Shown here: piece after piece, positions 1 through 43,486 of the stretch
Numbering within the stretch: the stretch's first letter is position 1
Layout: each line of letters begins with the position of its first letter
Virus genome (UHGV): UHGV-0213645
Source: a virus
DNA length: 43,486 nucleotides
Reading direction: 5' to 3' (one strand)
The notes under the pieces: model-generated
Told to the model about the DNA's origin: nothing
Databases searched by the model: none
Seen by the model: only the letters and a program-made list of their open reading frames with translations
Made by a program: the position numbers and the translations under genes

Positions 1-1029
1 ATGGCTACGAACGAATCTGCCGTAATGACTTCCCATAACCTACTCAACTACTCCGGCCTGCTCTTTAACAAGGGCAATACCCGCACCCCCTTTTCCACCC
101 TGATTGGCGGCAAGAGCCGTACCGTTCAGGCTTGGAAATTCCCCACCTCTCTTTCCTACACCACCGGCGGCGGCACCTCGCAGCCCGCGATTACCGAAAC
201 CGCGTCCCTGACCGCGCCCACACCCGGCTTTGTCACCCGCACGCAGGATGTGAACGTCTGCCAGATCTTCCAGCGTGCCGTCTCCATCTCCTACGGCAAG
301 ATGTCCAGCATGGATCAGCTTTCCGGCCTGAACATCGCCGGTCAGCAGGCCAACCCCGCAAATGAGCTGGATTTCCAGGTTGCAAATCAGATGCAGGAAA
401 TGGCCAACGACGTTGAATACACCTTCCTGAACGGTGCGTATCAGGATGGCACCTATGACGACACCGCCTACAAGACCAAGGGCATTACCGCCGCGATCAC
501 CACCAACGCCAAGGCGCTGACCGGCACCCCTGGCCTGAGCTTTTGGGCTGTGGCTGAGCTGATCCAGATGATCGGCGATGCGCACGCCCCCACCGATGGC
601 CTGGTGCTGATGGCTCGTCCCGTCAACATCATGCAGCTTAACGCGGATGCTTCCTCTAACGGCCTGACTGTCGTTCCCGCTGCCCGCGAGATTAACGGTC
701 TCAAGATCGACACCCTGATCACCCCGTTCGGCTCTGTCGGCATCGTTGCGAACCCCTACGTCGCCTCTGGCACCGCGCTCGTCTTCAATCCCTCGATCTG
801 CGCGCCCGTCGAAATGCCAGTACCCGGCAAGGGCAACTTCTTCCTGGAGCCCCTGTCCAAGACTGGCGCGGCAGACAAGTATCAGATCTACGGCCAGCTT
901 GGTCTTGACTATGGCGCTGAATGGTATCACGGCAAGCTGACCGGCCTGGGCACCACCTTCACCGCGCCTACCTATAGCAAGAAGGTCTATGTCGCTGGCG
1001 GCGAAGTGACCACCAAGACCGGCACTTAA
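1..1029 (+). CDS. Major capsid protein (SU10/DUF5309-like)
   Basis: 342 aa. Follows the scaffold gene across the circular junction (RBS AAAGGAG at the window end). Motifs QIFQRAVSIS, E..FLNG and YQIYGQLGLDYGAE are typical of this capsid family. Confidence 0.85.
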   Translation: MATNESAVMTSHNLLNYSGLLFNKGNTRTPFSTLIGGKSRTVQAWKFPTSLSYTTGGGTSQPAITETASLTAPTPGFVTRTQDVNVCQIFQRAVSISYGKMSSMDQLSGLNIAGQQANPANELDFQVANQMQEMANDVEYTFLNGAYQDGTYDDTAYKTKGITAAITTNAKALTGTPGLSFWAVAELIQMIGDAHAPTDGLVLMARPVNIMQLNADASSNGLTVVPAAREINGLKIDTLITPFGSVGIVANPYVASGTALVFNPSICAPVEMPVPGKGNFFLEPLSKTGAADKYQIYGQLGLDYGAEWYHGKLTGLGTTFTAPTYSKKVYVAGGEVTTKTGT

Positions 1030-1046
1030 GAAGGGAGGGGGCAAGC

Positions 1047-1382
1047 ATGACGCATGACGAACAGATTTCCATCCTGCGCGCCATGGTAGGAACGGATGAA
1101 GCCGAATCGGTGCTTGCCTCCTTCCTCTCCCTGGCCGGGAGCAAGATCATCAACCGCGCCTATCCCTTTAATCCGAACATTTTAACCGTCCCTGAGCGTT
1201 ATCGTTCGCTTCAAGTTGAAATCGCTGCTTACATGATGAACAAGCGCGGCGCTGAGGGGCAGACCGGGCACAGCGAAAACGGCGTATCCCGAACATACGG
1301 GAGCGCCGACGTGCCCGAGGCCATGCTGTCCGCCGTAACGCCATATGCGGGGGTGATATCCCATGCAGAATCTCAGGCGTAA
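1047..1382 (+). CDS. Head-tail connector protein (SPP1 gp15/HK97 gp6-like)
   Basis: 111 aa directly after the capsid gene. Motif NKRGAEGQTGHSENGVSRTY. RBS GGGAGG. Confidence 0.85.
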   Translation: MTHDEQISILRAMVGTDEAESVLASFLSLAGSKIINRAYPFNPNILTVPERYRSLQVEIAAYMMNKRGAEGQTGHSENGVSRTYGSADVPEAMLSAVTPYAGVISHAESQA

Positions 1383-1746
1383 CGAGCGCGCCTTCTGGTA
1401 CGCGGTATACCAGGGGCGTGAAATCGTGGCGGACGCTGACGGCAATCCTGGCGGCGTAAAGGTGCTCCATGGCAACCCGGTCAAGGCCGTGGGCAATATC
1501 TCTCCTGCCAACGGACAGATCACGCAGTATCAGTTTGGCGAGAATGCTGATTACGACCGCACGATCATCCTGACCGGCACAGACTGGCCGATAGACACAT
1601 CCTCCGTGTTGTGGGTCGAAACTCCGCCCGACATCAAGGACGGCGGCAGCACGGATACCCCGCACGATTACCGCGTGGCATGTGTGGCCAAGTCCCTGAA
1701 CAGCACGGCGATAGCCATAAAGCGGGTGAACGTTAGTGGCGCATAG
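1363..1746 (+). CDS. Head closure / head-tail adaptor protein
   Basis: 127 aa, syntenic position, C-terminal DYRV..VAKSLN motif. Confidence 0.65.
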   Translation: MQNLRRNERAFWYAVYQGREIVADADGNPGGVKVLHGNPVKAVGNISPANGQITQYQFGENADYDRTIILTGTDWPIDTSSVLWVETPPDIKDGGSTDTPHDYRVACVAKSLNSTAIAIKRVNVSGA

Positions 1747-2218
1747 AGTGATCGTCGCATCCCTGAGCGATATGGATCGCGCGGCGCGTGAGGTGCTGGC
1801 CTACCGGGACGAATTGCAGCTAAAGCTAAACCGGCTGCTGGCAGTCCTGTCGGAGGACGGCGCGGAGTACGCCCGCATGCAGGTGGCCACGCTTGGAGCC
1901 GTGTACACAGGCGGCCTGCTGGACAGCATAGAGGGCTACTACAGCGCGTCCGAGCACTGCGGCATTATCAAGGCTGGCGCGTGGTACGCAGCGTTTGTGG
2001 AATATGGCACGGGCGTTGTGGGCGCAAACTCCCCGCATCCAAATGGCAACGGGTGGGATTACGACGTAAACGGACACGGTGAGGCTGGATGGCACTACTT
2101 GCTCGATGAACAATGGCACTGGACGCGCGGCATGCCCAGTCGCCCGTTTATGTACAACACGGTGCAGGAGCTTGAACGCATCTGCCAGACCGTTGCAATG
2201 GAGGTGTTCGGCGCGTGA
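1736..2218 (+). CDS. Neck / tail completion protein (HK97 gp10-like)
   Basis: YAAFVEYGTG and TRGMPSRPFMY motifs. GTG start overlaps the previous gene. Confidence 0.8.
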   Translation: MAHRVIVASLSDMDRAAREVLAYRDELQLKLNRLLAVLSEDGAEYARMQVATLGAVYTGGLLDSIEGYYSASEHCGIIKAGAWYAAFVEYGTGVVGANSPHPNGNGWDYDVNGHGEAGWHYLLDEQWHWTRGMPSRPFMYNTVQELERICQTVAMEVFGA

Positions 2219-2610
2219 TCGATATCGAAAATGAAGTAGTATCCCGAATCTCCGCCGCCCTCCCCAAGGGCACATACGTAACCGGCGAATATGTATCGGC
2301 CCCGGCCGTGTTCCCGCATGTCTCCGTCGTTGAGATGGATAACTACACGCTCAAGGCCACGCAGACGCAGGAGCTGACCGAAAACCACGCCGTGCTGACC
2401 TACGAAATCAATATCTATTCCAACCTGAAAAACGGCAAAAAGGCGCAGTGCAAGGCGCTGGCCGCCGCAGCCGATACGGCCATGCAGAAAATGGGCTTTA
2501 CGCGCATCTCCCTGCAGCCGGTACAGAACATTTTGGACGGCACAATCTACCGCATGACGGGCCGTTATACAGCAGCCGTATCCACGGATAAGACCATTTA
2601 CAGGAGGTAA
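2215..2610 (+). CDS. Tail terminator protein
   Basis: 131 aa between the gp10-like gene and the tail tube gene. FPHVSVVE and YEINIYS motifs. Confidence 0.7.
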   Translation: MIDIENEVVSRISAALPKGTYVTGEYVSAPAVFPHVSVVEMDNYTLKATQTQELTENHAVLTYEINIYSNLKNGKKAQCKALAAAADTAMQKMGFTRISLQPVQNILDGTIYRMTGRYTAAVSTDKTIYRR

Positions 2611-2616
2611 TAAGCA

Positions 2617-3051
2617 ATGGCTACTTCTACCTATCAGACGTATCTGATGTACAAGGCCGCTTCTGGCGGCTCTGCTACTTATGGCAAACTGACTGACATC
2701 ATCTCCCTTCCCGACCTTGGCGCGCCCCCGGAGCAGATCGACGTAACCACGCTGTCTGACCGCCAGCGGAAGTATATTCCCGGCGTTGAGGATACCGGCT
2801 CCCTCGAATTTGAGGTGCTCTACGATCAGGACAGCTTTGACACCATCAACAAGCTGGGCCGTGAAACCGAATATGACTTTGCGGTATACGCCGGTGCTGA
2901 CAGCGACGGCGCGCCTGATGGCCACAATGGCAAGTGGACGTTTAAGGGCAAGATCGCCATCGTCAAGACCGGCGGCGGCGTGAACGAGTATCAGGGCGCT
3001 ACCGTGACCATCTATCCCTCTACGGATATTTCCTTTGCCAAGGGCACTTAA
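2617..3051 (+). CDS. Major tail tube protein
   Basis: PDLGAPPEQIDVTTLSD...YIPG motif, RBS GGAGG, syntenic position. Confidence 0.85.
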   Translation: MATSTYQTYLMYKAASGGSATYGKLTDIISLPDLGAPPEQIDVTTLSDRQRKYIPGVEDTGSLEFEVLYDQDSFDTINKLGRETEYDFAVYAGADSDGAPDGHNGKWTFKGKIAIVKTGGGVNEYQGATVTIYPSTDISFAKGT

Positions 3052-3069
3052 TAAGGGAGGCTGATTGCC

Positions 3070-3408
3070 ATGTCCAAGCAGATCAAAATCACCTACATGG
3101 ATAAAACCTACACCCTGGAATTTTCCAAGGGCTCTGTGCGCCGCATGGAGCAGGCCGGCTTTGACCGCACGGAGCTGGCGGCAAAGACCATGACCATGCT
3201 GCCGCAGCTTTTCGCTGGCGCGTTTATCAAGAACCACGCGCTGATCGATAAGAAGATCCCCGAAAAGATCTACGACCTGCTGCCCAACAAGCTTGACATG
3301 CTGGACAAGCTGACCGAGATGTTCGAGGAGCCCTACAACGCCATGTTGGAAGACCCCGATCCGCAGGAGGTCGAAGCAAAAAACGTGTCCTGGACGGCTT
3401 CCTGGTAA
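3070..3408 (+). CDS. Tail assembly chaperone (gpG-like, DUF5055-like)
   Basis: 112 aa between tail tube and tape measure genes. Ends with the slippery heptamer A AAA AAC. Confidence 0.8.
   Translation: MSKQIKITYMDKTYTLEFSKGSVRRMEQAGFDRTELAAKTMTMLPQLFAGAFIKNHALIDKKIPEKIYDLLPNKLDMLDKLTEMFEEPYNAMLEDPDPQEVEAKNVSWTASW
3378..3384 (+). other. Programmed -1 ribosomal frameshift site (A AAA AAC)
   Basis: X XXY YYZ heptamer in frame near the end of the chaperone gene. The -1 frame is stop-free from 3384 into the ORF at 3483 (RVLDGFLVKQDGPSESDTHWTFTELFEKALPYY-MAIGM...). Confidence 0.85.
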
Positions 3409-3845
3409 AGCAGGACGGGCCGTCTGAATCGGATACGCACTGGACGTTTACAGAGCTCTTTGAAAAAGCGCTCCCTTATTATATGGCAATCGGCATGACG
3501 GTAGGCGAGTATTGGGAGGGGGACAATTCCCTTCCCGCCGCCTATCGCAAGGCCGACCAGCTCAGGCAGGAGCGCATCAACGAGCAAGCCTGGCTGCAGG
3601 GTATGTACATCTACGACGCTTTGGCGCGCGTATCCCCGATCTATCACGCCTTTGCAAAGGCCGGAACCAAGCCCGTGCCGTACCCTGATAAGCCATACGA
3701 TTTTAAGCGCAGAGAGCAGCCCAAAACGCTGCGCGAAAGGGAATCCGCAGCAGAAGAAAGCGCGCGCAAAATGGCCGACCTGTTTGAACGGTTTAACGCC
3801 AAGCGCGGAAAGAAGAAGGAGGCGATAACAGATGGCGGTAGTTGA
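3384..3845 (+). CDS. Tail assembly chaperone gpT portion (gpGT frameshift product)
   Basis: -1 frame continuation of the gpG-like gene. PYYMAIGMT..EYWEGD motif. No clear RBS before ATG 3483. Confidence 0.75.
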   Translation, partial: RVLDGFLVKQDGPSESDTHWTFTELFEKALPYYMAIGMTVGEYWEGDNSLPAAYRKADQLRQERINEQAWLQGMYIYDALARVSPIYHAFAKAGTKPVPYPDKPYDFKRREQPKTLRERESAAEESARKMADLFERFNAKRGKKKEAITDGGS

Positions 3846-6096
3846 CACCCTCGAAATCCAAATTGTTGATAACGCCAAGGAAGCTGCCTCCCATATGGAT
3901 CAGCTTGCGCAGTCGATGAACCGCGTGGGCAAGGCCAAGAGCGCGCCCCAGGCGCTAAGGGAAGTGGCCGATGAAACCGTGCATGTTGCGGAGGGGACGC
4001 GGCAGTCTTCTGAACGGCTTGGCACGCTGACCGCGCGGCTAAAGGAATTCGGCGCAAGGGCAAAGGCTTCTTTTGGAGGACTTGGCGATTCTTCGGAAAA
4101 AGCCGAAAAGCATACAAGCGGCTTGGCTTCTTCTCTTGGCCGTTTTATCAAATATCGCCTGTTCTTCGTTGCATTCTCGCAGCTTTCCAGCGCGCTTAGC
4201 GAGGGAACAAGCAACCTGTACCAGTGGAGCAAGGCAATGGGCGGCAGCTTTGCAAAAGCCATGGACGCTGGCGCCGCTTCGTCTGCGACGCTTAAAAACG
4301 GGCTGGCTGCTGCGCTGTCCCCTGTGATTATTTCTGTTATTTCTCTGTTTAACACCCTTGCCGGGGCGATCAATTTTGCCCTCAGCGCTTTAAGCGCCCT
4401 TCTTTCTTTGTTCGGCGGTTTTGGGACGTTTACAACGGCAACCGACGCTGCAAACGATTATTCCAAGGCCGCGGGCGGCGCGGCAAAGGCAAACAAGAAT
4501 TTGCTGGCCAGCTTTGATGAATTGAACGTACTGCAGCAGCCCAGCGGCGGCGGTGGTGGCGGCGGCGGTGCTATCGGGAAGTTTGACTTTGATGACTCTC
4601 TCATTACGGACAAGATGAAGCGCATCGGCGCAGCAGCGCTTGTGCTGGGTGCGGCGCTGTCGGCCGTGTTTCCAAACTCCAAAGCGCTAAAGTACGTAGG
4701 TATCTTGCTTACGATTTATGGCGCAATCAACAACATCAAGGCGATTGCTGACCAGTGGAAAAACGGCATTACGGACAAAAACTCATACAAATGGCTGTGG
4801 AGCCTTGCAAGCGCAGCTACGGGCGCTTACATGGCGTTTGGAAAGCTTGGCGCAGGATTTACGCTTTTGATTGGCGGCATCGCAGGTGTTGTTACGGCGA
4901 TCAAGGATATCATCGACAAAGGCAAAGCGACGCAGGAATCCCTTGTGCAGATCTCTCTTGGTATTGCTGCGATCTCCGGCGCAATTGCAATCCTGACAGG
5001 CAACCCAATTTCGTTGATTATCACTGCTGTTGCTACGGTTGCGGCGCTGATTATCAAGTATTGGGAGCCGATTAAAACCTTCTTTGCCAACCTGTGGGAA
5101 GGCATCAGCAAGGCGGCAACCAACGTCTGGAATTGGATTTCTGAGCGCGCTCAGAGCGTTGCGGATTTTGTGCAAAAAATATGGGCGGCTGTAAAGAAAT
5201 TCTTTTCTGACCTTTGGTCTGGCATCCAGGTTGCAGCAACCAACGCATGGCGCATCATCCTGATTGCAATTAACGCAGTTGTTGAGCCGGTGGAAAAGGC
5301 TTGGAACGCCGTTGTTGAGTTTTTTGCTGGCGTGTGGGAAGGAATCAAAAAGGCCGCATCGGATGCATGGGCGGCTATCCAGACTGCGATAAACAATGTA
5401 ATTGCGCCTGTAGAAGAAGCTTGGGAAGCGGCGAAGAAATTCTTTTCTGATGCATGGTCTGCTATTCAGGTGGCCGCAACCAATGCATGGTTTGTCATCC
5501 TTACGGCCATTAATGCGGTCATTGATCCGGTGGAGAAAGCGTGGACTGCAGCTAAGACCGTTTTTGATACGGTCTGGTCTGGCATCCAAACGGCGGCAGA
5601 AACCGCGTGGAACGCCATCAAAGATGCGATCAATGCTGTACTTACGCCCATCCAGAACGTAATTGACAAACTCAATGAGTTTTTCGGCCTTCCGTCCTCA
5701 AAAACTGTTGATGTAAATATCAATCAGCACACGACGTATACGTATACAAGGCAAGACGGAACTTCTTTTGAGTACGGAACAAGTTCTTCTGGCCCGCGTG
5801 GCTTTGCTTCCGGCGGCATCGTCCCATCCGGCCAGATGTTCATTGCCCGCGAGGCTGGGCCTGAACTGGTTGGCACCATGGGCGGGCATACCGCAGTCGC
5901 CAATAACCAGCAGATTGTCACCGGCATCTACGAGGGTGTAAAGGCGGCCATGCAGGACGCTGGCAGCAGCAATAGCGGAGGTACAATGAGCGTCAATGTG
6001 TACCTGGACGGCAAGCAGATCACGGCGGCAGTCGAAAAGCGCCAGCGCGAACGCGGCGCGACCATCTATCCGGGAGGTGTGCTCAGTGGCGTTTAA
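3832..6096 (+). CDS. Tape measure protein
   Basis: 754 aa, Ala-rich, hydrophobic central segments, Trp-periodic amphipathic repeats, C-terminal FASGG...AREAGPELVG motif. Confidence 0.92.
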   Translation: MAVVDTLEIQIVDNAKEAASHMDQLAQSMNRVGKAKSAPQALREVADETVHVAEGTRQSSERLGTLTARLKEFGARAKASFGGLGDSSEKAEKHTSGLASSLGRFIKYRLFFVAFSQLSSALSEGTSNLYQWSKAMGGSFAKAMDAGAASSATLKNGLAAALSPVIISVISLFNTLAGAINFALSALSALLSLFGGFGTFTTATDAANDYSKAAGGAAKANKNLLASFDELNVLQQPSGGGGGGGGAIGKFDFDDSLITDKMKRIGAAALVLGAALSAVFPNSKALKYVGILLTIYGAINNIKAIADQWKNGITDKNSYKWLWSLASAATGAYMAFGKLGAGFTLLIGGIAGVVTAIKDIIDKGKATQESLVQISLGIAAISGAIAILTGNPISLIITAVATVAALIIKYWEPIKTFFANLWEGISKAATNVWNWISERAQSVADFVQKIWAAVKKFFSDLWSGIQVAATNAWRIILIAINAVVEPVEKAWNAVVEFFAGVWEGIKKAASDAWAAIQTAINNVIAPVEEAWEAAKKFFSDAWSAIQVAATNAWFVILTAINAVIDPVEKAWTAAKTVFDTVWSGIQTAAETAWNAIKDAINAVLTPIQNVIDKLNEFFGLPSSKTVDVNINQHTTYTYTRQDGTSFEYGTSSSGPRGFASGGIVPSGQMFIAREAGPELVGTMGGHTAVANNQQIVTGIYEGVKAAMQDAGSSNSGGTMSVNVYLDGKQITAAVEKRQRERGATIYPGGVLSGV

Positions 6097-6472
6097 GGCT
6101 CTTGTAAGCGTCGGCTCGTATGACTTCCCGGAGCCGTCCACCTACTCCGGCAACACCGCCACCCTGGTAGACGCTGGCCGCAACGTGGAGGGCAAGGTGA
6201 TCGGCGCTGTCATCCGGGACGATGTGGCCAAGGTGGAGCTGACCTGGAGATACCTGACCGTAGCACAGTGGGCGAACATCAACAAGTGCTTCAAGGAATC
6301 CGCTGGCGGCAAGTTTTACAATTCTGTTACGTTTTTCGATCAAAGCGCGGGCGGCTGGGTAACAAAGACCATGTACGTCAGCGACCGCAACGCCAACATG
6401 TTCCGGCGCGACCCGGAGAACGGAAGTATTTTGGGCTGGCTGGAATGCAAGCTGTCGCTGGTGGAGGTGTAA
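6086..6472 (+). CDS. Distal tail (Dit-like) protein
   Basis: GTG at 6086 preceded by GGAGG. Directly downstream of the tape measure gene. YVSDR motif. Confidence 0.65.
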   Translation: MAFKALVSVGSYDFPEPSTYSGNTATLVDAGRNVEGKVIGAVIRDDVAKVELTWRYLTVAQWANINKCFKESAGGKFYNSVTFFDQSAGGWVTKTMYVSDRNANMFRRDPENGSILGWLECKLSLVEV

Positions 6473-6475
6473 GGC

Positions 6476-8263
6476 ATGGAAACGGTAACAAGCGCCTGGA
6501 AGGAAGTGCAGAGCCAGCAGCTTCTAAACGAAAGCTATATCGAAATTTCCTTTGCCATCACCGACCCTGACGCGATCATTGACGCTACTGCATCGGATAA
6601 CGGCGCGCTTTCCATCGCCGATACCGCGTCCATCGTGAGCCAGGACGAAAAGAGCATAGTCCCCTACGCGACGCTGGAGGAAAATCTCTGGTTGCTGGAC
6701 GGCAGCCGGAGGTTTATCCCCGCGTCCAATCAGGGGGATAATGGGTATATCGGCAACCTGTTATCCGACGAAAACTGCGCATTTACGACAAATCCTGTCA
6801 TTGATGTGCAGTTTTCTGCAAATCACGACGTTTTAATTCCCGGCGCTACCATTGTGTGGGGCACGGCCTATGACGAGTACGCCAGGGCGTTTACCGTCAG
6901 CGCCTACAAGGGCACCGCGCTGGTTGCGCAAAAGCAGATCACCGACAATACGTCCGTCACGTCCATTGTGCAGATGGATATCACGGACTACGACCACATC
7001 CGCGTGGAGATCGTCAAGTGGTGCCTGCCGCATCACAGGGCGCGCATCGCCCGGCTGTTTATCGGCATCGAAAAGGTGTACGCCAAGTCGGATGTTTTGG
7101 AGTATCAGCACGAGCAGGACGTAGACCCCATCGGGGCAACCGCGCCCATCAATAAGATGACCTTTGCCATCGACAACAGCGACGATGCATACGACCCCAA
7201 CAACACCAGCGGCCTGTCCAAATACCTGATCGAGCGGCAGCGCATCCAGGTAAAGTACGGGCTGAAGATGAACGACGGCTCCATCCGTTACATTCGAGGC
7301 GGCGTGTTTTACCTGTCTGAATGGGAAGCCCCGCAGAACGGCATCAAGGCCAGCTTTACCGGGCGCGACCTGCTGGAATTTATGCAAAAGCCCTATGTAA
7401 AGGGGCTCTACAACGCCAGCGGAACCAGTCTGTACGACCTGGCAGACAGCGTATTTAATGAAGCAAGCCTGCCGCTCAACGACGACGGCACCAAAAAGTG
7501 GGTGATCGACAACAGCCTGAAAACCATCACCACCGTTGCCCCGCTGCCCATGAGCCCGCTAAGCGAGTGCCTGCAGTATATCGCCCAGGCCGGGCGCTGC
7601 GTGCTCTACTCTGACCGCGCGGGCATGCTGCACATGGAGCCGATCTCTGCGACCAAACAGGACTATGCGATCACCGCCTTTAACTCCTTCCAGCGGCCTG
7701 AGATTTCGCTGCAAAAGCCGCTCGGAAGCGTGGATACCAAGGTGTACAACTACTTCACCGGCGAGACCGGGCAGGAGCTCTTTTCCGGCCAGGCCACCGT
7801 GAACGGCACGCAGGAGCTGACTGTCACCTACTCGCAAAGCGCAATCAATGTAAGCGCTACCGTGACGGGCGGCACGCTGGTATCGGCCAATTACTACACC
7901 AACGCCTGTGTGCTCAAGATCACAGCCACTGGCGCCGTCACCATCCAGATCACCGGCGATATCCTCAAGACGTCCACGTCCGATTATGTTTTGCAGGTGG
8001 ATGATAAGGGCGAGGCGCAGGGCGTAAACAACCCCCTGATTGCATCCTCCGAGATGGCCGCAGCCGTCAGCCAGTGGGTAAAGGCGTGGCTGTCCAACCG
8101 CCGCATAATCACCATTGGCGAGTGGCGCGCGGATCCCCGTCTGGACGCTGCCGACCTGATCGATTCGCAGAATAAGTTTGATACCGACGACGTGCGCATT
8201 ACGTCTGTAAAATACACCTTTGCGGGCGCATTCCGCGGCAGCGGGGAAGGGAGGATTGTCTGA
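6476..8263 (+). CDS. Tail tip / baseplate hub protein
   Basis: 595 aa beta-rich protein after Dit. C-terminal WRADPRLDAAD motif typical of siphovirus tail tip proteins. Confidence 0.65.
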   Translation: METVTSAWKEVQSQQLLNESYIEISFAITDPDAIIDATASDNGALSIADTASIVSQDEKSIVPYATLEENLWLLDGSRRFIPASNQGDNGYIGNLLSDENCAFTTNPVIDVQFSANHDVLIPGATIVWGTAYDEYARAFTVSAYKGTALVAQKQITDNTSVTSIVQMDITDYDHIRVEIVKWCLPHHRARIARLFIGIEKVYAKSDVLEYQHEQDVDPIGATAPINKMTFAIDNSDDAYDPNNTSGLSKYLIERQRIQVKYGLKMNDGSIRYIRGGVFYLSEWEAPQNGIKASFTGRDLLEFMQKPYVKGLYNASGTSLYDLADSVFNEASLPLNDDGTKKWVIDNSLKTITTVAPLPMSPLSECLQYIAQAGRCVLYSDRAGMLHMEPISATKQDYAITAFNSFQRPEISLQKPLGSVDTKVYNYFTGETGQELFSGQATVNGTQELTVTYSQSAINVSATVTGGTLVSANYYTNACVLKITATGAVTIQITGDILKTSTSDYVLQVDDKGEAQGVNNPLIASSEMAAAVSQWVKAWLSNRRIITIGEWRADPRLDAADLIDSQNKFDTDDVRITSVKYTFAGAFRGSGEGRIV

Positions 8264-8748
8264 TGGCCGAATGGATTGCGCCTATCTACGACCGCACCAG
8301 CGAGGACGTAGCGCAGGCAAAAACGCAGATAAGCGCCTGGAAGGCAACGCCCCTGTCCGATACGCCGCTGCCGACCGCTGCGCTCAAGGGCTGCATGAAC
8401 GTGGCCGATATGAACCGCATCGAGGGCGACGTGCAGTACCTCTACGATCTGCTTACCGCTATGGGATATACCCCATCTGTCAGCACAAAAAGCTGGGCAA
8501 TGGGCAGCCTGCCAACAGCGCAGGACGTGCAGCGTATTATCGCAAACGTGCAAAGCTTTGTAGATTCCTTTGCAAAGCCTGCCGCAGCGCCTGATCTGCC
8601 GTCCAGCATGAGCGGGTACGCGCAGGTGAACGCCATCGAGGAAAATCTCTACTGGATGAACTACCTTTTGGCCGTTGTGCCAAGCAGCTACCAGAAATGC
8701 AACATGTTTAAGGCCGGGGCAAGACGCATGCTCCCGCTCAGGAGGTGA
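8263..8748 (+). CDS. Minor tail protein
   Basis: WIAPIYDRT and DMNRIE motifs. Located in the tail module. Confidence 0.55.
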   Translation: MAEWIAPIYDRTSEDVAQAKTQISAWKATPLSDTPLPTAALKGCMNVADMNRIEGDVQYLYDLLTAMGYTPSVSTKSWAMGSLPTAQDVQRIIANVQSFVDSFAKPAAAPDLPSSMSGYAQVNAIEENLYWMNYLLAVVPSSYQKCNMFKAGARRMLPLRR

Positions 8749-8752
8749 GACT

Positions 8753-9217
8753 ATGGCCTATGTAGCAAGGACAATAAAAGACCGTGTGGCGGTTGGAGAT
8801 GATTGTTTCGAGCTCGAAACGCTTTCTGATGGCCGTGTGAAGCTGACCCCTTCGCCAGATTCGGTCTCTGAGCCGGGCACGGATATCAACAAGGCGCTTT
8901 TGCAGCTCATTGAAGACCGCGTTGTCGGCCTGATGAACGGCATCTTTACCGCGACGGCCACCCTCCCCTCCACCGGCTGGACGGGGGACGCAGCGCCATA
9001 CGCCCAGGAGGTAACGGTAACGGGCATCACGGCTGCGGATACGCCGATGGTGGATATCGTGCAGACGGGCACGGAGGCCACGGACGAGCCCATGCGCGAG
9101 GCGTGGGGCGTGGTCACGCGCATGGTGACGGGCGCTGGCAAGATCACGGCATACGCCAGCGAAAAACCGACCGTGAATATCCCGATCCAGTTGAAGGTGG
9201 TGAAAAACAATGGGTGA
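8753..9217 (+). CDS. Tail fibre-associated protein
   Basis: ATG 8753 after GGAGGTG. W...APYAQEVTVTGITAADTP motif. Confidence 0.55.
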   Translation: MAYVARTIKDRVAVGDDCFELETLSDGRVKLTPSPDSVSEPGTDINKALLQLIEDRVVGLMNGIFTATATLPSTGWTGDAAPYAQEVTVTGITAADTPMVDIVQTGTEATDEPMREAWGVVTRMVTGAGKITAYASEKPTVNIPIQLKVVKNNG

Positions 9218-10199
9218 GTGTTTGCTTGTTCGGCGCGGCGCTAAGCCCACGCTCAAGGGCATCAGCGTAAAGACCCCGCCTGCAAAATTGGAATACCTGG
9301 CTGGCGATACCTTTGACCCGACCGGACTTGTGCTGACGGCGAACGTTGGCGGCGTACCGGTGGACGTGACCACGGGCTACACCGTAACGCCCGATCCCCT
9401 GACAGCGGATACAACGGCGGTTACGATCAGCTATACCCTGGACGGCAAGACCGCGACAACGGCGCAGGCGGTGACGGTGAAATCTTATGATCCTGTGTTT
9501 GCCAATAATACTTGGGAAAAAATTATTGAAGCCGCAGCATCCGGCAGAGCCAGCGAATTGTGGCAGGTAGGCAGCACAAAACCCTATACCATCGGAGATG
9601 AGACCTACACCGCGCGGATTATCGGCTTTGACCACGATGCGCTGGATGCGACTGACGCAAGGTACGGCGACGCATCCTACAACGGCGGGAAAAACAAGGC
9701 CGCAATCACACTGGAAATGGTGGAATGCACGTCAACGTCCTATCAAATCCATACCAGCAACAACCAGAACGTTGGCTGGAGTGCCTGCGCTCTGCGCAAT
9801 AATACGCTGCCTGCAATCAAGGCGACAATCCAGAGCGAGATCCGGAACGCCATCCGTACCGTAGTAAAAAAGCGCGCTGAATCTCCAAGCGCTGATTATG
9901 GCAAGTATTCGGAAACGCCGGACACGTTATTTATCCTCTCATTGGTTGAGTACAATCGTAAGAGCAGCGCGCATGCGTCGTGGGCAGACGAAGGAACAAC
10001 ATATGCCTATTACGAGGCTGGAAACGCGATAACAAAGAAGAAAAGAGGCGAGAGCTCCAACTCTGCATATTGGACTGCAAGTTCGAAGCACTATACAGCA
10101 TCGAGCTATTACTACCTGTTCATTGACACTGACGGCGAATCATCAAAACAAGACTACATGAACAGCAAGAAACCAATTGCCATCGCCTTCTGCCTCTAA
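9210..10199 (+). CDS. Putative receptor-binding protein: Ig-like (Big_3) domain plus DUF6273/C-type-lectin-like domain
   Basis: N-terminal PAKLEYLAGDTFDPTGLVLTA Ig-like motif. RIIGFDHD, LFILSLVEY and YWTAS...AFCL C-terminus. Confidence 0.7.
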   Translation: MGECLLVRRGAKPTLKGISVKTPPAKLEYLAGDTFDPTGLVLTANVGGVPVDVTTGYTVTPDPLTADTTAVTISYTLDGKTATTAQAVTVKSYDPVFANNTWEKIIEAAASGRASELWQVGSTKPYTIGDETYTARIIGFDHDALDATDARYGDASYNGGKNKAAITLEMVECTSTSYQIHTSNNQNVGWSACALRNNTLPAIKATIQSEIRNAIRTVVKKRAESPSADYGKYSETPDTLFILSLVEYNRKSSAHASWADEGTTYAYYEAGNAITKKKRGESSNSAYWTASSKHYTASSYYYLFIDTDGESSKQDYMNSKKPIAIAFCL

Positions 10200-10214
10200 G
10201 AAAGGAGCAAACCC

Positions 10215-10871
10215 ATGTACACCATCACCAAATCCGGCGTGGAGATCGCCGTCACCGAGCGGCCTACCTACATCCGTTTGCAGTCCAACGGCGCGTTTGG
10301 CCTGTGCACGCGCGAGCAGGCGCAGGGCGTGGCGTGGGAGGGTGTGCCGTACCATGTGGAGGGTATGCCCGCCATCGACCGCGAGGGCGTCGAGACCGTC
10401 ACCCTGACTGAGATAGACGGCGGAAAACGCATCACGCAAAACGAGCAGCAGGCTGCGTCATCCCGAAAAATTGCCGAGGTGGCTTTTATCACCATGGCCG
10501 AGGCCGACACCATCCCGCAGGCCGTGGCTGCGCAGTATCCGGAGGCATTCCCAGCGTGGCAGGCGGGCGTGGCCTACAAGCTCAACCAGTACCGCACGGA
10601 CACCGTGGACGGCGAAACAAAGCTGTATCGCTGTGTCCAGGCGCATACCTCGCAGGCGGGCTGGGAGCCGCACAGCGCCGCCTCTCTCTGGACGCTGGCC
10701 GCTGACCCCAGTGAGGCATGGCCTGCCTGGATTTACCCGACCGGCGCGCATAACGCATATGCCCTGGGCGCGCAGGTGACGCATAACGGCAAGCGCTGGC
10801 GCAGCACGGTGGCCAATAATGTGTGGGAGCCGGGAGCCTACGGCTGGGAGGAAGTGACGACCGATGAATAA
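10215..10871 (+). CDS. Protein with two carbohydrate-binding (CBM5/12-like) modules
   Basis: WQAGVAY...YRCVQAHTSQAGWEP..SLW and AYALGAQVTHNGKRWRS..NNVWEPG..GW motifs. Confidence 0.7.
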   Translation: MYTITKSGVEIAVTERPTYIRLQSNGAFGLCTREQAQGVAWEGVPYHVEGMPAIDREGVETVTLTEIDGGKRITQNEQQAASSRKIAEVAFITMAEADTIPQAVAAQYPEAFPAWQAGVAYKLNQYRTDTVDGETKLYRCVQAHTSQAGWEPHSAASLWTLAADPSEAWPAWIYPTGAHNAYALGAQVTHNGKRWRSTVANNVWEPGAYGWEEVTTDE

Positions 10872-11760
10872 CAACGCGCAAAAGATCATCGAAGCCGCCA
10901 AGTCTCAGCTCGGCAATCCTTACGTATTCGGCATGTGGGGGCGGGAATGCACGCCCTCCGTGCGCCGCCAATATGCTGGCTATAACCCCAGCCATAAGCG
11001 CGCCATCTTTAAGGCGTGCCCCGTGCTGAGCGGCAAGCAGTCCAATTGCGACGGCTGTAAATGGCAGGGGAAGTTAGCCTTTGACTGCCGGGGGTTTACC
11101 TACTGGTGCCTGTCGCAGGCGGGTATCACGATTAAGGGCGGCGGCGCAACCTCGCAGTACAACACGGCGGCAAACTGGGTGCGGCGCGGCGATGTCGGCG
11201 ACATGCCCGACGTGGTCTGCTGCGTGTTCCAGCGCAGGAACGGCAAGATGCAGCACACGGGCCTGCATATCGGCGGCGGCAAGGTGATCCATTGCTCCGC
11301 TGGCGTTCAGTGGGGCGATACCAGTGATAAGGCGTGGACGCACTATGCGATCCCTGCCGGGCTGTATACTGCCGAAGAAATCGCAGCGGCGGGTAAGCCC
11401 GAACAGGAAAAGCCCGACCTCAGTAAGCCAACGGAGGGCGTTGTATTTAATCTCAGGCGCGGCAGTAAGGGCGCGGATGTGACCAAGCTCCAAACCGCCC
11501 TCAACGCCTTAGGCTACGATTGCGGCACTGCTGATGGTATCTTCGGCGCGAAAACCGAGGCCGCCGTGCGCAATTTCCAGCGCGACCACAGCCTGACCGT
11601 GGACGGCATCGCCGGTAAGGCCACGCAGGAAGCCCTGTATGCCGCTGAGAGCGTCCCGCGCGCTACCTATACCGTCACCCTGCGCAACGTGCCGCAGGCG
11701 GACGCTATCGCGCTTACCGCCAAATACGCAGGCGAAATGATACAGGAGGCGATCACGTAA
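10864..11760 (+). CDS. Endolysin: NlpC/P60-family peptidase plus peptidoglycan-binding domain
   Basis: LGNPYVFG, FDCRGF (catalytic Cys), HTGLH..VIH. C-terminal LRRGSKGADVTKLQ...DGIFGAKTEAAVRNFQ..DGIAG (PG_binding_1). Confidence 0.88.
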   Translation: MNNNAQKIIEAAKSQLGNPYVFGMWGRECTPSVRRQYAGYNPSHKRAIFKACPVLSGKQSNCDGCKWQGKLAFDCRGFTYWCLSQAGITIKGGGATSQYNTAANWVRRGDVGDMPDVVCCVFQRRNGKMQHTGLHIGGGKVIHCSAGVQWGDTSDKAWTHYAIPAGLYTAEEIAAAGKPEQEKPDLSKPTEGVVFNLRRGSKGADVTKLQTALNALGYDCGTADGIFGAKTEAAVRNFQRDHSLTVDGIAGKATQEALYAAESVPRATYTVTLRNVPQADAIALTAKYAGEMIQEAIT

Positions 11761-13226
11761 TGGCAGATAATCGCATTACAATCAACGCGGAGTTTGGCCA
11801 GAACTACAAGGATTTGGGCTTTGTAGGCCGCGTGGGCGAAAACGCCAGCCGGGAAATCGTATTTGATTGCGCCGATGCGCTGGCGCAGTTTCCCGGCGCG
11901 TCCATCGTGTGCGTGATCAAGCGCGCGTGCGACACAAAGCCCTATTCCGCGCCGCTGACGGAAGACGGAAACAGCCGCATCCTGCCCCTGTCCGACGTGG
12001 AAAACGCGGCTGCCGGGCAGATCATGATCGAGCTGCGCGCGGTATCAAATGATACCGTCTTAAAATCCGCCATGTTTTCTGGCCGCATCGCCGAATCCCT
12101 GCAGGGCGAGGGCGACAGGCCGGGCAACCCCGTGCGCGACGTGCTCGACCGCGTGGACGCGACGCTGCAATCCGCCACAGAGACGCAGAAAAAGCTATTG
12201 ATCGCATTGGATGGCGTAGATACCGCAGTTGATGGCGCGAATACGGCGGCTGAAAACGCGCAGACCATTGCCGATACGGTACAGGCGAAGCTGGATAACG
12301 GCGAATTTGTGGGCCCTGCTGGCAAAGATGGCGCTGATGGTGCTCCTGGTAAAGACGGAAAAGATGGGGCTCCAGGCCAAAAGGGCGATACTGGCGCAAC
12401 CGGCCCCCAGGGCGCGCCCGGCTCCGACGCATCCGTGACCGCAGAAAACATCCAAGCCGCGCTTGGATACACGCCGGTCAAGGACGTGCAGATGGACGGC
12501 GAGAGCCTTGTGCAGGATAACGTGGCTACGATCCCGATTGCTGGTTATAATCGGCTGGGCGCGGTGAAGCTGGATCCTGCGGGGTTTGCCGCTGCCTCGG
12601 TTGAGGGTATGCTATCGCTGGTGCCGCCGACCGATGCCCAAATCAGCACCCACACCCATACCCAGCGCCCGATCACCCCGAGCTGCATGGACTACGCCAT
12701 CAAAGCCGCCATGTGCGACGGCAAGGGCGCGGCGTGGACTGACGCGGAACAGGCAGCGGCGAGAACCCGGATTGGGATTGATAAGAGTTATGTGCTGATT
12801 GAGCGCATCGTGATGTCAGAACAAGCAGCGCTCTCGCGGAGTGTAGAACCTGATGGAACGCCATATAATTTATTGTCAGTTTTGTGCGTAGCGACTATCC
12901 CGATAGGCGAGTATGATATAGGTTATGCTTTTTTTAGAGTCTACAGCGGAAACACCGTCATCGGTCGCGGATATATAAAAAGTATAAAACAGAATACGAG
13001 TAGTATGGTCGGCTCGCAATTTTGCACCCAGGAGGAAGGATATTGGAAAACGTATTGGTATGATTATGGTGTAAATGATAGTGTTGTAAACTATAAGGGT
13101 AATACAAATGATTATCAATACGGCTTCAAATATCGGATTAAAGATTATCCGACAATAACACAAATCGATTATCTACAATCCTTACCAGTTGGAAGCACAA
13201 TTGAAATCTATGGGGTGAGAGCATGA
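11760..13226 (+). CDS. Tail fibre / upper baseplate-like protein with collagen-like repeat
   Basis: BppU-like N-terminus (GRVGENASREIVFD), coiled-coil segment, Gly-X-Y run (GPAGKDGADGAPGKDGKDGAPGQKGDTGATGPQGAPG), AT-rich C-terminal module. Confidence 0.65.
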   Translation: MADNRITINAEFGQNYKDLGFVGRVGENASREIVFDCADALAQFPGASIVCVIKRACDTKPYSAPLTEDGNSRILPLSDVENAAAGQIMIELRAVSNDTVLKSAMFSGRIAESLQGEGDRPGNPVRDVLDRVDATLQSATETQKKLLIALDGVDTAVDGANTAAENAQTIADTVQAKLDNGEFVGPAGKDGADGAPGKDGKDGAPGQKGDTGATGPQGAPGSDASVTAENIQAALGYTPVKDVQMDGESLVQDNVATIPIAGYNRLGAVKLDPAGFAAASVEGMLSLVPPTDAQISTHTHTQRPITPSCMDYAIKAAMCDGKGAAWTDAEQAAARTRIGIDKSYVLIERIVMSEQAALSRSVEPDGTPYNLLSVLCVATIPIGEYDIGYAFFRVYSGNTVIGRGYIKSIKQNTSSMVGSQFCTQEEGYWKTYWYDYGVNDSVVNYKGNTNDYQYGFKYRIKDYPTITQIDYLQSLPVGSTIEIYGVRA

Positions 13227-13528
13227 AGAAAAACGTCTTAGTCCAAGTCAGTGAACGGGCAGAAACCCGCATCCGCACTATCCCCGCCCAGTATAACGAA
13301 ATGGGCGAGCTGATCGCGGAAGCCTACGACGAGACCTACACCATCAATGTGCCGGTGATGGAGCCGCGCAACGTGGAAATGACCGCCGAGGAAGTGGCGG
13401 AGCTGGAAGCCATGCATGCGGCCATGCCCGAACCTCAGCCCACGCTTGAGGATTGCCAAGCCGTAGCCGATATGGCCTATGTAAATTCTGAGCTGGCTCT
13501 CGCCATGCTCAATGAAATGGAGGTGTAA
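13223..13528 (+). CDS. Hypothetical protein (tail fibre assembly-like)
   Basis: Overlaps the fibre stop. EMTAEE..E...PEPQPTLE motif typical of genes after tail fibres. Confidence 0.5.
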   Translation: MKKNVLVQVSERAETRIRTIPAQYNEMGELIAEAYDETYTINVPVMEPRNVEMTAEEVAELEAMHAAMPEPQPTLEDCQAVADMAYVNSELALAMLNEMEV

Positions 13529-13531
13529 GCA

Positions 13532-13657
13532 ATGCTGTACAAGACGTTGCAGCGCATGGTATCGCGCGGTATGACCGACGAGCTGCGCGACAAGATCGAT
13601 ACCCTGTATGCCCTTGGCCGCCTGACGCAGGAGCAGTATATGGCGCTGGTGGGATGA
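13532..13657 (+). CDS. Small XkdX-like protein (41 aa, not in ORF track)
   Basis: GGAGG RBS. MLYKTLQRMVSRGMTDELRDKIDTLYALGRLTQEQYMALVG, with the GRLTxEQY motif. Confidence 0.6.
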   Translation: MLYKTLQRMVSRGMTDELRDKIDTLYALGRLTQEQYMALVG

Positions 13658-13704
13658 GCGATCTAATCTATCCGATCAAATAAATTGAAAGGTACATAAT
13701 CACT

Positions 13705-13938
13705 ATGACCGAAGCCATCATCGTAGCCCTGATTACCGGCGGCATCTCGCTGATCGGCACCCTCGCGTCCACCCGCAGCAGCGCCAAATCCACGCAGGCG
13801 CTCGTGGACTACAAGCTCAAAGAGCTAAAGGAAAGCGTGGATAGGCACAACAGCATCATTGAGCGCACGTACAGGCTCGAGGGCCGCATGGAAAATTGCG
13901 AACACGATATCCGTGACATCAAGCAGCGGATCAATTAA
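13705..13938 (+). CDS. Small membrane protein of lysis module (holin/XhlA-like)
   Basis: N-terminal hydrophobic helix, then coiled coil with V.RHN.IIERTY.LE motif. Confidence 0.6.
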   Translation: MTEAIIVALITGGISLIGTLASTRSSAKSTQALVDYKLKELKESVDRHNSIIERTYRLEGRMENCEHDIRDIKQRIN

Positions 13939-13954
13939 AAGGAGGCATATCGAC

Positions 13955-14272
13955 ATGAAAGCTATGTTGTCTCAGCCTATGGCTGGAAAAACCGAACAGG
14001 AAATCATCGAAACCCGCGAACGCGCTATATCTGCCCTTACTGAAAAGGGCTATGAGATCGTCAATACTCTGTTTACGGATGAATGGTACAGCAAGGAGGC
14101 TATGGAAGCGCGCGGCGTAGCCAATATTCCGCTGTGCTTCCTGGCGAAGTCTCTGGAAAACATGAGCCTTTGCCATGCCGCTTATTTCTGCAAGGGCTGG
14201 GAACAGTCACGTGGCTGCCGCATTGAACATGAAGCGGCTAAAGCCTACGGCCTTACTATTATCTACGAATGA
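13955..14272 (+). CDS. DUF4406 / nucleoside 2-deoxyribosyltransferase-like protein
   Basis: ATG 13955 after AGGAGG. SQPMAGK and GWEQSRGCRIEHEAA motifs. Confidence 0.75.
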   Translation: MKAMLSQPMAGKTEQEIIETRERAISALTEKGYEIVNTLFTDEWYSKEAMEARGVANIPLCFLAKSLENMSLCHAAYFCKGWEQSRGCRIEHEAAKAYGLTIIYE

Positions 14273-14287
14273 GAAAGGAGACTCACT

Positions 14288-14533
14288 ATGAACAAGATCG
14301 ACTGGAAGCGTAAACTCACGTCTCGAAAGTTTTGGATGGCCATTGCGGGCTTTGTCTCCATGCTGGTTGTGGCGTTTGGAGGCTCCGAAAATCAGGCTAC
14401 GCAAATTACGTCCCTGATCATGGCCGGTGCCGCCGTGGTCGCCTACATCATCGGCGAGGGTCTGGCCGACGCATCCGGAGCAGGCACTTCCGGCACGGAA
14501 CAGACCGTTGAAAAACCGCCCGAACAGATGTAA
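14288..14533 (+). CDS. Holin
   Basis: IDWKRKLTSRKFW motif, two transmembrane helices, YIIGEG..D. Confidence 0.8.
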   Translation: MNKIDWKRKLTSRKFWMAIAGFVSMLVVAFGGSENQATQITSLIMAGAAVVAYIIGEGLADASGAGTSGTEQTVEKPPEQM

Positions 14534-14539
14534 CAGGGG

Positions 14540-14743
14540 GTGATCCCCATGCGCTTTGATCGCATCCATCAATCGCGCATCGACGCGGCGGAGGCCGCCT
14601 ATGGCCTGACGGACGACGAGCGCGAGGTGCTGTCCCTGTCCCGGCGCGGTAAATCCGTCGTCGCCATCGGTATGGAGCTGGGAATGAGCACCCGAACCGT
14701 CAGCCGCCGCAGAGCGGACATCATGCGCAAGATCAACACTTGA
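14540..14743 (+). CDS. LuxR/GerE-type HTH-only transcriptional regulator
   Basis: GLTDDEREVLSL..RGKS..AIGMELGMSTRTV..R...I.RKI motif. Confidence 0.7.
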   Translation: MIPMRFDRIHQSRIDAAEAAYGLTDDEREVLSLSRRGKSVVAIGMELGMSTRTVSRRRADIMRKINT

Positions 14744-14747
14744 CAAC

Positions 14748-14769
14748 GCCCCCTTCGGGGGGCTTTTTT
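14748..14769 (+). terminator. Intrinsic terminator
   Basis: GCCCCC-TTCG-GGGGGC followed by TTTTTT. Confidence 0.9.
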
Positions 14770-14785
14770 ATTTTGCAAAAAGTGG

Positions 14786-14814
14786 TTGACAAACGGACAA
14801 AAAGATGGTATTAT
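14786..14814 (+). promoter_or_regulatory. Sigma-A promoter of CRISPR-like small RNA
   Basis: TTGACA (14786-14791), 17 bp spacer, TG-N-TATTAT (14809-14814). Confidence 0.8.
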
Positions 14815-14839
14815 AACAGCGTCGGGAGATAATCCCGCT

Positions 14840-14914
14840 GTCAGGAAGCAATTCCTGTGAATTGAAACGAAAACAGAAATGGAAACGATCATGATCTCAT
14901 GGTCGCATCCGCAA
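14840..14914 (+). CRISPR. Type I-C-like mini-array / solitary repeat unit: repeat, 33-nt spacer, partial repeat
   Basis: GTCAGGAAGCAATTCCTGTGAATTGAAAC (14840-14868; GTC start, CAGGAA-GCAA-TTCCTG hairpin, GTGRATTGAAAY tail as in I-C repeats). Spacer 14869-14901. Then GTCGCATCCGCAA, resembling the 5' part of an I-C repeat. No cas genes in the genome. Confidence 0.75.
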
Positions 14915-14916
14915 AG

Positions 14917-14944
14917 AAGCCTTGCACTGCGCAGGGCTTTTTTG
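14917..14944 (+). terminator. Intrinsic terminator of CRISPR-like RNA
   Basis: AAGCCTTGC-ACTGC-GCAGGGCTT followed by a T run. Confidence 0.85.
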
Positions 14945-15050
14945 TTGCCCAAATGGCGCGAAGCTGGCGTGAATGTGGCGCTTTTACATCCGTGTTTTGT
15001 GCGACAATCAGCACACCGGGAAACCCGGAATAACACAAGGGAGGATTCTC

Positions 15051-15632
15051 ATGGACGTTGAATACACTCGCAGAGGCCAAGGCAATCTGAACACTGTGCT
15101 TGGCGCAATCGGCACGGCTGGCGCTGTTGGCATCCTGAACGGCGGCCTAGGCGGCCTGTTTGGCGGCGCGCGCACCGTGAACGTAAACGGCAACGGCGAA
15201 TGCAGCGAAAACCACCTGGTGGATCGCTACGAAGCCTCTCAGCAGGCGAAAATTGCCCAGCTTGAGACCGAAATTAAGCTGCGCGACAGCAACATCTATA
15301 CCGATCAGAAGAGCCTTGCGTTGTACCAGTACATTGACGGGCAGATCAAGGAGATTCGTGGTGAACTGTCCGATCAGCGCGTACACAACCAGCGCACCGA
15401 GGATAGCTTTGTCCTGGCGCGCCAGGATCTGGCTACCGTTAAGGCCGAGCTGGACGGCAAGATCAAGATGGAAGCCGAAAAGCGCTGCTGCGGCGATAAC
15501 TCCATCGTGACCTACGCAAACGCCACCTTCTACCCCAAGCAGGTTGCTGACGTGACCGTAGGCACTGCCACCACCGCGCAGAGCACCTATAATCCGCTGC
15601 CCAAGTGCGGCGATTGCTGCTGCAACAACTGA
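15051..15632 (+). CDS. Hypothetical protein (Gly-rich hydrophobic N-terminus, coiled coil, Cys-rich tail)
   Basis: ATG 15051 after GGGAGG. Ends KCGDCCCNN. Confidence 0.7.
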   Translation: MDVEYTRRGQGNLNTVLGAIGTAGAVGILNGGLGGLFGGARTVNVNGNGECSENHLVDRYEASQQAKIAQLETEIKLRDSNIYTDQKSLALYQYIDGQIKEIRGELSDQRVHNQRTEDSFVLARQDLATVKAELDGKIKMEAEKRCCGDNSIVTYANATFYPKQVADVTVGTATTAQSTYNPLPKCGDCCCNN

Positions 15633-15693
15633 CAAAAGCGGGAGGGCTGGCGCTGACCGGCTCTCCCCGTTTTTCTGATTGGAGGATTACGTA

Positions 15694-16041
15694 ATGGTTA
15701 GTATTGAGACCATAGAGCGCGGCCTTGCTCAGTATATAGACGCTGAATTGCTGCCTAAATTGCCGCAGGACGGCCTTAAAGGCTTTGGCGTGCGGTCGAT
15801 GGCTACGGCTATTGTAATGCGCGGTGGACGGCTCCTGAGCGCTTACGCGACCTGGAAGCCTGCGCAGATCATGGGCGCTATTACGCCTGACGGCGCAGTT
15901 GATATAGATTTTTTGCGCGATGTTTTCAAGGGCGGCATCCAGCAGGGCGGCCAGAAAATTGATTTGCCGCTGGGCGTGTCGCTGAGAATTACGCCTGAGG
16001 ATGTAGATCACATATACAGCTACATCATGCAGGCGCAGTAA
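15694..16041 (+). CDS. Hypothetical protein
   Basis: ATG 15694 after GGAGG. Co-oriented with its neighbours. Confidence 0.65.
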   Translation: MVSIETIERGLAQYIDAELLPKLPQDGLKGFGVRSMATAIVMRGGRLLSAYATWKPAQIMGAITPDGAVDIDFLRDVFKGGIQQGGQKIDLPLGVSLRITPEDVDHIYSYIMQAQ

Positions 16042-16051
16042 GGAGGAAATC

Positions 16052-16360
16052 ATGAAAGAACTGAAAGAAGTCATCCGCGACATCGGGGAAATCCTGGACA
16101 GCGCGGAGATGTACGCCAAGGAAGCCGTCAAGCACAAGACGCAGTATCCTTCCCTGGCCGGTGTCTATTGCCGCATCGCGCAGGACGATCTGTCTCATGT
16201 CGATATGCTGCATAAGCAGGCCGTTGAGATGATTGGCGAGCAGAAGCGCTCCGGCGCGACCGTGCCCGAATCCATGCAGGCTGTGTGGGATTTTGAGCAC
16301 GAGCGCCAGATCGAAGACGTGGCGGACGTGAAGCGTCTGATCGATATGTACAAAGAGTGA
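16052..16360 (+). CDS. Ferritin-like four-helix-bundle hypothetical protein
   Basis: AGGAGG RBS. E..DSAEMYAKEA...IAQDDLSH...LH pattern. Confidence 0.55.
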   Translation: MKELKEVIRDIGEILDSAEMYAKEAVKHKTQYPSLAGVYCRIAQDDLSHVDMLHKQAVEMIGEQKRSGATVPESMQAVWDFEHERQIEDVADVKRLIDMYKE

Positions 16361-16432
16361 TGTCGGCCAAAGAGTATTACACGCAAGTTACACGCAAATA
16401 GCAAAAAACGCCGATTTTACTTGATGCTTGTA

Positions 16433-16495
16433 CCCCTGCTAAGGGAGTAGACTGGGATAACCGGTGCGAGAGTTCAAATCTCTCCTTCTCCGCCA
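16433..16495 (+). mobile_element. attP core duplicating the 3' part of host tRNA-Ser(GCT)
   Basis: CCCCT-GCT-AAGGG anticodon arm, long variable arm, GAGAGTTCAAATCTCTC T-arm, ending TTCTCCGCCA. The 5' half is absent. Adjacent to the integrase 3' end. Confidence 0.88.
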
Positions 16496-16498
16496 AAT

Positions 16499-16540
16499 GT
16501 GCGAAATCTGCTTGAAAATAGCCGGTTTCGCACTTTTTTG
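16499..16540 (+). terminator. Intrinsic terminator after the tRNA fragment
   Basis: GTGCGAAA...TTTCGCAC hairpin followed by TTTTTT. Confidence 0.7.
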
Positions 16541-16683
16541 TGCGGTTTTTGGGGCGAAATTGGGGAAATGCGCTGACATACGTGCGCAGATGCGGAATGG
16601 AAGTATTGGTTGATTATCGTCCCTTGCTTTTGATTCTGTGCGCCTATTACACGCAGTATTACACGCATGCGTGTAGTTGCCTA

Positions 16684-17805
16684 TTACACGCAATTCTCCG
16701 GGTCTCGATCAGGGCGTTTCATGGTGTTCGCAGCCTCGTGCGCGTCGCTGTCGTCGGGGTGAACGTACCTGTCCATCATCTTTGTGCTTGACCAGCGCAT
16801 GATCTTTTGAAGCACCTGCGGCGGGGTGTGTTCGTCCACAGCGTGAATTGTAGCAGTAGTGTGTCGGCAGGAGTAAGGCGTGAGCTTGCGCGTGATGCCG
16901 GCGGCCTTTAGCGCTCTGTAGTATCGCTTGTAAAAGGCCATATCGGTCATGGGGTACAGGCGGCCATCCTCTCCAGCCAGCGCCATAGCGTCCTCAAGCA
17001 CGGGGCAAATGTCGTCTGGCAGGAACACGGCAGACTTTTTGCGCGTGTCCGTTTTGATGCCTACGCCGACGATCTCTCTGTTGGGCAGGTCGATCATGGA
17101 TACGGTCAGCTTGAGCATTTCGCCGGTCATCATGCCGGTGTAGATCATGATCAGCGGGATATGTACGTTCGTATCGCCGCGGTCGTACAGCGCCCACAGA
17201 AGCCGCTGTTCTTCGTCCGTAAAGGGCATACGCTCATTTTCGTTGTTTTTCGGCAGCTTGATCATCGCGGGCAGATCCTTGTTGCACCAACCGTCGGCGG
17301 CGGCCAGTTTGAACAGGTTTGAAAGCAGCTGCTTCGCGTCTCTGGCGGGGTAAAAGGTTTTGCATGTGGAGCTGATAGCCTCCTGCAGGTCGGCTACCGT
17401 GATCTTGTTTACCGGCATACGGCTGATGGCTTGCAGCTTGTTCCACGCGATTTTGTAGGCCGTGCGCTTGCTCTCTGACAGATCGTCCATCTGGCGGCCA
17501 TAATACAGATCCCAATAGTTGCATAGGAGCGGCGTGCGCTTCGGGCGCGGGGTTTCAAGCAGGACAGCACAATAATTGATGGCTTCCGCTTTTGTCCTGA
17601 AACCATCCTTTGTGCGTTTGATCCGCTTGCCGTCTTCCTTGTATCCAAGCGTGACTTCTGCCGTCCAGCCTTTGCCGCGTCTGAAAGCGGTGCCGGTTCC
17701 GTTCGTTCTCGTTTTTACGCCCTTGGGCTTTTCCTGCCGCATCCCGCACCACGGGCAGAACGGCGCGCCGTCCGGGATTGCGCCCTTGCACTTTTTGCAT
17801 TCCAT
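16684..17805 (-). CDS. int: Tyrosine integrase with N-terminal zinc ribbon
   Basis: CKKC...CPWC zinc ribbon, arm-binding domain (GFRTKAEA), YTGMMTGE, TPYSCRHT, RYVH catalytic Tyr. Start at 17805 preceded by GGAG. Confidence 0.9.
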   Translation of the reverse strand: MECKKCKGAIPDGAPFCPWCGMRQEKPKGVKTRTNGTGTAFRRGKGWTAEVTLGYKEDGKRIKRTKDGFRTKAEAINYCAVLLETPRPKRTPLLCNYWDLYYGRQMDDLSESKRTAYKIAWNKLQAISRMPVNKITVADLQEAISSTCKTFYPARDAKQLLSNLFKLAAADGWCNKDLPAMIKLPKNNENERMPFTDEEQRLLWALYDRGDTNVHIPLIMIYTGMMTGEMLKLTVSMIDLPNREIVGVGIKTDTRKKSAVFLPDDICPVLEDAMALAGEDGRLYPMTDMAFYKRYYRALKAAGITRKLTPYSCRHTTATIHAVDEHTPPQVLQKIMRWSSTKMMDRYVHPDDSDAHEAANTMKRPDRDPENCV

Positions 17806-17874
17806 GGCTTTTTTCTCCATTTTTAACGCATCATATGTGATTTGCGTGATCACTTTTTTATCAGATGTGACGGA

Positions 17875-18420
17875 TTATCCATTCATGGATATTGGGTGAA
17901 TTAACCCGCCTTCTCGACGCCAGCCTGTAACGCGGTAGATAAAGCCGTAGCTGGGATCGAGCAGATCGAACATCAGCAGCAGGCCGAAGACAAAGGACAT
18001 GATGATAATTGCAACGATCATCACGTTGATCTTGTGCCGCAGCTTTTTAATCGTGCCTTCCAGCGCTGCTATCCTGTCCTGATCGTCCCCGTGTGATTTT
18101 GCCTTTTCATCCTTCAAGTACTGCACATTATGCCTTAAGTTGGCTATCAGATCGCTGGTGTGCTGCTGCGGCGTGTAATCGTGTATCACGGTTGGCTCGT
18201 GCTGGATGCCCGCCAGCTCGTCCAGGGAGCCGCCGGCAGATCGCACCAGGGCGGCCACTGTCTGAAACTGCGGCGTGGTCTGTCCGTCCAGGATGCGCGT
18301 GATCGTCTGCCCGCTTACGCCGGATACGGCTTCCCACTGTTTGATTGTCCAATTTTTGCTGCTGCGCAAGCCGGTCAGATAGCCCGCAATGTCCATGCGA
18401 TTGTCGATTGTCTCATCCAT
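17875..18420 (-). CDS. XRE-family HTH protein with coiled coil and C-terminal transmembrane helix
   Basis: WTIKQWEAVSGVSGQTITRILDG..PQFQTV HTH. C-terminal VMIVAIIIMSFVFGLLLMF. GAGG RBS before 18420. Confidence 0.75.
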   Translation of the reverse strand: MDETIDNRMDIAGYLTGLRSSKNWTIKQWEAVSGVSGQTITRILDGQTTPQFQTVAALVRSAGGSLDELAGIQHEPTVIHDYTPQQHTSDLIANLRHNVQYLKDEKAKSHGDDQDRIAALEGTIKKLRHKINVMIVAIIIMSFVFGLLLMFDLLDPSYGFIYRVTGWRREGGLIHPISMNG

Positions 18421-18562
18421 GATGCTGATTTCCTCACCTGTGATGTATTTTGTCCCATGGCTGATGGCGCAAAGGCCCGTATCTGATGAAAAGATGATCT
18501 TGCAAATCATGCATGCTTGCGTATGGTGTAAGTATCGAATAAAACAGAAGGAGGCTTACACC

Positions 18563-18682
18563 ATGCCAAGGAGAAACTATCCGCCCAGGAGCCGAAAGCG
18601 CAAGACCACATTCGATCTGCCGCCCATCGCCATTGACCTGATCAGGATCCCGCGCGAGGACGAACAGCAGCGTACTACATAA
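18563..18682 (+). CDS. Small basic hypothetical protein (39 aa)
   Basis: AAGGAGG RBS. MPRRNYPPRSRKRKTTFDLPPIAIDLIRIPREDEQQRTT. Confidence 0.45.
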   Translation: MPRRNYPPRSRKRKTTFDLPPIAIDLIRIPREDEQQRTT

Positions 18683-18781
18683 TAGTATATGACAATACGC
18701 GCTGGGGTATGACAAAAAGTGGGGAGAATTTTCACCATTCTGTGCGGTTTATCCCCATCCAGCACCAGTTTGTCCAATCGC

Positions 18782-18811
18782 TTGACAAGTGGGAACGGAT
18801 GTTCGTATAAT
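18782..18811 (+). promoter_or_regulatory. Sigma-A promoter containing a LexA (SOS/Cheo) box
   Basis: TTGACA, 18 bp, TATAAT, with GAAC-GGAT-GTTC (18793-18804) in the spacer. Confidence 0.8.
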
Positions 18812-18825
18812 GGTAGCGTGATCGG

Positions 18826-19278
18826 TCACTGAAACTCAATCGTTACTTCCTGAGGCTCCGCGTTGAAGTCAAAAATTTCATGCACTTCCATAATCAGCGG
18901 AGACAGGAAATCCTTCGTTTCAACACCGATTTCAAACTCAAGGGAGTACCCATCGCGAACCTTACGCATCGCATCCATCGACTTGCGCACATAGTACTCA
19001 ACGTCCAGTTCAATGCCGTTCTGATAGATCGTGATTGCGTACAGATTGTTAAAGCTCTGAGACTTTCCTGAGTGGTTCTCCCATTCCATTTTCAGGATCA
19101 GCATTGTTTCCTGATTCGTGCTCAGACCCGCGCCAGTCTTGGCCAGACAGCGCACAGCACCGTTCGTCGTTGTGATCGTTTGTACCTCTACAACATCGCC
19201 AAAAGCAGCACCCTCACCAAGCGCAAGGCACGGAACGGTCAGCAAAACGCACAGCAACAAGCAAATGATCTTTTTCAT
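18826..19278 (-). CDS. Secreted protein (DUF5067-like), superinfection exclusion candidate
   Basis: Signal peptide MKKIICLLLCVLLTVPCLA. WENHS and YQNGIEL motifs. Located in the immunity region. Confidence 0.6.
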   Translation of the reverse strand: MKKIICLLLCVLLTVPCLALGEGAAFGDVVEVQTITTTNGAVRCLAKTGAGLSTNQETMLILKMEWENHSGKSQSFNNLYAITIYQNGIELDVEYYVRKSMDAMRKVRDGYSLEFEIGVETKDFLSPLIMEVHEIFDFNAEPQEVTIEFQ

Positions 19279-19359
19279 AACGATTCCTCCACATCTATGT
19301 TGATTGACAATATTGTACCACTATTTACCAGATAATAAAATGTAAGGAGATATGCCAAA

Positions 19360-19509
19360 ATGGACAAATGCGAAATCAAGTACGGATGCACTTTCCTGAT
19401 GGACGACATCAAACGCATGATGAAGAAAATGAACTACGCATCCTTGCGAATTGTTTGGAGGTTGCTCAAGAGCCTTGCAGGAGAAGAAGAGGTTGACAAT
19501 CGGGAATAA
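19360..19509 (+). CDS. Small hypothetical protein (49 aa, not in ORF track), possible antirepressor
   Basis: AAGGAG RBS. MDKCEIKYGCTFLMDDIKRMMKKMNYASLRIVWRLLKSLAGEEEVDNRE. Confidence 0.45.
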   Translation: MDKCEIKYGCTFLMDDIKRMMKKMNYASLRIVWRLLKSLAGEEEVDNRE

Positions 19510-19565
19510 AATACGGTACAATTATATCTGATTGATACATCCTGAACGCCGGAGGACATAAGCTA

Positions 19566-20120
19566 ATGAGCGACGCAGAGAGCAATGCTATACTGTGGGT
19601 AATGATTGCAATATTTGTAATTGCTTTCATTTATAAGGTAATCCAAGGATATCTATCAGCCGAAAGCCGAGACGAACAAACGTGGCTCAACGAGATGGAT
19701 TCAGTCAGCCCTTTCGACTTTGAAAGATTCGTTGCAAGATTGTTTGCAGCCGCCGGCTTTGTAAATGTAAGCGTTACGCAAAGCAGCGGGGATTATGGCG
19801 CGGATGTTCTTATGCGCTCGGGGGATGGAGAAAAAATATGCATACAGTGCAAAAAGTACTCTAAAAAGGTTGGCGTATCGTCCGTACAGGAAATCGCTGC
19901 GGCAAAGGCTTATTACGGGTGCGATGTCGCTGCCGTTGCAACAAACAGCTACTTTACGGAAAACGCAATTCGTCTTGCAAGATCCAATAACGTGCTTTTG
20001 TTCGACAGGGATTCCTTGAAGAGGCTCATTCGTTTGGTATGCGAAGAACGGGAAAAGAAAGAAAAAGCCAAGATCAAGGAGAATAAAAAGGCACAAAAGC
20101 GCGCCAAGAAAGGGAAATAG
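19566..20120 (+). CDS. Membrane-anchored Mrr-like (Mrr_cat) restriction endonuclease
   Basis: N-terminal TM helix. FERFVA.LF, SGDYGADV, IQCKKY and TNSYFT..A..LA motifs. Own promoter TTGACA-N18-TACAAT near 19493. Confidence 0.85.
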   Translation: MSDAESNAILWVMIAIFVIAFIYKVIQGYLSAESRDEQTWLNEMDSVSPFDFERFVARLFAAAGFVNVSVTQSSGDYGADVLMRSGDGEKICIQCKKYSKKVGVSSVQEIAAAKAYYGCDVAAVATNSYFTENAIRLARSNNVLLFDRDSLKRLIRLVCEEREKKEKAKIKENKKAQKRAKKGK

Positions 20121-20124
20121 TGCA

Positions 20125-20403
20125 ATGGAAAAATTCAAAAACGTACCGGACGAAACAGTCCACGTGCCATCCGAAACTAAACAGGCATCGCATGCAGAAA
20201 GCCAGGTCGGAAGACGGCTTTTCAGCCGGAAGCCCGATACAAAGACCTATCATTCGGGAGCGCTGGTGTTTCCCGGAACGTCCTATCTGTGTGCTGATTG
20301 CAACAGACAGCGCGGCAAACTGCAGGCTTTTGATGCGCATATCGGAAATCTGAAACTGCCAAAGTGTCCAGTGTGCGGCGGCATTGACTGGTACAGATTA
20401 TAA
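20125..20403 (+). CDS. Zinc-ribbon hypothetical protein
   Basis: YLCADC...LPKCPVCG motif. Confidence 0.55.
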   Translation: MEKFKNVPDETVHVPSETKQASHAESQVGRRLFSRKPDTKTYHSGALVFPGTSYLCADCNRQRGKLQAFDAHIGNLKLPKCPVCGGIDWYRL

Positions 20404-20419
20404 GTTATAACAATTAAGT

Positions 20420-20453
20420 AAAAGGCTGGCGATGATTCGCCGGTCTTTTTTTT
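20420..20453. terminator. Bidirectional intrinsic terminator
   Basis: AAAAGGCTGGCGA...TCGCCGGTCTTTTTTT between convergent genes. Confidence 0.75.
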
Positions 20454-20811
20454 ATTTTTGGGCTGCATCCGTGAAGATTCTTTCAAGCGTAGCCCATTCT
20501 TCCGGCGACAGCTTTGCCAGGGCGGAGATCAGGCGCGCCTTGAAGGCGTCGCTGCCGGTCAGCAGATCGCCCATGAACAAGGCGATTTCTTCGTTCTGGC
20601 TTTTCTGCACATAGGGTTCGCCCTGACCAGTGCGGAGCCATTTCTCACTCACAGAATACTCACGGCATATCGCGAGAATAACGGAGTCGTTGGGCGTTCT
20701 TAGGCCGTTTTCATAGTTTGTAATAGTATTACCTTTTAATCCAATGCGCTGACCGAAGGCGGTTTGCGTCAACTTATAGTCTTTTCTAATCTGGCGAATA
20801 CGTTCATTCAT
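20452..20811 (-). CDS. CI-like XRE repressor (no S24 autoprotease domain)
   Basis: MNERIRQIRKDYKLTQTAFGQRIG...ITNYENG.R.P...WLRTGQGE. GAGGAG RBS. Divergent from the early operon. Confidence 0.88.
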   Translation of the reverse strand: MNERIRQIRKDYKLTQTAFGQRIGLKGNTITNYENGLRTPNDSVILAICREYSVSEKWLRTGQGEPYVQKSQNEEIALFMGDLLTGSDAFKARLISALAKLSPEEWATLERIFTDAAQK

Positions 20812-20834
20812 TAAAATCACTCCTCTCGAAAATG

Positions 20835-20911
20835 AGTATAGCATATGAAACTCTCAATGTCAATATTTTTTCAAAAACCCTATTGACAAAGCTCACAATG
20901 GGTGCTACTAT
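20835..20911. promoter_or_regulatory. Back-to-back promoters of the lysis/lysogeny switch
   Basis: Leftward TTGACA-17-TATACT (20863 to 20835). Rightward TTGACA-17-TACTAT (20883-20911). Both overlap a CTC(T/A)CAATG motif (putative operator). Confidence 0.8.
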
Positions 20912-20941
20912 AGTCACGATGAAAGGAGCGTGATACCCGAT

Positions 20942-21103
20942 ATGAGTGAAGATAAAGAGAAAATCCTATCCAATATCGCCAAGGCCGTAAACAGCGCGCC
21001 GGACAAGCAGCAGTACTTCTTGGGGCTGGCAGAGGGCATGGCGCTGATGGCGGAGGAAAAGAAGACGGAGAAGCCCGACAGCAAGAAGGGGGCAACAGCG
21101 TGA
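20942..21103 (+). CDS. Small early protein opposite CI (53 aa, not in ORF track)
   Basis: AAAGGAG upstream. MSEDKEKILSNIAKAVNSAPDKQQYFLGLAEGMALM... Confidence 0.65.
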   Translation: MSEDKEKILSNIAKAVNSAPDKQQYFLGLAEGMALMAEEKKTEKPDSKKGATA

Positions 21104-21366
21104 AGATCACCCGCAAAGACGCAACCACAGTCCGGCTGTGGATGAGCAACGCGATCCAGAAGGCCAAGCTGGACGAAAAGCTAAGCCTTGAAGAGCAAAC
21201 CAACCTGTGGGGCTGGATTGTTCAGGAGATCGACGACGCACTTGAAAAAGACCATCAGCGGCATGTGAGGAACCGCAGGATAATCATTTCCCTGCTAATT
21301 TCTGCGCTAAGTCTTTTAGTGGCAGGAGCTCACATGATGTTAACAGTGCGGCAATGGATATCATGA
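21100..21366 (+). CDS. Hypothetical membrane protein
   Basis: GTGA overlap with the previous gene. C-terminal TM helix. Confidence 0.5.
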   Translation: MKITRKDATTVRLWMSNAIQKAKLDEKLSLEEQTNLWGWIVQEIDDALEKDHQRHVRNRRIIISLLISALSLLVAGAHMMLTVRQWIS

Positions 21367-21649
21367 GCGACAGGATAGCAATGCTCGTGGTGATCCAGTA
21401 ACGCCGAGAAGCAGTGCGCTTGTCCGACGCATCCCGAAGCGACTGGCGCTGATAGCTGGTCAGGATGCTTTCGCTTTCATTGGTAGCGTACAGATTTCCA
21501 GATCCATCGCGCATGACGGCTTTCAACCGCAATAAGCGCTCGCCAAAGACAACTTCTTCTTCCGACAGAGCGCTGAACGGAATGCGCCTTTCGCTGATCA
21601 CGCGTGCAAGCAACTTGTATTCTTCGGTAAGCTTGGCCTTTTTGCTCAT
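21284..21649 (-). CDS. Hypothetical membrane protein (opposite-strand moron)
   Basis: AGGAGG RBS. C-terminal TM YWITTSIAILSLMISIAALL. Confidence 0.6.
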   Translation of the reverse strand: MSKKAKLTEEYKLLARVISERRIPFSALSEEEVVFGERLLRLKAVMRDGSGNLYATNESESILTSYQRQSLRDASDKRTASRRYWITTSIAILSLMISIAALLTSCELLPLKDLAQKLAGK

Positions 21650-21682
21650 TGTAACCTCCTAATTGGAAGGAATCTTGGGAAA

Positions 21683-21853
21683 ATGACGGACGGAGAGAGG
21701 GAATACGGCAAGCCGAACCTGCCGGTGATCATTCTGGCTTCCCTGATTGGGTCGGCGATTGGTATGTATATGTCACTGTTTGACTATGTTCCAATCCTGT
21801 CTCCGCTGGCGAACGCCGTGATTCGGCTGCTGCAAGCGCTTGGGTGGCTATGA
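21683..21853 (+). CDS. Small membrane protein (56 aa)
   Basis: MTDGEREYGKPNLPVIILASLIGSAIGMYMSLFDYVPILSPLANAVIRLLQALGWL. Confidence 0.45.
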   Translation: MTDGEREYGKPNLPVIILASLIGSAIGMYMSLFDYVPILSPLANAVIRLLQALGWL

Positions 21854-22023
21854 AGGACAAGCAGCAGCGAACCCCCAGGACGAAAGGGAAGTGCGAAGTG
21901 ACTGAGAAGGAAAAGAACTTTTACTACTGCATGGGGTTGATCGTCGGCGCATTGGTGGCAACGCTCTTGCATGCCCCCGTTGTTGCCCCACTGGCAGAAG
22001 CGTTTGCGAGGCTGTTTAAGTGA
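21850..22023 (+). CDS. Small membrane protein
   Basis: ATGA overlap. ...FYYCMGLIVGALVATLLHAPVVAPLAEAFARLFK. Alternative GTG start at 21898. Confidence 0.4.
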   Translation: MKDKQQRTPRTKGKCEVTEKEKNFYYCMGLIVGALVATLLHAPVVAPLAEAFARLFK

Positions 22024-22078
22024 GGACATCAATCATAGCCATTATACCACGCCGGGAAGGGATAGAAAAGAGGACGAC

Positions 22079-22267
22079 ATGACGAACTATGAAATGCTGA
22101 AGAACGCCTCAAAGTTGGAGCTGGCGAACATGCTGTGCCAGATGGTGGGGGCGTCGGAGGATGGGTGCGATGGCTGCCCGGCGAACAAACTGTGCTATGT
22201 GGGACACACCGGCATGAATGATTGGCTCGACAAGGAAGCCGACGAGGAAGAGTGGGAATCATGCTGA
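22079..22267 (+). CDS. Cys-containing hypothetical protein
   Basis: GAGG RBS. MTNYE.LK...C..CP....C...WL..EA phage motif. Confidence 0.6.
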   Translation: MTNYEMLKNASKLELANMLCQMVGASEDGCDGCPANKLCYVGHTGMNDWLDKEADEEEWESC

Positions 22268-22419
22268 TCGTAATCATCATTGCTGCCATTGCGCTGACGG
22301 CGCTCACCGCCTCGCTTACCGGCGGCGCGGGAAGCTGTACCGACCATTACAGCGCGTACTACCGCAGCATGGAGCGGCTGACAGATAAAAAGTAATCAAA
22401 AACAAGGAGGAAAATAACA

Positions 22420-23028
22420 ATGTGCCGACTTAAATCGTGCCTGGTGCTCAAGGATCGCGTATTCTGCCCATACTACGACAGCCACCAGGACATGCTGGAC
22501 AAGCTGGGCATCAAGGACACCTACCTGGGAGCCAGCAAAACCTTTGTGCGGGTGGAGCTTATGCCGCCGGACTGCGTGGAATCGCTGATGGAGCCGCTGG
22601 ACAGGTGGACGCTCAGTGTGGATCAGGATGTAACGCCCGAGTGGTGGGATGTGGAGGCCGACCGGCAGCGCGTGGAAGAAGCCGTTGAGGCATGGCGCAG
22701 GGAGCACGTTTTTGCGGAGGGCGAACACAGCGTTAAGGCTGGAGAGGTTTACGCCTACGGAAGCGCCACGGTGAAAGCCTTCGGCAGCGCCACGGTGAAA
22801 GCCTACGGAAGCGCCAAGGTGTATGCCTGCGACAGCGCCACGGTGAAAGCCTTCGGCAGCGCCACGGTGGAAGCCTACGACAGCGCCACGGTGGAAGCCT
22901 ACGGAAGCGCCACGGTGAAAGCCTTCGGCAGCGCCACGGTGAAAGCCTACGACAGCGCCACGGTGGTTTATCCCTATAAAAATAAGATCGTCTATCCCGC
23001 TGGATGGACGGCGGAAACGCACGATTAA
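22420..23028 (+). CDS. Protein with octapeptide (A[YF][GD]SATV[KE]) repeats, likely beta-solenoid
   Basis: AAGGAGG RBS. Nine 8-aa repeats. Confidence 0.75.
   Translation: MCRLKSCLVLKDRVFCPYYDSHQDMLDKLGIKDTYLGASKTFVRVELMPPDCVESLMEPLDRWTLSVDQDVTPEWWDVEADRQRVEEAVEAWRREHVFAEGEHSVKAGEVYAYGSATVKAFGSATVKAYGSAKVYACDSATVKAFGSATVEAYDSATVEAYGSATVKAFGSATVKAYDSATVVYPYKNKIVYPAGWTAETHD
22753..22968 (+). repeat. Nine tandem 24-bp coding repeats
   Basis: Unit approximately GCCT(A/T)CG(G/A)(A/C)AGCGCCACGGTG(A/G)AA, repeated at 24-bp spacing. Confidence 0.95.
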
Positions 23029-23133
23029 CAATAATCACAATCGGCTGCGGCACGAAACGCCGCTGACACACGGAAAGACGGGCGCGCGATGGGAGCGAGA
23101 CACCCACGGACAGCCGGGAGAGACCGGCAGCAC

Positions 23134-23200
23134 GGGGCGGCTGAGTAGGGTGTGTGTTCGATAGCTCACACCGCAGGTGCAAATCCTGCCCGCCCCACCA
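23134..23200 (+). ncRNA. tRNA-like element lacking a D-arm
   Basis: Acceptor stem GGGGCGG/CCGCCCC plus ACCA. T-arm GCAGG-TGCAAAT-CCTGC. Single GGTGTG/CACACC arm with a 12-nt loop. Confidence 0.6.
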
Positions 23201-23331
23201 CCCGGCATGTTGGGTACTTGCATGCTGGGCACCTCCTTCTAATCCCGCTATAAGCGGGTGCCGCATGGGGTTTTCGCATCCCCCCTGGGCGGCGGGCAGC
23301 GCTGGTCAGCGGCGTCAATGCCCGCCTGTCT

Positions 23332-23407
23332 GCCGGTGTAGTTCAAGAGGCAGAACGGCGCACTTGTAACGCGCGCGTTGTCGGTTCGATTCCGGCCACC
23401 GGCTCCA
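23332..23407 (+). tRNA. tRNA-Thr(TGT)
   Basis: 76-nt cloverleaf: GCCGGTG/CACCGGC acceptor, GTTC/GAAC D-stem, CT-TGT-AA anticodon loop (one A-C mismatch in the stem), GTCGG-TTCGATT-CCGGC T-arm, encoded CCA. Confidence 0.85.
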
Positions 23408-23434
23408 TCAATTCAGGCGAAAGGATGATTTGCA

Positions 23435-23671
23435 ATGACGTATCCCCCCATGACGCTGGACGAGCTGCGGGCATGGCCCAAGGCGACCGTATCGCCCACG
23501 CAGGCAAGCGGGCTGCTGAACTGCGACCCGTACAGCCTGAACGTGGCTGCCAAGGCTGGGCGGCTGGCGATTCGGCATATCTTTTCTGGCCGCAACCTGC
23601 GCATCAGCAAGACGGATCTGCTGGCCTTTTGCACCGGCAGCGCGGATGGAGCGTGGCGGGTATGCAAATGA
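23435..23671 (+). CDS. Excisionase-like winged-HTH DNA-binding protein
   Basis: SPTQASGLLNCDPYSL...GRNLRISKTDLLAF pattern. Confidence 0.6.
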   Translation: MTYPPMTLDELRAWPKATVSPTQASGLLNCDPYSLNVAAKAGRLAIRHIFSGRNLRISKTDLLAFCTGSADGAWRVCK

Positions 23672-23871
23672 GCCAGGTGCCCTGCAAGCGCGACTGCCCC
23701 AACCGGGCGATTGGCTGCCACGGCAGGTGCGAGGCCTACGGCAGCTTCCGGGCAGCACAGGAGGCGCGCTACCGCCAGAACGAGATCAACGCCAGCGCGA
23801 GCTATGTGTATGTCAACGTGCTGCAGGCCCAGCGCAAGGCGCTGATGGACAAAAAAAGCAAGGGCCGCTGA
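23662..23871 (+). CDS. Cys-rich hypothetical protein
   Basis: PCKRDCPNRAIGCHGRCEAY motif, common in phage early regions. Confidence 0.55.
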   Translation: MQMSQVPCKRDCPNRAIGCHGRCEAYGSFRAAQEARYRQNEINASASYVYVNVLQAQRKALMDKKSKGR

Positions 23872-23913
23872 CGGTTGCCCCTGCCAACAGCCCCGTGAAA
23901 GGAAGATTTGCAA

Positions 23914-24420
23914 ATGCAGTATACCACAAAAAAGCCCGATGTGCAAGCCGTAAACGGCAAGGAAATGCGCGCGCTGGAATTTCTGGCGGCGTTCGACGTG
24001 CAGATGAAACTGGACGAAAAGGTGCTGGAGGAGAGGCTGCGCAGCATCCCCAACGGCTGGCGGAACTTTCGCATGATTCGCACGCAGCACCATTTGCTGA
24101 TGGACGCGCTGTACGACACCATGCCGCAGACCAAGCGCTGGATGCTGTATCGGACGATCACCACCGGCCAGCTCATCATGCGCCCCGTGCCCGCCAGCAA
24201 GGCGCACAGCGAGATGATCGTGCAGGCCAGGGACGTGCAGACGGTATGCGCCAAGGCCATTGACGCGGAGTGCGCGATGTGCGTGAAAACGGGCGCGGAG
24301 ATCAGGCACTGCAAGCTGCGTGAGGCCATGCAGCGGATGGCAACCCCCTATGAGATACCAAAGAGCGGCTGCGAGTATGCGCACTACAGCCATGCCTGGG
24401 AGGAGATGACGGACGATTGA
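23914..24420 (+). CDS. Hypothetical protein
   Basis: Long ORF in the early operon. C-terminal CAMC...C...C. Confidence 0.6.
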   Translation: MQYTTKKPDVQAVNGKEMRALEFLAAFDVQMKLDEKVLEERLRSIPNGWRNFRMIRTQHHLLMDALYDTMPQTKRWMLYRTITTGQLIMRPVPASKAHSEMIVQARDVQTVCAKAIDAECAMCVKTGAEIRHCKLREAMQRMATPYEIPKSGCEYAHYSHAWEEMTDD

Positions 24421-24653
24421 GCGAGCAACCGAAGCGCTGCTACTGCTGCGGCGCGGTGCTGGATGGCGGCCACACGCTGTTTTGCCCGGCGTGCTGGGAT
24501 CACTTTAGGCCGCTGGATAACCTGCCGCGCTGCCGCGTGTGCAGGCGCATCCTGATCGGCTTTGACGACGACATTTGCCCGCCCTGTGCGGCGGCTGGAA
24601 AGGAGGCACAATGTACTGCGTGTACCGCATCAGCGGAGACAAAAAGCTGCTGA
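24417..24653 (+). CDS. Double zinc-ribbon hypothetical protein
   Basis: Multiple CxxC pairs. TTG start after GGAGGAG. Confidence 0.45.
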   Translation: MSEQPKRCYCCGAVLDGGHTLFCPACWDHFRPLDNLPRCRVCRRILIGFDDDICPPCAAAGKEAQCTACTASAETKSC

Positions 24654-24775
24654 TCGCCCGGACAAAAACCATGGAGCGCGCGGCGCTGCTGGCGCAGCGG
24701 GTGATGACAGCCCTGCGGCTGTGGCGAAATGACACGGACAGCGTGGTGATCGAAAGTGAGGACGTGGATGACTGA
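24611..24775 (+). CDS. Small hypothetical protein
   Basis: AGGAGG RBS then MYCVYRISGDKKLLIARTK... Confidence 0.5.
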   Translation: MYCVYRISGDKKLLIARTKTMERAALLAQRVMTALRLWRNDTDSVVIESEDVDD

Positions 24776-25565
24776 GCAGGAGTACAACAAAGCGCCCGGC
24801 ATACGCAGATCGCTCCTGTGGGAGCTCCGCAAAAGCCCGGCGCACTTGAAATGGCGCATGGAAAACCCGCCCGAGGCCACCCCGGCGCTGATCTTCGGCC
24901 AGGCGCTGCACGCGGCGCTGCTGACCCCGGAGGACTACGGCAGGCAGTTTGCCGTGATGCCATGCACAGACCGGCGCACCAAGGCCGGGCGCGAGGCGTG
25001 GGAGGCTGCCGCCGCTGAGGCGCAGGGCAGGACGCAGATCGCCTTTGACTGGGCGGAGCAGATCGCGGCCATGGTGCAGGCTGTGCGCGGCAACGCGATG
25101 GCCGCAAGGCTGCTGGACGGACCGCACGAAACCAGCTACTTTTGGGCGGATACCCTGACGGGCGAAGGCTGCAAGTGCCGCACGGACGCGGAGACCGTCG
25201 TCGGCGATATGCACCTGATCGTCGATCTGAAATCCTGTCAGGATGCGAGCACGGACGCATTTATGCGCGATGCCCTGAACTATGGCTACGACGTGCAGGC
25301 AGCCATGTACACCGATGGATACAAGGCTTGTACCGGAAACGATGCATCCTTTGTCTTTATCGCAGCCGAAAAGAACCCGCCCTATGCGGTGAACATCCTG
25401 CAAGCGGATACCCTGTTTATGCAGCACGGCCAGGACCGCTACCGCCACCTGCTGGGGCTGTACCACGAGTGCAGACAGCGCAACCAGTGGCCGGGCTATA
25501 CCGGCTTTGACGGCGACATTGCATCCCTTGGACTGCCCGCGTGGCTTGCCAAGGACTATCAATAA
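24768..25565 (+). CDS. RecE/Exonuclease VIII-like PD-(D/E)xK nuclease (DUF3799)
   Basis: SPAH, FGQALHAALL, CKCRTD, IVDLKS, YGYDVQAAMY and WPGY motifs. Confidence 0.88.
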   Translation: MTEQEYNKAPGIRRSLLWELRKSPAHLKWRMENPPEATPALIFGQALHAALLTPEDYGRQFAVMPCTDRRTKAGREAWEAAAAEAQGRTQIAFDWAEQIAAMVQAVRGNAMAARLLDGPHETSYFWADTLTGEGCKCRTDAETVVGDMHLIVDLKSCQDASTDAFMRDALNYGYDVQAAMYTDGYKACTGNDASFVFIAAEKNPPYAVNILQADTLFMQHGQDRYRHLLGLYHECRQRNQWPGYTGFDGDIASLGLPAWLAKDYQ

Positions 25566-25577
25566 CAGGAGGACATT

Positions 25578-26450
25578 ATGAGCGAGATTACCAACTATCA
25601 GCAGGCCCCCAACATGCCCGCGCCGCAGAACGTGCCCATGGGCAACATCAATCAGGGCACAATCGCCATTGAATCCCAGCGCGCCATTGCCGAGGCGCAG
25701 GCCAAGCTGCTTGTGGCGCAGCGCTTCCCCCGTGACGAGATCGCGGCATACAACCGCATGTACCGCGCCTGTCAGCGCAAGAGCTTTGCGGAAAAGGCGT
25801 TTTTCAACTTCCCCCGCGCCGGCGGTTCTGTCAGCGGCCCGACCATTCGACTGGCCGAGGAGCTTGCCCGCTGCTGGGGCAATGTGGACTACGGTATCAA
25901 GGAGCTGTCGCAGGATAATGGCAAGTCTGAGATGCAGGCTTACGCATGGGACTTGGAGACCAACACCATTTCCAGCCAGAACTTTACCAATCCCCACATG
26001 CGCGAGGTGACGGAGAAAGACCCCGTTACCGGGCGCAAGGTCAGCGTAAACAAAGAGCTGACCAGCATCCGCGATATCTATGAGATCAACGCCAACATGG
26101 GCGCGCGCCGCATGCGCTCCCGCATCCTGGCTGTGCTGCCTGCCGACTTTGTGGAGGCTGCCGTCAGTGAGTGTAAAAAGACGCTGGCCGGACAGAACGA
26201 CGAGCCGCTGATCGACCGCGTGAAGCGCATGGTGGTGCAGTTTGGCAAGCTGGGCGTGACCAAAGAGATGCTGGAAAAGCGCCTGGGCTTTGAGGTCAGC
26301 CAGATGAACGCGGACGACTTTGCGGAGTACGTCGGCATTTATACCTCCATCAAGGACAAAGAGACCCGAATTGCCGAATGGTTTGAGCGCAAGGACGAGC
26401 CTACAGCACTCAACGAAGCGCTCAAGGCGGAAGGGACTGAGAAGAAATGA
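25578..26450 (+). CDS. Putative single-strand annealing recombinase
   Basis: Located between the exonuclease and ssb. FPRD, GPTIRLAEELAR.WGN and WDLETN motifs. Confidence 0.6.
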   Translation: MSEITNYQQAPNMPAPQNVPMGNINQGTIAIESQRAIAEAQAKLLVAQRFPRDEIAAYNRMYRACQRKSFAEKAFFNFPRAGGSVSGPTIRLAEELARCWGNVDYGIKELSQDNGKSEMQAYAWDLETNTISSQNFTNPHMREVTEKDPVTGRKVSVNKELTSIRDIYEINANMGARRMRSRILAVLPADFVEAAVSECKKTLAGQNDEPLIDRVKRMVVQFGKLGVTKEMLEKRLGFEVSQMNADDFAEYVGIYTSIKDKETRIAEWFERKDEPTALNEALKAEGTEKK

Positions 26451-26830
26451 TCAACAACATAGTCATCCAGGGCAGACTGGCCCGCGACCCGGAGATCAAG
26501 ACCACCCAGAGCGGCATTGCGGTTGCCAATTTTACCGTGTGCTGGTCGGACAAGTACAAGGAAACGGAAACCAGGCTGTTTATCCCCTGCAAGGCGTGGC
26601 GCGGCACGGCGGAATTTATCGAAAAGTATTTTAAGAAGGGCCAGGAAATCGCAGTAGAAGGGCGCTTGATCACGGAAGAGTGGGAGAAGGACGGCGAGAA
26701 GAAGAGCCGCGTGGTGCTGGATGTGCGCAATGTGCATTTCTGCGGCAAGCGGGATGACAGCCAGGGCGCTGCTGCGGAGCCTGCGGAGAGCCAGCCGGTG
26801 CAGGTGGACGACGAATCGCTGCCGTTCTAA
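26447..26830 (+). CDS. ssb: Single-stranded DNA-binding protein
   Basis: GRLARDPE, KGQEIAVEGRL, acidic C-terminus DDESLPF. Confidence 0.95.
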   Translation: MINNIVIQGRLARDPEIKTTQSGIAVANFTVCWSDKYKETETRLFIPCKAWRGTAEFIEKYFKKGQEIAVEGRLITEEWEKDGEKKSRVVLDVRNVHFCGKRDDSQGAAAEPAESQPVQVDDESLPF

Positions 26831-26850
26831 GCAGAAGGAGGTGAAACGGC

Positions 26851-27321
26851 TTGCTGCATGGGAAGATCATCTACGACACCCGCGAGCACCCCAGCGCCAT
26901 CGCCGGTACGCTGCGCACAATCGAGCGTGCAGGCATCATGACAACGCGCCGCAAGCTGGATGTTGGCGACTGGATGCTGGACGGGCACCCCGAGACCGTG
27001 ATCGACCGCAAGCGCAATCTCAACGAGCTGTGCACCAACCTGTGCAGCCCGGACAAGGGGCGGTTCTATCGTGAGGTACGTCGTGCCCATGCAGCGGGCA
27101 TTCACCTGTTTATTCTGTGCGAGCACGGCAAGGGGATCACCTGCCTAGACGACGTGAAGACCTGGGTCAACACACGCGGCAAGGTGACGGGCAGACAGCT
27201 CTACGACGCGATGCTGCGCTGCCATATGGCCTACGGCGTGGAGTTTCTGTTCTGTCCCAAGAGCCGGACGGGATACAAGATCATCGAGATATTGGAGGCT
27301 AACTGCCATGGACATCAATGA
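26851..27321 (+). CDS. ERCC4-domain nuclease
   Basis: DTREH, KLDVGD, IDRKRNLNEL, YGVEFLFC motifs. Confidence 0.85.
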   Translation: MLHGKIIYDTREHPSAIAGTLRTIERAGIMTTRRKLDVGDWMLDGHPETVIDRKRNLNELCTNLCSPDKGRFYREVRRAHAAGIHLFILCEHGKGITCLDDVKTWVNTRGKVTGRQLYDAMLRCHMAYGVEFLFCPKSRTGYKIIEILEANCHGHQ

Positions 27322-27532
27322 GCGCAAGGCGCAGGTCAGAGCCATCTTCCGCGATGCATACAACTGGTGGCTGGCCAACTGCGATTTAGACATGTCGGAG
27401 CAGTTTTTTATCAACGCCGCCAGAGAGATGGTTAAATTGTCGGACGCGGGCGACCCGCTCAAAAACAGCCTCCTGCTGGCCGTGTACGGCGAGTATGAGC
27501 GCATTGCCAGGGAGCAGCACCCCCATGCTTGA
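27308..27532 (+). CDS. Hypothetical protein
   Basis: GGAGG RBS. Overlaps neighbours in the operon. Confidence 0.55.
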   Translation: MDINERKAQVRAIFRDAYNWWLANCDLDMSEQFFINAAREMVKLSDAGDPLKNSLLLAVYGEYERIAREQHPHA

Positions 27533-28031
27533 CTACAGGCGCATCCGGGACGAGGTGCCCATGGAGCGGCTGTGCAGCCTGATTGGGATCCCCGTTAAGC
27601 ACGGCTTTGCGGTGTGCCCGCTGCATCCCGACAGCAACGCCTCCATGCGCGTGTACCCTGGAGACAAGGGCTTTTACTGCTTCGGCTGCCATCAGGGCGG
27701 GGACGTGATCGATTTCCTGGCGCTGATCACCAAACAGAGCCGGTCGGACGCGGCGCGGCAGTTGGCGCAGACGTTTTGTATCCCTGCGAGCAAGGCGGCA
27801 GCGAGCCGCAGGGAATCGATTTTAAGCAGGCAAAAGGCGCGCGAAAATCGCTTGCGCATGCGGGACATAGCAAATGCCTTAGCGGAGCTGTACCGCGCTC
27901 AGAACGCAAATATGAGCCGCTACGCGCCATCCAGAGAGGACGCAGACAAGCCATGGCCGGAGGCGTTCGAGACCGCGTGCAAGCTGCTGCCGGTGATCGA
28001 CTGCGCGCTGACCATTGCGGACGAGAGGTGA
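27525..28031 (+). CDS. CHC2 zinc-finger protein (primase zinc-binding domain)
   Basis: CPLHPDSNASM...FYCFGCHQGGDVIDF. Confidence 0.88.
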   Translation: MLDYRRIRDEVPMERLCSLIGIPVKHGFAVCPLHPDSNASMRVYPGDKGFYCFGCHQGGDVIDFLALITKQSRSDAARQLAQTFCIPASKAAASRRESILSRQKARENRLRMRDIANALAELYRAQNANMSRYAPSREDADKPWPEAFETACKLLPVIDCALTIADER

Positions 28032-28032
28032 G

Positions 28033-29913
28033 ATGACTTTGGACCTTAGCAAGCTGGGCACGCCGCAGGACGTACCGCGGTTTCAGCGGGCGGACTTTGA
28101 CGGCACAGCGCCCTACGACTACATATACAAATTCGCCGCCAACGCCTTCCAGATGATGCAGGTTTATAACATCATCGCGGCGCAGGCAAAGGAATTAGGC
28201 GTGAAAAACTTTGCGAAGATGTGGGAGAGCTATAAGCGCGTACAGCGCGGATCGGGCTACAACCTGGACATCGAGCAGGCGGCAACGAATTTTCCCGATC
28301 AGCCCATGGAGCTGCGCTGCGGGCGCTACACCTGCGACGCGGGCGGCGTGGCCTGCGAGGACAAGGGCGGCTATCACACGCTGGTGTGCAGCCATCCGCT
28401 GATGCCGGTAAAGCGCATGGAAAACATCGATACCGGCGAGCAGAAGGTGGAAATCGCGTTTTCGCGCGGCGGCGTGTGGCGCTACAACGTGGTGGACCGC
28501 ACGGTGCTGTCCAGCGCCAACAAGATCGTCGATCTGAGCCGGTACGGCATGGACATTACCACCGAGAGCGCGCGGGATGTGGTGAAGTATTTGGCCACCA
28601 TCGACGCACTGAACTACGACAAAATCGGCGAGGTGCGCTCTGTCGGCCGTCTGGGCTGGGTGGGGCACGAGCTGTTTTCGCCCTACGTCCCCGATCTGCG
28701 CTATGACGGCGATGCAGGCTATGCGGCGACGTACAAGGCTGTACACCCGCAGGGGTCGCTTACGGGCTGGCTGGAGGCCGCGCGCCATGGCCGCGAAAGC
28801 AGTGTGATCACCCGCGTGATGCTGGCCGCGGCGTTTGCGTCCGTGCTGGTGGAGCCCTGCGACGCGCTGCCCTTTGTGGTGCATGCGTGGGGAGGCACGG
28901 GAGCTGGCAAAACCGTTGGCCTGATGCTGGCCGCTTCCGTGTGGGCGGATCCCACAGCAGGCGCGTTTTACAAGACGTTTAACGCTACGGGCGTAGGCCA
29001 GGAGATGACGGCGGGATTCCTTAACAGTCTGCCGCTCTGTTTGGACGAATTACAGGTCATCAAGGACAAAAAGGATTTTGATCAAACCATCTACACCCTG
29101 TGCGAGGGCGTAGGCCGTTCCCGCGGAGCCAAGGCGGGCGGATTGCAGCGCATGCAGACCTGGCGCAACGCCATTATCACGACAGGCGAGATGCCCATCA
29201 CAAACGCAGACAGCGGCGGCGGCGCGGTCAATCGCGTGATCAACATGGACTGTCAGGACGAAAAGCTGTTTGCCGATCCCCGCTGGGCGGTATCCGTGAT
29301 GCGCAGGAACTACGGCCACGCGGGACGGGCGTTTGTGGAGCGCCTGACAGGCGGGGCAATGGACAGAGCCAAGGAGCTGCAAAAGGCGTACTACGCAAAG
29401 CTCACCGAGCAGGACAGCACGGAGAAGCAAGCCCTGAGCGCAAGCCTTCTATTGGCGGCGGACACCCTTGCAACGGAGCTGTTATTTCAGGACGGTCTGG
29501 CGCTGACAGTGGACGATCTGGCGCCGATGCTTGTGACTAAAGCGGAGGCCGACGTCAACGCCCGGTGCTACGAGTGGCTGACGGGCTTTATCGCGATCAA
29601 CAGCAACAGGTTTGACGAGAGCGCCGACAACAAGGGCGAGGTGTGGGGGAGGATCGATGGCGACACGTGCTACTTTGTGGCAACCAAATTTGAACAGATC
29701 ATGCGCGAGTACGGCTATTCCAGCAGCAGCTTCCTGAGCTGGTGCAGCCGCGTTGGCAAGATCAAGAGGCAGGATGGGAAGAACTACAAGAGCGTCGTGC
29801 GCATCCGCAAGAACAACACGCGCTGTCTGCTGATCTGCATGCCGCCTGATGGGTTTGTAGAAGTAGATGATGACGACGATTTCCCCTTTGAGCAAACGAA
29901 GGCGACAATATAG
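28033..29913 (+). CDS. DUF927-family replicative helicase/ATPase
   Basis: Walker A GGTGAGKT, Walker B LCLDE, G.GR.R...GG...W...ITTGE motifs. Confidence 0.85.
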   Translation: MTLDLSKLGTPQDVPRFQRADFDGTAPYDYIYKFAANAFQMMQVYNIIAAQAKELGVKNFAKMWESYKRVQRGSGYNLDIEQAATNFPDQPMELRCGRYTCDAGGVACEDKGGYHTLVCSHPLMPVKRMENIDTGEQKVEIAFSRGGVWRYNVVDRTVLSSANKIVDLSRYGMDITTESARDVVKYLATIDALNYDKIGEVRSVGRLGWVGHELFSPYVPDLRYDGDAGYAATYKAVHPQGSLTGWLEAARHGRESSVITRVMLAAAFASVLVEPCDALPFVVHAWGGTGAGKTVGLMLAASVWADPTAGAFYKTFNATGVGQEMTAGFLNSLPLCLDELQVIKDKKDFDQTIYTLCEGVGRSRGAKAGGLQRMQTWRNAIITTGEMPITNADSGGGAVNRVINMDCQDEKLFADPRWAVSVMRRNYGHAGRAFVERLTGGAMDRAKELQKAYYAKLTEQDSTEKQALSASLLLAADTLATELLFQDGLALTVDDLAPMLVTKAEADVNARCYEWLTGFIAINSNRFDESADNKGEVWGRIDGDTCYFVATKFEQIMREYGYSSSSFLSWCSRVGKIKRQDGKNYKSVVRIRKNNTRCLLICMPPDGFVEVDDDDDFPFEQTKATI

Positions 29914-29930
29914 CTCAAAAAAGGAAACGC

Positions 29931-30147
29931 CGCTACGACTGCTACGACCGCTACGAATGCAAATTAAATATTATGTTTTCTCGCTCTCTCTGTTTTTTGT
30001 CAAGTAGAAAATGCGCTCTCGCGCACGGAAATAAAAAATTATGTCGTAGCGGTCGTAGCGGTCGTAGCGATGCATGAAAAACGTAGGAAAATCAACGGGT
30101 TTTAGCGCTACCACTTGAAAACATCATGTCGTTACAGGTCGTAGCGC
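29931..30147. repeat. Putative replication origin: inverted iteron clusters around an AT-rich core
   Basis: GCTACGA x3 (29932, 29941, 29950) and its reverse complement TCGTAGC x3 (30044, 30053, 30062), each at 9-bp spacing, around an AT-rich stretch right after the helicase gene. Confidence 0.7.
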
Positions 30148-30170
30148 CCACGATGAAAGGAAGATACGCA

Positions 30171-30566
30171 ATGAACGACTATCTGAGCGTCCGGGGCACG
30201 AGGGATTTTGCCCGCGTCAGCCCGGAGGAGCTGAACCGCATACAAATTGCCAGAAGCGGGTATCACCGGAAGAAGCGAAGCGCAGGCGCGCAGCTCGGCG
30301 AGCTGATCACCCGGTACCTGTGCGATGGGCTGAAAAGCAAGTGCTGGGATTGCGAGTGCCGGGTGCAGTGCGAGTACGGCAAGCGGTACATGGCGCTGTT
30401 ACGTCAGCGGGAGGCGGACGCGGGGCGGCCCTGGATGGGCTACAAGGCGGCGATAAGGCCGGAGCTGGAGGCGTACAAAATCAAGGTTGCGGCATGGCAC
30501 AGGCGGCAAGGCAACCGGAACGCAAAGGGGAAACGGAGGAAGGCGTATGCAGAAGATCACGGATAA
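30171..30566 (+). CDS. Hypothetical protein
   Basis: AAAGGA RBS. C..KCWDCE...C.YG motif. Confidence 0.55.
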   Translation: MNDYLSVRGTRDFARVSPEELNRIQIARSGYHRKKRSAGAQLGELITRYLCDGLKSKCWDCECRVQCEYGKRYMALLRQREADAGRPWMGYKAAIRPELEAYKIKVAAWHRRQGNRNAKGKRRKAYAEDHG

Positions 30567-30738
30567 GTACGATACGGGCTGGATGGAATGGAAGACGTGC
30601 ACCTGGTACGGCAAACGGGTGGAGCGCCCGCGGTGCATCCTCTGCGATGAGGCGATCCCGCGCAGGCAGATCCTGTGCCCGGCGTGCAAAAGGGATTACA
30701 AGGAGGCCAAGGGCCTGAATATGAGGATTGGAGGGTGA
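30547..30738 (+). CDS. Small zinc-finger protein
   Basis: GGAGG RBS. CILC...CPAC. Confidence 0.5.
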   Translation: MQKITDKYDTGWMEWKTCTWYGKRVERPRCILCDEAIPRRQILCPACKRDYKEAKGLNMRIGG

Positions 30739-30743
30739 AGGCA

Positions 30744-31178
30744 ATGGCGATAATGCGGATGAATGACAGTTTCGATCTCGACAAGTATGATCCGTACAAG
30801 GATACCCTCGTTACCACGGTGCGCGGCACGGCGGAAGAAGTGCGAGAAGTGCTTGATAAGCTCATGGGCGATGAAACGAATAAGATCAAGCGCAATACGG
30901 TATCGCTGAGGCAGAAATGGATCAGCGTCAAGGAGAGGATGCCGCAGAAGGGCGAAAAGGTGTTGCTGTATATCCCCGAGCGCGAGGGATGCAGACAGCA
31001 CGGGATGTATCTGGGCGAGGTTGAAAAGGTAGAAGCAGACCCGAAGGGCGAGCATAACCTCTGGGGGCTGCCTACGCCCGGTAGCAATTGGAGTATCGAC
31101 GGATGGAGCTACTTTGAGGAGCCGATCGTCACCCACTGGATGCCGCTGCCCGATGCGCCGGAGGTGGACGATGAGTAA
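30744..31178 (+). CDS. DUF551-domain protein
   Basis: WISVKERMP...VTHWMPLPDAP motifs. Confidence 0.8.
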   Translation: MAIMRMNDSFDLDKYDPYKDTLVTTVRGTAEEVREVLDKLMGDETNKIKRNTVSLRQKWISVKERMPQKGEKVLLYIPEREGCRQHGMYLGEVEKVEADPKGEHNLWGLPTPGSNWSIDGWSYFEEPIVTHWMPLPDAPEVDDE

Positions 31179-31253
31179 CCTGATCTGCCTGATTATCGGC
31201 TGCGTTGTCGGCCTGACGGTTGCCGCGCTTGTTGCGGCGGGGGAGGAATGAGG

Positions 31254-31475
31254 ATGGATACTGCGGAGTACAGAGAGGCCAGGCGGAAATTTTTCGAGGA
31301 TTTACGGGATAACCACGACAGATCGATCAAGTATTGGGAACGTATTTGGCGAAAATCAAACAGCGTGGAAGAAATGCACGAAATTTATGAACGCATGTGC
31401 GACCACGGCGAAGCAAGCCAGTACTGCCAGGATGCTATTGAGGCGCTGAAAATGATGGAGGAGGCGGAGGATTGA
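31254..31475 (+). CDS. Hypothetical protein
   Basis: GGAGG upstream. Tight operon packing. Confidence 0.5.
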   Translation: MDTAEYREARRKFFEDLRDNHDRSIKYWERIWRKSNSVEEMHEIYERMCDHGEASQYCQDAIEALKMMEEAED

Positions 31476-31682
31476 ATGAAAGAGCATGTTTTGTATGTGT
31501 GCGATCACTGCGGGACGCAATACAGTATCAAAGCTGATGCACTGGCCTGCGAAAAGAACCATAAGGCGGCTGCATCTATCAAAAGCGCGCATTACCTCGG
31601 CAAAAAAATCGATAGCACGGGGTACCCGGACAAGATCACCGTTGTATTTGTCGATGGAAGCGAAAGACTGTATAAACGATAA
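31476..31682 (+). CDS. Small zinc-binding hypothetical protein
   Basis: YVCDHCGTQY...ALACEKNH. Confidence 0.55.
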   Translation: MKEHVLYVCDHCGTQYSIKADALACEKNHKAAASIKSAHYLGKKIDSTGYPDKITVVFVDGSERLYKR

Positions 31683-31693
31683 GGAGGCTGAAC

Positions 31694-32170
31694 ATGACTG
31701 ACAAGGTGCTGTGCCCGTACTGCGGGAACGAGATGATAGGGCAAAATGTTATGCAAGTGTTCGGTGTATATTGGGCTCAAGCAGAATGCGAACATTGCAA
31801 AAGTACTGGCCCGTTGATTTGCAGCGAACGCGGATTGGTTACGGATGCGGAAGAGATGGCCAGGAAATCCGCCCTTGCCGTCGCCCAGGCGCGATACCTG
31901 CCGCCCAACAGGCCGCTGACGCTGGAGGAGGTTAATGCGCTGCCAGCGGATGACGATGGGAATATACCATGCTTTATAGAGGTCGAACCAGGTTGGTATG
32001 AAAAAGACGTCGACGATTTTAATCCGCGTTTGTGTGCTGATGTGATAAGTAAACCTTCGTTGTCAGAGCCTACTTACTACAACAAGGATTATCGCGTCTG
32101 GCTCCGCAAGCCCACGCAGGCGGAAATGGACGCGGCGGGATGGGGGGAAGAAAATGCGGCTGATAGCTGA
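31694..32170 (+). CDS. Lar-like zinc-ribbon protein
   Basis: LCPYCG...ECEHCKSTGP. NRPLTLEE motif. AAGGAGG RBS. Confidence 0.5.
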   Translation: MTDKVLCPYCGNEMIGQNVMQVFGVYWAQAECEHCKSTGPLICSERGLVTDAEEMARKSALAVAQARYLPPNRPLTLEEVNALPADDDGNIPCFIEVEPGWYEKDVDDFNPRLCADVISKPSLSEPTYYNKDYRVWLRKPTQAEMDAAGWGEENAADS

Positions 32171-32597
32171 GCATGACGTGATCAATAGCATTGTTTCTGT
32201 CAAGAACAGGATCAGGAAGTATAAAGACCTGCCCAAAGCGGTGATTGATTTTGCGGAGCAAGCGTTGTTTGACGTGCAGACAAGAGCGAACTGCTGCCCT
32301 ACGCGGAATCCTATCCCGGAGTTTATCGACGCAGACAAGGACCCCCCGAAGCTGCCCTGTCTGGTGCTGACAAAGGACTATCCGCGCCGTCCTGTCTGGT
32401 GCGAATCGCTGATACAGAGGACGCACAAGGAGACAAAGGAAGTCACCTACTATGACGGGTCTGCACTGATGGGCCTAAGCGACGAGGTAGCGAGTAAACG
32501 CTTGAAGCACTTCGATTACCGAGGAAAGCGTATTACGCATTGGATGCCGGTTCGGTTCCCCTGCAAGTTTGAGCTTGACAAGGGGGATGCGGAATGA
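32154..32597 (+). CDS. Hypothetical protein (DUF551-like C-terminus)
   Basis: MRLI... start. ITHWMP motif. Confidence 0.5.
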   Translation: MRLIAEHDVINSIVSVKNRIRKYKDLPKAVIDFAEQALFDVQTRANCCPTRNPIPEFIDADKDPPKLPCLVLTKDYPRRPVWCESLIQRTHKETKEVTYYDGSALMGLSDEVASKRLKHFDYRGKRITHWMPVRFPCKFELDKGDAE

Positions 32598-33064
32598 CCC
32601 GGCAGGAGATCATCGATGCGCTGAGCTTTTGCGTCAGCGATGCGCGGTTTCCGCGCGAGGAATGCGGCGAGGCCTGCCCGCTGTATCCGGCGAAGGGCGA
32701 GAGCGGCGACTGCACAGGATGTATCAATAACGTGCTGCGCAATGCGGCGTGGATGTTATCGCTGGAAACAGGAGTATTTGATAATACAGAGCGAGCCCTC
32801 CTGCTATATATCCCTATGGGGTATACGCGGCTTACGGAGGAAAAAGATGAAAAAAATACGTATGTAGTGGTGGCAATGTCCGACACAAACAGATCAGATG
32901 CTATCGGCACAAGGCAGCCCCCGCAAGATGGCGAAAAGATTAGCCCCGTTGTCTACATCCAGTTTGAGGATTGGCGGCAGGCTGCAAGTTGGAGCGAACA
33001 CTTTGCATACGTGGCGGAAAAAATGAGAGAGGATGGTGCTCATGAGCCTGCCACAAATGATTGA
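32594..33064 (+). CDS. Hypothetical protein
   Basis: MTRQEIIDAL..C...C..CP..C phage motif. Confidence 0.55.
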   Translation: MTRQEIIDALSFCVSDARFPREECGEACPLYPAKGESGDCTGCINNVLRNAAWMLSLETGVFDNTERALLLYIPMGYTRLTEEKDEKNTYVVVAMSDTNRSDAIGTRQPPQDGEKISPVVYIQFEDWRQAASWSEHFAYVAEKMREDGAHEPATND

Positions 33065-33214
33065 TTGGCAAAAGGATGCGTGCGGCTCCATGTGGTTTTT
33101 GTCGGCCAAATTGCGTGAGGCGCGCGGGTATGATGTGCGTCCGGCGCGGTACAGGCTGCGCATGTGCGCGGAAAGCTCCACAACGGAAAGAACGAACAAA
33201 CAGGAGGACGCAAA

Positions 33215-33601
33215 ATGAAAAAGAAAATTGTGTTGATCGTTGTGCGGTTGGCTGCGTTAGTGCTTGTTTTAACCGGCTGCAGCGAAGCTGCCAAAGTAAA
33301 TGCCAACTTCTCCAAACAGGCCGACTATTTCGAGTGTGAACGGCGGATCACGGTGTACAATGCCCGCACGGACAATATTGTGCTTGAGGCAGAGGGCTAT
33401 ATGTCTATTAGCAACAATACATCTGGCGAACTGGTTGTAACTGTAAAAACCGGCCCGTCCACCTACAAAAAGAATTACATCTACCTGAACAGCTATACCT
33501 TGTACGTTGTCGAAGATATCACCGGCACGCATACAGACCCGTATCATTACAAGATTTATTTCCACACTGAGCGCCCGTTTAGCGTGGAAACAAAGCCGTA
33601 A
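33215..33601 (+). CDS. Phage lipoprotein
   Basis: GGAGG RBS. Signal peptide with lipobox LTGC. ADYFECERRITVYNARTD. Confidence 0.75.
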   Translation: MKKKIVLIVVRLAALVLVLTGCSEAAKVNANFSKQADYFECERRITVYNARTDNIVLEAEGYMSISNNTSGELVVTVKTGPSTYKKNYIYLNSYTLYVVEDITGTHTDPYHYKIYFHTERPFSVETKP

Positions 33602-33616
33602 GGGAGGGGCGAAACA

Positions 33617-33886
33617 ATGAGCACGAAGTTAACGGTTGAACAATTCCCGAGCGAAATGGCCTTAATCATGGCGCACCTCACCGAACGGGTATCGCATGCG
33701 TCGAACAAGATGAAGCTTTATACCTGCGGGAAATTATATAATTTCTTCATTGGGACGCGGAACAACGTCGGAATTTTCGATTTGGAAGAACAAGATGCAA
33801 AGAGCATACATAATATGGTCGATGATGGCGAATCGGTGTTTTTCTTGGTAAAATACGTCGAATTGGAGGATAAAACCGATGACTGA
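33617..33886 (+). CDS. Hypothetical protein
   Basis: GGGAGG RBS. 89 aa. Confidence 0.5.
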   Translation: MSTKLTVEQFPSEMALIMAHLTERVSHASNKMKLYTCGKLYNFFIGTRNNVGIFDLEEQDAKSIHNMVDDGESVFFLVKYVELEDKTDD

Positions 33887-34025
33887 TACACAGCTTATTA
33901 TCCCCCTGATGGAGGACGCGCTGACCGTTGCCACGCTGCTGATCAAGGCGGGCTACAGGGTGCAGATGCGCAAAAGCAAGGAGGGCACATCGCGGTATGT
34001 CTATCTACTGGATATTGCGAGGTGA
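33879..34025 (+). CDS. Small hypothetical protein (48 aa)
   Basis: GGAGG RBS. MTDTQLIIPLMEDALTVATLLIKAGYRVQMRK... Confidence 0.5.
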   Translation: MTDTQLIIPLMEDALTVATLLIKAGYRVQMRKSKEGTSRYVYLLDIAR

Positions 34026-34075
34026 GCGCCAAGCAGCGCCAAATGGCAGCAAAACAGAGATTGGAGGGATAAAAT

Positions 34076-34402
34076 ACGAGCAAACGCAACCCGCATCGCG
34101 GCAAGCCCGCGTACACCGATTATGTTAACTGGATCATGCGCTATTATGCGGCCAGTCCGGATGCTGCGACCGCGAAAAACGAGATCGAGCAGCACAACTG
34201 GCAGGCGTGCAACCGTGTTCTGTCAGCGCTACCCCTCGACGAGCGCCAAATCATGCTTGCCGTGTTTGCATCCCCTGGCGACAACATGCAGCAGATTGTG
34301 GACAACGTTGCCGCCGATCTGGATGTGCCGATCAACCGCGCATGGCAGGTTGTGACCCAAACGACAAAACAAATTGCGCGAGAAAGGGGGTTGATCCCGT
34401 AA
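34076..34402 (+). CDS. Putative transcriptional regulator (sigma region-4-like C-terminus), apparent ACG start
   Basis: Frame is open from 34073. GGAGGG lies 7 nt before ACG (34076). C-terminal helix-turn-helix-like segment QQIVDNVAADLDVPINRAWQ. Located just before terS. Confidence 0.5.
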   Translation, partial: TSKRNPHRGKPAYTDYVNWIMRYYAASPDAATAKNEIEQHNWQACNRVLSALPLDERQIMLAVFASPGDNMQQIVDNVAADLDVPINRAWQVVTQTTKQIARERGLIP

Positions 34403-35139
34403 TGGCTAAGGCAAATCCGCTTAAACGGCGCTTTCTCCGTACAGGGATGCCGCTATCTGAGATCAAACAACAAGTAGTCGCTCGTGGTACGCTGGTCACA
34501 ATCGGCGATCTGCGCGCCTGCTGGTCGGCGAGCGAAACCGTGCCCAAGAACAAATACGATGCAATCATGGATACCCTGAACGAGATCGAGCACGGCAATA
34601 TCATCGATGTAACGCCGGAAATTAAAAAGGCCGCAACCCCGCAGGGCGGTATGGCCTCAATCACCGAGCACATGAGCGCCACTAATATCGAGATCGCTAA
34701 CGCTGCTCACGCAGCCCTTTACTGGATGGATCGCCCCCGCGTGAAGACGGACGAAGAATGCGCAGCCCGTCTCGCGGAATTCTGGCAGTACACGGCGCAA
34801 ACCGGCTCCTATCCAACCGTCGAAAAGATGGCGCTTGCCTTGGGCGTAGACCGGAACACCCTCAACACCTGGAAGAATGGCGAGCTTGGAACATCCAAAC
34901 GAAGGGTTGAGATGGTGCGAAAATCGTTCGGAATTATGGCAAGCATGTGTCAGGAATTGGCATCTACTGGCAAGATAAATGTCGTTGCTTGGATATTTAC
35001 TGCGAAGAACTTCTTTGATATGTCGGACAAACAGGAATTGGTGGTATCTCCAAACACCCCGTTAACCAACGTCCAGAGCGAGGAAGAATTGCGCAAGAAG
35101 TATGCCGGGGCTATTGCAAACCTATCGGACGAAAAATAA
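34402..35139 (+). CDS. terS: Terminase small subunit
   Basis: HTH PTVEKMALALGVDRNTLNTW and IFTAKNFFDMSDKQE motif typical of P22 gp3-like small subunits. Confidence 0.75.
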   Translation: MAKANPLKRRFLRTGMPLSEIKQQVVARGTLVTIGDLRACWSASETVPKNKYDAIMDTLNEIEHGNIIDVTPEIKKAATPQGGMASITEHMSATNIEIANAAHAALYWMDRPRVKTDEECAARLAEFWQYTAQTGSYPTVEKMALALGVDRNTLNTWKNGELGTSKRRVEMVRKSFGIMASMCQELASTGKINVVAWIFTAKNFFDMSDKQELVVSPNTPLTNVQSEEELRKKYAGAIANLSDEK

Positions 35140-35153
35140 AAACCAAATTCCAT

Positions 35154-35178
35154 AGGCCGCCAAACAGGCGGTCTTTTT
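35154..35178 (+). terminator. Intrinsic terminator
   Basis: AGGCCGCC-AAACA-GGCGGTCT followed by TTTT. Confidence 0.8.
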
Positions 35179-35189
35179 GATTTATGGGG

Positions 35190-35218
35190 TTGACAACGCA
35201 TATATTGCGTGATATGAT
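35190..35218 (+). promoter_or_regulatory. Sigma-A promoter with palindromic spacer, facing the leftward operon
   Basis: TTGACA-17-TATGAT. Spacer contains ACGCA-TATAT-TGCGT. Confidence 0.6.
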
Positions 35219-35441
35219 AATATAGAATTATTATAATTAAAATTAAATATTAAATTGGGATAACTATATGTGTTCCCGTAAATGCCTTTATTTTGCCCTG
35301 TAACGGGCTATTACTTTGGGCATATATTTGTACGGCTAACAGCGCAAAAGCGACCGTGCGCAAACGTCGCACGTCTGGAGGCAAAATAAACCCCGCCAGG
35401 CGCTTTGCTTGCGTCTTGACGGGGTATCGTGGTGTTTGGGG

Positions 35442-36266
35442 TTATGGCACCATGACCAGCGCGGAAATGACAGCAACCAGGCCAAACGCCCATGCCGCGG
35501 CGGTTCTTGCTGCGGCACGCTTCCGCGCCTTTTGGACGGCCTTGGTCTGCGCTGACCAGCGGGCTGCCAGGTCGCGCGTCTCGGACTGGCTGTAATAATG
35601 CGGCTTGATTAGCTCCGGCTCGTTGCTCTGGGGCGTTACCATCAGGCCATAACCCCATTGCGGCAGCAGCTCGGCGCCGCTCTGATTGATGATGTTGCGG
35701 CTGTCCTGCGGAGTGGGCACGCGCAGGGCAATGCGGCAATCTAAGTTAACCTTGATCGCGCCGGTGATAATGTCTCTGGTCGGGCGCTGTGTGGCAAGGA
35801 TCAAGTGCACACGGGATGAGCGGCCAAGCTGTGCAATGCGCTGGATGAGCGGCACGGCCTGTTTTTTGCTGGTGGTCATCAGGTCGGCGTACTCGTCGAT
35901 AATCACATATACATCAGGCTCGTTGCTGTCGTTGGCGTTGCGTGCTCTGGTGCGCACGGTGCGCTCGTCGATCAGCTTGATGGCTGCTGTTAACTGCTCT
36001 ATGATCTCGTCAGGCTCGGAGGCGTAGCCGATGCAGTGCGGCACGTCGCGATATGGCCACAGCTCCGTGCGCTTGGGATCGATCAGGATCAACTTGTGCT
36101 CGTCCGGATAGTCCAGCAGCGCTGTGTGGATGATGCTGCGCAGTAGCACGCTCTTGCCGCTGCCGGTGGTGCCTGCGATCAGGGTATGCGTCTGATTCAA
36201 GATGCGACGCGCCAGGGTTGATGCTTCGCCTGCCGGGCGCGCCCATGTGATTTTAATCTTTTTCAT
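35442..36266 (-). CDS. Stand-alone FtsK/SpoIIIE-family ATPase domain protein
   Basis: HTLIAGTTGSGKS (Walker A), LIDPK, VIIDEYADL (Walker B), LGRSSRVHLILATQRP, GAELL..G. C-terminal hydrophobic tail. Confidence 0.9.
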   Translation of the reverse strand: MKKIKITWARPAGEASTLARRILNQTHTLIAGTTGSGKSVLLRSIIHTALLDYPDEHKLILIDPKRTELWPYRDVPHCIGYASEPDEIIEQLTAAIKLIDERTVRTRARNANDSNEPDVYVIIDEYADLMTTSKKQAVPLIQRIAQLGRSSRVHLILATQRPTRDIITGAIKVNLDCRIALRVPTPQDSRNIINQSGAELLPQWGYGLMVTPQSNEPELIKPHYYSQSETRDLAARWSAQTKAVQKARKRAAARTAAAWAFGLVAVISALVMVP

Positions 36267-36326
36267 TTTGCTGCCTCCTGGGGCGTGTTCTTTTGCCCTC
36301 GTAACCTCCGGGGCGGGGTGATATGG

Positions 36327-36566
36327 TCAGCGGGTGCCGAAGTACTTTCTCGGGCTTGCATCATAATCATCGATCCATGCATCAAAAGCATTTGCATCGC
36401 GGCGCTCCAGCTCGTCCATCAGCCAGCCGCGGCCGATGGCGACCTCCTCGTTGATCGGCATTGCATCGAGTGTATCCCAATCGTTAAGGAGTTGCGACAT
36501 TGAGCGTCCCTCGAGCATCCGACGTGCTTTTTGGTTAATCTGTTCACGGGTGATGGACTTAGGCAT
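36327..36566 (-). CDS. Small hypothetical protein, anti-defence candidate
   Basis: 79 aa. AGGAGG RBS. RGWLMDELERR motif. In the leftward operon. Confidence 0.6.
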   Translation of the reverse strand: MPKSITREQINQKARRMLEGRSMSQLLNDWDTLDAMPINEEVAIGRGWLMDELERRDANAFDAWIDDYDASPRKYFGTR

Positions 36567-36603
36567 TTTTTCAATCCTCCTGGCCTTATGGCCTGTTTTT
36601 TAC

Positions 36604-36709
36604 TTGCCAGGCGGATTGCGCTATGCTATAATGTAGCTGCATCCTCTGGCTTTGGTAGGTTGGTGTGGTGCGCTGCCGTCTGCAAGCTGCAACTTGTAGG
36701 CGGCTTTTG
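36604..36709 (+). ncRNA. Putative ~70-nt antisense sRNA with own promoter and terminator
   Basis: TTGCCA-17-TATAAT with extended TG (36604-36632), then hairpin GCCGTCTGCAAG...CTTGTAGGCGGC-TTTT. Confidence 0.5.
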
Positions 36710-36712
36710 TAA

Positions 36713-36838
36713 TCAGTAGCAGGGGTTTGCCTTGCTCAGCTCCCATTCTTCGCCGTACTTAGCTTCATGGGCCTGCTCGTAGGCCGTAAAAAACTTCTGC
36801 TCGGTGCAGGGCGCGAGCTTGTCGTTGAGCTCCGCGCA
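36713..36838 (-). pseudogene. 5'-truncated AcrIC5-like anti-CRISPR remnant
   Basis: Reads CAELNDKLAPCTEQKFFTAYEQAHEAKYGEEWELSKANPCY*, resembling the AcrIC5 C-terminal pattern (EL....Q.F..AY..AH..K.GEE) as recalled. In-frame TAA TGA lie immediately upstream and there is no start codon. Confidence 0.6.
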
Positions 36839-36850
36839 TCATTATTCGCC

Positions 36851-37201
36851 TTAGTCTTCTTCATCTTCATGCATCCAATCGAAGGCGTCTTCATAATCTT
36901 CTTCGCATTCAATTAGCGGGAAATCGTCTCTTGTTGAGCGCCGCCAGTTGCCGCGATCCCATATGTACGGCAAAGCGTTATTTTTTGGCACGCGGATGCA
37001 TACGCCATCATCAGTGAGGATTCGTCCATGGCTTTCAACAGTTTCTACATCTTCGGCAAGGTAGATATAGGGCTTATACGGCTTGCCATCGCTATACCAC
37101 TCTGTAAATTGGTTCGCGATCATCTTCGCTTCGCGCAAAGTATCGCTTTCACCCCACCATGTGGTTTCGTATTCTCCCCCGATTACCTGATACTTTTTCA
37201 T
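36851..37201 (-). CDS. Small acidic protein, anti-CRISPR/anti-defence candidate
   Basis: 116 aa with a very acidic C-terminus (EEDYEDAFDWMHEDEED). AAGGAGG RBS. Directly downstream of the RHH gene. Confidence 0.6.
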   Translation of the reverse strand: MKKYQVIGGEYETTWWGESDTLREAKMIANQFTEWYSDGKPYKPYIYLAEDVETVESHGRILTDDGVCIRVPKNNALPYIWDRGNWRRSTRDDFPLIECEEDYEDAFDWMHEDEED

Positions 37202-37234
37202 GTTTTGGGGCCTCCTTATTCTTTGTCCTCTGTG

Positions 37235-37399
37235 TCAGGGGTCCTTGCTCTGGTTGCGTTCCGCGTCCTGCGCAATCAGCATGCGGATGTAGGCCGATCG
37301 GCTCATTCCGTAAGCTGCTGCGCGCTTGTCCAGGTAGTCCGATAGCTCGCGCGTCAGCACTACACAGGTCGTTGTCTTGTTTCCGTCCTTTTTCAGCAT
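37235..37399 (-). CDS. Ribbon-helix-helix (CopG-like) regulator, Aca-like (54 aa, not in ORF track)
   Basis: AAGGAGG RBS. TTTCVVLTRELSDYLDKRAAAYGMSRSAYIRMLI is a beta strand plus two helices with the G.SRS.YIR motif. Confidence 0.8.
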   Translation of the reverse strand: MLKKDGNKTTTCVVLTRELSDYLDKRAAAYGMSRSAYIRMLIAQDAERNQSKDP

Positions 37400-37478
37400 G
37401 ACGGCCCTCCTTTTTATCGTTGACTTTGGTCGTTGTGTGTGATAATATAGGGATGCGGAAGGCTTTGCTATTGGAGCC

Positions 37479-37607
37479 TTAGCGTTTGAGCACTACGATG
37501 ATGTCAGGCATCGTGGTGCTTTCTTCGTTTTCCGACGTTCTTTCGATCTTGACAGTCAATGTAATTGTCTGCCGGATCGTGATCGTCTCCGTTTCTTTTG
37601 CACGCAT
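37479..37607 (-). CDS. Leader small ORF (42 aa, not in ORF track)
   Basis: Perfect GGGAGGTG RBS. MRAKETETITIRQTITLTVKIERTSENEESTTMPDIIVVLKR. Confidence 0.5.
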   Translation of the reverse strand: MRAKETETITIRQTITLTVKIERTSENEESTTMPDIIVVLKR

Positions 37608-37702
37608 AGGCTTTCACCTCCCTTCCTGCGCTGTCCGCGCGGTTGGTAACGTGTCAGCCTATCCGCATCCCCGTGCTGTCGGTTTCCCTCAGGCACATTT
37701 AC

Positions 37703-37731
37703 ATTATATCACAGTTGTATAACCTTGTCAA
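37703..37731 (-). promoter_or_regulatory. Consensus sigma-A promoter of the leftward operon
   Basis: Minus strand TTGACA-aggttatacaactgTGa-TATAAT (17-bp spacer, extended -10). Confidence 0.88.
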
Positions 37732-38092
37732 TGCCTTTTGAAAAAAGTTTTTTGATTATTTTTCTTCTCTCATATCTTACGGCATGCATCAATGTGTGTC
37801 AATAGGGTTATACACTTTATTCGCGATATATCAAAATAGATTTTGCAACCCATGTGATACATAATAATGATGTTTTTGGATCTTTCACATGGGTATACCC
37901 TATTGATACACTTTTGCGTGCGTAGGCGCTGCGCGTGGGGCTTGTGCTGCTGTCTGGGCTATGTGGCGGCGCTTGCCCTACCCCCTGGGGTAGCCTACCC
38001 AGCAACCCACCCCAGGGGGAAAGCGGGGCCGGATGCTCCCCTTCGTAAGTCCCCCGAATTTCCGAAAAACAAAAAAGACTTTCGCAATCATA

Positions 38093-38121
38093 TTGACATA
38101 TCAAAATTATTATGATATACT
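38093..38121 (+). promoter_or_regulatory. Promoter of serine recombinase with overlapping palindrome
   Basis: TTGACA-17-TATACT, containing TATCA-N9-TGATA. Confidence 0.75.
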
Positions 38122-38157
38122 CAAATAGAACTGAGATGGCAGGAGGTGCAGAACGGG

Positions 38158-38724
38158 ATGAAAGTCGGGTATGTCCGAGTATCGACGGAAGAGCAGAACA
38201 CGGCGCGTCAGGATATTATGATGCGGAACCTGGGCGTAGAAAAGGTGTTTGTAGATAAATGCAGCGGGAAGAACACAGCCAGACCGGCGTTGAAGGAAAT
38301 GCTGAACTTCGTCCGGGAGGGAGACACGGTGATCGTCAGCGAGATCAGCAGGTTTGCGAGGAACACGAAGGATCTGCTTGGGCTGATTGACCAGTTGAAG
38401 GAAAAGGGCGTGCAGTTTGAATCTCAGAAAGAGAAGATCGACACGAACACGCCGACGGGGCAATTTATGCTGACGGTGTTTGCGGCGGTCAGTCAGCTTG
38501 AGAGGGATTATATCCTGGCCAGACAACGGGAAGGCATAGAAGCCAGGCGCGCCAGTGTCGGGTATCACGGCAGGCAGCCGATACAGATTGATGCGGACGC
38601 TTTTAAGCGCGAATACGATTTGTGGAAGGCTGGGCAGATCACTGCGGTTACGGCCATCCATCACTTGGGCGTTAGCGCCAGCACATTCTATCGCCGGGTA
38701 AAGGATTACGAGGGGCAGTCCTGA
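38158..38724 (+). CDS. Serine recombinase (resolvase/invertase family) with C-terminal HTH
   Basis: GYVRVST..Q...RQ, SG....RP, REGD, SRFAR, ER..I..RQREGI, GVSASTFYR. Confidence 0.93.
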   Translation: MKVGYVRVSTEEQNTARQDIMMRNLGVEKVFVDKCSGKNTARPALKEMLNFVREGDTVIVSEISRFARNTKDLLGLIDQLKEKGVQFESQKEKIDTNTPTGQFMLTVFAAVSQLERDYILARQREGIEARRASVGYHGRQPIQIDADAFKREYDLWKAGQITAVTAIHHLGVSASTFYRRVKDYEGQS

Positions 38725-38799
38725 TTGGAACCCCGATTGAAAGAGCGCATGTTTGCGATTGTATGATTGCATTCGTGCGCTTTTTTATTTGGGGGCACT

Positions 38800-40446
38800 A
38801 TGGATAAGCTGATTGAAGTAACGGATAAAAAGGTTTGCAAGCGTCCGGGAGATACGGGGGCGTGGGATGATCTGTTGGATGCGTTTGCAGCGCTTGACCA
38901 GGGCAAGGCAACGCCGGAAATCCACGCGCTGAACAGGGAACGCCGTGGCATGATACAAGCGCATATTATCAAGAATCAAAAGAATTTGGAGAAGATGGGG
39001 GCTTTTCACACCCTGCTCAAGAAGTCGCTGCTGATTGATGCGCGTGTCGATTTTGATGCTTATATGCAGTATGTCGAGTTTGAGCGTGATCCTGATAAAC
39101 GGTTTTATCTGCCGAGACGGCAAGCGCTGCGCCCTGTTGTGGAAGCGCTGCAGAAGCTCGAAAACGGAGATTTAGATCTGTTGGCAATCAGCCTCCCGCC
39201 TGGCGTTGGCAAGACAACGGTTGCTATCTTTTTCCTGACCTGGCTTGCCGGAAACTATCCGGATATGCCTATCCTGGGCGGTAGTCACTCCGATTCGATT
39301 ATGGGCGGGGTATACGATGAGTGTCTGCGTATTCTGCGCGGAAGCGGGGAATACATCTGGCACGAGGTCTTCCCGGAACTGCACATTAACAGCACCAATG
39401 CCAAGAACATGATGATCGACCTGGGCACGCCGAAACGCTTTGCCACGCTGGAATTTACGTCTGTCGGTGCAAAAAATGCCGGTCAATTTCGAGCCGAAAA
39501 GCTGCTATATTGCGATGACCTGTGCAGCGGCATTGAGGAAGCCATGAGCGCTGACCGGTTGGATAAGCTGTGGCAGTTGTATTCCACCGACTTGAAACAG
39601 CGCAAGATCGGCAACTGTGCGGAATTGCATATCGCGACTCGGTGGTCTGTCCGGGACGTGATCGGGCGCTTGGAAGATTTGTATGCGGGAGACCAGAAGA
39701 AGCAGTTTATCGCGCTGCCCGCCCTGAACGAGAACGACGAAAGCAATTTTGATTACGGCGCTACGTCCGCTGGGTTTAGCACTGAAAAGTACCATGATAT
39801 CAAATATACCATGGATGAAGTAAGTTGGCAGGCGTTGTATATGAATCAGCCGATTGAGCGCGAAGGATTGCTGTATCCAGAGGACGATCTTTTGCGTTAC
39901 TGCGATCTGCCTGCTGGGGAGCCTGATGCGATTATCGGAATTTGCGATACCAAGGATAAGGGCAAGGATTACGGTTTTATGCCCGCCGTGTATGCCTATG
40001 GCGACCAGTATTACCTTGTGGATTGTATATGCGACAACTCGAACCCGGAGGTGGTAGAATCTCGAATGACTGACTTTTTGTACCGAAACAAGGTGCAACT
40101 GTGCCGTTTTGAATCTAACAGCGCTGGCCGGTCTATTGCGGAGAAGATCCAGAAGGAAGTGAAGGCGCTGGGCGGGATCACCAGCATTACCCAGCGGTTT
40201 ACCACCGAAAACAAGGAAACAAAGATCATCGTCAATTCGCCGTTTGTAAAGCAGCATGTGTTGTTTAAGAGCAAGGGCTTATATGCTCCAAACAGCGACT
40301 ACGGCCGAATGATGCGCATGCTTTGTTCCTACACCATGGCGGGAAAGAATAAAAATGACGACGTTCCGGACGGTATGGCAATGCTGGCTATGTACTTGCA
40401 GTCCTTCACGAAGCAAAAGGTTGAAGTTTTTCGTCGCCCCTGTTGA
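38800..40446 (+). CDS. terL: Terminase large subunit
   Basis: LPPGVGKT Walker A, LLYCDD Walker B, ATRW...DVIG, YMNQP, C-terminal nuclease NDDVPD. Confidence 0.92.
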   Translation: MDKLIEVTDKKVCKRPGDTGAWDDLLDAFAALDQGKATPEIHALNRERRGMIQAHIIKNQKNLEKMGAFHTLLKKSLLIDARVDFDAYMQYVEFERDPDKRFYLPRRQALRPVVEALQKLENGDLDLLAISLPPGVGKTTVAIFFLTWLAGNYPDMPILGGSHSDSIMGGVYDECLRILRGSGEYIWHEVFPELHINSTNAKNMMIDLGTPKRFATLEFTSVGAKNAGQFRAEKLLYCDDLCSGIEEAMSADRLDKLWQLYSTDLKQRKIGNCAELHIATRWSVRDVIGRLEDLYAGDQKKQFIALPALNENDESNFDYGATSAGFSTEKYHDIKYTMDEVSWQALYMNQPIEREGLLYPEDDLLRYCDLPAGEPDAIIGICDTKDKGKDYGFMPAVYAYGDQYYLVDCICDNSNPEVVESRMTDFLYRNKVQLCRFESNSAGRSIAEKIQKEVKALGGITSITQRFTTENKETKIIVNSPFVKQHVLFKSKGLYAPNSDYGRMMRMLCSYTMAGKNKNDDVPDGMAMLAMYLQSFTKQKVEVFRRPC

Positions 40447-40471
40447 CAAATGGGAACACTTGTGCTATATT
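40443..40471 (+). promoter_or_regulatory. Sigma-A promoter upstream of portal, with degenerate LexA-like box
   Basis: TTGACA-17-TATATT with extended TG. GAAC-ACTT-GTGC in the spacer. Confidence 0.55.
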
Positions 40472-40574
40472 ATGAATGATAAATAGGCGTTATCGCCTTT
40501 TAGCGCATTTTTGCGAGATGTTAAGTCATCCGTGAAAGTGCGCTTTTTTGTATCGCTGGGAGGGTGGGAAGGAA

Positions 40575-42062
40575 ATGCTGCGCAGTTATCGCATGCTGGA
40601 TTCGTGCTTTGGCCGGATCAAGATTTTAACCAATGTCCGGCAGATCACGGCTATGAATATCTGCGACGTGCTCAGCGAGTGCCTGCCGGAACATGCGCGG
40701 AACGTTGACCGGGAATTTCTGCTGGACGCTTACAAGCGAGGCGATCAGCCGATCTTGCAGAAGGAAAAGACGGTCAGGCCGGAGATCAATAACAAGGTGG
40801 TAGAAAACCGGGCGCTTGAAATCGTGGAGTTTAAGACGGGGTATTTCCTCGGAGAGCCTGTTCAGTACGTGGCGCGAACCACGGAAAAGGATGAGGCCAA
40901 GGATACCGCGATTGTGGAGAACATCTCCAAGCTCAACGAGTACATGATGCTTGAGGACAAGCACACCAAGGATATTAACGTATCCGAGTGGGCGCACACT
41001 GTCGGCGTTGGCTGCCGCCTTGTTCTGCCTAACGGCGCATTTTCTGCCGATGATGCGGACAGCGCGCCCTTCCGGATCTATGACGTTCCCCCGCAGTCTG
41101 CGTTTGTTGTTTACTCCGCGTCCTATGGCAACGATCCTCTGATGGGCGTGCTTTGCACACAGGATGAGACCGGCCAGGACGTATACAGTTGCTACACGAA
41201 GGACAGCTTTTACACGGTATACGGGCAGGGGCCGACGAACCTTGTGTATATCGCCCAGGAAGCGAATCCTTTGGGTGAAATTCCGCTGATTGAGTATCCG
41301 CTGAACAATTCCCGTCTTGGCGCTTTCGAGCCTGTAATGCCCCTTCTGGACGCGATAAACGCGGTCAGCAGCGACCGTCTGGACGGCGTAGACCAGTTTG
41401 TGCAGTCCTTTATGAAGTTTATCAACTGCGATATCTCAGAGGATGACTTTGCGGCGCTCAAGCAGCTTGGGGCAATCAAGATCAAATCTGTGGATGGCAC
41501 GCAGGCGGATGTGGATATCATCACCAGCGAGTTAAACCAGACGCAGACGCAGACGCTCAAGGACGATTACTACGACGCGGTTTTGACCATCTGCGGCATG
41601 CCGAACCGCAACGGCGGCAGCAGCACCAGCGATACCGGCTCGGCTGTCACGATGCGCGACGGCTGGTCTGCGGCAGAGGAGCGCGCAAAGGCCACGGAGC
41701 GGCCATTTGTCAGGGCTGAACGGCAGTTCCTGCGCGTGGTGCTTAAGATCGTCCGCGACCTGACCGGCATGGATATCAAGCTGGGACAGATCGATATCAA
41801 GTTTACCCGCCGCAATTATGCAGACATCCAGACCAAAGCGCAGGTGCTTACTACCATGCTGGGAAGCGACAAGGTGCATCCGGAGCTTGCCTTTACCTAC
41901 TGCGGCATGTTCCCGGATCCCAGCGAAGCCTACCTGAAAAGCGAGCAGTACGCCAAGGATCAGCAGGAAAAGATGCTATATGAAATGGACAGGCTGCAAA
42001 CCCAGCAGCCGCAGGATGCGCGGGTAGAAGCCGACGCTGCGCAGGAGGTTACGGATGTATGA
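40575..42062 (+). CDS. Portal protein (SPP1 gp6-like)
   Basis: NNKVVEN...IVEFKTGYFLGEPVQY, IPLIEY..N..R.GAFE.V..L.DA motifs. Confidence 0.92.
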   Translation: MLRSYRMLDSCFGRIKILTNVRQITAMNICDVLSECLPEHARNVDREFLLDAYKRGDQPILQKEKTVRPEINNKVVENRALEIVEFKTGYFLGEPVQYVARTTEKDEAKDTAIVENISKLNEYMMLEDKHTKDINVSEWAHTVGVGCRLVLPNGAFSADDADSAPFRIYDVPPQSAFVVYSASYGNDPLMGVLCTQDETGQDVYSCYTKDSFYTVYGQGPTNLVYIAQEANPLGEIPLIEYPLNNSRLGAFEPVMPLLDAINAVSSDRLDGVDQFVQSFMKFINCDISEDDFAALKQLGAIKIKSVDGTQADVDIITSELNQTQTQTLKDDYYDAVLTICGMPNRNGGSSTSDTGSAVTMRDGWSAAEERAKATERPFVRAERQFLRVVLKIVRDLTGMDIKLGQIDIKFTRRNYADIQTKAQVLTTMLGSDKVHPELAFTYCGMFPDPSEAYLKSEQYAKDQQEKMLYEMDRLQTQQPQDARVEADAAQEVTDV

Positions 42063-42705
42063 GTACGCTGACCGGATACTTCGGCAGGCCAACCGCCTGA
42101 TTCGGGCAGCCTTTGCCAAGCGTCGAGCACTTAGCTTTGACCGGCTGAACGTGATGGCCGAAACCGCTGCCCTGTATGATGAGCTTGCGCAGATAAACTT
42201 GCAGCAGCTACGCAAAATCGCCCTGTATTATGCTTCCGACGAATCCGACAAGGAGCTAATGGAGGTCGATGCGCGCGGAATGCCGTCGAAAAAGACAAGC
42301 TTTGCGCGAATGAACGCGAAAGAGCGCGAACCGGATATCTCCTGGCTGCTCTGGTTTTTGGAGGAGGTTTACGACGTTACGGCCTACTCTTACAACGCCG
42401 AGGTCGCCCGCAAGCGTGACCGGCTGGCGGAGGCGCTGATTGGCACCAACGGCGCAAAGCACGAGTATGACAAGGCGCTGCTTTACTGGGCGCAAATGCT
42501 CGGCTGGTTTGCAATCGGCGTTGCGGATGAGGCTATCTTGCGCAAGTACGCTGAAAACGGCGTGCATCACGTCCGATGGAACACCATCCACGACGAGCGC
42601 CGGTGCAGCAAGTGCAAGGCGCTGTCCGGCAAGGTGTTCGCCATCGATAAGGTGCCGAAAAAGCCCCATCCTGGCTGCCGGTGCTATCTTACCCCCGTAA
42701 ATTAA
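42055..42705 (+). CDS. Minor head protein (SPP1 gp7 / Mu gpF-like)
   Basis: W....DERRCSKC..L.GKVF...P..PHPGCRC motif. Confidence 0.85.
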   Translation: MYEYADRILRQANRLIRAAFAKRRALSFDRLNVMAETAALYDELAQINLQQLRKIALYYASDESDKELMEVDARGMPSKKTSFARMNAKEREPDISWLLWFLEEVYDVTAYSYNAEVARKRDRLAEALIGTNGAKHEYDKALLYWAQMLGWFAIGVADEAILRKYAENGVHHVRWNTIHDERRCSKCKALSGKVFAIDKVPKKPHPGCRCYLTPVN

Positions 42706-42907
42706 CAGGGCAAAAGCCCGTTATGAGCGCAGTATTGCGATTTGGAGAAATATGTTTTTCCATTTTGCGATGCTGCGCCTTTTTGTATTTCCCCGCCTTG
42801 TGCGGTTGAAATAAATCGTGAGTGAACACGTTAAAACGCGACCGGGGAGAAAACCCCTTAAACAGCTTACAGCGGAGTGAACCGCTTACCAAACGCAGGA
42901 GGAAACC

Positions 42908-43468
42908 ATGCTGAAAGAAATGCTTGGGGATGCATACCGCCCCGAAATGACCCATGAGGAGCTGGATGCGGCGCTGTCTGCCGCCGGCATCACGTTTGAT
43001 GGCAACGAGCTTGAACGGCTCAAAAAGGCGCTCAGCAAGAGCAACTCTGAGGCCGCCGAATACAAGCGCCAGCTACGCGCCAAGCTGTCCGACGACGAAG
43101 CCAAGGCCCAGCAGGAGGCCGAGGAACGCAAGAAGATGCAGGACGACTACGAAGCGCTCAAGCGCGAAAACACCATCTTTAAAAATCGTGCAAGCCTGCT
43201 TGAACTGGGTTACGACGCAGCCCTTGCCCAGGATACCGCCGCCGCCATGTACGAGGGAGATACCGCCAAGGTGTTTGCATGCCAGAAAGCATTTTTGGAA
43301 GCGCAGGAAAAGCGGATTCGCGCCGATGTGCTCAAGGCCACCCCGGCACCTGCTGGCAGCGTGACCGAACCGCGAATCGATTATCAGGCGAAAATCAACG
43401 AAGCAATGGCCAGAAACGATATGGCCACCGCTGCGGCGCTGATGCGTGAGCAGCAGGAAAAGCGTTAA
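42908..43468 (+). CDS. Capsid scaffolding protein
   Basis: Coiled-coil, charged, immediately upstream of the capsid gene across the circular junction. AGGAGG RBS. Confidence 0.8.
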   Translation: MLKEMLGDAYRPEMTHEELDAALSAAGITFDGNELERLKKALSKSNSEAAEYKRQLRAKLSDDEAKAQQEAEERKKMQDDYEALKRENTIFKNRASLLELGYDAALAQDTAAAMYEGDTAKVFACQKAFLEAQEKRIRADVLKATPAPAGSVTEPRIDYQAKINEAMARNDMATAAALMREQQEKR

Positions 43469-43486
43469 TCAAAGGAGTGATTTTTA

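Follow-up and report, generated by a model that had tools for sequence, protein, structure and literature searches.

The phage genome UHGV-0213645 carries a type I-C crRNA-like unit of its own. The DNA analysed here, called the window, is the whole stretch of 43,486 nt, and the unit lies in it, flanked on one side by a LuxR-type HTH gene (14549-14743) and on the other by a 193-aa gene of unassigned family (15051-15632). The unit is real, and its product is likely an anti-CRISPR RNA. We suggest that the phage would transcribe an RNA of roughly 125 nt, which host Cas5c would cut behind the hairpin of a pseudo-repeat. The modelled product would be a short crRNA mimic consisting of an 11-nt handle, a guide of about 17 nt and a 3' hairpin, and it would load into host type I-C Cascade and use it up. 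That a crRNA mimic is cut by host Cas5c, loaded into Cascade and has an anti-CRISPR effect is, for the repressor and decoy readings taken jointly, quite probable. Of these we favor a Cracr-type anti-CRISPR RNA with a repressor guide, at a probability of roughly 0.45. The loaded Cascade would be steered as a non-cutting repressor onto a promoter that drives a cas or defence gene of the host, and this target would lie in host strains or loci outside our sample. We prefer the repressor guide because the guides are invariant, swapped as a block and promoter-like, and because the build is like that of CreR RNAs.

Layout and variation of the unit

The window belongs to a temperate tailed phage of the Bacillota type, with capsid, portal, terminase, tail, endolysin, holin, integrase and repressor families. 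A scan of the 52 longer ORFs, out of 308 listed, recognised no cas family. The unit thus sits on a mobile element outside a CRISPR-cas locus, as Cracrs do. An earlier note had read from this DNA a promoter, a hairpin, a 29-nt repeat, a 33-nt spacer, a partial repeat and flanking terminators, and every one of these parts is present at its place (Table 1). Over the whole 127 nt of the unit the fold has a z score of -5.6, with 0 of 200 shuffles as good. A search of Rfam returned no family at the unit. An ORF of 60 codons from 14879 was set aside; it runs across the terminator, and its start is absent in the phage contig L004.

Table 1. Features of the crRNA-like unit and the attachment-site core (positions in the window)
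Feature	Position	Strand	Remarks
Upstream intrinsic terminator	14748..14771	+	6-bp GC stem (14748-14763) and T tract; closes the LuxR-type HTH gene and insulates the unit
Sigma-A type promoter	14786..14814	+	TTGACA 14786-14791, 17-nt spacer, TG-extended TATTAT 14809-14814
5' leader hairpin, then GCT	14821..14839	+	Predicted fold: 5-bp stem, 5-nt loop (hairpin 14821-14837)
Shortened type I-C pseudo-repeat, 29 nt	14840..14868	+	GNRA loop on a 6-bp stem that closes at 14857; tail of 11 nt
Predicted usable guide, 17 nt	14869..14885	+	Up to the main hairpin (predicted fold)
3' hairpin, 8 bp	14886..14905	+	Stem 14886-14893/14898-14905; built from the remaining part of the 33-nt spacer and the opening bases of the relic repeat
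Relic second repeat	14902..14921	+	GTCGCATCCGCAA at 14902-14914, 33 nt past the first repeat
Downstream intrinsic terminator	14911..14946	+	Stem 14911-14945; fold z -4.3; absent from the pattern-scan list
Attachment-site core beside the integrase	16433..16500	+	100% identity over 68 nt in G052 and 64 nt in G114

The promoter scores 11/12 in a pattern scan and is the top site within 12-18 kb, where 7 sites were found against 5.0 expected, so that the scan alone gives no enrichment. Its -35 hexamer and TG are conserved in 6/6 aligned copies and its spacer varies; position 14810, a conserved A in the -10 hexamer, is changed in the copy of sequencing run X1. The leader hairpin is unchanged in 6/6 copies; runs X1 and X4 differ in one loop base, 14831. 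Since the leader begins with GTC, it may be a repeat that has lost its tail; its similarity to host regulatory repeats is not significant (P 0.17). A scan for the leader alone gave 68 matches, and a repeat follows in four of them, all copies already known.

The pseudo-repeat is the core of the unit. The window has one motif like a type I-C repeat, compared with a total of 11 in 200 shuffled windows. The tail of the pseudo-repeat, 14858-14868, is the predicted 5' handle. It is of the host-family kind, which bears out the earlier claim that the repeat ends as type I-C repeats do, and at position 14860, an A in the window, the relatives have G, giving the most frequent tail of the host family. 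The loop occurs as GCAA or GAAA. The expected likeness to a host array held for this tail and not for the whole repeat: no host array carries the pseudo-repeat, and the best agreement with 83 host-family arrays is about 20/33 positions. It was not found in the genome_contigs collection either. Rather than array repeats, the pseudo-repeat resembles the repeats, likewise shortened, in regulatory RNAs of the hosts themselves. As in crlRNAs, the hairpin lies immediately 5' of the conserved 11-nt handle.

The stretch between the pseudo-repeat and the relic repeat (14869-14901) does measure 33 nt, the length given earlier for the spacer, and according to the predicted fold it likely serves as a guide of roughly 17 nt. 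The main hairpin after the repeat is predicted to begin at guide position 18 in the window and in the differing version of L004, which has another hairpin, of 5 bp, at the same offset. The usable guide is therefore likely about 17 nt and not 33. In the free RNA a weak 3-bp extension of the stem could form at guide positions 13-15. A guide of about 16 nt followed by a 3' hairpin is a feature of crlRNAs, and the predicted fold of both phage versions matches it.

The second repeat is a relic. At spacer distance, its first 13 nt (14902-14914) are more like the 5' ends of array repeats from the host family than 1500/1500 shuffles are. Folded alone, it forms no repeat hairpin (-1.3 kcal/mol, z -0.45), unlike the first repeat, and its 3' arm may have been absorbed into the downstream terminator. 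L004 has another downstream terminator and lacks the GTC at the start of the second repeat. The motif TCCGCA is common to the window (14908-14913) and L004, 40-45 nt from the repeat end in both, hinting that the terminator of L004 was also derived from a second repeat.

These parts could be read as a mini-array whose crRNA, with the full 33-nt spacer, borrows Cascade against a competing phage or plasmid. The spacer has the commonest length in the hosts, the relic second repeat stands above chance, and spacers of viral mini-arrays are for the most part directed at other viruses in the cases described in the consulted portion of PMC10120712. However, the 3' half of the spacer is predicted to be locked in the hairpin, the relic repeat is predicted neither to fold nor to be processed, and L004 is without the GTC of a second repeat. 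With the outcome of the protospacer searches below, we consider a mini-array improbable.

The unit is known from five contigs besides the window, namely four IMG/VR contigs and one metagenome contig. The window guide is unchanged in L001, L002, L003 and L263, i.e., in 5/5 copies of the window type. Three of the related genomes (G002-G004) have no head-tail alignment to the first 10.8 kb of the window, though they keep the window guide. Recent exchange may be partly responsible for this invariance. L004 (G005) is the closest relative in IMG/VR, with 96% identity over 1-11739, the structural genes. It shares the leader and the repeat stem with the window, and the guide, small hairpin and terminator are all swapped, beginning at the first base past the repeat. 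The alternative guide contains TATAAT.

In the alignment the -35 hexamer, the TG and the transcribed part are conserved, and the promoter spacer and the upstream terminator differ; in L002 and L003 the latter is exchanged for another terminator. Variable positions of the window-type unit fall in predicted loops or the tail. Four DNA runs were compared, of which X1, X2 and X4 cover the unit, and among the listed differences (40 of 43 for X1) the only changes within the transcribed part are at 14831, 14849 and 14860. L263 differs at 14907 and 14927. In X3, 13 bases are missing across 14879-14918; this gap is consistent with the second guide type, and its identity with the L004 guide is that of a candidate. 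Among the loci of the 193-aa gene (the best 80 of 262 viral loci and 23 genome loci), the unit occurs at this site only in the contigs already named.

The narrow distribution, five contigs and the window, would suit a host regulatory RNA or array that was captured, is now an idle relic and travels along with the neighbouring lysis-integrase module. The RNA runs X12, X13, X15 and X16 contain other genes and do not cover the unit, which fits the same idea and is not evidence of silence. But the hexamers and stems are kept while the spacer, loops and terminators change, and the phage group exposes its hosts to clear I-C pressure. We therefore consider an idle relic very unlikely.

A bolder version of guide use starts from the block swap. 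The sister phages would share a fixed scaffold for loading Cascade and exchange the guide as a block, reprogramming Cascade against different non-cas promoters; a captured full-length spacer would have been trimmed to 17 nt by folding on the relic repeat. We find this unlikely. If true, the unit would be a natural programmable CRISPRi cassette with alleles in the phage population, and its targets would be other defence systems or rival prophages.

Hosts and their own solitary-repeat RNAs

The host family was reached through the integrase. Among the 120 matches listed, the only named relative is Candidatus Limiplasma (55%), which we take to be a genus within the Christensenellales family CAG-74, and the family label hangs on this one relative. 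Starting from G011 and G070, a family of 401 genomes was reached, 127 of which have Cas5c. Of 143 Cas5c match rows, 140 were taken as host-family I-C loci and three weak ones were left out. When 1296 spacers from 88 loci were compared by BLAST, five matched the phage group, all from G114 or G052, which share one genus of 17 genomes. These two are identified as sister host genomes of the phage group. Both have complete I-C operons, with Cas8c of G114 scoring just below the cut-off. At no more than 5 mismatches, 4/4 spacers of G114 and 19/109 of G052 match the window or G002-G005. The protospacer flank is TTC in 12/19 cases for G052 and GTC in 3/4 for G114. The most frequent spacer length is 33 nt (3/4 in G114, 31/109 in G052). 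Thus, the earlier assumption of a host with type I-C machinery is well founded, as there are complete systems, spacers against this phage and an identical attachment core.

The G114 locus (L425, G114:C33) and the loci L433, L437 and L447 seem to form an I-C variant with a GTC PAM. At one G114 protospacer the window reads GCC (15421-15423). Four solitary-repeat guides in loci related to L425 have their best sites flanked by GTC. A literature search for a GTC PAM in type I-C returned only a type I-D paper. The G052 genome also has a three-repeat mini-array with another repeat type (L464 5767-5939, G052:C62), and both of its spacers match the window. Several host spacers match in or beside a window gene (22420-23028) that has a 24-nt (8-residue) tandem repeat.

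The model for the build of the phage unit comes from the hosts themselves. In 41 of the 140 host-family I-C loci (L306-L450) there is a solitary repeat, usually shortened, in non-coding DNA upstream of cas3/cas5, no more than 3.6 kb from cas5. Its guide was taken as the next 17 nt, and a match had to reach at least 9/10 in the seed and at least 12/15 positions (6 and 12 ignored), with no PAM required. By this rule 29/41 guides match a nearby site in the region of their own promoter, compared with 5/410 shuffled guides. Each of the 29 sites has a flanking TTC (20), CTC (5), TTT (2) or GTC (2). By build, the host RNAs appear to be CreR-type self-repression RNAs, and the circuit is shown to be common in this gut Clostridia family.

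The phage unit shares with the host RNAs a short-stem repeat, a canonical tail, a short guide, a hairpin and a terminator. Some host solitary repeats are trimmed to 25 nt with 4-bp stems. Past them, the median distance to the first strong helix is 15 nt (range 0-35); in both phage versions it is 17 nt. The likeness is one of build; in the sequence of the stem or the downstream part, similarity between the phage unit and the host RNAs is not significant (P 0.07-0.45). A resemblance between the window spacer and the terminator of the host element in L334 was also dropped, since local alignment did not support it (best P 0.07, at another locus).

Search for guide targets and the decoy alternative

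In the 140 host-family loci (1.57 Mb), both host loci included, no PAM-flanked match of host-guide quality was found for either phage guide; the best match of the window guide there has 9/10 of the seed and 11/15 positions. In further stretches of the host genus there was likewise no PAM-flanked target of this quality for either guide, and a PAM-free search of five host-genus genomes gave 6 and 4 matches, one of them with TTT and 12/17. No similar guide occurs among the 41 host regulatory RNAs, where the best agreements are 8/17, at scattered positions, and 9/17. A Cracr is marked by sharing 9 or more PAM-proximal nt with a host CreR or CreA guide, and no such host guide was found in this sample of one genome per species. 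No host copy of the repeat tail plus a 13-nt seed was found in the metagenome_contigs collection, where the 12 matches are one phage copy and 11 unrelated sequences. For neither guide was a PAM-flanked self-target of this quality found in the window or G002-G005, and the window guide gave nothing past runs of 8-9 nt. Sampling was at one genome per species. Since differences already show among the host genus's four I-C loci, strain-level targets may have been missed.

Family-wide, the PAM plus 11 nt gave about 196 matches in 131/401 genomes, of which 31 were read. Two other seed patterns gave 13 matches in 12/401 genomes each, while their reversed-pattern controls gave 6 and 7; such matches are near the control level. 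Three single sites were considered and rejected. The match to a cas7 coding motif in G052 (GTC, 9/10 seed, 11/15) is no better than several others. The site in G194 (TTC plus 11 nt) is one match, against 12 control matches in 17 genomes. The site in G034 (L628, G034:C46, about 1499-1518, minus strand) has TTT and 17/17 of the window guide and is intergenic, upstream of nrdD. It is one of 13 pattern matches against 7 control matches, in a genome outside the host genus with no Cas5c match, and is probably due to chance.

For the mini-array reading, which calls for a phage or plasmid protospacer, none was found in 50,697 phage and 72,556 plasmid records. A viral search with the PAM plus 12 nt reached 24/33 at best among the at least 100 matches listed. 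A site that speaks for a mini-array is in the viral contig L553 (701-735), where TTC and 25/33 of the window spacer lie at the start of a gene. It is one of 20 pattern matches, within chance by a rough binomial estimate, in an unrelated contig with no link to the hosts, and is probably a chance match too.

Could the RNA be a pure decoy, like a Racr? It would tie up Cas5c and Cas7 in short useless complexes, and the guide, having no target, would only need to be unstructured. We give weight to a decoy because neither a target nor a host twin was found, and we hold it possible, as a serious second to the repressor guide. In addition to the negative target searches, one scaffold tolerates two unrelated guides. 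In L020, another phage with the gene cassette that adjoins the unit in the window, an I-C repeat runs almost straight into a terminator. A type I-C Racr protects phage according to the portion of PMC10651486 that we consulted. In the part available of the preprint by Liu et al. (10.1101/2024.10.29.618823), viral matches that lack a 9-nt match to a host guide are set aside as likely Racrs, and by this rule the phage unit is a likely Racr. However, the pseudo-repeat is well short of 90% array identity and its stem is shortened as in the host regulatory RNAs, and a decoy leaves the invariant guide and the TATAAT-bearing alternative guide unexplained.

Relation to described RNAs and neighbouring elements

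The unit is best described as a further member of an RNA class already known, the viral crRNA-like RNAs. We file it without a subtype because it departs from both Cracrs and Racrs in one defining test each. To Cracrs, as presented in the consulted part of 10.1101/2024.10.29.618823, it is similar in being a phage-borne, cas-less pseudo-repeat with a short guide and a terminator under its own promoter. That text reports type I-C candidates and gives 17-21 nt for the guides of I-F Cracrs; the experiments it describes were in V-A, I-E and I-F, not in I-C. Cracrs are defined there by a guide match to a host CreR or CreA and by a promoter target, and for the phage unit neither was found. Another difference is that the unit has no multi-guide array, and its alternative guides sit in sister phages.

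The crlRNA and CreR RNAs (10.1101/2024.12.27.630466; 10.1101/2023.03.10.532045) are similar in having a hairpin with an 11-nt handle, a guide of about 16 nt and a 3' hairpin, and in occurring in one- and two-repeat forms, as far as the consulted parts of these preprints describe them. In Neisseria, for example, the handle of I-C crlRNAs is 11 nt long, the match to the promoter covers 16 bp and there is a hairpin on the 3' side, and solitary-repeat crlRNAs there repress the cargo systems Nezha, Gabija and CRISIS, according to the accessible part of 10.1101/2024.12.27.630466. However, in the portions consulted those RNAs lie within the CRISPR-cas locus adjoining their target, whereas the phage unit has no nearby target.

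With Racrs, including RacrIC1, the unit has in common a viral repeat mimic behind a promoter, of a subtype matched to the host, as portrayed in the consulted part of Camara-Wilpert et al. 2023 (PMC10651486). It differs in that its repeat, at about 20/33 against the 83 host-family arrays, is far below the 90% array identity of the SRUFinder rule given there, and in its apparent relic of a second repeat and its guide, which is conserved and can be swapped. Beside the unit there is no recognisable acr gene. Viral mini-arrays also consist of a repeat, a spacer and a divergent second repeat in a phage, as in the consulted part of Shmakov et al. (PMC10120712). The cases described there are of I-B and I-F1 and have seeds identical to host mini-arrays, whereas no host twin was found for the phage unit. 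The supplementary files searched of PMC10651486 (nine) and PMC10120712 (two) contained no match, and the papers listed in a literature search include none about this group of phages.

RNA anti-CRISPRs of type I-C with a repressor guide are predicted in the consulted part of the Cracr preprint (10.1101/2024.10.29.618823), which tested V-A, I-E and I-F. Here, hosts that attack the phage, two guide alleles and two I-C variants with different PAMs come together, so that a decoy and a guide can be directly tested against each other.

Next to the unit, a three-gene cassette without a Pfam or PHROG family (15051-16360) is widespread in gut phages. Its first gene has 262 viral relatives, and relatives of its last gene are present in four RNA libraries, which speaks of presence, not transcription. 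Unrelated solitary I-C repeats lie downstream of the 193-aa gene cassette in the other phages or prophages L018 (near 4399), L020 (near 4380) and L286 (minus strand). The L018 repeat has a 19-nt guide and that of L020 almost none. A match of the L018 guide to host promoters was rejected, as 40/100 shuffles were equally good. The region downstream of the cassette may be a hot spot for solitary-repeat RNAs. Elsewhere in the window there is a tRNA gene (23332-23404) and, just past a DUF927 gene, a 26-nt inverted repeat of short units, 87 nt apart (29931-30069), which is a possible replication origin.

Follow-up and report, generated by a model that had tools for sequence, protein, structure and literature searches.

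The virus genome UHGV-0213645, analysed here as one window of 43,486 nucleotides, carries a crRNA-like gene on the plus strand and, on the minus strand, a short ORF at the head of a leftward accessory region (Table 1). An initial annotation made from the letters alone had tied the two together. It noted that the spacer of the crRNA-like gene partly matches the ORF, called the ORF the leader of the phage's own candidate anti-CRISPR (acr) operon, and proposed that the phage uses host Cascade to tune this operon or that the guide is aimed at competing phages.

Table 1. Features of the window on which the analysis turns
Feature	Position	Strand	Evidence or remark
sigma-70-type promoter, TTGACA-17-TATTAT	14786..14814	+	read from sequence
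leader hairpin of predicted small RNA	14821..14839	+	fold; identical in five copies
degenerate type I-C repeat, 6-bp hairpin and 11-nt handle TGAATTGAAAC	14840..14868	+	predicted Cas5d site
spacer, 33 nt	14869..14901	+	identical in five phage contigs; replaced in G002
second repeat stub GTCGCATCCGCAAAG fused to intrinsic terminator	14902..14944	+	resembles host repeat start GTCGCACCCCGCAAGG
acrIC5 3' remnant (codons 26-66), behind two in-frame stops, without start codon	36716..36838	-	Pfam AcrIC5, E 2.7e-13
54-aa ribbon-helix-helix protein	37235..37399	-	Pfam RHH_1, E 0.0044, below cut-off; conserved in G003
antisense promoter (37420-37448) and terminator-like hairpin (37488-37521)	37420..37530	+	sequence, fold
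structured RNA cassette, ~250 nt	37445..37697	-	MFE -97, z -6.87
42-aa Thr/Ile/Val-rich peptide ORF, not hydrophobic	37479..37607	-	no known family
partial spacer match	37570..37602	-	21/25 at positions 4-28, GCG flank, without seed match
consensus promoter (12/12), head of leftward accessory region	37703..37731	-	sequence

The unit at 14786-14944 has the anatomy of a type I-C crRNA-like gene, as the initial annotation had read it, and its predicted RNA (14821-14945) has a fold z of -5.9. Both promoter hexamers recur with no more than one change in four relatives, where the spacing sequence differs. The repeat handle matches the ends of the host array repeats, GTGGATTGAAAT in G006 and GTGAATTGAAAT in G007; the window handle (14858-14868) fits the G007-type array repeat and that of the four relatives, TGGATTGAAAC, the G006-type. 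Repeats of the form GTCAG...CTGTGGATTGAAA match host arrays and host CreR-like units, and phage units of one repeat pattern were found at 84 viral loci, 67 of them distinct. The exact window repeat was present in no viral contig in a pattern scan, because the relatives differ from it by one base; the leader pattern was found in 4 viral contigs. No cas family was detected among the 22 window ORFs scanned, which are a subset of the ORFs. Two phages have solitary I-C repeats of their own at the same locus, on the minus strand and upstream of the 15051 homologue (L014 and L016). The first 9 nt of the L014 guide recur in the guide of a host CreR-like unit (L210) that has a TTC-flanked target at a promoter; by sequence, the L014 guide is a candidate Cracr. 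A tRNA gene lies at 23332-23404 of the window (Rfam RF00005).

In the predicted fold, spacer positions 1-12 are single-stranded and positions 13-33 are mostly paired with the spacer itself and with the second repeat stub. Since only positions 1-12 are unpaired in the predicted mature RNA, most of the match to the ORF sits inside a hairpin, which Cas7 might melt. Four other phage contigs (L092-L094 and L267) have the identical spacer, and 4 of the 92 flanking columns vary, a contrast too small to show selection. A further relative, G002 (L001 1290-1400), has the leader and repeat seen in the window, but a different, shorter spacer that contains TATAAT. The G002 spacer looks promoter-directed; it found no target in 301 family genomes or 17 genus genomes.

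The 42-aa ORF did not turn out to be the leader of an operon; it belongs to a stand-alone mobile cassette. G003 has a promoter and first hairpin resembling those of the window, but they lead into different ORFs; the cassette has thus been inserted at the start of the acr region and is not its leader. Copies that are 84-94% identical (L113, L115 and L121) occur with unrelated flanks in 3 of 101 host-related genomes, L113 between ordinary chromosomal genes, and the cassette is present in 3 of 17 genus genomes, including the chromosome of G006. Its 5' arm (37671-37656) pairs with its 3' arm (37464-37450), and two-sided change was seen in only 2 of 74 pairs among four similar cassette sequences. 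The antisense promoter is predicted to give an RNA of ~75 nt, which covers the 3' end of the ORF and stops 40 nt short of the spacer match; the stem of its hairpin is kept, and the loop varies, in four copies. RNA contigs from all four RNA runs compared with the L115 copy (three studies) cover its cassette span alone, which, as strandless data without a DNA run for comparison, is a weak hint of a discrete cassette transcript. The RNA runs placed on 14300-15700 were chosen via the cassette (no small-RNA cover) and hence have no bearing on expression of the small RNA; an RNA contig bears another I-C spacer, which matches window 15436-15470.

The cassette peptide has a GRAVY of -0.43 and a maximal Kyte-Doolittle 19-mer score of 0.04. 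Twenty close clusters and 17 representatives were found, and one variant is present on 596 contigs of up to 695 kb. Peptides of 42-45 aa are encoded across the window, L113, L115 and L121, and distant relatives have the form MQSKTTEVITIRTTVTTTVKIE...MPVIIVVL. Pfam, PHROG, NCBIfam and PDB yielded no match and the ESM Atlas none that could be used; the AlphaFold model (pTM 0.23) was too poor for searching. Among viral records, in scans that may omit the nearest ones, a peptide alignment of the ORF gave one doubtful match (41%) and the cassette-leader pattern was found in no contig. Besides the tRNA, Rfam returned just a sub-threshold Sib match (E 0.69).

In layout, the cassette recalls type I toxin-antitoxin systems such as txpA/RatA and bsrG/SR4 (PMC8167048): an ORF shorter than 60 aa lies in a highly folded mRNA, a convergent antisense promoter and terminator overlap the 3' end, and the element is mobile among chromosomes and phage. 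It differs from the systems described there in that the peptide is not hydrophobic and has neither a transmembrane stretch nor a family match. The hydrophobic transmembrane peptide typical of type I systems is thus lacking, and we call the cassette type I toxin-antitoxin-like by layout only, which does not establish membership in the class.

The proposal of an acr operon was borne out, as the leftward region is an AcrIC5 locus. In the window, acrIC5 is truncated at its 5' end, and it is intact in G003, G004 and G005; the G003 homologue matches PF22147 (E 1.7e-23, above cut-off) and PDB 7yhr (E 6.7e-9). The 54-aa ribbon-helix-helix protein is, judged by its sequence, a possible acr regulator. 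A 116-aa ORF of no known family (36851-37201) occupies the place that the 5' part of acrIC5 has in relatives and may be a replacement anti-defence gene; neither it nor a 79-aa ORF matched a known Acr. A second antisense unit, with a near-consensus promoter (11/12) and a 12-bp terminator, lies at 36604-36704 on the plus strand. In the acr region of G005, from 31786 onward on the plus strand, there is a 299-aa ORF that may encode an ArdC-type anti-restriction protein.

We re-examined the match itself. The alignment originally given, of spacer 14869-14901 to the minus strand at 37602-37570, is correct, with 21 of 25 bases identical at positions 4-28; over its full length it amounts to 21/33, with mismatches at positions 1, 2, 3, 6, 12, 16, 24 and 29-33. 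The 5' flank is GCG, positions 1-3 are mismatched, and mismatches 6, 12 and 24 fall on the second base of codons in the 42-aa ORF (37607-37479), all as first described. The site is the best-scoring one for the spacer in the whole window; its sequence is identical in L113 and L115, and the L121 copy has three changes.

Shuffling had been proposed as a test of the match, and the outcome was divided: the local match is rare, yet the full-length score is ordinary. Overall, the match is only modestly above chance. We used 5000 mononucleotide and 5000 dinucleotide shuffles of the spacer. The full-length 21/33 was reached by 1055 and 1601 of these, respectively, and the 20/28 identity outside the sixth positions by 145 and 214. 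In contrast, the local score of 17 was attained by only 8 and 15 shuffles, and the 21/25 stretch by 2 and 7. None of 95 other natural phage guides scored 17 in the window, nor did any of 719 column-permuted spacers at any other site. Four of 265 column derangements reached 17, all at the same site; these are probably cyclic shifts and so were not counted as an independent null.

The match is weaker than it looks because both spacer and target are six-base quasi-repeats. Identity at lag 6 is 0.63 in the spacer (P 0.0007) and 0.68 in the target (P 0.0003), and the successive hexamers are ACAGAA, ATGGAA, ACGATC and ATGATC in the spacer and AAAGAA, ACGGAG, ACGATC and ACGATC in the target. Against 1.15 million unrelated natural 33-mers, the spacer scored at least 14 four times and at least 15 twice, compared with averages of 0.9 and 0.25 for its shuffles, so that at scores of 14-15 near-matches to natural DNA are 4-8 times as frequent for the real spacer as for its shuffles. 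Extrapolation from these small counts gives 0.015-0.023 sites of score at least 17 per window, or 0.03 if L225, excluded because it was fetched for a spacer hit, is included; no site scored 16 or more in 13.3 window-equivalents of natural background. The p value of the match is therefore ~0.0004-0.003 by shuffling and ~0.02 against natural DNA; per genome it lies between ~0.001 and ~0.02, for a match selected from a very large scan. The mismatches at sixth positions, which had suggested the Cascade register, have a naive probability near 0.01. Three of the four internal mismatches, however, share one hexamer column (ACG/ATG), so the fairer cost of the register would be about 1 in 6. Sixth-base registers are thus cheap between six-base quasi-repeats, and shuffle tests overstate such matches.

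The host side of the interaction can be followed. G006 and G007, both located via the cassette, encode type I-C cas7 (Csd2) and Cas5d. The stretch retrieved from G006 contains 93 spacers. With up to three mismatches allowed, 18 of them find a target in one or more of five phage sequences; the best match is TTC-flanked for 11 of the 18, and 6 match the window. The type I-C system of this host is thus directed, mostly with TTC PAMs, against the phage family. One G006 spacer matches the ribbon-helix-helix gene at window 37262 (plus strand), where the TTC PAM is intact. In related genomes, 34 cas regions contained 18 repeat-like matches, of which nine were chosen as CreR-like. Five of the nine (L196, L203, L205, L210 and L213) have TTC-flanked targets with a full seed match 64-104 nt upstream, and mismatches at 6 and/or 12; the other four (L194, L195, L198 and L224) have no target within the stretch fetched. 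The rule for a working guide in this clade is therefore PAM plus seed, and the match in the window breaks both parts of it.

These observations bear on whether the phage guide, with host Cascade, represses the acr operon of the phage by binding some 100 nt downstream of the 37731 promoter. In favour of such repression, the AcrIC5 locus is headed by a promoter whose -10 box lies 101 nt before the match, three of the four internal mismatches fall on sixth positions, and the best PAM-anchored seed run in the window (7 positions, TTT, plus strand 37740) adjoins the -35 box of the same promoter. That run, however, is a short A-tract, interrupted at its second position in G003, and no site passed a PAM-plus-seed filter in any of the five phage sequences. 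At the match itself the flank is GCG rather than TTC and the seed (1-5, 7-11) is broken at 1-3, whereas CreA, as described, requires its seed (10.1101/2023.03.10.532045) and in the local CreR-like pairs a TTC flank goes with a complete seed. Nor do guide and target covary: the three complete genomes G003, G004 and G005 combine the identical spacer with an intact acrIC5 and are without the cassette, their best other sites score 11-12, which is chance level, and the best scores in their acr regions are 8, 9 and 12. In the window, moreover, acrIC5 itself is truncated. Since AcrIC5 is described as blocking Cascade-guided repression (PMC7913775), repression of acr by active Cascade would amount to positive feedback. 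Tuning of the acr operon by Cascade is accordingly not supported, and we regard it as highly improbable.

The companion proposal, that the guide attacks the homologous leader of competing phages and that this phage escaped through changes in PAM and seed, fared no better and seems to us hardly likely at all. Some homologues of the peptide do lie on contigs of 43-44 kb, the size of this phage. The three chromosomal copies, however, which have no reason to escape, also show the GCG flank and the seed mismatches, and a TTC PAM would destroy the start of the ORF, as its -3 base is the G of the ATG, which argues against escape. No PAM-flanked homologue was found in viral, metagenome or genome scans, which returned array copies, the cassette itself or unrelated coding matches, nor was a near-perfect PAM-flanked protospacer in another virus, the mark of a mini-array, in the viral and metagenome scans; exact-pattern scans of this kind miss targets with other sets of mismatches. 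A viral scan with the core pattern gave 5 matches, which are array copies or unrelated coding sequence; one with PAM plus seed gave 61 (40 distinct), the best of them 25/33 in AT-rich records unlike the cassette; and none of 33 non-array metagenome matches had TTC or TTT. One of the candidate targets, L410 (TTC, 25/33), was rejected: it is a single AT-rich fragment and, in incomplete records, has no match to the window capsid protein. It is likewise very unlikely that the spacer derives from a cassette copy, acquired once and altered by drift since then, so that the match is a scar without present function. In favour of this, 21 of 25 bases align without a gap to a mobile cassette found in the same hosts as the phage, but capture requires a TTC PAM, with the same conflict at the start codon, and the spacer is unchanged across five phage contigs, contrary to drift. 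Read in the frame of the ORF, the spacer gives K4T, T6M and T10M, whereas K4, T6 and T10 are invariant in 19 aligned homologues; the resulting IMI is present in none of 54 proteins compared, and none of the four cassette copies is closer to the spacer than 21/33.

Pairing of the RNA with an antisense transcript, the third option raised at the outset, is the sole surviving version of a real link, and it requires read-through. In this reading no PAM is needed: whether free or bound by Cas7, the small RNA would base-pair with antisense RNA reading through the cassette of the host chromosome or of cassette-bearing phages, and so change the output of the peptide. As the spacer has the sense of the mRNA, it can pair only with antisense RNA. 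The predicted duplex with the antisense strand (-32.4 kcal/mol) is the best in the window (the next is -25.9), none of 29 shuffles equals it, and mismatches 12, 24 and 29 become G-U pairs at the RNA level; the test, however, comprises those 29 shuffles only and restates the same DNA match. Host chromosomes, including that of G006, bear the cassette, which would explain why the spacer is kept in phages without it. On the other hand, pairing requires read-through of the predicted terminator at 37488-37521, and the predicted antisense RNA ends at 37488-37530; duplexes with this short RNA and with the mRNA are weaker (-19.1 and -14.5, respectively), the predicted fold ties up spacer positions 13-33 in a hairpin, just 3 of the 17 genus genomes were found to contain the cassette, and G002 has a different spacer. 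We therefore consider this explanation unlikely. Its more specific form, in which a CRISPR-mimic RNA, with or without Cascade as a scaffold, pairs PAM-free with antisense RNA of a non-hydrophobic, toxin-antitoxin-like cassette on the host chromosome, appears to us slightly more doubtful still.

The reading that we find reasonably probable is that 14786-14944 holds a mimic of one type I-C repeat-spacer unit, whose RNA is likely cut by Cas5d and loaded on Cascade as a decoy, and that the match to the cassette is probably a coincidence of two quasi-repeats. Cas5d cleaves at the base of the repeat hairpin. A small RNA transcribed from its own promoter would be cut there by the host enzyme, and the processed RNA would load on Cascade and compete with host crRNAs alongside AcrIC5, in a Racr-like manner. 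Against coincidence, the match still beats most nulls, and it falls just behind the start codon of the cassette. The chromosome of G006, a host whose CRISPR targets this phage family, also bears the cassette, so a host-side target is compatible with the lack of a target in the sister phages. If the free 12-nt guide does have a DNA target, this would probably be a cas or toxin promoter in an unsampled host strain, as for Cracr. No PAM-flanked target at a cas or creT promoter was found in the 34 cas regions (best run 7), and no Cracr-type target or similar CreR spacer in 301 family and 17 genus genomes (one incomplete genome per species), the latter giving 5 target-pattern matches compared with 4 for controls. 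Two other candidates were examined. A site at nrdD in G041 (L144 1482-1517; TTT, 17/17 at the 5' end of the spacer, ~60 nt upstream of the predicted nrdD promoter) was judged a chance match: it occurs in 1 of 101 genomes, Cas5d was not found there, and it is absent in 19 other NrdD-query loci. A match beside a promoter in G006 (L153) is an A-tract found at the control frequency.

Comparison with known systems places the unit closest to RNA anti-CRISPRs and viral CreR-like guides. RacrIC1 of Bifidobacterium pseudocatenulatum is co-encoded with AcrIC5 (Camara-Wilpert et al. 2023, PMC10651486), and the likeness to the Racr elements described there is a single phage I-C repeat behind a promoter, without cas genes, in a genome family with an AcrIC5 homologue and with a host of matching subtype. 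The unit differs from that account in having its own promoter 22 kb from the acr locus, whereas RacrIC1 shares the acrIC5 transcript, and in its full-length spacer and second repeat stub. As in a candidate Racr, a repeat hairpin and handle of the host subtype lie behind a promoter, and the host I-C system targets the phage. With the Cracr elements described by Liu et al. (10.1101/2024.10.29.618823), viral crRNA-like RNAs that repress Cas or CreT, it shares a degenerate repeat, spacer and terminator in a phage, a repeat resembling that of host CreR-like units of the same clade, and a swappable spacer, which in G002 holds a TATAAT box. It differs from the Cracr elements of that account in that the searches here gave neither a PAM-flanked target at a cas or toxin promoter nor a host CreR with a similar spacer. 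The partial complementarity, tolerance at sixth positions and closeness of the target to a promoter recall the host regulatory RNAs CreR and CreA (10.1101/2023.03.10.532045, 10.1101/2023.03.03.530964), for which these sources describe PAM-flanked, seed-matched targets in or beside the promoter; in contrast, the match in the window is within an ORF and lacks both PAM and seed pairing. A narrow literature search returned no report of a viral crRNA-like RNA acting either on a type I toxin-antitoxin RNA or on the acr operon of the same virus. The element may already be listed in published tables of Cracr or mini-array candidates.

If the RNA-level link were true, it would connect an RNA anti-CRISPR to the control of a separate, RNA-regulated peptide module, and viral crRNA-like RNAs would gain a new class of target. 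More may be learned from the cassette itself, a probably transcribed RNA of toxin-antitoxin-like layout whose peptide belongs to no known family. The most likely reading, a decoy RNA with a coincidental match, adds one candidate type I-C RNA anti-CRISPR, paired with AcrIC5, in a family of phages of gut Clostridia, with its host and PAM traced.
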